From Trichinella spiralis (taxonomy: Eukaryota), in the NCBI RefSeq assembly GCF_000181795.1, contig NW_003526943.1, forward strand, positions 250,487-314,486: a stretch of DNA of 64,000 nt, in the 5' to 3' direction. Numbering within the stretch: the first letter of the stretch is position 1; each line of letters begins with the position of its first letter. A program made the translations under genes and the position numbers. Positions 1-64,000 of the stretch are shown here, piece after piece. The notes under the pieces are model-generated. The model ran no database searches, was not told the origin of the DNA, and saw nothing but the letters and a program-made list of their open reading frames with translations.

Positions 1-139
1 CATTATTATACATTATTTTTACTTAACATTCATTAAGATACTGTATTTTGTGAGTTTGATTTTGGTTTTGTTTGGCTTTTTTATAGTTTTGGTTTTCAAG
101 CTGTTTTATATAATTATTTAGTTTAGTTTTGTTTAACAG

Positions 140-2187
140 ATGGAAACTGCCGAGAAACCAAAGAGTCTGACTGAAGATGAAGCGAAGGTTTACGATCGAC
201 AAATGCGACTGTGGGGAGTTAATGGACAGAAGAAGTAAATTTTTGTTAAATTTTCATAGATTTTAAATTTTAATGATAAAGAAAGAAATTCTTTAATGTA
301 AAATCAGTTATATATATGTTTTAGAATTAGAGAATTTTCTGTAATACTTTGTGGAGTTAATGACATCGGCGCTGAAATGGCGAAAAATTTAATTCTTTCT
401 GGTATAAAGCAACTAACTCTTATCGATGATACTGTCGTGAATGATGAGCGTACAAGTTTGCTTATTAAAAAAAATTCGATTGGGATGTTGGTATAATTTA
501 ATATTGATTTTTGGTTTTATTGAAATTAGTTTAAATGGTAAATCTTTTATTGCAAATTATTCATTCCAGCGTTCTGAAGCGTCAAGAGAAGTTTGTCAGC
601 AGTTTAACCCTTCTGTTGAAGTCAAAGTAGAATCAGTGAAATCATTGAACGAGACTTTACTGGAAGGTTGCGATTTCCTCGTTGATGCAAATGGAAATTT
701 TAAGTTCTCGTTGCATTTGCATCATTTATGCTCTGTTTCCAAAGTAAGCTATATGTGCTGTACATCATTGGGTGTGTATTCTTTTTATTCTATGAACTGC
801 TTCTCATCCAATGAAGATAAGTAAGTGATTTTTTTATTTTTCAGTTTTTGTAATTAAATTATATTTTATATGATTGTTATATACATTCTCATACATTTAC
901 AAAATGAATGATATTAACGTAACTATAAAGGTATTTCGTATTAGAGAGTTTTTATTAAATGCTTTTGGCCATTATTATAGACAAGACAATCTTTGACGAA
1001 TTATTCTGTTTTTTATCTTATTTCATTATTATGCACTTGTGACTATGTTAAGCGGGATAATTTTTTAATGTTTATCTCTACACTGTAGTGCTCCCGTTAA
1101 TTCAGTTTTTGTAAGATTCTGTTTGAATGCTGGAACTGTTCTTGGTCCGTGAAATGTTAAAATTTTATTTATATTCAATACTTTTCATTTTTAGAAATTT
1201 TGAAGTTCCTACAAAAGCATTGCATTTGGATGACAGTGAGAAGGTAATCATATCTCATTTGTATATATTTTTTCAGTTCTTAAATTTTATCTTTATGTAA
1301 CATTTAAATTTCAGAAGCTTCTTGTTTTGCTTAAATGATAATTCGATGAAAAGTGATTTTATGTAACTAGATTTGACTGTACTGCTAATAGTTATTTATA
1401 TGTCGAATTTTTCATCATTTAATAGACATCGATTGTGCTGTGATGAATTTGTGGTCACTGATGAAATAGAGATATTCAGAAAATTTATAAATATTTTAAA
1501 TGAATTAACTTATTTATAGTGACCAGTGTGGCTTTGGATTTTTTAAGCGTGTACTGCATTAGCTTTTGTAGTGACTTATTTTTTTAGAATGCTGATGTTG
1601 ATCGGGAAATTCTAAATTTAGTTAATAATAAGCAGTTCAGATCTGTGAAGAAGTGCTTCCTGATCATTTGTGGTAAGTCTTTTTTGATTTAATAATGTTC
1701 ATTATCGTTCATGTGTTTTTTATTTTCAGCTAAACTGCTTTTTGAAATGAAGCATGACCGAATGCTTGATTTCAAACGTTATCCAGATGATACTGATGAA
1801 TTTTTGGCTATGTTTGATAAAGTAAAAGCAAGAATAATGGATAAATCGGATGTGAAAGTTGCCAAAGAAGAATTAATGTGATTCAGATTCGTCTTAATTA
1901 GTTTTAAATATGCGAATTTTATTTCATTGTATATTTCAGCAACTTAACTGTGCGCCTGCCAGCCCTAAGTTCAGTTCTAGCTGGAACAGCATCTTCAACA
2001 GTGATTGATGTAATGCTTACTAAGTCGTTATTAATAATTTTCAAGCTAACTTTTTTTGTTATAGGCAGCACTGGAAAATCCCTTTCCTAGCAAGTTTGCA
2101 TTTTTCTTTGACGCTTTGAATTTTTTTGGGCAACCATGTAAAATTGATTTGATATCTTTTTTGAAGAATAGTGCAGCTATTTCATGA
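140..2187 (+). CDS. SAE1: SUMO-activating enzyme subunit 1 (AOS1/SAE1), multi-exon
   Basis: Exon 1 (140-234) reads METAEKPKSLTEDEAKVYDRQMRLWGVNGQK. The next exon from 325 gives ...ENFSVILCGVNDIGAEMAKNLILSGIKQLTLIDD, the E1 adenylation N-terminus. C-terminal FAFFFDA followed by TGA at 2185-2187. Internal exons not all resolved. Confidence 0.85.
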
Positions 2188-2422
2188 TTTTTCCGCTCGT
2201 TTTATTGTTTCAAAAGAATGCAAGTTTGTTTGATTGAACTCTGATGCTTGTTTCCATGCATTTTGAAGAGCATTTTTGCTTATTTTAGTTTGTTCAAATA
2301 TATTTAAAATAGTGCGCATTATCTTTTCATTTTAATAATTAAAAGCAAATTTAAAAAGAATCTGTGGAAAAATTAATAGTTTATGAGAGAACATGTACTC
2401 ATTTTCTACTCAATTTGTTTTG

Positions 2423-3472
2423 TCATAAAATTAGTGTACAGTTTTCATCTGCTGCGTAAACTCCACTGGGGATAGAATGGGCGTTGTCTGAAAGCAGATG
2501 AAGAACAATTTCTGCATAATCGATACTGCTGCAGGTGGATCTGCTAGAAGTAACAGTTTCAGGAAATTGGTAAAGACGAGCAATTATTGATTCATAATGT
2601 TCTACATTTAAAGCGTAAATGCGAATTCCATAGTCAGCATAATCTAACACAGCACTTTTTGTTAGACCAATCAAAGCGTATTGACTTGCGATGTAAGCTG
2701 GACTGAACAGTAGATTTGTTGTTACAGAACCAATGTTCACAATTGCCGGTTGAGTGTGCTGTTGATTCAACAACATCTGATTTAGTTCGGCTCTCATCGA
2801 TTTAAACAGACCGTTGACATTAACAGCAATTACATTTTTCCAATAAATATCCGTACAGTTGTGAATCTGATGACCAAGAAAATCCCTCTGCATATTCACA
2901 TCGTACGGTATGCCAGAATAGACGGCGTCCAAAACCGTCGCCCCGTTCACCGCATAGTCTAGGGTACGGTAGGCTTTCAAAATTGCATCGACCATTCGAT
3001 TGCAGTATTTTGTTGAAGACACATCTGCCAAAATAAAAATCGCCTGGCCGCCTGATTCACGTATTTGGGCACAAATCTGTTCGCCTTCGTTGACCAACCA
3101 ATCGGCTATGGCTACTTTGGCCCCCTCTTTGGCGGCTCGCAGCGCCACTTCACGGCCTATACCCCGCGCACCACCGGTAATCAGCATTGTCTTTCCGGAG
3201 AAACGGTTCCTTTCAATTCTATGGCTAATTGCCGCCAACTTCAACGCCAATACAATGCTTAACTGAAAATGTTGTTCAAAAATATACCTTTTTTCCAATT
3301 CTTGACCATGTTATTTAATTTGTAATTATTTTGCTTTATTTAAACAAAAATTTTCAACAACTTTTAGTTGAAAATTAAAGAATTACAACAGATATTTAAA
3401 AAACTGTCATCAGAAACTTTTTTCGTGTTTAAAGCATCTTACCTGAACAAAAAGTGGTGTACGCAAATGCAT
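2423..3472 (-). CDS. Short-chain dehydrogenase/reductase-like protein with predicted signal peptide (exons 3472-3443 and 3262-2423)
   Basis: TGGARGIG Rossmann motif, ADVS, VNIGS and YIASQ in place of YxxxK. A 30-nt upstream exon MHLRTPLFVQ (donor cag|gtaag) splices in phase 0 to acceptor ttttcag at 3263, giving MHLRTPLFVQLSIVLALKLAAISH. Confidence 0.85.
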
Positions 3473-4254
3473 TTTGTGAAATGAATGAAAATTTCAAGAA
3501 ATAACAGAGTAAACTTGTGAACAACTTGTTTCTTGCACAATTCATAATTGATATGCTTTGAAAAACCATTCTAATTATGAAGTATTTGGTAAAGTAAGCT
3601 TAACAATTCAATTTTAACTGAAATTTCTCCCCTTATCATTCACAATTTGTGTACACTGGCACAAAATTTTAAGTCAATTTAACTTCTTGTCATAATATAA
3701 ATATAAATAATAAAGTCATAAGTTAACAAAATTTTAAGTCAAGTCAACCAAATTCAAAGAATTCAAGAGCTTTTGAATTTTAAAACATTCTGCGCAAATT
3801 CTGCTTTCTGAATCGTAATTGCAAACTTAATAATGCAGTGAATGCGTATTGCAATGGCATATTTCGAACAACCTTCTGTCTATTGCTATTCAAACGTATT
3901 TTTATTGCAGTATTGCTTTTCCTTAAATTGCATTCTAAGAAAAACATCTTAAGCAATCCTGCAACTCAAGAACCGTTTTGATAAATTTTCAGGCTGCATT
4001 CAAAGAAATGATTGCATCGTGAACAACATAATTTATTCATATTCCAAAATAATATCATTTGAAAAATTGAAAAGAAGAATGATGATTATCAATAGAAATA
4101 GATGCACTATACGAAATAATTACAATTTTCAGACTGATGCATTCATCACCACAGTTTATTTATTATTACTTAACGTTATACAGAGACGTTGAAATAAAAA
4201 ACAAGCAAAAATAAATATAAAATAATATGACAATATTAAATGCAAATTTAGCGA

Positions 4255-4488
4255 TTACTTGGAATTCATACGCAAACGACGAGGTCGATGCTCAACGTGC
4301 TGTTTGCTTATTCCTTGTAAAATTTGATTAAAAATTCGTCGGGTGTCACTTTCGATGTTTAATCTTTTGTGCTCAAACTGCTCTAATTTTGAACGATTTT
4401 TACCAGAACCACCAGTGCCTTTGATGTCACGATCAAAATCTAACAATCCATGTGCAAACTGGTAAGCAAGGTTTTCAGCAATTGACAT
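4255..4488 (-). CDS. Small p8/NUPR1-like nuclear protein, paralog A (77 aa)
   Basis: DFDRDIKGTGGSGKNRSKLEQ...DTRRI resembles the Phospho_p8 core (FD..SGKxRxKxE..H..RK). Clear paralog at 6521-6748. Acceptor-like gttctag lies just upstream of the ATG. Confidence 0.65.
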   Translation of the reverse strand: MSIAENLAYQFAHGLLDFDRDIKGTGGSGKNRSKLEQFEHKRLNIESDTRRIFNQILQGISKQHVEHRPRRLRMNSK

Positions 4489-6520
4489 GTCCTAGAACAT
4501 AAGCAAACAGAAAATCAATGAAAAATTCTGCAGTTTTGCAATCGCTGATCAAACTGGAGGTGAAAGCAAACAAAAATCTTATTATAATAACTTCCAATTA
4601 TAGAAGAGCTTTGCAAAAAATAAAATTACAAAACCGCATGCTTGCAAATAATTTATAAATCATGTGTGAAATTTGCATTTAATATTATTCAATCAAACGT
4701 ATTTAGTAGAGGATGTATAAAGCAGATAAAAGCATCTTTCAAATACTTAAAAGACGTGAAAACACGAAAAGAAATAATAGAACCAGCGATATTGCCTACT
4801 ATTATTACAGACTATTAGGCCGAAAGGCAGTCTGCAAAACTCAATAATGTACTGTCCTACTGTCTTGAAAATCAACAGACTACCGTAATCTGCTAATTGA
4901 TAATATAATTTATTCGTCATTGTTTAAATGGTAAAGTACCTCATAAGTGTAAACAGTGATGAACAGAGTTCATTGGAGAAAATTTTTTAAATATAAGACA
5001 TTATTTTTGATTCTGCTCTTCTTCAAAATATGAAAATTGAAACTTTCACATCTGTAAACAGCAAAGCTTACGTAAAATCATAATATATGAATTGTAAATT
5101 TTCTGGAGCGAAAAATACGTGATATGATATGATATGACAATATGCCAGATAATTTCTGATAGAAAATGGTCGTGTAAGCATACCGTTCGCGGTTTGACAA
5201 GTTACAGAAAGCAATAATTCATTTCTCTGTTCAATGGTCAGAAGTAAAACGGAAAGATATTACTCGAAAAACAAACATACGATATTAATGCGCACATCAT
5301 AATTAAGAATAATTGGATCCAACTCAAATCTATAAGAACGTATATGAGAAAAATCATTCAAATACACACCAAAAATCACCAGTCACTAGTTTGATAGTAT
5401 TTCTCTCTCAAGTTCAAATCTGCCGTTATTTTTTACATTATCATTTCAGTGGCATGTTGAAATGATCTCATTTAAGGTATGATATTTTTACTACTGATTT
5501 AAACAAAAGCATTTATGTTTTTAAATATTAAAATGTACAAATAAAAATATGAAAGGTGAAATAATTTCCAAAATTTTCAACTGACAGTTGTAATTATTGA
5601 TTAGTGTTGAAAATTTACTGGAAACTGATAACAAAAAAGTTCTAAATAAAGTATTCTAATCATTTTTAGGCATTTGATATTTTTCAGATATTAATTTTGC
5701 ATAAAAAAGATATTAATATATTTTTAAAAAAGTATTTGATTACGAACAATTATGACTTTGCACTGTTTGTGTTGTAAAATCAAAAAGAATGAAAAAACAT
5801 TACTTTTGTTTTATATTCTGAATTCTTTCGGCATGTAAATTGCTAATTTATTTTAAGTTACTTTTATATCATTTGATTTGATATAATTGCACCGTATGTT
5901 AAGAATTATACCTTATTATACTAACAGTGCATCTGTAGTTATGTTAAAAGATGTTACTGCGGCTTTGAAGAGAAATAATTTTCCTGTTTGATATTTTTAT
6001 TAAAATTCATTTTTTACCATTAAGTCACATTCATCTCTTTTAATCTTTTATTTTTTATATTGATTTTTATTCTGTCTACTAAACTGAAATTTTGCTGTTG
6101 AATTGCTTTGTCTTATAATTCAGTGAATTTAAATGGTTTCTGAAAAATTTTTCATAGTTATTACAGTTCTGTGAAATTTAATTTTTTACATAATTTTTTG
6201 CATTTTTACATTTTTACATACATAATTTTTACATTAATTTTTTTATTGCATTTACAACTGTAGCTGCAGAAAGTTTGCCTTCTGATAGTAATATCTGGTG
6301 AATTGTAATTTTGTTTGCTGGTTGTCATATAGATTCAATCGTTTTGTGATTGGCCGTTTCAGCTGATTATCAGCGTATTTATTGTTGTCACTTGTTTTAT
6401 TGCATCGATTGAATCATTTATCGAGATTTTATCGTTAGATACACAGTCGGCATCGAGCAACTCTGATTTGTTGTTAACTGTAAAATGTTTCGAATATGAA
6501 TTATTTGTTCTAGGAAAAAT

Positions 6521-6748
6521 ATGTCCAACGCTGAAAAACTTGCGGAAGAATTTGAAAGCGGTGAAGCTGATTTTGATCGTGAGGTGGACAGTGTTGGTGG
6601 CTCTGGAAAACATCGTACTAAACTTGAACAACACCAGCATAAGAAAGAGCACATTGAAGGAGATACTAGACGTATCGTAAACAATGCCATGGCTGGTGAG
6701 AAAAAGCGCAGTGAAGAGCAAAAGGAAATTAACATGAAAGAAAAATGA
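6521..6748 (+). CDS. Small p8/NUPR1-like nuclear protein, paralog B (75 aa)
   Basis: MSNAEKLA...DFDREVDSVGGSGKHRTKLEQ...GDTRRIV aligns without gaps to the 4255-4488 protein. Acceptor-like tttgttctag ends at 6513. Confidence 0.7.
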   Translation: MSNAEKLAEEFESGEADFDREVDSVGGSGKHRTKLEQHQHKKEHIEGDTRRIVNNAMAGEKKRSEEQKEINMKEK

Positions 6749-7464
6749 AATGTTTTTTTATGACAAACTTAATCACTTCCTGTGACATGGTATTATTTAA
6801 AGATTTGAGGCTTCTTTATGCATTTTTGCAAACATTTAAACAGTTTTGATATTCTATGCTTTGTTCGGCGGTGATGGTTAGAATAGTAAAAGGTTTTCGA
6901 AATGCGTATGCTAGCTTTTACAGAAAAGAAAATTTTGCATTAAGCATTACTTTATTGCAGTTTAATGCATAATAAATGTGCATGACAGTTTATGATGGAA
7001 AGGTACATTAATATTATTTTTCAAACTTATATATGAAAATTAGGAAAAACGTTATTTTCATATCTCAAACTGAAAGTTTTAAACTAAAATTCATACGTCA
7101 CAGGTCGGTTATACTATAACGACAATTATTGCGCATTATGAAGTGTAAAGATGCTTCTAAATACTTCTGTATTCGACTTAATGCACTGTACGTATCTAAT
7201 CGTGGGAATGTGACTAGCTGAGACCAAAAAAAATCAACAAGTACATTTACATTGTCCATTAACGTTGAAATCCATGCAGACTACTGTTTTGTTTTGTAAA
7301 CTGAAGACCACATGCAATCAGTGATCTTAAGCAGATATGACTGATGATTAAAATGATTAAATTCCTGATGGACTTTCTTGGGCTTCTTTTATACAACTTT
7401 TACAATGCTGCATCCAATGTTACCGTAACTTATATTAATGACGTGCAGGTATAAGCTAAAACTC

Positions 7465-7576
7465 AGTTTTCCCAAATATGGGGCGCTTCATCATTAAATT
7501 CCCTTAAATGGACATAAATAATCGCATTTTCTATTTTTTAAAACAAAGTATCTTTACACATAATGTTGAATAGTGT
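7465..7576 (+). repeat. Left arm of degenerate ~110-bp inverted repeat (partner 11433-11546)
   Basis: agttttcccaaatatggg...atggacataaataatcgcattttctattttttaaaacaaagt...gaatagtgt matches the reverse complement of 11433-11546 by eye, with scattered mismatches. Confidence 0.75.
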
Positions 7577-8074
7577 TCGCTAGCTTTTTTTGCATTAAAG
7601 TAATTGCAATTATTCTAAAGTAAACATTCTCATGAACAATGTTTAAATTCTTTACATTTGCTGAGAATTTTCTATGTATATTTTTGAAGAAAATTAAAAA
7701 TATGTCTCTCTTTACATGAATATGGAAGTTATATTGGTGATTAAAAATAATGCTTCTTCACAGTTTTACATTCATTATTCAAATAATGACCTGCATTTAT
7801 AATTTTATTTTCTTCACGTCTGTGCTAATCAGCAGACTGTTCTGCACAAAAGCATTTCCGCTTTTCACTACAAGAGCTTCGGAATTAGGCAAATATATAG
7901 TATACAGCTTTGTGTTACAACAGCAGCCAACAATCAATATGAATCAACAACAAACAACAAAAAACAAAAATAATAATCAACAACAAACAACAATAATAAT
8001 CAACAATAAACAAATCTGAACTATATTACATATACAATAATAACAATGAAAACATAACAAGGTGCTGTAATCGT

Positions 8075-9004
8075 AGTGGTTCAGGAGTACATGATGATAT
8101 GGCACTTAAAAAAATGTTCTGCACTAATTTAATCATGAAGCATCTACCCATCGCTGCGGGACTCGGTAAGCTGCGTTACATCTCACAAAGCCCCTTTCCC
8201 GCGTATAGTCATCATCCATTTGCTGCACCACCGTCTCGGTTTTACCCTGTTCATGAATGATCAGTTGTAGAAATTGATAAAACCCCAGGTGGTGCTTTCG
8301 TGCTCTTTTTGTCATGCAGTTGTGCCAACCTTCCAGATGGTTGTTGGTCTGCACAGGCACAGACCATGAACATTCCAAAGCAAAATTTTAGTGGCTTCAT
8401 ATCATTGGTCGGCAAATGATACATTAAAAATTGCTCACCGGATTTATTGTTGTGTGCTCAGCAGTGAGCTGCAGCTCACTCCCGAGTTGCCGGTAGGCGT
8501 GGGTATTTTCAGGCCCGACGGTTGTACACTGTGTGTCGCGTCTGGTCCCACATTGGAAAATGCGCGGCAGTTTCTAGGCTGGTGGAGGCATTGCTTGCCA
8601 GCTCATCGTATACTTCCATTACCGATCTCGTATATTCTCTGAGGCCAACCGTCTCAACTCGGCAAGCTGCTGGTGATGGTAAAATGCGGGGGGGGGGAGG
8701 GGTTACCGGGCAGCTTTCCGCATGGTCACTTGAGCGGATGACTTCTGTGGCCTCCAGATTTGTGGACAGTGTGCCACAGCAGCTTCTCGATCTCTACATT
8801 GAAACAGAAATGGCTCGATTGTCATATTAGAATGATAATAACGTTGTATACTGAGACAATTCTGCTTACTTCAGTACACATCCAATACTTATCATTACAT
8901 TTCGTCCTCTTCAACGTGTAGCACCTTCCACTGTAGACTACCAATTTTTGTTGGTTCTTTGTTGTAGTCACGAACTGAATTAAATCATTATTTGCCTCCA
9001 TCAT
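8075..9004 (-). mobile_element. Decayed FLYWCH/MULE (Mutator-like) transposase remnant
   Basis: N-terminal FLYWCH-like fragment (KLVVYSGRCYTLKRTKCNDKYWMC) and C-terminal TNNHLEGWHN...HLGFYQFLQLIIHEQG typical of MULE transposases. Frameshifted, with the catalytic middle missing. Confidence 0.75.
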
Positions 9005-11432
9005 TAAAAAATATCAAAACAACGATAAGGAAAAGAGCACAAGGAAGTTCACACTATACACAGCAGTAAGAGAAAATACCATTTGCAGTGTTGAATTTTC
9101 TATTAAATAGCTTATGCACCGTTCCGGTTGATTTGTCTAGCTCAGTTAGCTGCGTCAAGCTTTATGCCCAGCAGCACTTTACTTCCTGCTTCATAGTGTA
9201 CTTTTCGTTTACTCTAGTATTAGTAATAACGGAATCCATTTCCGCTTCCATTTTCTGTTCATTGCCGTCCAGTCCAGAAAGCCGTATCCATCAGAATTTC
9301 AGCAGGCAAATTTCGGATGATGATGTCTGATCTTGTTCCGCTCATCAACTAATAACCCTCGAATGCTAAGCACTGAACTCAAACGCAAGACCGAAAAGGA
9401 AAATTAATTTGACGGTTTAAATTCCATTTTAAATAATCATTTTGAAACAAAATTTAGTTTTCATTTCTCATTTTATCTACAATTGAAGATCAACTTTGAT
9501 TGATATTTCTATGGCACCTCTGCCTTTTGTTCATGTTGACAGAAGATTATTAATCACACACGAATGGCGCACAAATGCTGACATCAAAGTATGCGATGTT
9601 CACTGCAGAGTGAATTTGAAGCAGCTTTAACTGCTATTCTGCTTCGTGCTGTCCATCGCTTCCTTTCTGCTTTCAAAGTGGTTTACTTTTATCCATCCGC
9701 GTTGATAAATACTGTTATAAAGAATGTCAACCAACAGTTGCTTTCACTTGTCATATAAATTACCTTCTTAGCTAACAATTAAATCAGAGTTATGCCTAAG
9801 ATTCTTTTTTGTTTGTCAGATATTGTTCTGATGAAGGCTAGTTGAAGGCTATTCAAGTACAAAGGGAAAACGTAAAATTGATAAATTGTCCACAGCTGCA
9901 GTTTTCATCTGAAACTGGGAGTGGTGGTTGCTGAATATTAGCATCGAAATACTTTTCTGATTTTGCCTGAATGTTCTCTGAAAATGAATGTGTTTAGTTC
10001 GCAAAAGAATTGAATCTTTCCCATCTTTCTTTCGATCCTGTTGACAAGAGTCATTGTTTTTCTTCTTATGTTTCATTTAAATAAAAAATAAAATCTGGAA
10101 TTTTGTTTAAAATATAAATTTGTGATTATACATTTTGCGTAAACTGTATTAAATTTGTTTTTTAATATCTAAAGTAAAAGCAACTACTGGGTTGATTAAA
10201 CATTCAAGTTGCAATTGTTGTATTACGATGATAACCAAATGTTCACCGTGACAGATCAAAAAAGATCTGTTGTATTTCGAAATCATTATACTAAAGAAAA
10301 CTGAAAGCAAAGAAAATTATTTTTCAGTTTCCTAAACCCTATAAAAGAGAGGAAAATTATTATTGAGCGAGTCGTGTGGTAGTTGTTAATCAGCTGTAGT
10401 ACACTCGTTATCTTACGTTTTTCATCTCACATTATCTTCCTCTAGCACTGCATATTTTCTGCCAAAATATGATTATTGCTGATTATCCTCGTCGGCAGGC
10501 ATGAAGCATATATTGATCTTTCATTTGCTGCCCTAACTTTCATTCCCATTGTTGAGAGTGAACAATATCATGGGGTTCACTGTCTTGGTCACACAATGAA
10601 TTCATTTGAGAAAGCGTTTGGATGTAGCATTGTAAAAATTCCACACACCAATATTATTGTTTTGTAATTGTGTATTTCTATGGTATATGTCAAGAAGTAT
10701 TCGGTGCTGTATCCACTGACATCACATTGTATCGATAATCTGTGAAAATTTTCTCATATGTAGCGTAGCTGCTGCATGCATTGAACTGAAAATGCTTTTG
10801 GCTAGCTTAGAGGAAATTTAATGCATGTGTGTGTGTTGGTCTAGTGAAATTTCAGAAAATTCTACGTGATGAATTTTGACCATGCTCATGATAATCGCTG
10901 CACAGCTTTCTTCATTGTCAAACTAGTTGACAAGTCTAGCTTTACTGCCATTGTAAAGTGTCGAATTACGAAAACAATGAATGATTCAGATTAACATGTT
11001 TATTAAATATCTCACTTTGTTATCTCTTCTTTAAGCAGTTCATTTGTTGCTTCTATGTTTTTTGTTGAATAATGCAATTTTATAGTAAAGATATGTAATT
11101 TGTTAAGAACAAGAACGTCAATTAATTCTATTACTTCACTTTCCAGTGTTCATCACTAGCTTCTGTTTTTTTCTGCGTCGTAGGTTAGAGATATCTTTTC
11201 GAATAATATGAATAAATAATAATAAATATCAGTTTGTATCTCAAAGAATCAACATAAGCTAATACACAAAGGGAACTGCTGCACGCTGAAGCGCACAAAT
11301 AATAATACTGGTTGTGAGCAAAGATTCAAACAGTGGCTTAACGTAGCACATTAAAATAATCTTCTGTAATCAGTGAAATGTAAAAAGACAAAGCTTTTTA
11401 AAAGCATCGTTTGCTAAGCCCAAAAAATATAT

Positions 11433-11546
11433 ACACTATTCCACATTACATATAAAAGAAGAACTTTGTTTCAAAAAATAGGAAATGTGATTATTCATGT
11501 CCATAGTAGGTAATTTATGGAGAAGCATCCCATATTTGGGAAAACT
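11433..11546 (-). repeat. Right arm of degenerate inverted repeat (partner 7465-7576)
   Basis: acactattccacattac...actttgtttcaaaaaataggaaatgtgattattcatgtccat...cccatatttgggaaaact is the approximate reverse complement of 7465-7576. Confidence 0.75.
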
Positions 11547-13059
11547 TTGATGGAAAACAATCATCTAATCAATGAATAAAGCTAAGTAGCTAATCAAGTA
11601 CTATAAGTTACTCAACCAATTAGTGATGCAAACTGGGTAACAAATAAAACAGCATAACTCATTACCCAATTACTGATCAATGGTTGTACAGCCAATCAAC
11701 ACCTCACCAATCATCAATAGGGGGCGGTTAGGGGAAATCGGGACCGGGCAAAGGAGGATGATCTCTATTACATAAAAGATTACACATTGTAAGTCGTTGT
11801 TTAGACGACGCGGATCCAGAGCGTACAATCGAAGATAGAACTCAGCGGTCCAAAATCGAGTCGACCGCGAGTTGATTATACAGTCCAATTGAACTTGATT
11901 ATAACTATTGCGTAGGAAAGAATACAAAAGAATCCCAGAAAAAGTGATTTTATTATGAAAAATGTATACAATAATTTAAATTTGAAATGAAAAAAAATGT
12001 AAAATTTGAATTTATTTGACAATATGAATGCATTTTTTAAAAGTAATTATTTGTCTACAGTATACAGTGCGAATTAACACGTGAACTGCCGGTATGGAAC
12101 TGTAGGCTAGTTTGAGTGTATGAGTTGAATCGAAGTAATTCAAATTTTGGGGACTGTTACTGCACAGTTTAGAATAAAAATTGAAGCAATTTTCAAATGA
12201 CAATAATACAGAATAAATGAATTAATTTTTTGAACAAAAACTGAACTATACATAATAGAAAGGTTATCTTTCGACAGTGTATTTAAAAGAAAAGAAATTG
12301 CAAATTTTTTTAATAGTCGAATTATGCATGTACAAGCGTGGTTACGAAAAGCTCGCTTCTCACGAGTTTAGTTGTACGTGAAAATGTCCACGTTTGTAAA
12401 TGTTCACAATTTGAACAGTGCAAATTGCTAGTGTTCGTTTTCTTTTCTATCAATGATAAGGGAAGCTGATTTGTGTGTGTCAATTTTTTTGTTCAGTAAA
12501 ATTCAAGTTTGCAAATTGAATCGATGATGCTTTTTAGATTTTTCAATATGAATAGCCAGCAGACAATTGTTCAATTTTGCAACAATTGAAGAAAGGCTGA
12601 GAATTATTTCAACAATTCAAACAACCGACAAATGTGTTACCGGTTGATATGTTTGTATTTTGCAACAATTGAAAGTATTTTGCAAGCTTTTTCTCGCCGT
12701 TGAAAGTTTCAATACTTTGAAGCTGGTTATGTTTATTTATAAATTCCAATAAAATGAAAACTTTGAAATATAAATATCCGATTAAAAGATTAGAAAGTAT
12801 TTTTTCAAACAACATAGATCAGTGTGCAATTAGAGATGAAATATTCTTTTTTTTCTGTATTTTAAAAATAATTTTTCAATTGTCGAGTCGAGTATATTTA
12901 TTGGTCAGTAGAATTGATGACAACTGTAGGACAAGATTTGCTTCAAATTGTTGTACAGTACTACTGTTGAAAGTATTCCAAGCACGTCAACAACGCCAGT
13001 TGTACGGTAATATAATGGCGGTGATGGCCTGTGTGGAATAATTTGAAATATTCTCATAA

Positions 13060-13500
13060 GACCACCGCCCACGCCCACGCGTCCAAAAGTCAATGATTCA
13101 TAATTTGACGGGGTGAGTCATCGGTGCACGTAAAGTAGTAGCAGCGGTTGTTCCAAGGCTAGCAGGTCAGGCGATCGATTTGATGACGCTTGATTTTCTT
13201 TTTTCCGGCCTCGGCCAATACTGTACTCGGGCCAATCAATTACAATGCAAGCCGCTCGAGAGTTTGGCGAGCAATTCCTGGAATTGGCCGAGCGCGTAGG
13301 CGTTCGCGCGCGTCCGAATTTAATGCGCGTCGCTTGCACGGTCGTTCATTTTCCACTTGCGTTGCCTTGTTGGCCGGTCGCTCTTTTCTCTCTCTGTCTC
13401 TCTCTTTTGTCCGTCTTTTTCTCTCTCTTGCTTGTCTATCTCTCTCTGCCTCAGTCTCGACAGTCTTCTTCCCTGTCGCTGAACTTCTCAACTTTCACTC
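13060..13500 (+). promoter_or_regulatory. GC/CpG-rich actin proximal promoter and 5' region
   Basis: GC-box-like ccgcccacgcccac (~13065), two ggccaat CCAAT boxes (~13213, ~13231), an inverted CCAAT (~13283) and a CT-rich tract (13380-13450), all directly upstream of the actin ATG. Confidence 0.5.
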
Positions 13501-13547
13501 AAACAATTATTATTTATTTGTTTGTTTATTCATATTTGAATATTTGA

Positions 13548-14817
<1,270 letters not shown>

Positions 14818-17800
14818 ATTTGATCATCGATGAAAATTGTCATGCTAATCGAAATTGCATAATTGTTTTTTTTTTGATCAGGCTCTGTATTTTTTTCCAT
14901 CTTTTTTTTGTTCAATTCATAATATATTTTCATTATTTTGTTCAAAAGTATATTATTTGTCAGTTTTCATTGATGAAAAGTATAATTTTATTATATAATT
15001 TTCGAAATAAAAATATTTGTTTTCATTCAATGATGGATGTTTCGACGAAAAGAGCAGTCAAAAAATGAAGAGAAAGGTGATGATGAATGGAATTGGTTGT
15101 GAACAATTAATACAAGTAATATGTTGTTTTTACCGTTCATTTGTGGCCTACCTTATGGTAAATGATTACGAATGCATAAAATTGTCTGTCGTAAGAGACG
15201 TCGTCGAATTATCTTTGCCATTCATTGATTGTCAAGGTAAAACTGCAGTTTCTGTCAGTTTGTCTACTATTAAACGACTGTACAGAAATGTTTGCTGTCA
15301 TTGTCGATTCGTGAACAGTAAGCGGCAGTTGTCAGGCTGAAATGCCAAATTCTACCTATCTACATCTACTGTTGTTTTACCGACTGAAGACAAGCAAGTA
15401 CTTGGGACAGAAAGTCCCCGGCCATGTATGCAAGTATGCATTACGCTGGTCTCAGTATTTGTAAACAAGGTCATTCAGTTTGTACACCACTCAGGGTCAA
15501 AGGGCAGATCTTTTCGCAGACAACAACTGATGTCACCCAAATTATTTGAAATGATCATTTGTGAATAGTTTTGCCTACAGCTGAAATACCTGCAACCCTC
15601 AACTTACAAGTATCCGTGCAAAATTCACAACATCACTGCCATGAAACTGTACTTCTATGAATTTTTTCCACTTGCAAATTCAACACGAATAATAATGACG
15701 ATCATTTTCAATTATTATTACATACACGTGTGTGTTTGTCTCCAATAAATATTTTCGAATAAGTTATGTTTTATTATTTCAAACGAAAAATTGCAATTTG
15801 AGTATTATTGTAAATCATCAGTAGAGAAATGATAGTTTTATTCTGAAAATTAAGATGAAAGCTGAATTTTTTACTTTTCATATTCAAAACAATGAGAGAT
15901 AATAAATTTTTCAACTGGCAACTGATTAGACAAGACCAATTGAGAATAAAAATTGTAGGGAAATTTCATCATTGAAAAACTACTACTATTAAGATACAAT
16001 AAATATACGAATCGATTTATTCAATTGGAACATTTTGAAATTTATTTGCATTTGATACAAGCAACAGAATTTAAACACAATGTAAGTTATGATACAATTG
16101 TTGTTGTTCACTAAAGATTGCATGCACGCTGAGTCAGCATTTAAATATGATGTCGTAACTGTTCTTCTCAACAAGAGAATAATATTTAATAAAAGGCGAT
16201 CGTTGATTGCACCGTCATCTTGTTTGCATAATTTCATATTGTATAGTTTGACTTTGGGAGAATAGTTAGTTTTATGCGTACAATGTGTGTACTGATCTAT
16301 GCTGTGCTGAAATTTCATGCTTTGCTTCCCAAGCAAAGGAATTGATAAATTTTGTGATCAATATTGTACTGGAACGGAAATATACCACCAATTATGTACA
16401 GCTGCACACATTTTCCACATGATAATTTTGCATAACTTGTTCAGTTCAGTATCATCTACAGCTTGACGTGGAAGCCAGTAGTCATTGTCATTCGTACGAG
16501 ATGTTCTTGGACCACTGGAGAATATTTCTAAGATATTGCGAGAAGCTTTGGGACCATCAACAAATAATTGAGGTTAAACTAGTCACAAACTGTTATTTAT
16601 TATTTCTTGTTAAACATTTTCAATATGTATTATTTGAATGATTCGCATTTGCCCTATTTTAAATTTTACAAATATTTTATTCTAAAAATATAAATTTCTT
16701 AACTTTACAAATCAAGAAAGTAATCAATCAGATTGTTTCCATTATGCATACAGCAGTATTGTAGCTGTTAGCAATCAAAAATGCTCGACACAAGCAACAA
16801 CACATGTGCCCTAGAATTGAACAACAATTGCAGGAAATGCTTGTCAAAGAAAAATTGATTTGTTTAAATGATGATGAATTTGATTATATGAATCGAAAAA
16901 CCTTGGGAGTGGTTCTTTTTCTTTTCGGTGCGATTGAAGAAAGCTTGGCATTTCTGAAGTCAAGAATACCATCAATTCAACTCCAGTTGCTTCTTTCACA
17001 ATTGTTATTTAAAATGGGTTTCAACACAAATGTACAGCAACTGTTTCATTTAAAAAAAATGTAATTTTGGTATATTTATCACAGCCTGATTTTCTTGATT
17101 ATTTCTTTTTTTTTTCTCATCCTTGTCACGCCAATGCGTTTCTACAACTATATGCCGTTTATTTTCATTTCCACACTTCAGTGAATTTTCACAATTGTTA
17201 TTTTTATGTTTAAAAATGATATTTCACATCTGCTCTTCACCTGGGAATGTTATTCTTATCTTTTATGCCCGATCAATTCAATAAACGCCATTGTTTCATT
17301 TTTCCAAATTGATGCTAATCAATCATGAATCATTCACCATCTTTCTTATTATTCAAATTACAAATGAAATAAATAAACAATAAATTGTTCTTATTCGGTT
17401 AATCTTACTCTGTTCGATTAATAAATGAATAAAAATTTCTCGATGTAAAATTCGATTTTTCAAAACATTCGTTTAGTATTATTATTAGCGTTTCATAATC
17501 ACTTTTTCTCAACAATTTTCTATCAACAGTAGCAAAGAATACAAGTTGAAAACAAAATTTCTCAAGGAAAATTTAAAATAACTTCAACAACAGTGTTCAA
17601 AATCAGCGGCTTGATAAAACTGAGCTAATCAAAATGCACGAAATTGTATAATTCAAAAGATGGATGTTTCGCCTCATAAATCATGTCAACAATTCATAAG
17701 TCGTCCATCAAATGATCACTTTATATTTTCAATAAAATATTAACAAATGCTAAAAAAAATGCGAAAAACTATTATGCGAAACTCAAAAGATTTTGAATTT

Positions 17801-19424
17801 ATAATTGAAAGTATGCTTCAGTAAGTTTTTTTTAATTTTTAATTGTGCTGCAACTACTTAACTCGAACGTCAAATAATGACAGAAAAAATTATTTCATTC
17901 CTGTAAATCTTTTACAAAGAAGATTCATTTCTGGTATAGTGAAGAATTTGAAAAAATAATTATAATGCAAATTTTAAAAAAATATATCCATTTCGGTTCT
18001 ACAAAATGTGCTGACAGCATAAAATTGCTATATGCGAAATAATTATACTCGTATAAATGTGTTACTTTTATAATCAACGATTAAATCGTTAATCAGAATA
18101 AATTTTCATATTCACTGTGTAGCGGTTCAGTTTATCATAAGACAATCACAAGGCTATATATATCACATAACGACGTTGTTTTACTACTAATCTAATTATA
18201 TATGACGTCACTCTTGCAACATCGATACAACAGTAAAAATATATGCTGATGTGCAGGTATTAATCTAATTGTTGGTAGCCCGCTTGGATCCACCACACAA
18301 TCTTCCTTCAGATGAAGTCACGGAATGGAAGTGCAAACGAGACACGGTGACTGTTCAACGGATTCTTTCGTGGAGCTATACTCGGCTGCATGTTGCGGAT
18401 CTGTGGTGCGTCTGTTGAATCCAAAAATGCCGGCTTTGCTCTGTCAAGACTGATGGATTTCGTCTTATCTTGACAGAGGATAGTAATCGTCCTATCGGTA
18501 CGACTTACTACTACGTGCGGGCCATCGTTTGTTGCATATAGCGGTGGGCGTGGCGCGTCGTTTCGTACGAAAACACGCGTGAAATTCTGCAGTCGCTTCG
18601 GTATTTCTCCACTTCTGTTACCAATTTATTTCCATATGAGTGGGCCGAATGGATCCGGAAAGAGTCCGAAGATGGTCACTGAGAGCTGCAGCTTTCGCGG
18701 GCAGTGATTCGGCGAAGAAAACACCCGATAGACGTAATGCTGCGGCGATTTAACTTAACTTAACTGTACTGTTTACAGTCGACAAAAACAAGGGAGTCAG
18801 ATTGCATTACGTCATTGTTGTTTCTGTGCAAGGAGCAATGCTTTGATCGTGGGGAAATTTAAGCACCGATGAGTGGGTATAGAAAAAAGATTCCTCAGCA
18901 GTTGCAATGATTCGATGTAATTTTAATGATTGTAATGAGTAATGTTTAAATTAACTGTTCTGTTAAAATTGTTCAAAAGTGAGTGTAGCTTAATATTCGT
19001 TAGATCAGATAAGTATACTAATATTTCTGGAACTGTAAACCTTTTTTGTGTTGTATGATGAAAATGAAGTAAAAGAAGCTCTGTATCAGAATATAAAATG
19101 ACATAATTTTAAAATATTGTACATGAAAAATATAATTAAAAAAATACATTTAGAATGCTAAAAATTTTGTTGATTTTTACAGTTGATAGTATTTTTCCAA
19201 TTTAAGAGGATTATTGATTAGAAAAAATTATTTTACGTCTAAAGTCTAATTTATGAGTATAAATTAAGAAAATTATAATAAGTAATCATGTTATTTTTCG
19301 TCAGTTTTGATTAGTTCAGTGGTAAATGAAACAAATCTTAAAAATCATTATTTACAGTATGAAATTTTTTGTTGCATATTTATCAGTACCTGAATAAATC
19401 ATTGCTTTACTTAAATCTGTAATA

Positions 19425-22400
19425 ATGGATGATGAACAGTTGATTAATGATTTTAATTTAATTGAAGATTTGTTTAGCAACTTCAATGCCAATCAAGTAC
19501 AAGCAGGTGAGCTTCATTTGCGTAAAGTGGAAATTGTTCATTTTTATTTTCCTATTTTTTGACTTTGCTTTAGATGAATCACATTTGGAAGAATTCAAAT
19601 TTACTTCGAATACTGATAATGACAACATTACTGATCTAACGCTGCGTGATTTAGGAGTTTCGTCAAATGATGACTTTTTGAAAGAATTAGGTATGCTGAC
19701 ACTAAATGGTTGTAATAGTAGAACGTTGCCTATTTTTCTCTTATTGATTATTTGATTAACACTAATTTTTTACTTTATTGTTTAAAATGATTGGATTTTA
19801 TTGATTGCTCGTTCTGTTTAAAGCTGACGTTAAATGAATGTTAAGATGTTTGTTTCTGTTTTATCCATATATCAGTGTTTAGTCTCTGCAAAGTTTGTTG
19901 CTTGTAAATATTTTATTTATAGACAGTACGGGGCTCGCCGATGCCCAAGAAAAGCTGTCCGAAATTAAAGTAAGAAAATAATTTGTTTTTTTCAATGTTA
20001 TTATGAGAAATGAAGGCAAGTAGTAGCGCATATATTTCTAAAGTGAGTTTGTTTAACATAATTTTATTCTTAGGATGATGTTGAAAACGAAGAAATTTTA
20101 CATTACCTTACATCCGGCGAATTTCCTGCCGATTGGAAAACTGCGCTTGCTTTGAACAATTCATACCAGGAAGTTCTGAACGCCTTTATTAAAAAGGCAG
20201 AAAATATGTACCGCGAAGTTGACGAACAGTTGGTTTGTTGTTAGCTTAAATTTACCAATTTTGTTGTTCACATCAATTAGTGCATATTTAAAATAAGAGT
20301 AGTATTTTTTTAAGTAATTTGAAATTGACATCATTGCAATAAATGACGAATTTTGTTGCGTACATTTGAAATAGTTACGTACGCGCTATAGGCAGTTGTG
20401 CATGTTGATATTTTTAGCGAGACATTTCTGACAAACTTTATAAGAAATATGGAAGAAATACTGCGATGTCCGCTTTTAGACCAGTGAATTACAGTCACCC
20501 GTACTTCAGCGATAGCAACAGATTTGTATATTAACTTATTTGAATTTATTCAATTTGTTGAAGTCCAATTTTTTAGACTCCTGCCCGTAACAAAGACGCC
20601 GAGAGGAAATTACTAAATAATGAACCTGATATGTTGGTAAAGCCTGCGCAACCTTGGAGCAAAGTGGCTGTTGAAGTTTTGCAGAAATGCGTTCGCAAGC
20701 AAGTGGAACATTCGTTGAAGAAAGAAATCACGAATAGGTAGATTGATTTGTGATTTTTTGAAAATTTCACTGTTTAATTGATTTTTCATTTTGCTTTTAG
20801 AAAAACTGTCATTACCGCAACGTTGAACTATTTGAAGAAGCATAACACTGCGGACAGCAGCCCTGAATCTCAACAACAGACGATGGAAGAGATGCATTCT
20901 CTGTGGTGTGAGTTGGAACTGCTGGATCAGGAATTGGCAAAAATTGAGTAAAGCGATAGTCTGTAAGATTTGAGATGTATATTTTTTTCAAAGATGTTTT
21001 TCGTTTTTTAGCGATTCTACGGTTGAGCAACATCTGGGAAATATTGCATTTTTGAATGATTTGGATTGGACGGAAGTTTCGCAGTCAGTTTCTTTGGTAA
21101 GCATTTATTGATTTATTAAATAAATATCTTGTGATGAATGAAAGTATTGTTGTATATTTTTCTTTCTACTTTGTGGTTGTTGTTGTATTTAAGAAAAATT
21201 AAAATGTACAATTAAAAAAATTTGTTTAGAAACAAAATAGATCTGCCGCAGAATGTAGGCAAGCTTGGCTGAATCAGTTCGCATTTTGGATCAACCGAAG
21301 TGAATGGACAGTGGAAGAGGTGGAAAAGTTGACAGCTTTGGCCGAACAGAATGAAGGGAAAAATTGGAATCACATTGCAGCAGAATTACAAGTAACCTTT
21401 TAGTGGTGGTATGAATGGATTTGTCAATTTTGTTTATTTATTTGTTTGTTTATTTCAGACAAATCGAACAGGATTTGCATGTTTGCAGAAATATCAAGAG
21501 CTTGTCTGCAAAACGCATGGATGGTACGTGCAATTTGTTGTCTTTTTCTTCGCTGCTTTTCAAAACTGAATCACATTATTCACGTTTAAGCAACAAATGG
21601 GAGGAAGAAGAAGATAGACTGCTTTTGGAAATAATCGACAGTTTTCGTGTAGGCAACGTTATCCAATGGAGATCGGGTAAATAAATGAATGAATAAAAAC
21701 ATATTTTGGCTAATTTTTGTTCTCTTCAGTGGGATACTTTTTTGAACATCGAACCGTATTGCAGTGCAAGCAGCGTTACGAATACATCAAGCCAGGAAAC
21801 AAGAAAGGTCGATGGAATGCTGAGGAAAAATTGGTAATATGATTTTATTATTAATTTTTATTTTTATTTTATTCTGCATCACCTGCATCCAGTTGAATGT
21901 GAAGGGATATTTTTTGATGCCGTAGTTGGTGATTGGTTTTACTTTTTCTTTTTTCAAGTTGCTTTATTGGGCGGTGAGAACTCACGGGCCGAAGAATTGG
22001 AAGCGAGTTGCTGAGATGGTTCCCGGTCGGAACGCTTTGCAATGCCGCGATCAATTTTTGAACATTTTGGATTGCAGCATTCGCATTGAACAATGGACCA
22101 AAGCCGAAGACGAGATCATCTTGTCCATGACGGCCAAAGAAGGCAATCGGTATGCTTTGATAAGTCGAGTGTTGCCGGGCCGCACCCCGAATCAAGTGAA
22201 AATGCGCCATCGTATATTGATGAATTCAAAAGACAAAGTAAGCGGGAAAATTGGTTGGTTGGTTCATTTTTCATGTTCATTTTGTTTAACATTGAGAAAT
22301 GAAATATCGATGAAGTGAATCACTTTCGGCTGTCAGTTGCTTTGGAAAATTGTAGCTTATTTTTTTTTTCAGAGAAAGCTTTTCAACAACTTAGCAGTGA

Positions 22401-22938
22401 AAAGGCGTCTTCGATCTGTGCGTCGAAATCGCAACGCTATATGGTCTTTGCACGAACGATGCAGCGGTGCCGACGTTCCGAAACCAATGTTGGAAATGAT
22501 GAAAGCGAAATATTTGCGCATGATGCCTGTAAATCAGTTGTTGCTGAAAATTAATCATATAATTATCAATTGAATAATAATATATTTCAGAAAGAAAAAC
22601 GTGAAGAATTGTTGAAGGCTAGTGAACGATTTCGAAAGGCTCTTGTTATTCAAGAATGCGATAACAGCGAAGATGATGAGGGAAATGAAACCCAAGTAGT
22701 GCAAATTGATCATCAACAAACTCATCAGTTGGAAATTCAGCCGCTTCAACCTGAGCAACCGCAGACTGATCAAGCGGAAGTGCCGGTTGTTATGAGGAGA
22801 AGAGGCCGACCAAAAGGGGCGAAGAATAAGAAAATTGTTATCGCTGAAACGCGTGTTCAACCAGAACGTGCTGCCAGATATGGCGTGAAGGATGTTGTCA
22901 AGTTTTTCCAAAGCTTAGAAGCTGAGGATGATGACTAA
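19425..22938 (+). CDS. SNAPC4: snRNA-activating protein complex subunit 4 (SNAP190/GEI-11-like Myb-repeat protein), multi-exon
   Basis: N-terminal LALNNSYQEVL and PYFSD motifs, then tandem Myb repeats (RSAAECRQAW...INRSEWTVEEVEKL, KWEEEEDRLL, GPKNWKRVAEMVPGRNALQCRDQF, WTKAEDEII). An AT-hook-like RRGRPKG lies near the C-terminus. Confidence 0.85.
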
Positions 22939-23501
22939 AAAGAAGCCTGGCAACAAGAAAATGCATATCATTCCACTGCCTTACTTAATGTGGATAGAAA
23001 TAATGCATCTCCTTACTAATTAATTTCTGTCGTATCTCATTGATATTTATTATTTATTTGTTTTTCGAAATCATTAAATTATCTGAATTGATCAGCAGTT
23101 GTTGTAAGAAGCAGAAATAATTGCACATCATACTGCTTATTGTTTAATCATGTTGTTCGTTTATTTTTCAACTTCTTATATCATTACGATAAAGAAATTG
23201 ATCTTGAACATCATTAAGCAGTTGAAAATTGTCAACATGTAATTACTACATAAAATTTGTTTGAGATGAAAAAAAATAGTTGCAATATGCTACAGATTAG
23301 TGTCGTTTTCAGCTGAAATTAAGATAAGTTGATAAAAATTTTAAATTGCACTTTAAAGTGCAGTAGTAGGAATTGTTTAATTTAAACAAAATCTTTTCAA
23401 CAACTTTTGTTTAAAGTGCTTTTCAGTGCGTAAGTGGGAGAAGGCATGCTCTGATCAGTTTAGACCAGTGTTCGTTCGAGGAAAGCTGCTCTTGCTAACG
23501 A

Positions 23502-23873
23502 ATGGCTTTACCGACCGATATTGTTACTGTACCTGCGGAAGAAGTGTGGTTCAACGCGCCGTGTTTGAGTGAACAAGTGACGGCGTTGAAACTTTCCAAC
23601 CCAGGCAACAAGCTGCTCGGCTACAGGGTGGTGTCGAAGGTGGAGAACCGCTACGTGGTCTTACCATCCCAGGGTGCGCTGCAGCCGAAGAAGGACATCA
23701 CCATAAACATCATCTGCCACCCGTTTCCATTCAGAAGTGAATCACCTCCTGTGGACACGTTGATTATTGAATGGGTCGACGCGTTTGAAGGCGAAACGGA
23801 TTTCAACGAAGATTGGTTCGTCATGGGCGGAATTGTGCGGAAAAAAATCCTCTCCGTTAAATTTAACCCTTGA
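23502..23873 (+). CDS. Major sperm protein (MSP) family protein, divergent, intronless
   Basis: 123 aa, colinear with nematode MSP: DI.T.P...WFNAP, G.L.PK, IEW, EDWF..GGIVRKKIL.V.FNP C-terminus. Confidence 0.85.
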   Translation: MALPTDIVTVPAEEVWFNAPCLSEQVTALKLSNPGNKLLGYRVVSKVENRYVVLPSQGALQPKKDITINIICHPFPFRSESPPVDTLIIEWVDAFEGETDFNEDWFVMGGIVRKKILSVKFNP

Positions 23874-24560
23874 TGTTTTCTTTCTCTCTTCTTCAATATT
23901 ACTGAACTCATAACTTTGATGTTATGACCATTATAATAATTTGGCTTTTAATATTTACTTTATGCTTCTATATAATTGATAAAATTGTCGTCATAATTTC
24001 ATATATGGAATAATATATATTTGTAAAATAAAAATATCACTAATTGTTCGTTTCTTTCTTGCAACTGCTGCACTGTGCAATAAAATTTACTAAAATTTAT
24101 CAGCGATATGCAATACTGTTCATTTCTTAAAATCATTTGTATCAAACTCTAATCCGGGAGACATTTTTGCATTCTCTCATTTACGCAAATTTTTTTGTTA
24201 ATTTTTACTCTTTTGATGAGTTCAAATGTTCTTCGTGTGATTCCCTCAAATTCAGATGCCTTTTCCATCGGTATACCCGACTTAGAATTATTTCATCTTA
24301 ATCTAATAATGCTCAACTGCGAATGGTTATGATGCTTAATTATTGGTCAAAATATTTCCTTGTCTGAGGTTATTTTCTTTAAGATTACAGAATCCTTTTT
24401 GTATTTTTCTCTTAGAGTTGTAAGAATAAACCAGATAGTAAGATTCGTTGAATAAAACGATCAACTAATCTTGTGTATCTTGAGCAGAGTTCACTTTTAA
24501 TGCAGAATGTGATTTCTGTTTTTCGGTGAATAATAAAATAATAAAATTCGGTTTGTTCTT

Positions 24561-24634
24561 CTTCGGTCCCACTGTTCACTTATTGGTCGTTGACCACGCT
24601 ATTCTATTGGACAGTCAAATCTTTGTCGTATTGG
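24561..24634 (+). repeat. Dispersed repeat, copy 1 (near-identical to 50685-50758)
   Basis: cttcggtcccactgttcacttattggtcgttgaccacgctatt...ctttgtcgtattgg occurs at both positions with about 3 mismatches. Confidence 0.85.
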
Positions 24635-25899
24635 TTTTCCTTGTCTAATTGCTCACTGATTCAAATCTTTCCCTTGTGATTAGCTTTAATATTTTTTCAT
24701 TTCATTGGTTCAAATATTCCATTTTGGATTACGTAACTTTAATAGTAATGACGTAACATAAAAAATGGAAATATTATCCCAAAATTTTATTGTCTGCTTG
24801 AAGTTTCGTCATTTATTGAAATGTTGTTTATTTAAATATATTATTTGTGGTGAATTTTATACTTTTTCATGATCAGCATTCCTGAAAATAATTTTTATCA
24901 TTATTCTATATTTTATTGTACCACAGTGACGTTATATCAAATGCGATAGTAATAATTCAGAAAAAACAATACAAAAAATAAGTTAAATAGTGATTTTTAT
25001 TTTTCACTAGCCAACAGCACTAACAAGAAGGCTGCGGGGGTGCAGTGTGGACACATTTAGATACTTTGCACTTTTATGGGTTTTCCGGTTTCACGGAACG
25101 ACAGTAGGTTTTTGCATTCTGGATATGCGATTATTTGAATCATCGAACGCAGCGCCGGTTCTGTCGCTATGTATTACGTAGCCGGTATTAAAATGCGATC
25201 CTTATATCATCAAAATACAAATTCACGCTTTCAACAACGGAATATTCTTTCTATCTCTTTGAATTCCTGAAGCAAAAAATCAAATGTTACAAATGTTAAT
25301 TTTGCTACTCCTATGCTATTATTCTTGCAAACGTGAACTTTGCAAGCAATCAAATTTGAATATTATCAAACGGTAATCTGCTTGAAATTTCCTCAGCTAG
25401 CTATGCGGTTTACTGTTATGGGTGTGATGAAATGTCATATTCTTGAAAATTAGATTTATAAATATTTTATTAACGCCAGGTATGATATTGAAAAAATGAT
25501 ATTAAATGAATTTTTAAGAAATAAAGAATGACAACAGTATGTAGTCAAATTATTAAACATTTATTCAAAAATGCATCGCACGGTTATTTTTCACAAAGCT
25601 TATCAAAATTTTGATAAACACAAATTCAATAACATTTTTCACTACTAATGATACGTCACAACTAATTAAAGTTACGTAATCGTAAATGGAAATATTTGAA
25701 CAATGAAATAGAAAAACAGTGCAGCTAATAACTACTGAAAAGTTTGAACCAATCAACAATTGGATAAGAAAAATGAATAACACAACGGTACGAAGGTTCA
25801 ATAAAATAACGACCAGTAAGAAAACGCGATAAAAATTGGGCCCATAAACAATATTCCTGTTACCGACATATTTGGGTAGGTATATTCAATGTTCAAGTC

Positions 25900-27300
25900 A
25901 GTAGTAGACTGTATTTTATTTTTCACCGAATCAGTTCCGCCTTCCATTTCTTCCATTGTGACAAATTCACACCATACACATTTTACCAACGCTTCCATAC
26001 GTCAGTATTGTTTGTTTGCTTTTTTTTCCAAGTCTTTTCAGTTTTTCGGCAGCTGGGATTCCGTATGAAGAATCTTCGACATCATCATCATGGATTTCAT
26101 GAATGTTCCGGTATTATCAACAGATCAGGTGGATCTATGAACTTCAAATTAGTGAATTTTCACTTTATCTCCGATTTTCAATGCAATGCAATGCATTCCC
26201 AGTTCATTGCAGAGCTTATCCATTGCAATATGTAATGGGTTTTTTGTTTGTGCCTCTATTTGCGTGACGTATCTCCGATCTGCTATGAGCCCCATGTAAT
26301 CTTGCAGTCTGTCTAGAAATGACATCCATATGTCATATGCTGGGAATAAACAAACTGCATCAGTTTGCAGATATGCATCCTTCATAATGCGATGGGCTAA
26401 GTCACATATTACATATGCGTAGCTCGAATAGAATGCCGCGAGCAGTACTGGAATTGCTGTGTTTCTGCCATGATCAAAACTCGGTAGAAAACGGTAATTG
26501 TTTATTCGACACACTAACTTGAACTCACACACACGCTATGTATATTCGTAACTAACTGACTCTGTTGTCTATGTGATACAGTATATTAAATAGAAGATGA
26601 TCAAGTTACATTCGCAATAATTTTGGATTATATTAATTCAATACACAACAGGAACAGTTGGAGCAAATAAGCATAGATATGCTTACTAGCAAGGTGCTTC
26701 CCAGCTTCATTCATTGTACATAAGACTATGCTGCCTCTAGCCCACTGGTATATTTCCATATAGCTGAACAATTCATGCATAACAGCAATTACTAGAACTA
26801 GAAATTCTTTACCATCCTCGCTCCGTTGCTCTTTCATTATGTTGTAAATTGCCTTACATCTTGATGCCATTCATTCTTTGTAAAAGTCAAGCTCGATTTT
26901 TTGCTAATGGTTAATGTTAGCTGAGCCACATTGGCCTGTAATAATCTATCAGTGGCAGATCCAACCATTCAATATGACCGTGGTTTTGAGACATCAACAA
27001 ATCGAAAAATCAAAATGTTTTTTCTTCCAATTTCTTCAACTAGCATCCTCTACTCAACATATCCGCAGGGTTGTCTTCGATTGGACAGTGACTCCACATG
27101 CTGGCTTGATTGTTGTCCACAATCGTTGTAGCAAGATCTTCACTCACGTGATGTATGATGATAACCATCTCAATGGATCAAATATTTTAAAAACTGCGCT
27201 CAACAGCAACTGCTTCATATTGCATGAAGCACCCGATCGACACAACGCTCCTTTTCCAGCAACTTACTACGTCACACCTTTATGTGATGATCAAGTTTTA
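25900..27300 (-). mobile_element. Decayed BEL/Pao LTR-retrotransposon pol remnant
   Basis: Minus-strand fragments KQLLLSAVFKIFDPLRWLS...VKILLQRLW and WSHCPIEDNPADMLSRGC (Pao peptidase A17/RNase H region), plus a WKRW...W post-integrase motif near 25950-26000. Many stops and frameshifts. Confidence 0.75.
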
Positions 27301-28589
27301 AATTAGTTTCTACTGTCTGAAACAATTCGTTTTGAAAATATTTTCGCCTTAACATCATTTATAAATGTTATTCCAAATTTTAAAAACATAAAACTGCAAA
27401 GTTTTTGAAAATGTAATATAATATTATACAAAAAACATTTGATAAAATTGAGTAAAACAGCGTTTTGAATTTAATATTTTACAAAAGATTTTCATTAAAA
27501 ATATTTGATTTTGAATAGAAAATAATACTAAATGACATTTCTAATTTTTTTCAATACGTGAAATTCAAAAAATACAGTATACCAATTTGTCAGTCCATAA
27601 TGAACAAAGCATTAAATAAATGCAAAACAAAAATCAGTAGATTAGATCTTTGTAATTTCAAAATTAACATAACTATGAAGTATTATATATTAATATGAAA
27701 CTACTTTTCAGTTCAATTACTTAAGTTTGTATTTGTAATGATTAATAATTTAAATGAAGAGGCTTTTCAAAATTAATATAAGTGTTGAATTTAAAGTAAA
27801 AAAAGATATTAATTGAATTTAAAAATGAAAAATAAAAACATATTTTTGATAAAATTCAAAAAAAGAAAAAAAGTAGTAAACGTGATGTTACAGTAATCTA
27901 TAATTATGTTGAATCTGCTTGTCATTTTCAATCATACCTTTCCAATCAAATGAAATCCTACAACATTTAAATATTACTTTTTTAACATCTAAATATCAAA
28001 TACACAAACGAATGTTCCATTTATTTATTTATTTGCTTATTTGTTAATTTGCATAATATATTTCAGTTGAAATATTTTAACAAAATAATAATTGCTGCGA
28101 CTACGTAAAGTTGATATTGCTTTTCAAGTTCAACAGTGCATTCAAGTTGTTTGGGCGTGAATTTGCTAACGTATCACAATAATCGAAAGAGAAAATTGAA
28201 CTGCGCGCCAGCTTCTTATGGTTTTAATATTTTTTTATTTGGAAATAATTTCCGGAACTATTTATATATTAAAACGAAATATTGTCAACTGAGATTTGAC
28301 TCTTAGGGAAGAACGTTGCTGAACAACTTGCCAATAGATTCCGTCGTGACCTATGTTTGATTCTGTGGTGCACAAAACAGAGGCGTTTCATTGCAGTCAT
28401 TGCGATCGATTGGGTCGTCAGTGTTTGGCCGCGTTTCGCGCGTCTTGACCAAACTTTTCTTTGACAAACCGTAAAATTTTTTCAAATATTTTACAAAAAA
28501 TATGTATTTTTTTCAGAAAATAAAAATACATTTAATTTGGGTAAACAATTTGCCGATGTAGAGTTGTTTGCACAAACGAAGAGATATAA

Positions 28590-31500
28590 ATGGACTTCGT
28601 TGAAAGCAGCTTGGCGAAGAAGAAAAAGACTCTTCCAACTATTCGTTTGGATGTTTCGATGAAAGTCCACAGCGGCAAAGCTTATCCAGAAATTCACTTG
28701 CCGTCGCTTGTGAAAGAGCAGTTGGTATGTTTCGTTCAATTTTGGAAGTTTTCGGAAACTTAATTATTTTTGTTTACTGGGACATTTCATATTTAGTAAA
28801 TAAGCAAGTTTCATCAAACTTGGCGATCACGCTTGTGCTATTTCCAGGTTTTTTAAATTAATTTTTGACGTCGCTTTCGTAGGGCGCGTTGTTTTGCACG
28901 CAGTTCAAGCTTTCTGTTTGCTGATGATGAAAATGTTTATAACGTTGAAATTCAGACACTATTTTACGAAGCAACATTTTATAATGTTCATGTTTAAAGT
29001 GATTAATTATTGAGAAATATATGCACTGCTCATTTCTTCATTGTAATTTCATATTCATTTTTCATTAATGTAGTATGGTAAATTTTCGGTGTTTCTTTTT
29101 TGATAAGGTAAACATGTTTGATAACAATACAATTTCTTTCAACGATAACGTCAATTTATCAGTTTTTGTTTCAGACTTTGCAAACGAGTTTTACTCTGCC
29201 ACATTGTTCTGTTCGCTTTTATCAAATTTTAACTTATTTACTTTTCTATCATTTAACTATTTATTGCTAAAATGTAGACATTTCTTGTCTGCCAATTTTA
29301 AACTCTGAGCCTGAAAAACAGATATTTCAATTTTTTGTTTTGTTATGTTATACTGTAATTGTTGAAATGGGAAATGTTTATTTTATAAACAAGTTTTATT
29401 TTCTTAATTTATTTATTTTTTGTTGAATAACTTGTAGATTTTAGCTTGATATTTCATATTTTTCATAACTTTATTGACTCAGTTAAATCAGTAGGTTTAT
29501 ATTCATTTAGATTAAAATGATGTAGTAATTTGGATAAAGATTTATACTGAGTTTGTAGTTTTCCAATTTATCAGAATAACAATGTTAAAAAAGCATATGG
29601 TACTGAAATATTTTTTCAAAATTCATGCACGATTTAGGTAAATTATTTTTAAAGTACATTTAAAAATTTTTGGATTAAACGCTATGTCAACGGGATGATA
29701 TATTTGGGTCAATCTTTTAAACCGTACTTTTTCTGAAATTCAAGTTTTTTTATAAATTTTTTGTAAAAATAATTCTGTAAGTAAAATAATTATTTGATTT
29801 AGAATTTTCAATTTAAAAACTTTTTTAAATCAATTTGTTATGTATTTATTTTTATTTGATTCACTATTCCATTTTTGAAATTTGTTCAGATATTGCGAAT
29901 TAAATTGAAAATTAAACAGGAGCAAATTTGCGTTTTATTATTTCATTTTTACACGATTAATTTGAATTTAAAGCTTTTTTTAGCGTTTGAGAGGTAAATC
30001 CTTTGTTTTATTTATTTGAATTAGCATCTGTGACGAAATCTATAAGTTTTCTTGAAATTTGCGTTTTATTGGTCCCATTTGTTTTTGCACTTGCTTCGAC
30101 TCTATTATTTACCAAAGATATTGACATTAAACAAATATATATATATATATAAACATGTGTGAGTTGTTTTATATAAATTTTTATGTAATAGCTTCTTTTT
30201 GTGATTATTTGTTTACTAGGATATATATATGTATGTATATATGTTGTGAGTTTTATGATTATCATGGAAATTAGATAAAACATGTGCAGAGATGATTGTT
30301 GTGTGTTATGTTTGTTTAATAGTTCACTTTTGATTTTAAGGGAATTGACGTTAATGAATATGGTGTCGATCCGTCCACTCGTAGTGAAGAATATCAAAAG
30401 CTGTCGGGCATTGTCAAGAAATGCGAACAACGATTCGTAATTTTTTATGTTATTGTTAGCGCATGATATTTTGTCAGTTATTTCAGATGATGTCATGTGT
30501 ATGAGAATACTTTTCAGTTTTTCACTTTTATATGATTTTTTTGTAAATTATGCATTTAATTGAAAACCAACTTTTTGTATTATAATTTTTTACGTATGTT
30601 TTCCTTGAAAATGCAATTTCACTTTATTTTTTTTGTAACTGAAGTTTGCTTTTCAGGGTGGAAAAGGACGCAAAGGTTGTATTGGCCGAGTTGAAGATTT
30701 TATAGATCTCGGATTTGGATACGATTTGAATGATCCATTTATCGATGACGCTGAAGGGGTGAAAAGTTATTATACTTTTTATTTTTATTAATATTGTAGT
30801 TCAACGTTTGGTTTTCAGTATGAATTGTTGGTTCCGTCAACGTTGTCCACTCAACATGGAGGTTTCTACGTCAACCGAGGCGAGTTGGAATTTTGTGAAA
30901 TGACCGACGATTACGAAAATCCAGGGAAAAGCAGTCGAGTATAGCGAATATTTTGTTTTATTAATTTATCTTGTTGCTATTAACAATTTTTATTGATTTG
31001 AACTTTAAGCAGCATAAATTTGTTTTCCTAGAAACAGATTTCGAAAGAAGCGAAAACATCGAAAAACGTCGGTGGACAATTGGAATCTCATTATCGATCG
31101 AATAGTTTTAAAGCAGCGGCGAAATTGAAAAAGAAAAGGTATATTTTGTTTATTGTATTGTTTTGTTTTTATAATTTTTTCAACTGTTTTTAATTTTTAA
31201 GCTTAAATACGAAGCATCGATCTCAAATTCAAGTATTGAAAAAAGTTCCGAATAAAGAAAGCAAAGAGAAATGCGAAGCAAATGACAAGTACATCTGTTT
31301 ATTATTAATTAATTAATTTTTTTATTTATTAAATCTACTTTTATTTGTTCAAGGCACATATCAGATGTGATAAATAGCATTGCACAAGTTGACATTTCCG
31401 CACCAGAAGTGCACGATTCAATCATTGATGGGATAATTTTGTCCGTGCTCGACAAGCAGACTTCAGCAAAAAAATTGTCTGTCCCAGCGTCCGAGACTGT

Positions 31501-33666
31501 CAACAAAGAACCCCCCAACGGAGACAAACCACGAACTTCCGCCGAAAGCTTCAATCCTGCCTCTGCTAGCGGTGGTGGTGGTTGTGCTGTGGCTAATTTG
31601 CCTGAAGTGACCAAAAAAGTAACTCTGGTTGGGCAGCCGCCTACTTTGGCTTTGAACAACAGGTCTCCGAAATGTCACAAACTACCTAGCGCTATATTGA
31701 AAATGAACGAGCAAATTGAAAAGGTGCAATTGTTTGTTTGTTTGTTTGTTTGTTTTTCTGTTGTGGTTGCCACTTCCTTTTGTGGTTGTCATTTTAGCTA
31801 ATTGGCGATCACGGGAAAAAGGTTCTCTTTTGGAACAGGCAAGCAGTTGAATTGTTAGTGAAGTAAGTTCGATTTGGAAATTTACTTTACAATTGCGATG
31901 ATATTTTTTTCAACTCTGTTTATTATTTATTCCTCATTGGACAGTCAGTCTAATAATTTATAATTGTAATTTTATGTGATGGAAGAAATAATAAGTTTTA
32001 TTTGTTTAGAGTTAGCGACATGTGCTCGCAGTGTGGTTTGAATAAATTCGAACGCGGTGCCGTGTTTAACGACCTCAGCGCTCGAGTCAAGGTGCCCCGC
32101 CCGGAATTGATGGCCGCGTTGAAACGCATGGGACGACGATCGTTGAACAGCAACATACGAACTTCCAATTCGAGCTCTGATGTTACCCAGACGGCGGCGG
32201 ATTCGTCGCCAAATTTACCCCAACGGTGCAATTCAGAGGGAAATTTGAACGCAACCAAAAATGCCGACAATCTTGTTCTGCCTGGTAGCAACACTTTCAG
32301 CAATAATAGCCAACGATTGCGCCAAGCTATTATCAAGCTCAAGCGAGGTGATATATATTCATGGATGATTGCATTCCAATCGTTTGTGTTCTTCTTCAAC
32401 AGTTTTCTTTCCCGATTCTGACTATTTTGTTGTATGTACAGAAGTGGATGCAGTGATGCCAAATCTGTTGAGAGATTACAAGGAAATTTGTGCCGAAGCC
32501 GACAAACGGAAGCAGGAGATGTAAGTGGATCGTGGATTAAAATTTAAATGATAATATTATTTTATATACATACGTGCGAAAGGTGATTTTTTTTTATTCA
32601 CTTTTACAGAATGACTGCGAAGTCGGTGACGGAAAATGACAACTTTAGACCGAAAACGGTATACAAGCCCAGAAAGAAATTTCAATGGAATGTGACCGTT
32701 CAGTGCGTTGATAAATTTTTTGTGGTAACATTTGAAAAAAATGAAAAAAAAATACCTTTCAGAAGTCGATTGAAAGAGCTGTTCACTGAATTGGCCATCA
32801 GTACTTGTTTGAAACCTGGCAATGCAGATTCTTTACAAATGGAAAATCTGGATCCATTTTTCGACTGGCTTTCCACAAGCGTATGGCCTGATTCATGGAT
32901 GAATAGCAGGTAATTATTTGAATAGCGGGCAATTTATTAACTACCAACTTTATTAATTGCTACACCAGTATTGCATGAGTAATTCTTCTGTTCTTGATTG
33001 TTTGAAAAGTTGCAAAAGAATTCTTCCATTGTCATCAGAAATTGTTTTATATTTTTAGAGAATTGAAAAAGATGTTTTCTGTATTTTTTATGCAGAATCG
33101 ATGTGTGAAAGAAAAAACAGTTGGTGGAGTATCTCCTTCAAGTGCGGGCAATTTGAACAGTCCAGTAGCAGCAACAGCAACAGCAGCAGCATCGTCGCCG
33201 CCGTCGTCGTCGTCGTCAGGAATAATTATTGACTTGACCACTACCAATGGTGCTACTACTATTACTACTGCTACTACTACTACTACTACTACTTCTACAA
33301 CTGGTACTGCGGTGTCGAGTCCCTCGAATGTTAAACGACCACGAGTCGGTGAAACATCCCCCTCAACACCGCAAAGCGCCATTTCGCAGATTGCGTCCGC
33401 GTTAGTTGGTCCGTCGACATCGAGATCGTTCGACGCACCACCCGTGTTAACTGCACAGCAAATGCCACGAGCCCAGATACAGCAGCAGCAACAACAACAA
33501 CAATCACAACAACAAAAACAGTTGCATCTGCAACAGATACAACAACAACAGCAACAATCAAACCAGCATGAACTACAACAGCACCAGCAGAAACAACTAC
33601 AACAAACACACCACCAGTATCAGCAATTACTACTACAACCACAACAACAGCAGCAGCAACAGCAGC

Positions 33667-33714
<48 letters not shown>

Positions 33715-34280
33715 TGCTAATACAATCACAACAACAACAACAACAACCACAACAGCAGTCGACTTCGTTGAGCCAAATTCAGACGGTCAAGTCTAACTGC
33801 CAGCAAGCAGTATCCGGTTCTACTCCTGCGAGCTCTATGCTGACGCAGACTACTGCAAAACTGCAACTATATCAAAAGATGGTGCAGGAAAGCGGTAAAG
33901 TACCACCGTTCCCTAGCGCAATTAAAGCACATTCAGTGCAGCAGTCACTGGCTGTCGGCGGAAAGTTCGTCGCTGGTAGCGTGCCGTTCGACGCCACGTT
34001 CATACGCATGGGAGGTACTATAGGGGTTTTTCAGCCCCAACATCCCGGCCCCAGTGCTTCTCCATCTTCGCCAATTACCAGAAACGCTCTACCTCATCAT
34101 CATCATCATCCACTGATCGGTCAACCGACAATGCAAGCTGTGAATTTCACATGGAATCGTCAAAGTATCGGTCGTCAATTTTTAGCCTCGAGAACCACAA
34201 CACCCAGACAGTCGGCTTCGGGAGAAGGAGCGTCAATTCGACTGCCACAATCCCAGCCCAGTGGAAATGGTTCCAGTTGA
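28590..34280 (+). CDS. Ubinuclein/yemanuclein (HIRA complex subunit), multi-exon
   Basis: HUN/HRD domain EDFIDLGFGYDLNDPFIDDAEG|YELLVPSTLSTQHGGFYVNRGELEF (30657-30900). Middle domain includes PRKKFQW and VWPDSWM. Proposed first exon 28590-28724 MDFVESSLAKKKKTLPTIRLDV...YPEI. Long low-complexity last exon. Confidence 0.85.
33478..33757 (+). repeat. CAA/CAG trinucleotide tract encoding poly-Q in ubinuclein
   Basis: Directly visible (caa)n/(cag)n run in frame within the last exon. Confidence 0.95.
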
Positions 34281-34311
34281 AAACAACTCAACTGAACTCA
34301 TCTCGGTTCGC

Positions 34312-34315
<4 letters not shown>

Positions 34316-34348
<33 letters not shown>
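34316..34348. repeat. (TA)n microsatellite
   Basis: Perfect TA run. Confidence 0.95.
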
Positions 34349-34351
<3 letters not shown>

Positions 34352-34600
34352 TAATTTACGGAGAGAACGACGGTTTCTGACGATCTGGAAAATCATCGGA
34401 AAATATTTTATTAACAAAAAAAAGGAAAATATTTTCTCATTGTTTTTTTTCACAGATCAATGATCTCCATCTGTTTTATTAAAAAAATTTTCTGCGTGAG
34501 TGTGGTGTGTACGTGATGGTGATGACAAAATGAAAATGACACAGACAGTCGAAAATACAAAACCCTGTAGAGATATATAAATAGCAGCAGACTCACAATG

Positions 34601-35314
34601 TCAAACGTGATCCGCAACATGTTGCGCTCGAATGATCGAACTGAACTGGGCACGAAGCTGTTTGTCGAGCACATTCCAAACCTGCATGCATCCTTGCTTC
34701 CCTTGTTCAAGCATTGCTTCGACCAAATCCGCGTGGGCCCTGCAGGAGAGTTCGGACAAGGCGACGGTTTTGTCGTGGACCAACAGCGCTAGAGTCATGC
34801 GAGGCAACTGGGCAACCACCTCTTCCTGGTGGTTCACGTCCAGCAGTGGCTGGTCGTTGTAGCAAGTCAAGCTGCAGGCGGCCACGAAATCCAGCATCGG
34901 CACGCCGGCGTGCATGAGCGCCATCGAGCAGGCGTTGATGCACGTTGCCAGCAAGCCTCCTTCGTTGGCAATCACCTCGCAGACGATGAAAATTTTCGAA
35001 TTCGGATAATGGGCGCCAATGACGACCGTCTCGAACACCTTTTTCAACAGTTGCGCGTATTCTTGGGGTCGACGGTCGGCGGGCGTGGCGTTCCTGTCGA
35101 CCACACGGCATTCGACCACCGCCCGATCCGCCCGAGTTCGAACTCGCCCGCCCTCAGTGGGTCCGTAGACCACGGCCAACACCTGGGTCAGGCCCTGTTC
35201 CAAATATGCCGAACCGTCGCCTTCGGCCACCGCCCCGACGTGGCACCGCATCTGGCGCAGTTCGTCCGCTCTGCGACCGTCGAGACGGAACCCTTGGTCG
35301 TCCAACACGTCCAT
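34601..35314 (-). CDS. EXOSC4: Exosome complex component RRP41, intronless
   Basis: RNase PH-fold motifs GFRLDGRRADELR, DGSAYLEQGLTQVLAVVYGP, YPNSKI, INACSMALMHAGVPM and LLDVNHQEE. Confidence 0.95.
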   Translation of the reverse strand: MDVLDDQGFRLDGRRADELRQMRCHVGAVAEGDGSAYLEQGLTQVLAVVYGPTEGGRVRTRADRAVVECRVVDRNATPADRRPQEYAQLLKKVFETVVIGAHYPNSKIFIVCEVIANEGGLLATCINACSMALMHAGVPMLDFVAACSLTCYNDQPLLDVNHQEEVVAQLPRMTLALLVHDKTVALSELSCRAHADLVEAMLEQGKQGCMQVWNVLDKQLRAQFSSIIRAQHVADHV

Positions 35315-35342
35315 CCGAAGAATCCTGTAGCCCGGTAGTCAG

Positions 35343-35611
35343 TCAGCGTCGGTTGACTTTGGCGCGGTTCATAAACGTGGCCAAAATTCGCTCGTTGCCA
35401 CGAATATTCTTTTCCACACAACGAGCCACGCACTGACGTTCGTCAGTTATCAACGAACGACCGTTCAAACTGTACACGCAACTGTTGAAGCAAACCTCGG
35501 TCAGGCTGTTGTACAAGATCAAAAATTGTCGTAGCTGAAAAACATTAAAACAATGTAAAAACAAACGACTAAATTTACTCGCTTTTTTAAAGGCTCGACA
35601 AAGTAAAGCAT
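35343..35611 (-). CDS. TIMM10B: Small Tim chaperone (Tim9B/TIMM10B, tin-9.2-like); main exon 35534-35343, first exon uncertain
   Basis: LRQFLILYNSLTEVCFNSC...DERQCVARCVEK twin CX3C motif of the Tim10/DDP family. Acceptor ttttcag at 35535. Possible first exon 35611-35579. Confidence 0.8.
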
Positions 35612-36876
35612 ACTGTGTAAAATAAAAACGTCACTTTAACAATCTTACAAAAAAAAGCTTTTTATTATTTGAAATCATGAAACTTGAAAGTTTACCTAAC
35701 TTTTCCGCAATTAAGCCTGAAACTACGTGATAAAATTGAGCAGTTATTGCGTCACTAAAGCGCACTTTACAGCGATTAATTTCAACAATTCATAATATTC
35801 AAAAAAAACAACAAACTACTTCAATCAAAAACTTAATCCCCAAACATGCATACTGGCATATTAAAAAAGAAAATAACAAGTGAAAATGTATTAGGAAAGA
35901 ATTATGAAGAAAAATTTATCCATTATTTTACCAAAAACTCTACTTCAAATCTTGCTGCTGATCAAAACTGTTTTGCACTTGGCAACAAAAATATTCAGTG
36001 TCAATTAAAAATTTTCGAAGAATTATTAACCGTCAATTGTTAAAAAAGAAATAATCAACATAATAAAATAAATCATACATCAAAAAGTTCTTTATTCATG
36101 ATGCCGTAACTGAAAATTAATCATCTTTCGTCAAAACACCAACGACAACAACACTAAAACACAACTCTCCAAATGTACAGTACACAATTTTAGCAGGTTT
36201 TCTCTAAACTGATCGCAAATTTTCGTTTCGTACAACAAAACAGATCCAACATGTACACGTTATTAATATTCAAAAAAAAAACAAATATCATTTTTTTAAT
36301 GCCCACTGGTTAAGCTGATATTAGTAATACAACTTAACTAATTTTTTCAAATTAATGGTCACTAAAATGTACAATTTAATAATCACTGAAAAACAATTGA
36401 ACAATTTTCAAATTGTTCAAACTCACAAAAAACTAATTTTATAAATTTTTCAAAGCTTACGTTACATTACAAATAAAAACTGCAAAAGTTCAAGCAATTA
36501 TTCGAGGAGATGCAATCTAAAACTACAGTATACTAAACGTTTTAAAGTAAAAAAGTTCTCAATATTAAAAATGATTTCAGTGAATGAATTTTTTAAATAA
36601 ATTTTTAACTTAAAATCTCACATCGCTTTCAAAGAATTCTAAATTATCACGATTATTATCACATATATTACTGAAATTTACAATTATCTTGTTATCACTG
36701 CAATCAATGAAGCATATTAAGTCGAATTTAATTTATTTCAATTTATTTTTTAATAATAAATTCAATTTTAATATTTATTTTTAAGTCAAGTGGAAATTCA
36801 ATTGTTAAACAGCAGTTCTTTTGATTTGAAAAATTAAAACTTCATTGTCTTTTAGTAGACTGTAAATTGACTACGG

Positions 36877-39405
36877 ATGAATGACGTAGAAAGAAATTTT
36901 GAAGTCGAGACAGGAGGTATGTTTTTGTTATTTTGTCAGATAATTTTTATTTAAACTATTATTCTTTCAAAGTTTTACTAATTATGTTGATTGTTTGATC
37001 TTTGTTAATCTCTCTTTGAACATATTTTATACAGTTAATTACCGATTATGTGTATGTTTTTTAATTTTCTGCACCTTTATTATTTTTTATTTATAAGCAA
37101 AATGTAATTTTATTGTGCATTTTTGTCAAATTTTGTTACATTTTGACTTTTGCTATTCTGCTTATGTAATTTGTTAGTACTTGTCAGCAAATTGTACAAA
37201 TATAGATAATAATTGCAGAATTTTTTCCTGAGAAAAGAATAGATTATTTGTAACGCTTCTTCATTATAATAGCTTACATTATATTGTTATTATTGATGAA
37301 TTGAAAGTTGTTTAGAGAGTGAAAGCAGAGCGAAAAATATGGCAGGCGCTGCTGAAGTGGAAATTTTTTTAGCTGAAGTACACAAAGATGAAAAAAATGC
37401 AATTCGTCATTTGACGAATTTTGGTGAGTGTTACGGTTTTTCAAAACTGTGTCGATGAATTGTCATTGTTACTATTTTTGTTGTCATACATCTTTTGCAA
37501 AACACTTAAACTGTAATCATTTTCTGAATAATCAGTTTGGCTTTAAATAGCTTTGTTCTTTAACTGTGACTGATTGTCAGTATTGATGTGTGATATAAAT
37601 TACAGTGACGAACACTACGTCACAAGACAATGAAGAAGAACTTAAGAAAAAAGAAGAAGTAATTATGCAGTGTGGTAATATTTTGGCAAGAGAAAAGTTA
37701 ACTGAAGGTATTTTTGAGATGGTATTTGAAAATTGTCATTATTGTTTCCTCTTTGCAGCATTAAAAGAAATGATTCAACGAACTCGACCTTTTTTAATTT
37801 CCCTCGGAAAAGCCAAGGCAGCAAAATTGGTTCGTAATTTGGTTGATTTGTTTTGTAGCATTGAAATGAATGGTACTCCTGCAGAAGCGAAAAATTTCCA
37901 AGATATCAAGGTTATTTATTCATTTGGTATTAATAAACTGGAATTAGAAAAGTATTAATGAAAATTTGAATTTTTCAGGTTGAACTTTGCAGAGAATGCA
38001 TTCAATGGGCTCGTGAACAGAGTCGCATTTTTTTGCGCCAAACTCTCGAAGCAAGACTGGTGAAATTGTTCAACGAAATTGAAGATTTCCAAAACGCTCT
38101 CAATTTAGGTGAATTTGGATTTGCAAAATTTGTGCTTTTTAAATTGATCTTGTTTTTTCCTCATTTCAGCGGTTACTTTGGTGAAAGAATTGAAAAAGCT
38201 CGACGACAAAGAATTGATGGTCGAAGTGCAGTTGGAAGAGAGCAAAGCTTGTTATGAAATGGGAAACTTGACAAAAGCAAGAGCCGCCCTAACTTCAGCC
38301 CGAACTACCGCTAATGCCATTTACGTATCACCTAGAATGCAAGCCGCTCTAGATATGCAGTCAGGTGTGTGTGCTTGTGGTAATTTTTATTCAAAGTGCT
38401 TTGAATTTTATTTTTTTGCTTTAGGAATTCTTCATGCGGCTGATGAGCGCGATTTTAAGACAGCATTTTCGTATTTCTATGAAGCTTTTGAAGGCTATGA
38501 CGTTTTGAATCTTCCCGAAGCATTGCGCGCTTTGAAATACATGCTGTTGTGCAAAATTATGCTTAACCTGTAATATCTTTCAAAATTTTATATTGTTTAT
38601 GATCAATCTGATGATTTCCTTTTTCTAGTCCTGATGACGTTCACATTCTTGTTCAGGGAAAGTTAGGAATGAAACATGCCGGTAGACAACTTGAAGCGAT
38701 GAAAGCCGTTGCTACTGCTTCCAAAGAACGCTCGTTGTCCGATTTCAAAGAAGTGAGAATTTACATGTGCAATATGTATGTTTCGAAGCATATTTCTTCA
38801 GGCATGCGGAAAATTTAACGAAGAATTGCAAAGTGACCGTGTGGTGAAGTCTCATTTTCAATCGTTGTATGACAGTATGCTAGAGAAAAATTTATGCCGA
38901 ATAATCGATCCTTATTCTCGTCTTGAAATCAGTTTCATTGCAAAGCAAATAGGACTTCCTCAGGTTTTTATTTGTTTATCAGTTATATTTTTTTCAAAAT
39001 ATAATTTTTGATTTAACGTTGACATTCGTATTTCTTAAATAAGTATTTTTTAATCTTTTTAGCAGCAAGTTGAAAAGAAATTATCTCAAATGATACTAGA
39101 CAAAGTACTGTACGGTAAATATGCTTTACAAATTTTTTTCATCAAATAAATAATAAAGTGTACTAGATATCTATATATTTATAAGTATTAATTGGAAAAG
39201 GGTTTTTTTTGGAATAGTTTATTGTTATGTTTTGTAAATGGTAAAATGTGATTTGTTTTCAGGTATATTAGATCAAGGGGAAGGTATTTTGGAAACTTTT
39301 GAAGTTGATGAAGAAGATGAAGCTTATGCGTTGGCTATTGAAGCGGTCCACGGTTTAAATGAAGTTTGCGACATTTTGTATCGAAAAGCCAACAAGCTGA
39401 ACTAA
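36877..39405 (+). CDS. PSMD11: 26S proteasome regulatory subunit RPN6, multi-exon
   Basis: [75 protein letters not shown] and PCI-domain [10 protein letters not shown]...GILDQGEG. Stop at 39403-39405. The start may instead be ATG 37339. Confidence 0.95.
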
Positions 39406-40287
39406 AACTTATTGGTCAACACGATTGGTTTCCTTCTCTTTTATTTTTGCTATCTCATAATTAAAATTAAAAATATAATAAAATGAAATAAGTTTTATTT
39501 ATTCATTTTTTTTCTTGGTTGACTGAGATTGACCGGTACAGCCCTCGCAGTTGTGTTTCGAAAAGAAGCCGAAAACAGCTAGTTTTGCATTTGTGAAAAA
39601 TGATTTATTGTGTTCTGAATAAAATAGTGGTCTGTTATGAACATCAACCGTTGATTGTTTTCAAAATATTTTGATAAAAGTATTTTTTTATTTTTAATGT
39701 TTTCATAACTGACTTGAATTATAATATGTTTGCTGATTGTGTAATTTTAAAGGAAAACTGTGTGTGTAAATAGGTGAATGAAAAATCTTGGTAGTCAATT
39801 TGATAACAATGACAACAAAAGTTATTACACATGGTGCTATGAATAAAATTTATTATAATAATAATTTCAATGAAATTTTTATGAAATTGTCGTGTTTACA
39901 TTGTACTCATTTTCCAAGATCTATCACTGAAGTAACCTGTGTGTGTTAAAAAAAAATAAAACTGTGTAAATAATTGTAATAAATATTTTAAATTTAATTT
40001 GTTCTGGTTCAGTTGTTTCAGTGAATTTTAAATATTAAAATTATTTCAAAAGAAATCTTTTGTAATTGAACAATTATACATACTTATATATAATCTACTG
40101 TATGCAGAAGGTAAAAATTTGGAGAAATTGTTTGTGAGGTAGTGCAGATTGTCGGGTGGTGTAAGTAGAGAAAATGTGAGTTCGACGGCTTATTTGGGAA
40201 TACTTTTAATTAATAAAACAGATTGGGTTTAATATCAACTGAAAGTTTTGTCTTCTTTTAACAGAGCATATTTGATTGTTCGGCTCC

Positions 40288-44474
<4,187 letters not shown>

Positions 44475-45121
44475 NNNNNNNNNNNNNNNNNNNNNNNNNN
44501 NNNNNNNNNNNNNNNNNNNNNNNNNNNNNNNNNNNNNNNNNNNNNNNNNNNNNNNNNNNNNNNNNNNNNNNNNNNNNNNNNNNNNNNNNNNNNNNNNNNN
44601 NNNNNNNNNNNNNNNNNNNNNNNNNNNNNNNNNNNNNNNNNNNNNNNNNNNNNNNNNNNNNNNNNNNNNNNNNNNNNNNNNNNNNNNNNNNNNNNNNNNN
44701 NNNNNNNNNNNNNNNNNNNNNNNNNNNNNNNNNNNNNNNNNNNNNNNNNNNNNNNNNNNNNNNNNNNNNNNNNNNNNNNNNNNNNNNNNNNNNNNNNNNN
44801 NNNNNNNNNNNNNNNNNNNNNNNNNNNNNNNNNNNNNNNNNNNNNNNNNNNNNNNNNNNNNNNNNNNNNNNNNNNNNNNNNNNNNNNNNNNNNNNNNNNN
44901 NNNNNNNNNNNNNNNNNNNNNNNNNNNNNNNNNNNNNNNNNNNNNNNNNNNNNNNNNNNNNNNNNNNNNNNNNNNNNNNNNNNNNNNNNNNNNNNNNNNN
45001 NNNNNNNNNNNNNNNNNNNNNNNNNNNNNNNNNNNNNNNNNNNNNNNNNNNNNNNNNNNNNNNNNNNNNNNNNNNNNNNNNNNNNNNNNNNNNNNNNNNN
45101 NNNNNNNNNNNNNNNNNNNNN
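44475..45121. other. Assembly gap (N run)
   Basis: Run of n. Confidence 1.
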
Positions 45122-46040
45122 AAATTGTTCACAATTGCAGCTTCCCAGCTAAACCAAGGAGTGACAACTACTAATTTGTTAGCATTTGATGAATTTCTTG
45201 ATTTTACTGGAAGTGTTCTATTTAAATCTTTCTTATTTGCAATCCAAGAATTTTACTTTAATATTTACAAAGTTTCTTTCGTTACAAAACATCCATATAT
45301 GTATTTTTATACATGTCGATGAGTTTTGCTATTTATATGAAAAATTCTGTTTGACATTCATACAGTTCATATAAAATACAGTCGAACTTCATTAAGTGCA
45401 TCAGATTTTGGCCGAAAAAAATTCCCTGTATTTAATTAAACGGTAAAATAATGGATACGTGCATGGAAATTCTTTCGAAATTTCATGCTCAATTAACAAA
45501 CTTAAAATGTAATTTGAAATGCAACATCAAACAGATCAGCTACATCACAGACGCTGCTTTTGATGCGGAATATTTAAATATTTCGTTATCATTGAAATAT
45601 ACATTGAAAGGTTGCAAATAGAAATGAAAACAGATAGCAGTTCAAGTGTTCACCAACGCACTAGTCGGTTTCGTTCAGATGTTGAAATAAAAAGTTTACA
45701 ATTTACACCATATATATAATTAAATTTGTTTTTTGATTTGTAAATAATATTGCAGATTTTTTATTTTAATAAAATATACGGAAATATAGGAAAACAATAA
45801 CACTAATGAAAGAGATGAAAACTTTCTGAAGTTAAAAGTAAAATTCTTTGATCGCTATCAGGAAAGATTTTCAGAGAACAGTCAGCGTGAAATTAGAAAA
45901 GTATTTAAATGCTAACAAATTAGCAGTTGCCATGCCTAGTTTTAGCTGACAACTGCAGCTGTGGACAATTCATCACTTGTTGATTTTTCCATTGTATTAC
46001 AATCGCCTTTAGCTAATCATCAGAATATTTTCTGACAAAC

Positions 46041-46597
46041 NNNNNNNNNNNNNNNNNNNNNNNNNNNNNNNNNNNNNNNNNNNNNNNNNNNNNNNNNNNN
46101 NNNNNNNNNNNNNNNNNNNNNNNNNNNNNNNNNNNNNNNNNNNNNNNNNNNNNNNNNNNNNNNNNNNNNNNNNNNNNNNNNNNNNNNNNNNNNNNNNNNN
46201 NNNNNNNNNNNNNNNNNNNNNNNNNNNNNNNNNNNNNNNNNNNNNNNNNNNNNNNNNNNNNNNNNNNNNNNNNNNNNNNNNNNNNNNNNNNNNNNNNNNN
46301 NNNNNNNNNNNNNNNNNNNNNNNNNNNNNNNNNNNNNNNNNNNNNNNNNNNNNNNNNNNNNNNNNNNNNNNNNNNNNNNNNNNNNNNNNNNNNNNNNNNN
46401 NNNNNNNNNNNNNNNNNNNNNNNNNNNNNNNNNNNNNNNNNNNNNNNNNNNNNNNNNNNNNNNNNNNNNNNNNNNNNNNNNNNNNNNNNNNNNNNNNNNN
46501 NNNNNNNNNNNNNNNNNNNNNNNNNNNNNNNNNNNNNNNNNNNNNNNNNNNNNNNNNNNNNNNNNNNNNNNNNNNNNNNNNNNNNNNNNNNNNNNNN
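46041..46597. other. Assembly gap (N run), probably unresolved tandem repeat units
   Basis: Run of n flanked on both sides by the repeat-unit word caaac. Confidence 0.95.
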
Positions 46598-47345
46598 CAA
46601 ACGTTGGCGGGTATTCAATGATGTATTGTATGGCGCCGGTTGAAAAAAAACCGATATCCCCGGTAACCGAGGAACAAAAAATGCAAGCTCTACCAACAGC
46701 AGCTCAAGTTGATAATAGGGCATTGACTGCCATACCTGAGCCAGAACAGAATTTGATACCAAAATCTGGAAAAGCTTCAAAATTGGCAGTTCAACAAAAG
46801 AAGGAAGCTGATGTCAGCTCTGTAGATCCTACTCTGTCAGCAATGACAAACGTTGGCGGTTATACAATGATGTATTCTATGGCACCGGATGAAAAAAAAC
46901 CGATATCCCCGGTAACCGATGGACAGAAAATGAAAGCTCTACCAACAGCAGCTCAAGTTGATAATAGGGCATTGACTGCCATACCTGAGCCAGAACAGAA
47001 TTTGATACCAAAATCTGGAAAAGCTTCAAAATTGGGAGCTCAACGAAATAAGGAAACTGATGTGAGCTCTGTAGATCCTACTTTGTCAGCAATGACAAAC
47101 GTTGGCGGTTATTCAATGATGTATTCCATGGCTCCAGAGAAAAATGCACCAAGCCCGTTGCCCATTACAAAGGAAGAGAAATTGCAAAGTGTACCAACAA
47201 CAGGTCAACAAGTGCAAAGCAAAAGCAGAGCCATTGAGAAATCTGCAACCTTAGGAAGTAAACAGAGTGAAATTAGTTCGTTAGATGCAACTATGTCAGA
47301 AATGACAAACGTAGCAAATTATTCAATGATGTACTCAATGGCTAA
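46598..47345 (+). repeat. Coding tandem repeat, 249-bp (83-aa) unit
   Basis: caaacgttggcgg recurs at 46598, 46847 and 47096. A degenerate fourth anchor lies at 47306. Confidence 0.95.
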
Positions 47346-48467
47346 AGAAGACGTTGTTAAGAAAGATGTCCGTGGCACTCTGAATAGATTAGCGCCAGCA
47401 AAATCAAATGTTGATCGTCTGAAAATAAGTGAATGCCCCACTTTAGACATACTTTCTTCCGAATTGAGAAGACGTGAGCATCCAGAAGTGAAAAGGAAAA
47501 AAACAATGATGAAACAAATGATTCAATCTCCAGTACGACCGGTAGTATTAGCTAAACCTACTGGTCGTCGAGTAATGTTAATGCGAAACGCAGAAAGAAT
47601 GGATCGCATATTTCCTGAATGGGTTGATGTATCATTCAATGATGAAGTATTTTTTTCATTAATATTCATTCCATGATGAAAAAGTTTGCTTTTTATAGGG
47701 AAAATACAAACCGTATGATTTAAATCAACCTCTGAAAATTCCTGAGCGCCATGATGGATACGAAGCTTATCGCATTGATTCTCCAATAACTGAATTGGGA
47801 AATATCACTGCTGTAATGCTTGGACGTGCTATGAAACTGGGAAAACATTTGCCTCACAGAATTGTTGTTAGTCCCGCGTTTCGGTGCATTCAAACTTGTC
47901 ACAGTCTTCTTAAAGCAGCAGACAATCCTTTGTTAAGGATGCAAATTGAGCCAGCTCTTTTTGAGTGGCTAGCGTGGTATGAAATAATGCCAACTTGGAT
48001 GAAATTTAGCGATTTAGTGAAATCAAATTATAAAATCAACAGCACTTATAAGCCAGTTACTAAGGCTAGCGATATGCAACAGTATTCGAATGAAAGTGTT
48101 GCCGATTTTTATGAACGTTGCATCAATGCTTTTAGACAAATATTAGAAAGTGATAAAAGTAAAAGTTGATTTATTTCAAAAAATTTTGAAGAGGTTTAAC
48201 TGTTTTTGTTTAGAAAAAGGAAATATCTTGTTTATTGTCCATAGTACGACTATTGATGCGATTACACGCTTTTTAAATGGTATGGATACCAGCAATGTTT
48301 CTGAAGAAGCACTGAAATCAGTGGGTGAAAACTATCCGTACTGTTCAGTGTTGATTTATGAAGAATTAGCAGATGATACATGGAGATTAATGCCCGATGT
48401 ATTGCCGTCTATTACTTACTTGGATGTCAGTAATCGTGTAAACATGGACTTTCTAAATCGAATGTGA
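46598..48467 (+). CDS. Histidine phosphatase superfamily (UBASH3/Sts-like) protein with N-terminal tandem repeats; 5' end in gap
   Basis: RVMLMRNAERMD, GKYKPYDLNQP, DSPITELG, VSPAFRCIQT, IEPALFEW, ESVADFYERC and GNILFIVH. Introns near 47647-47698 and 48159-48213. Confidence 0.85.
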
Positions 48468-49769
48468 ACAACATTTTCGTTTTGTAACTTCATTTACTGT
48501 TTGATTACTTTTTAATTTTGATTTCGTTTTTTTATAAATGCGATTGATAATCATTAATTTTCTTTTTTATTGCTAAAAATTATGTTTTTCTATTTATATA
48601 ACATTTACTTTATTAATAAAAATATTTTTTTATTTGTGCATTATTCTGTTTGCATTTTGCATTTTAAATTTAAACAAATCATGCTTTTACTTTTTGTAAC
48701 AGTGCATTTGGTTCATGTATTATTGTTAATTGACAATTGCATTTTTGAAAATTTCTTATTTTATCAGCATTGAATTTCTTTGCTACGGTTTACACTTGAA
48801 TACCGTAATATAATTTTCAAAGCTATCAAAGTTGATATTTAACTTCTATTACTTTCTTTTGCTTTATATTCCCAGTGATGGTTTTCGTTTTATTATGAAT
48901 ATGATTGATGATTTTTAATTGATTTTTCTTTTCACTGTTTAACGTTCACTGTTTTGTTTAACGCTTAATTTTTATTAAAATTATTTTCTTACTCGTGCAG
49001 TATTCGATGCTATTTTACCTATTTATGCGTGAAGCATATTTTTTGTAATATTCTAATTATTTAATAAATCTAATAATTGTAGTGGGTACAGTAAACCCGG
49101 TTACCTTCTATGATAATCTTACGTGATACTACATACACTATCTTATAATTGCATTTCTTATATTGGCTGCGTTCTGTCTAATAAAACTCGGCTTTGTGAG
49201 TTAGTCATTACAATAATATTTATTAATTCTTAATTTCTTTAAAGAACATATCAGACCAATGATCAAGAAAGGTGTTTGTAGCAGTTGTTATATATAGTAA
49301 CCCTCTGATGGTGGCACGGGGTCCAGCGCACCCCCTGAAAACTCTCGTTCTGTTTTAGCAGAATTCCTAAGTGATGGCAGCTGTTGTTTTCCATAACTTC
49401 TTAGAAATAGTCATAGAATATTTTTTTTCACTTGGCGCGGTCATATTTTTTTCAGTCGCTCAGTTCAGTTTTTCAGTCAGAATCGCTGACACTGCCTATA
49501 TTCACTTTCCTCAAGAGAATCATTCAGGAGGTTTAAGAAACTATCACTATCATATCCTGTGAGTGACATTTCTAAAATTATTCGACATTTTACATGAAAT
49601 AGATGAAACTTTGCATAAAATAATGTAAATGATAGTAAAAGTATGGCAAATTTTGCATTAAAAAAGTTAACAAGAAAACCACTAATAATAACCGTTCACA
49701 ATCAAGCAGAAAACACGTAGACAAGAAATAAACGATAGCGACTGGTCAGTTCGAGAGAAAATTGGATAA

Positions 49770-50073
49770 ATGAGAAAGATATATGAAAGGCAACTGCTCA
49801 ACACCGGTCGCAGCAGACTGCAAATCGCCAAACGTGGTGACTTACAACTGTTCCTTACCAACACTGAACCCAATGTAGACAGATTAGTCGCAATGCACCA
49901 ACCCCATCCATCACATCAATTATTTTTTCACTATATGATTATTTTTGAAAGAACACTCGATTTGAATAAATAGTCTGTTTAAAAATTCATTATTTTTTGA
50001 CAATAATTTAGGGGGCGTTTGAAAAATATATCTCTCACGGGGGCGATAGCCTGAAAAAGTTTGGGAAACACTG
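49770..50073 (+). mobile_element. hAT (Charlie/SCAND3-ZBED8-like) transposon 3' remnant with terminal inverted repeat
   Basis: C-terminus RSRLQIAKRGDLQLFLTNTEPNVDRLVAMHQPHPSH, followed by aaaaagtttgggaaacactg (reverse complement CAGTGTTTCCCAAAC, a Charlie-type TIR). Confidence 0.8.
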
Positions 50074-50684
50074 CACTAACGGTCGGATCATGCACGCCAC
50101 CACCCAAGAGTTAATGATCATCAGCATTAATTATGATTTTTAAAATGTATTTTAGGTGTTTTGCAATATTATTGTTATATGTTCTATCGTGATCTACGTA
50201 TTTGTGTATATTTATGTCTGCGGAATTTATGATAAAAGTGGCTGCTATTGCTGTTAATGGCATCAAAGTTGCATGCTTACGAATGGCGGAAATAGATAAA
50301 TCTCACAAATGTATTTTAAATTCAGTATGCATTTGGTTATTTCTGTGATAAGCAGCTGCCATGACATAACACAAATGCTGCATGAAAAAAATAGTTGGAA
50401 TATACTTAGATGTTAGAATCGTGACTGGAATGAATATGCATACACACTAACATAATTTGAATAATTTGCATTGAGTTAAAACAAGCAATATGACACCTGT
50501 TTTCAAGTTTTCAGTAACTAGCTTTGTCCTGATTTCTCAAACTGAGAATTTTAAAACGATTGTATTACTAATAAAATGTGTAGTTTGCTAATTATTATAT
50601 ATTAGTATCAGCTTAGCATTTTTTTCCCATGAACTGACCAAAATCCCCAATGGGATGCTCCCACTTGGTCCCACTTATGTTCCC

Positions 50685-50758
50685 CTTCGGTCCCACTGTT
50701 CACTTATTGGTCGTTGACCACGCTATTTTATTGGACCGTCAAGTCTTTGTCGTATTGG
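50685..50758 (+). repeat. Dispersed repeat, copy 2, abutting gap
   Basis: Matches 24561-24634 and is preceded by tcccact sub-repeats. Confidence 0.85.
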
Positions 50759-51399
50759 NNNNNNNNNNNNNNNNNNNNNNNNNNNNNNNNNNNNNNNNNN
50801 NNNNNNNNNNNNNNNNNNNNNNNNNNNNNNNNNNNNNNNNNNNNNNNNNNNNNNNNNNNNNNNNNNNNNNNNNNNNNNNNNNNNNNNNNNNNNNNNNNNN
50901 NNNNNNNNNNNNNNNNNNNNNNNNNNNNNNNNNNNNNNNNNNNNNNNNNNNNNNNNNNNNNNNNNNNNNNNNNNNNNNNNNNNNNNNNNNNNNNNNNNNN
51001 NNNNNNNNNNNNNNNNNNNNNNNNNNNNNNNNNNNNNNNNNNNNNNNNNNNNNNNNNNNNNNNNNNNNNNNNNNNNNNNNNNNNNNNNNNNNNNNNNNNN
51101 NNNNNNNNNNNNNNNNNNNNNNNNNNNNNNNNNNNNNNNNNNNNNNNNNNNNNNNNNNNNNNNNNNNNNNNNNNNNNNNNNNNNNNNNNNNNNNNNNNNN
51201 NNNNNNNNNNNNNNNNNNNNNNNNNNNNNNNNNNNNNNNNNNNNNNNNNNNNNNNNNNNNNNNNNNNNNNNNNNNNNNNNNNNNNNNNNNNNNNNNNNNN
51301 NNNNNNNNNNNNNNNNNNNNNNNNNNNNNNNNNNNNNNNNNNNNNNNNNNNNNNNNNNNNNNNNNNNNNNNNNNNNNNNNNNNNNNNNNNNNNNNNNNN
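50759..51399. other. Assembly gap (N run)
   Basis: Run of n. Confidence 1.
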
Positions 51400-51910
51400 T
51401 ATACTATATTATGTTATATTATAGTATATTATATTATAATATATAAACATATTATATTATACTATATGATATTATATTTTATTATATATAGTATAGTCTA
51501 TTATATTATATTATATTATATTATATTATAATATACCATATTATAGTTATAATATATTATCGTATAGTATACGATATTTATATTATATTATCTTATATTG
51601 TATCATAGTATATTATATTATAGCATATTATATTATATTATATTATATTATATTATATTATGTGATACTATGTTATATTATATTATATTATATTATATGC
51701 TCTTATGTTATATCATATTATATTATATTATATTATATTATATTATATTATAGGATTTATATTATATTATATTATATTATATTATATTATATTATATTAT
51801 ATTATATTATATTATATTATATTATATTATATTATATTATATTATATTATATTATATTATATTATAATTATATTATATTATATTATATTATACTATATAT
51901 TATTATATGT
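51400..51910. repeat. (TATAT)n pentanucleotide microsatellite
   Basis: Long imperfect attat/tatat array. Confidence 0.95.
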
Positions 51911-52689
51911 TATTTATTTTTATTTTTTATTTATTTTCTATTTATTTAGTTTTATGTCATGTTAAGCATTCCCAGAAATAATTTTGCATTAAGATTACTG
52001 TTTTGAAAACATTTACTCAGCATTAGAAGAATTTATAACTTATAAAATAAAATGGAAATGTTCAAATTTAAATGATTCGTTTCTCAATCAAATAATTGTT
52101 GTGAAAAATGTATAAAATTTTGATTTTTCAGATTTTATAATAAGAAATAGATAATTTTATAAATTACCATTTACTATTAATTATTAATTTAATGAATAAG
52201 AAGTTTCTTTGCAAAACCATTGCCTATTTCAAATAAAGATGAACTGCACTATTAATTTGATAGATTATGTGCACAACGATATTTCAGCAAAGAATTTTTA
52301 AGAATTGAGTTGCGTTTATTTAAATACTCGCAGAATGACATATTTTATAAATTTATTTGTGCCTCTGAACATTGTTTGCTTTCTAAGAAACTCAGCTTTG
52401 CTTAATGTCTTTCCCTCAATTAGGATTTGTTTAAATATCTGGAAAATAAACATTTTGCATTAAATACATAAAAATTAACAAGATTTAGTTCGTTTTATTT
52501 CTAATTGCATAAGTAAATTATTAATGAAGATAATGCCTTATATAAAAGGAAGAAGACAGTTATAAAGCTGATATTAAATCAGTTATGACGAATGAAAGTA
52601 AGTTTGATTTTGATCTACTGATTTATCTTAAAATAATGTTAAAATAGTGACAATCTCGGATAGGTGTTTTTATTTCAGTAATTCAATTA

Positions 52690-53230
52690 TGCAGGTTATT
52701 GAAAAATTTTACTTATGTAGCAATTGTGCATGTGAACAGAACTGGTGAAAATTGCCAAGCAAACACCATTGTTCAGCACATTTCAGTTGTGAACAGTCAT
52801 TTGTGAACTCTAACAGAAACAATTTTATGGTCCGTGACTTTACATCATATTTCACCGTGCAGCATTTTTTTGAGCATGGTCATACATATATTGGTACATT
52901 CTTTGCACATCGCCGTGTCGCTCAATGCCGCACGATGTGATCTTTAGTCGACATTAGCTGTTTATGTGCACAACAAAAAAGTAATCATGATCAGTTAATT
53001 TCCAAGGAAGAACAAGAATGTTCTTTTGATATCTTCATACCACGCTAAGTTTAAAGTAGACGACCAGTGAGATGATAAAAGATCAAACGTCATCAATGGC
53101 TATACTCTTGGCAAAGGAGGCGTGGATAACATGGCTGCAAGAATAGATTTCTGCTGTAAAAGAAAGACCAACTCCATGCTGATTTTGTCCCTCATCGATA
53201 GCGTGTGCAGCAACAACGCATTTGTAAGTC
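52690..53230 (+). mobile_element. Decayed piggyBac (PGBD-like) transposase remnant
   Basis: FVNSNRNNFMVRDFTSY...GHTYIGT (degenerate DxxFTS motif) and INGYTLGKGGVDNM...CKRKTN...NNAF (YNxxKGGVD motif), with stops and frameshifts. Confidence 0.75.
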
Positions 53231-53537
53231 GAAAATCAACCCAAAACCGTTGCCATTCATATCAAAAAATATATATGTATAAAACATATATGCATGAAAT
53301 CACTAAAATATCGTGTAGCGCTTGCATTGAATAAAATAAATCATTTATTCGTAAAATTGCCATTATTTCTCGAAGAAATAATTAGTTTAACATCATGTAA
53401 ATGGATTAAACATGACTTAACTTCGAGTGGCTAGATATGTAGACAGATGCCAAGATTACGGTGAAAAATTTGCCGCCTAGATGAGGGTCAAAATGCCCTG
53501 AAATCCACCCACATTGCGATGACAACTCCATTAAATG

Positions 53538-53600
53538 CAGGGGTAGCCAAAGTGGTCAATATCGACTTTTTGGGGTCGAATTGGGGTCGATGAACTCCGG
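53538..53600 (+). mobile_element. Possible hAT-type terminal inverted repeat fragment
   Basis: caggggtagccaaagtggtc resembles the CAGGGG(T)..CCAA ends of hAT elements. No partner end seen in the window. Confidence 0.35.
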
Positions 53601-53764
53601 GATCGAATATGAACTTTGAAATTCCATTTGAGAAATTTATTTCATGGTGAACTATTTTGTAACAATAATTTATAATTTTCTGAACTATTAAGGGACACCA
53701 CAAAAATTGAACAAAGCAGCGTGGTTTACATCTAAAACTCACTAATCTCCAACCTTAATGACAG

Positions 53765-54060
53765 CTAGTTTATGAGTGTTTCCACTACACCCTGTTCTAC
53801 TATAAGGAGCAGGAGCAGTTCATAAAACTCGACATAGCTTTTGCTTGCTTTTTTGTTGAACCGATTTGTTAAGACTACTGATACAAGAGATCCTGCCGCT
53901 GGTTGCTTAAGACGGGTAAACTGAACTTGTGCTGAGAAGCAACGACGAATCATGACATATGCGCGTGAATACAGCAGTGTCAGGTATACGCTGGAGCAGT
54001 GTCTTGAAGCTTTATTGTACCTAACACATTCCAGGTGGTGGTTTTGTATAATATTTTGCT
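53765..54060 (-). mobile_element. Second, internally deleted MULE transposase remnant
   Basis: RFNKKASKSYVEFYELLLLLIVEQGVVETLI parallels the C-terminus of the 8075-9004 remnant (KRARKHHLGFYQFLQLIIHEQGKTETVV). Confidence 0.65.
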
Positions 54061-55650
54061 GATTGCTTTTTTTGTTTTTCATTGTTTCTATTTGCTATTA
54101 TTGATTGCTTATATTTGTTTATTTTACCTATTATTGTTATCATCTGTTATTTACTATCGTTCATTAATGATGTTATTCTCTGTTATTTACCGGTGATTTT
54201 GTTGTTGCTGAGCATTGAAAAATGAAAAATTATTTTGCTGTATTTGTTGACCTACTGCTATCTCATTTCATTAAACTTCATTTACTTACCATAATAATAA
54301 AATTTAGAAAATTTTTTAAATTGTATGACAAACACTGCTTACTGAAAACCGTCAAATAAATATTTAAAGAAAAAGCAGCTATTATACCAATGATAAAACA
54401 ACTGTATTTGATAAAAGTGACATCCAATATACTAATGTTATGTAATCAATTGTTACATAATCAAAACATTTGTACCAATAAAATAAAAAATATGGTAACT
54501 CATCAAAACAGAATAATTTGAGTCATGGAAAAGTTAGATGAGAGAGCCAATCTCATAGCGCTATAAGTATGCAATGAAAACCCATGCCATTACCATCCAA
54601 TGAGAACATGATTTACAACAACCAATTAGAAAACCCGAGCAAAATTCTGACCGCTTTGGACTCTCCAAAGCTTAATCAGTAGTTAGCGTTGCAATTTTAA
54701 TCGTTAAATATTTTCATAGTTTCAACAGTGATTTTTAGTGCCATTAAACATGAAGTAAAATATAGTGTATACGGTGGTAAAGCACAAATGACAAAAATTA
54801 AAACAGTACATTGCACAATTACTGCACGTATAAATAATGCTCGAAATATATCATTACAAAGAAAACAGCCACTGTACCAGCACAAATTTAAAATCGATTA
54901 TTCAAAACAGAAAATTGAAAATTGAAATCAAATGCCTTAGTTAGTTTAATGAATTGCAAGCTTGGTAATGCAATTGCTACAAGACAACCATGAAACGCTC
55001 ATGAATAATGAAAAATGACCGATCAGTTGCTATGAATGACAGGTTACTTGAAAAGATATGCATTTCAAATAAAATATTTATATATAATTAGATTCGAATT
55101 TGAATAGAAAAATAGCTAGGGTTGAAATACGACAAATTTGAACAGTGCAAACAACTGCATCTTTCTTTTATAAAAACATTTTTCACTATTTACCGAAAAA
55201 GACTGCAAAATGCAAACATTACCTATCTCCTAAAACTTCAATCCAGCTGAACACTGTTAATAATAATTACTCAATTACAGAACTGCTTAAGCAAGTCGAC
55301 AAAAAATCCATGAAGAGTGAGGTAATTAGAAAAAAAGACGTTACCATTATTTGTGCAAATATTTGATTATAGTTAACATAGCTGGTGAATTGGAAAAGTG
55401 GTTGCATTTTTTCAGAAAATTATTAGTTATATTAGAAATGCGCTTTGTTTAATATGCACTATTATGTTTATTTTACTATTTGCCGTAAACCTCGCACTGT
55501 TATGACTATCAGTTTAAGTACTTTTTACATCAGCCATATTTGAGAATATATTAGCCAAATTTATGCAGTCTGTAGAAAAGCAAATATTACAATGATATAA
55601 AAGACTTTAATTTACGACTAAAGCAAGAATTATACAGAGAAACTTATTAA

Positions 55651-57103
55651 ATGGCTCTACATTCACTTTTTTCATTGATTCTTACACTGGTATGTTTAGC
55701 AAATTTAAGGTATTTGAAAAACAAATGTTAGGATTCTTGTTTTACCTTGTCTGATGTGATATAATACTTTAATGTTACTATTTTGCCTTCAATGCCTTTA
55801 ATTTATAAACTGTAAATTTAGCGTTAATTGCTGATTGCTTAGCCATCCTAAATTCTAACTTATAAAAAATATAGTTGCAAGAATTTCTTTTTGTCAATGC
55901 ACAGTCGTGTAAACTTTTAAAATAATAAAGATATACTAAGTATTTTTGGAGAAAAATATTTTTTGGAAATATATGACATCAACAAAGAAAGAACTTTCCT
56001 AAATCATAACTAGTGAAAGACATGTAAGCTTCATAGTACTTAACTTGCTTGCATTTGATATTTTTAAAAAGTTTTTCGTTTATATATATTGTTATATTGA
56101 TATATTGTTTTTTGTTTTGCTTGTTTTTTGCACTGTATACCATATAAATAAAAACAGGATTAATTTCCGCATTAAAATTCCATTTTTAATGAGTAAATTA
56201 AAATTAATTTTTGAGCAATTAATTCGTGTCTGCAAAGTCACTATTAAATATTTACCTGATGAACAGTGATCATTAAAACTGTATTTTAAATATAAGAAAG
56301 AAAGAAAGAAATATACAGAGAACAATTTTTGCTAAATTTTATAAAAATTATATTATAACTGCTTTATAATGCAGGTGTTCAAATCAAAATTAACTTTCAC
56401 TTTAGAATGGTAGATGTTTCTGTAATGATGAAATAATAACTCGATTTGAAATTTTACAATACTGCTTGTTTTTTTCAACTGCACTTTCAAAATATATTGA
56501 AAATAATTTTAATCAAAACTAACGCCTTCGTTAACAGGCAAAGTTAAGAGCATTTATTGAAACAAAACAGTTTAGCGATAAAATGATAAAATATTTTTTG
56601 AATATATTACCAGATCTTATTGGACATTTTGAATTGTTAAAGTTATGGCAACTAAATTGCAAATAAAAATGTGAACCTATAAATTCAAGCAATTGAGCAA
56701 ATTAAAATCATTTAAAATCAATCATGATACAAGATGACAATATTTTAAATTTTTAGGAAGTGCTTTATAATTTAATAAGTTACTTTTTACGTCTAGAGCC
56801 GAATGTCAGCTGCTAAATTTGACAATGAGACAATTGAACTTGCAGAGCAGCTCAGCGTACCTATAAGTGGAAAGATTGTAGAGTATACCAAAAGTGAAAG
56901 TTATTACAAAATTTCAAAACTAAAGCATGCAGAAAAATGCGAAAAAGACAGCATTTATCTGTTTTTACTGGAAATGGAAAAAACTGATTGTTCAATATAT
57001 CAGGCATGAATTTTTCATTTTTTGATTTTAAATGCTTTGGAAATTTTAGATAATTTAAAAAATAATTTTAGTATTTCTTTTGCAAATATATGATTATATT
57101 TTG

Positions 57104-57174
<71 letters not shown>

Positions 57175-64000: not shown

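What the first reader, a model, noticed from the sequence alone, without database searches (positions are those of the whole stretch)
34601..35534. Tim9B-like and EXOSC4 ORFs only 28 nt apart: candidate dicistronic mRNA
Seen: on the minus strand the Tim stop (35345-35343) is followed by CTGACTACCGGGCTACAGGATTCTTCGG and then the EXOSC4 ATG (35314). The spacer is GC-rich, with no poly(A) signal, U-rich tract or strong TTTTCAG acceptor (only a weak CTACAG). Established: ordinary nematode operons use a ~100-nt spacer for 3' end formation and trans-splicing. From memory, to be verified: C. elegans tin-9.2 and exos-4.1 also share one locus. Inference: an ancient arrangement in which an essential exosome subunit is translated from a shared mRNA by reinitiation, leaky scanning or readthrough.
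Basis: partly seen in the sequence, partly recalled or inferred. Interest (0 to 1): 0.8.

Follow-up and report, generated by a model that had tools for sequence, protein, structure and literature searches.

The report
Two-gene mRNA shared across nematodes
In the parasitic worm Trichinella a mitochondrial import gene and an RNA-exosome gene lie only 28 bases apart and RNA data run across both without a break, so they likely share one mature mRNA whose second protein is likely made by ribosomes restarting; the same gene pairing is already in C. elegans databases.

Summary
Observation confirmed, with one correction: Tim9b (TIMM10B) has a further first exon at 36109-36079, giving 70 codons. The window is Trichinella (RRP41 identical to T. 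spiralis). RNA from 4 of 4 runs covers Tim9b, the 28-nt spacer and the intronless RRP41 ORF evenly, with no joint or loose end at the spacer; the only poly(A) signals lie after RRP41. A two-ORF mature mRNA is likely (about 0.85). The pairing is pan-nematode: 11 of 15 long Tim9b-domain database proteins are Tim9b-RRP41 fused gene models (clades I, III, IV, V) with non-homologous junctions, probably annotation artefacts; C. elegans tin-9.2 and exos-4.1 share locus B0564.1 (operon CEOP4532). Two metagenome loci bracket the arrangement: an AUGA stop-start overlap (L006) and an ordinary operon with a 195-nt spacer (L015). Spacers of -4, about 25 and 28 nt in different frames rule against readthrough and favour reinitiation, but how RRP41 is translated is untested, and a minor trans-spliced monocistronic form is not excluded (about 10 reads deep). 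New member of a known kind; mechanism open and testable.

The parts
36110..36466 (-). Likely outron / 5' region of the unit (low RNA depth), ending in a TTTTCAG acceptor at 36116-36110; likely trans-splice site, no leader letters seen
   Evidence: contig depth 24-35 over 36079-36466 against 258-268 at the exon joint; X7 contig ends at 36110; the one X18 fragment here kept outron letters
36079..36109 (-). Tim9b exon 1 (31 nt), start codon at 36099-36097, A at -3, 7 codons
35535..36078 (-). 544-nt GT-AG intron, GC 0.27, strong TTTTCAG acceptor; retained in about 4% relative to the main contig
35343..35534 (-). Tim9b/TIMM10B coding part of exon 2 (twin CX3C), stop TGA 35345-35343; one weak in-frame AUG at 35372, nine codons before the stop
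35315..35342 (-). 28-nt inter-ORF spacer, GC 0.57, no AUG, no poly(A) signal, weak CTACAG at 35330-35325
34601..35314 (-). EXOSC4/RRP41 ORF, 237 aa, intronless, start context C at -3 and G at +4
34412..34600 (-). 3' UTR with AATAAA at 34480-34475 (second at 34412); RNA depth of this strand falls near 34500

Best explanation
Tim9b and RRP41 lie 28 nt apart on one exon that RNA data cover without a break, so they likely form one mature dicistronic mRNA, and RRP41 is likely translated from it by ribosomes that restart just after the Tim9b stop. Steps: (shown) one intron is removed between 36079 and 35534 and coverage is even from Tim9b through RRP41 to the only poly(A) signals; (inferred) the message is capped or trans-spliced near 36110; (inferred) ribosomes start at the Tim9b AUG, or at the weak in-frame AUG nine codons before the stop, terminate, and a fraction of 40S subunits reinitiates at the next AUG 28 nt on; leaky scanning may add to this. 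(Inferred) the arrangement arose from an ordinary operon by loss of the intercistronic region. Split of the confidence: dicistronic mRNA is the main RNA about 0.85; RRP41 protein comes mainly from it about 0.6 (reinitiation about 0.38, leaky scanning about 0.22).
For:: stranded raw reads (X18, 100 reads laid) give depth 11.6-12.2 over Tim9b exon 2 plus spacer and 6.6-13.9 over RRP41 (ratio 0.84), so no excess of RRP41-only RNA; no joint, loose end or pile of ends at the spacer; contigs of 3 of 3 contig runs bridge it, and X7 contig 14 (1075 nt) runs spliced from 36110 to 34492; exon-joint depth is 0.68-0.74 of the main contig only about 30-60 nt from the 5' end; no poly(A) signal between the ORFs; only two AUGs precede the RRP41 AUG, both in the Tim frame. 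Published T. spiralis intercistronic distances are 74-213 bp, far above 28 nt stop-to-start. Stop and start stay close in relatives while sequence and frame change: about 25 nt in T. pseudospiralis (inferred from a fused model), AUGA overlap in L006, the overlap typical of termination-reinitiation (PMC10275272). In Trichinella the Tim AUG context is stronger than the RRP41 one, which fits reinitiation better than leaky scanning. C. elegans: both genes are B0564.1 in CEOP4532 with ICR -1611 and near-identical expression.
Against: No translation data at all. Raw depth is only about 10: an alternative form at 20% or less would be missed with probability 0.56-0.96, at 50% with 0.02-0.15. Contigs cannot show spliced leaders (none appears at 36110 either), and the X18 library is random-primed, so precursor RNA can contribute. 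The 26-32% shortfall at the exon joint could be 5' drop-off or molecules lacking exon 1. No exact UGGGA (TURBS motif, recalled) within 120 nt of the stop in the window or L006; no unusual fold at the junction (z -0.28); 70 codons is long for unaided reinitiation and 28 nt is at the outer limit for viral cases. L006 has an acceptor-like TTTGCAG about 60 nt before its RRP41 AUG with no AUG between, and its AUG contexts fit leaky scanning. PMC7668243 Table S3 lists a T. spiralis 'exos-4.1' as SL1 trans-spliced and Table S6 a B0564.1a homologue in an SL2-defined operon, but with neighbours (vars-1, algn-12, F09E5.8) that gave no Pfam hit among 117 window ORFs, so these are probably paralogues; unresolved.
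Confidence: 0.58

Rival explanations
1. The two-ORF mRNA makes only Tim9b; RRP41 comes from a minor monocistronic mRNA made by spliced-leader trans-splicing at an internal acceptor (the strong intron acceptor at 35535 or the weak CTACAG at 35325) or from a promoter in the 544-nt intron.
For: The intron acceptor is a perfect TTTTCAG; a leader there would drop the Tim9b start and leave only one weak 9-codon uORF before RRP41. Exon-joint depth is 26-32% below the main contig. L006 has TTTGCAG about 60 nt before its RRP41 AUG. L015 processes the pair as a normal operon. Trichinella uses SL1- and SL2-type trans-splicing.
Against: No loose ends in 3 or more reads at either site and RRP41 depth is not above Tim9b depth; CTACAG lacks a U tract and the spacer sequence appears not conserved in T. 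pseudospiralis; a 880-nt second ORF kept on the main mRNA, at stop-start distances of -4 to 28 nt, would be unexplained.
Confidence: 0.28
2. A small intron (GT at 35376 to AG at 35325) removes the Tim9b stop and makes a Tim9b-RRP41 fusion protein, as annotated for T. spiralis (KRY42979) and for other nematodes.
For: 11 of 15 long Tim9b-domain hits are fused models; the 52-nt intron has GT-AG ends and restores the frame.
Against: Junctions of 12 fused models examined are non-homologous, 20-83 residues in 11 and the RRP41 N-terminus missing in 1, and most keep the RRP41 start Met. An intermembrane-space chaperone fused to a nuclear/cytoplasmic ring subunit is implausible (own knowledge).
Confidence: 0.04
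3. Stop-codon readthrough or a frameshift at the Tim9b stop carries ribosomes into RRP41.
For: The stop is UGA followed by C, and a second UGA with CUA after it lies in the RRP41 frame (readthrough-prone contexts, recalled; sequence).
Against: Spacer 28 is not a multiple of 3; it would need a +1 shift and a second readthrough in T. spiralis; the frame offset differs between species (1, 1, 2); the RRP41 start Met is kept.
Confidence: 0.03
4. It is an ordinary operon whose precursor RNA happens to be abundant, with Tim9b 3' end formation at a non-canonical signal.
For: L015 shows the pair as a canonical operon; C. elegans lists it within operon CEOP4532.
Against: 28 nt leave no room for a 3' UTR plus a 74-213 bp intercistronic region; intron-containing precursor is only about 4% while the spacer is fully bridged; no signal hexamer.
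Confidence: 0.07

Closest known systems
C. elegans tin-9.2 / exos-4.1 (B0564.1, operon CEOP4532)
   Same: Same two orthologous genes, same order, one locus name, overlapping gene spans (ICR -1611) and near-identical expression.
   Different: I recall that a 2015 WormBook chapter lists 'operons that make dicistronic mRNAs' and may treat this pair; it was not held, so this is unverified.
Drosophila Tim9b (CG17767) - CG12788 dicistronic mRNA
   Same: Tim9b is again the short upstream ORF of a dicistronic message (PMC2276209); 159 dicistronic pairs are annotated in the fly (PMC4528330).
   Different: Different downstream partner; no RRP41 link (19 non-nematode-like RRP41 loci with 1 kb or more upstream lack Tim9b).
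Canonical nematode SL2-type operons
   Same: Co-transcribed housekeeping genes; L015 has this very pair in that form (AATAAA, 195-nt spacer, TTCAG 5 nt before the AUG).
   Different: The window has no intercistronic region, poly(A) signal or strong acceptor between the ORFs.
Viral termination-reinitiation (calicivirus, influenza B TURBS)
   Same: Stop and start within about 30 nt; AUGA overlap in L006.
   Different: No exact TURBS core or notable structure found; cellular mRNA with a 70-84 codon first ORF.
Green algal polycistronic mRNAs (PMC7896298)
   Same: Small first ORF, separate proteins, random frame relation.
   Different: There leaky scanning is favoured and spacers have medians of 212-260 nt; here the first AUG context is the stronger one.

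Membership tests
Dicistronic mature mRNA | Two separate intact ORFs on one spliced RNA | tested here: met
   (X7 contig 14 spliced and spanning both; even stranded depth); short-read and contig evidence only, no single long molecule
Dicistronic mature mRNA | No 3' end formation between the ORFs | tested here: met
   no signal hexamer, no pile of ends or loose ends; low depth
Dicistronic mature mRNA | No dominant monocistronic form of the second ORF | tested here: inconclusive
   majority form unlikely, minority of 20% or less not excluded
Dicistronic mature mRNA | Both proteins translated from the same molecule | not testable with these tools
   needs ribosome profiling or reporters
Canonical SL2-type operon | Intercistronic region of about 70-200 nt with upstream poly(A) signal | tested here: not met
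   28 nt stop-to-start, no AATAAA against 74-213 bp
Canonical SL2-type operon | Strong U-rich trans-splice acceptor before the downstream AUG, receiving SL2-type leader | tested here: not met
   CTACAG, T fraction 0.14; no leader-like loose ends (low depth)
TURBS-type termination-reinitiation | Stop and start within about 20-30 nt | tested here: met
   28 nt here, about 25 in T. pseudospiralis, -4 in L006
TURBS-type termination-reinitiation | 18S-complementary UGGGA core in a structured element upstream of the stop (motif recalled) | tested here: not met
   only one-mismatch matches; fold z -0.28; no Rfam match above threshold
TIMM10B/Tim9b | Twin CX3C Tim10/DDP domain, closest to Tim10B | tested here: met
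EXOSC4/RRP41 | Two RNase PH domains, closer to RRP41 than to RRP46 or MTR3 | tested here: met

The most novel reading that the evidence does not exclude
An essential exosome subunit in nematodes is made by coupled termination-reinitiation on a cellular dicistronic mRNA, without a viral-type TURBS, and this mRNA evolved from an ordinary trans-spliced operon (still seen in L015) by collapse of the intercistronic region, to an AUGA overlap in one lineage and a 25-28-nt gap in Trichinella, tying exosome supply to translation of a mitochondrial import chaperone.
Probability: 0.3. Interest if true: 0.75.

Novelty: new member of a known kind. Interest (0 to 1): 0.5.

Why it matters
Nematodes are thought to resolve co-transcribed genes by trans-splicing; a phylum-wide pair that instead stays on one mRNA gives a natural test case, workable in C. 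elegans, for how animal ribosomes reach a second ORF after a 70-110 codon first ORF. The three states (overlap, short gap, full operon) show a route from operon to dicistronic mRNA. Practically, gene models in at least 11 database clusters fuse the two genes, and the Trichinella Tim9b first exon is mis-predicted in the models seen.

Tried and rejected
No whole genome is held for the window. No run on record as RNA was listed as a holder: not evidence. Per-base depth over the spacer and species differences in more runs remain unseen: only one read lay is available. Lack of out-of-frame AUGs in Tim9b (0 against 2.0-3.1 expected, P 0.02-0.09) was rejected as support for leaky scanning: RRP41 itself is low (4 against 7.4), and L006 (0, P 0.30) and the operon-type L015 (0, P 0.22) show the same. 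Junction fold not better than shuffles (72 of 200 fold as well). Rfam: one sub-threshold IRE_I match at 35455-35498 (21 bits, cut-off 34, E 0.21), treated as chance. A search with the Trichinella Tim region alone found only the two Trichinella fused clusters. The upstream exon predicted in P0141 (start at 35611) was rejected as the main form: no RNA joint, region depth about 4%. The tree could not place L015, so 'operon is ancestral' is inference. Earlier-findings look-ups returned nothing. Ten literature searches listed no paper describing a Tim9b-RRP41 dicistronic mRNA, but Morton and Blumenthal 2011, Pettitt 2014, Allen 2011 and the 2015 WormBook operon chapter were not held and may do so. 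PMC9258526 supplements had no hit; bioRxiv supplements were closed, and one legend cell and file 12 of PMC7668243 were unreadable.

Full report
Observation. The described anatomy is in the sequence: minus-strand stop at 35345-35343, a 28-nt spacer, and an ATG at 35314 opening an intronless 237-codon ORF. The upstream ORF is a Tim10/DDP protein closest to human Tim10B; the downstream one is RRP41 rather than RRP46 or MTR3. The RRP41 protein is identical to that of a T. spiralis database model, so the window is Trichinella. The spacer has no AUG and none of 12 poly(A) hexamers; AATAAA occurs only at 34480 and 34412. Its only AG has a T fraction of 0.14 upstream, against 0.68 and 0.43 at the two TTTTCAG acceptors of the unit.

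RNA. Four runs were laid once on 34000-37000: one stranded raw-read run (100 reads laid) and three contig sets guessed to be RNA. All four show one joint, a 544-nt GT-AG intron from 36079 to 35534, which adds a 31-nt first exon with the Tim9b start at 36099 (70 codons). Depth on the minus-strand RNA is 11.6-12.2 over Tim9b exon 2 and spacer and 6.6-13.9 over RRP41 (ratio 0.84). No joint, loose end or pile of ends falls at the spacer. Contigs of 3 of 3 contig runs bridge the spacer, and one runs spliced from 36110 to 34492. Intron-retaining RNA is about 4% of the main contig. Limits: about 10 reads deep, so forms at 20% or less are not excluded; contigs show no leader even at 36110, so they cannot test trans-splicing; the one raw fragment across exon 1 kept outron letters, so trans-splicing at 36110 is inferred, not shown; no long read was seen.

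Relatives. Of 15 proteins of 131 residues or more hit by a nematode Tim9b profile, 11 also carry RNase PH domains, all named as nematodes: Trichinella (2 clusters), Enterobius, Anisakis, Aphelenchoides, Necator, Oesophagostomum, Mesorhabditis (2), C. auriculariae, C. brenneri. Their junctions differ in place, length (20-83 residues in 11 of 12 models examined) and sequence, and the T. spiralis junction needs an intron that RNA does not show, so they are best read as gene-finder bridges over a tight gap, and as evidence of phylum-wide adjacency. The T. pseudospiralis linker is the +1 reading of the Tim9b tail (0 of 234 control 4-mers fit), implying a spacer of about 25 nt with different sequence if that exon is contiguous. 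A metagenome scan gave 42 RRP41 loci; 2 have Tim9b upstream. L006, an intron-free contig that groups with clade III-V nematodes (100/100), has the RRP41 AUG overlapping the Tim9b stop as AUGA. L015, genomic with introns and not placed by the tree, has a 195-nt spacer with AATAAA and a TTCAG acceptor 5 nt before the AUG, an ordinary operon. None of the other 40 has a named nematode as top hit; 19 of them have 1 kb or more upstream and no Tim9b, several being near-duplicates.

Literature seen. PMC4631084 (passages): B0564.1 = tin-9.2. PMC7466980 (passage): WBGene00007201 = exos-4.1. PMC5025045 (reference passages; one supplement row): operon CEOP4532 pairs WBGene00044083 and WBGene00007201, both B0564.1, ICR -1611, near-identical expression. 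10.1101/642082 (sections 8, 9 and passages) and PMC7668243 (passages, Table S3, rows of S6): T. spiralis has SL1/SL2-type operons with intercistronic distances of 74-213 bp; no mention of this pair in the main text; its 'exos-4.1' entries have neighbours for which 117 window ORFs gave no Pfam hit and are probably paralogues. PMC10275272 (section 9, passages): viral reinitiation uses overlaps such as AUGA, within 20 nt, falling beyond about 30 nt; eIF3 can stay for up to 60 codons in one study. PMC2276209 (passages): fly Tim9b is also the upstream ORF of a dicistronic mRNA, with another partner. PMC4528330, PMC7896298, PMC8450093: passages only. The WormBook chapter and Morton and Blumenthal 2011 are recalled, not seen.

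Mechanism. Shown: one spliced exon carrying both ORFs, even coverage, no internal processing signals. Inferred: a dicistronic mRNA is the main product (about 0.85) and supplies RRP41 (about 0.6). Readthrough is ruled against by frame (offsets 1, 1, 2). Reinitiation is preferred over leaky scanning because stop and start stay within -4 to 28 nt while sequence changes, and because in Trichinella the first AUG has the better context; against it, no TURBS core or special fold was found, 70 codons is long, and L006 contexts suit leaky scanning. The main rival (0.28) is a minor leader-trans-spliced RRP41 mRNA from the intron acceptor or CTACAG.

Verdict. A real, conserved feature; a new member of a known kind, since the C. 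elegans orthologues are already curated as one overlapping locus and Tim9b-led dicistronic mRNAs are known in flies. What may be new is the phylum-wide spread, the AUGA overlap and the operon-type state, which make the translation mechanism directly testable. Interest 0.5.

Noticed in passing
window 36879-36916 (+), spliced towards 37316: Divergent Rpn6/PSMD11 gene: a short first coding exon (ATG near 36878) is joined to the exon holding the ATG at 37339 according to a contig loose end; it shares a likely bidirectional promoter of about 400 nt with Tim9b.
   Followed up: partly
window 33072-34280 (+): Convergent gene with a 402-codon open frame rich in Gln, Thr and His runs, no Pfam match, expressed at similar depth; its 3' end approaches or overlaps the RRP41 3' UTR across a TA repeat. 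T. papuae and T. zimbabwensis models fuse RRP41 to its antisense frame.
   Followed up: no
window 37300-44000 (+): Rpn6 is followed closely by a RecQ-type helicase (DEAD, Helicase_C, RecQ_Zn_bind), possibly an operon.
   Followed up: no
window 34601-35534 (-): The whole Tim9b exon 2 plus RRP41 is one 1.07-kb GC-rich exon (GC3 0.60 and 0.72), whereas L015 has introns in both genes; intron loss through a cDNA of the two-ORF mRNA is one untested explanation.
   Followed up: no
L015 2000-2500: Another exon-like stretch ends about 270 nt before the Tim9b exon, suggesting a longer operon in that organism.
   Followed up: no
window 2426-3310 (-), 6500-6745 (+), 13548-14814 (+), 21926-22315 (+), 23499-23870 (+), 47699-48166 (+): Short-chain dehydrogenase, p8/NUPR1-like, actin, Myb-domain, MSP-domain and histidine-phosphatase coding pieces.
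   Followed up: no
P0233 (database protein): A C. angaria model fuses a paired-box gene to Tim9b, suggesting a tight upstream neighbour there.
   Followed up: no
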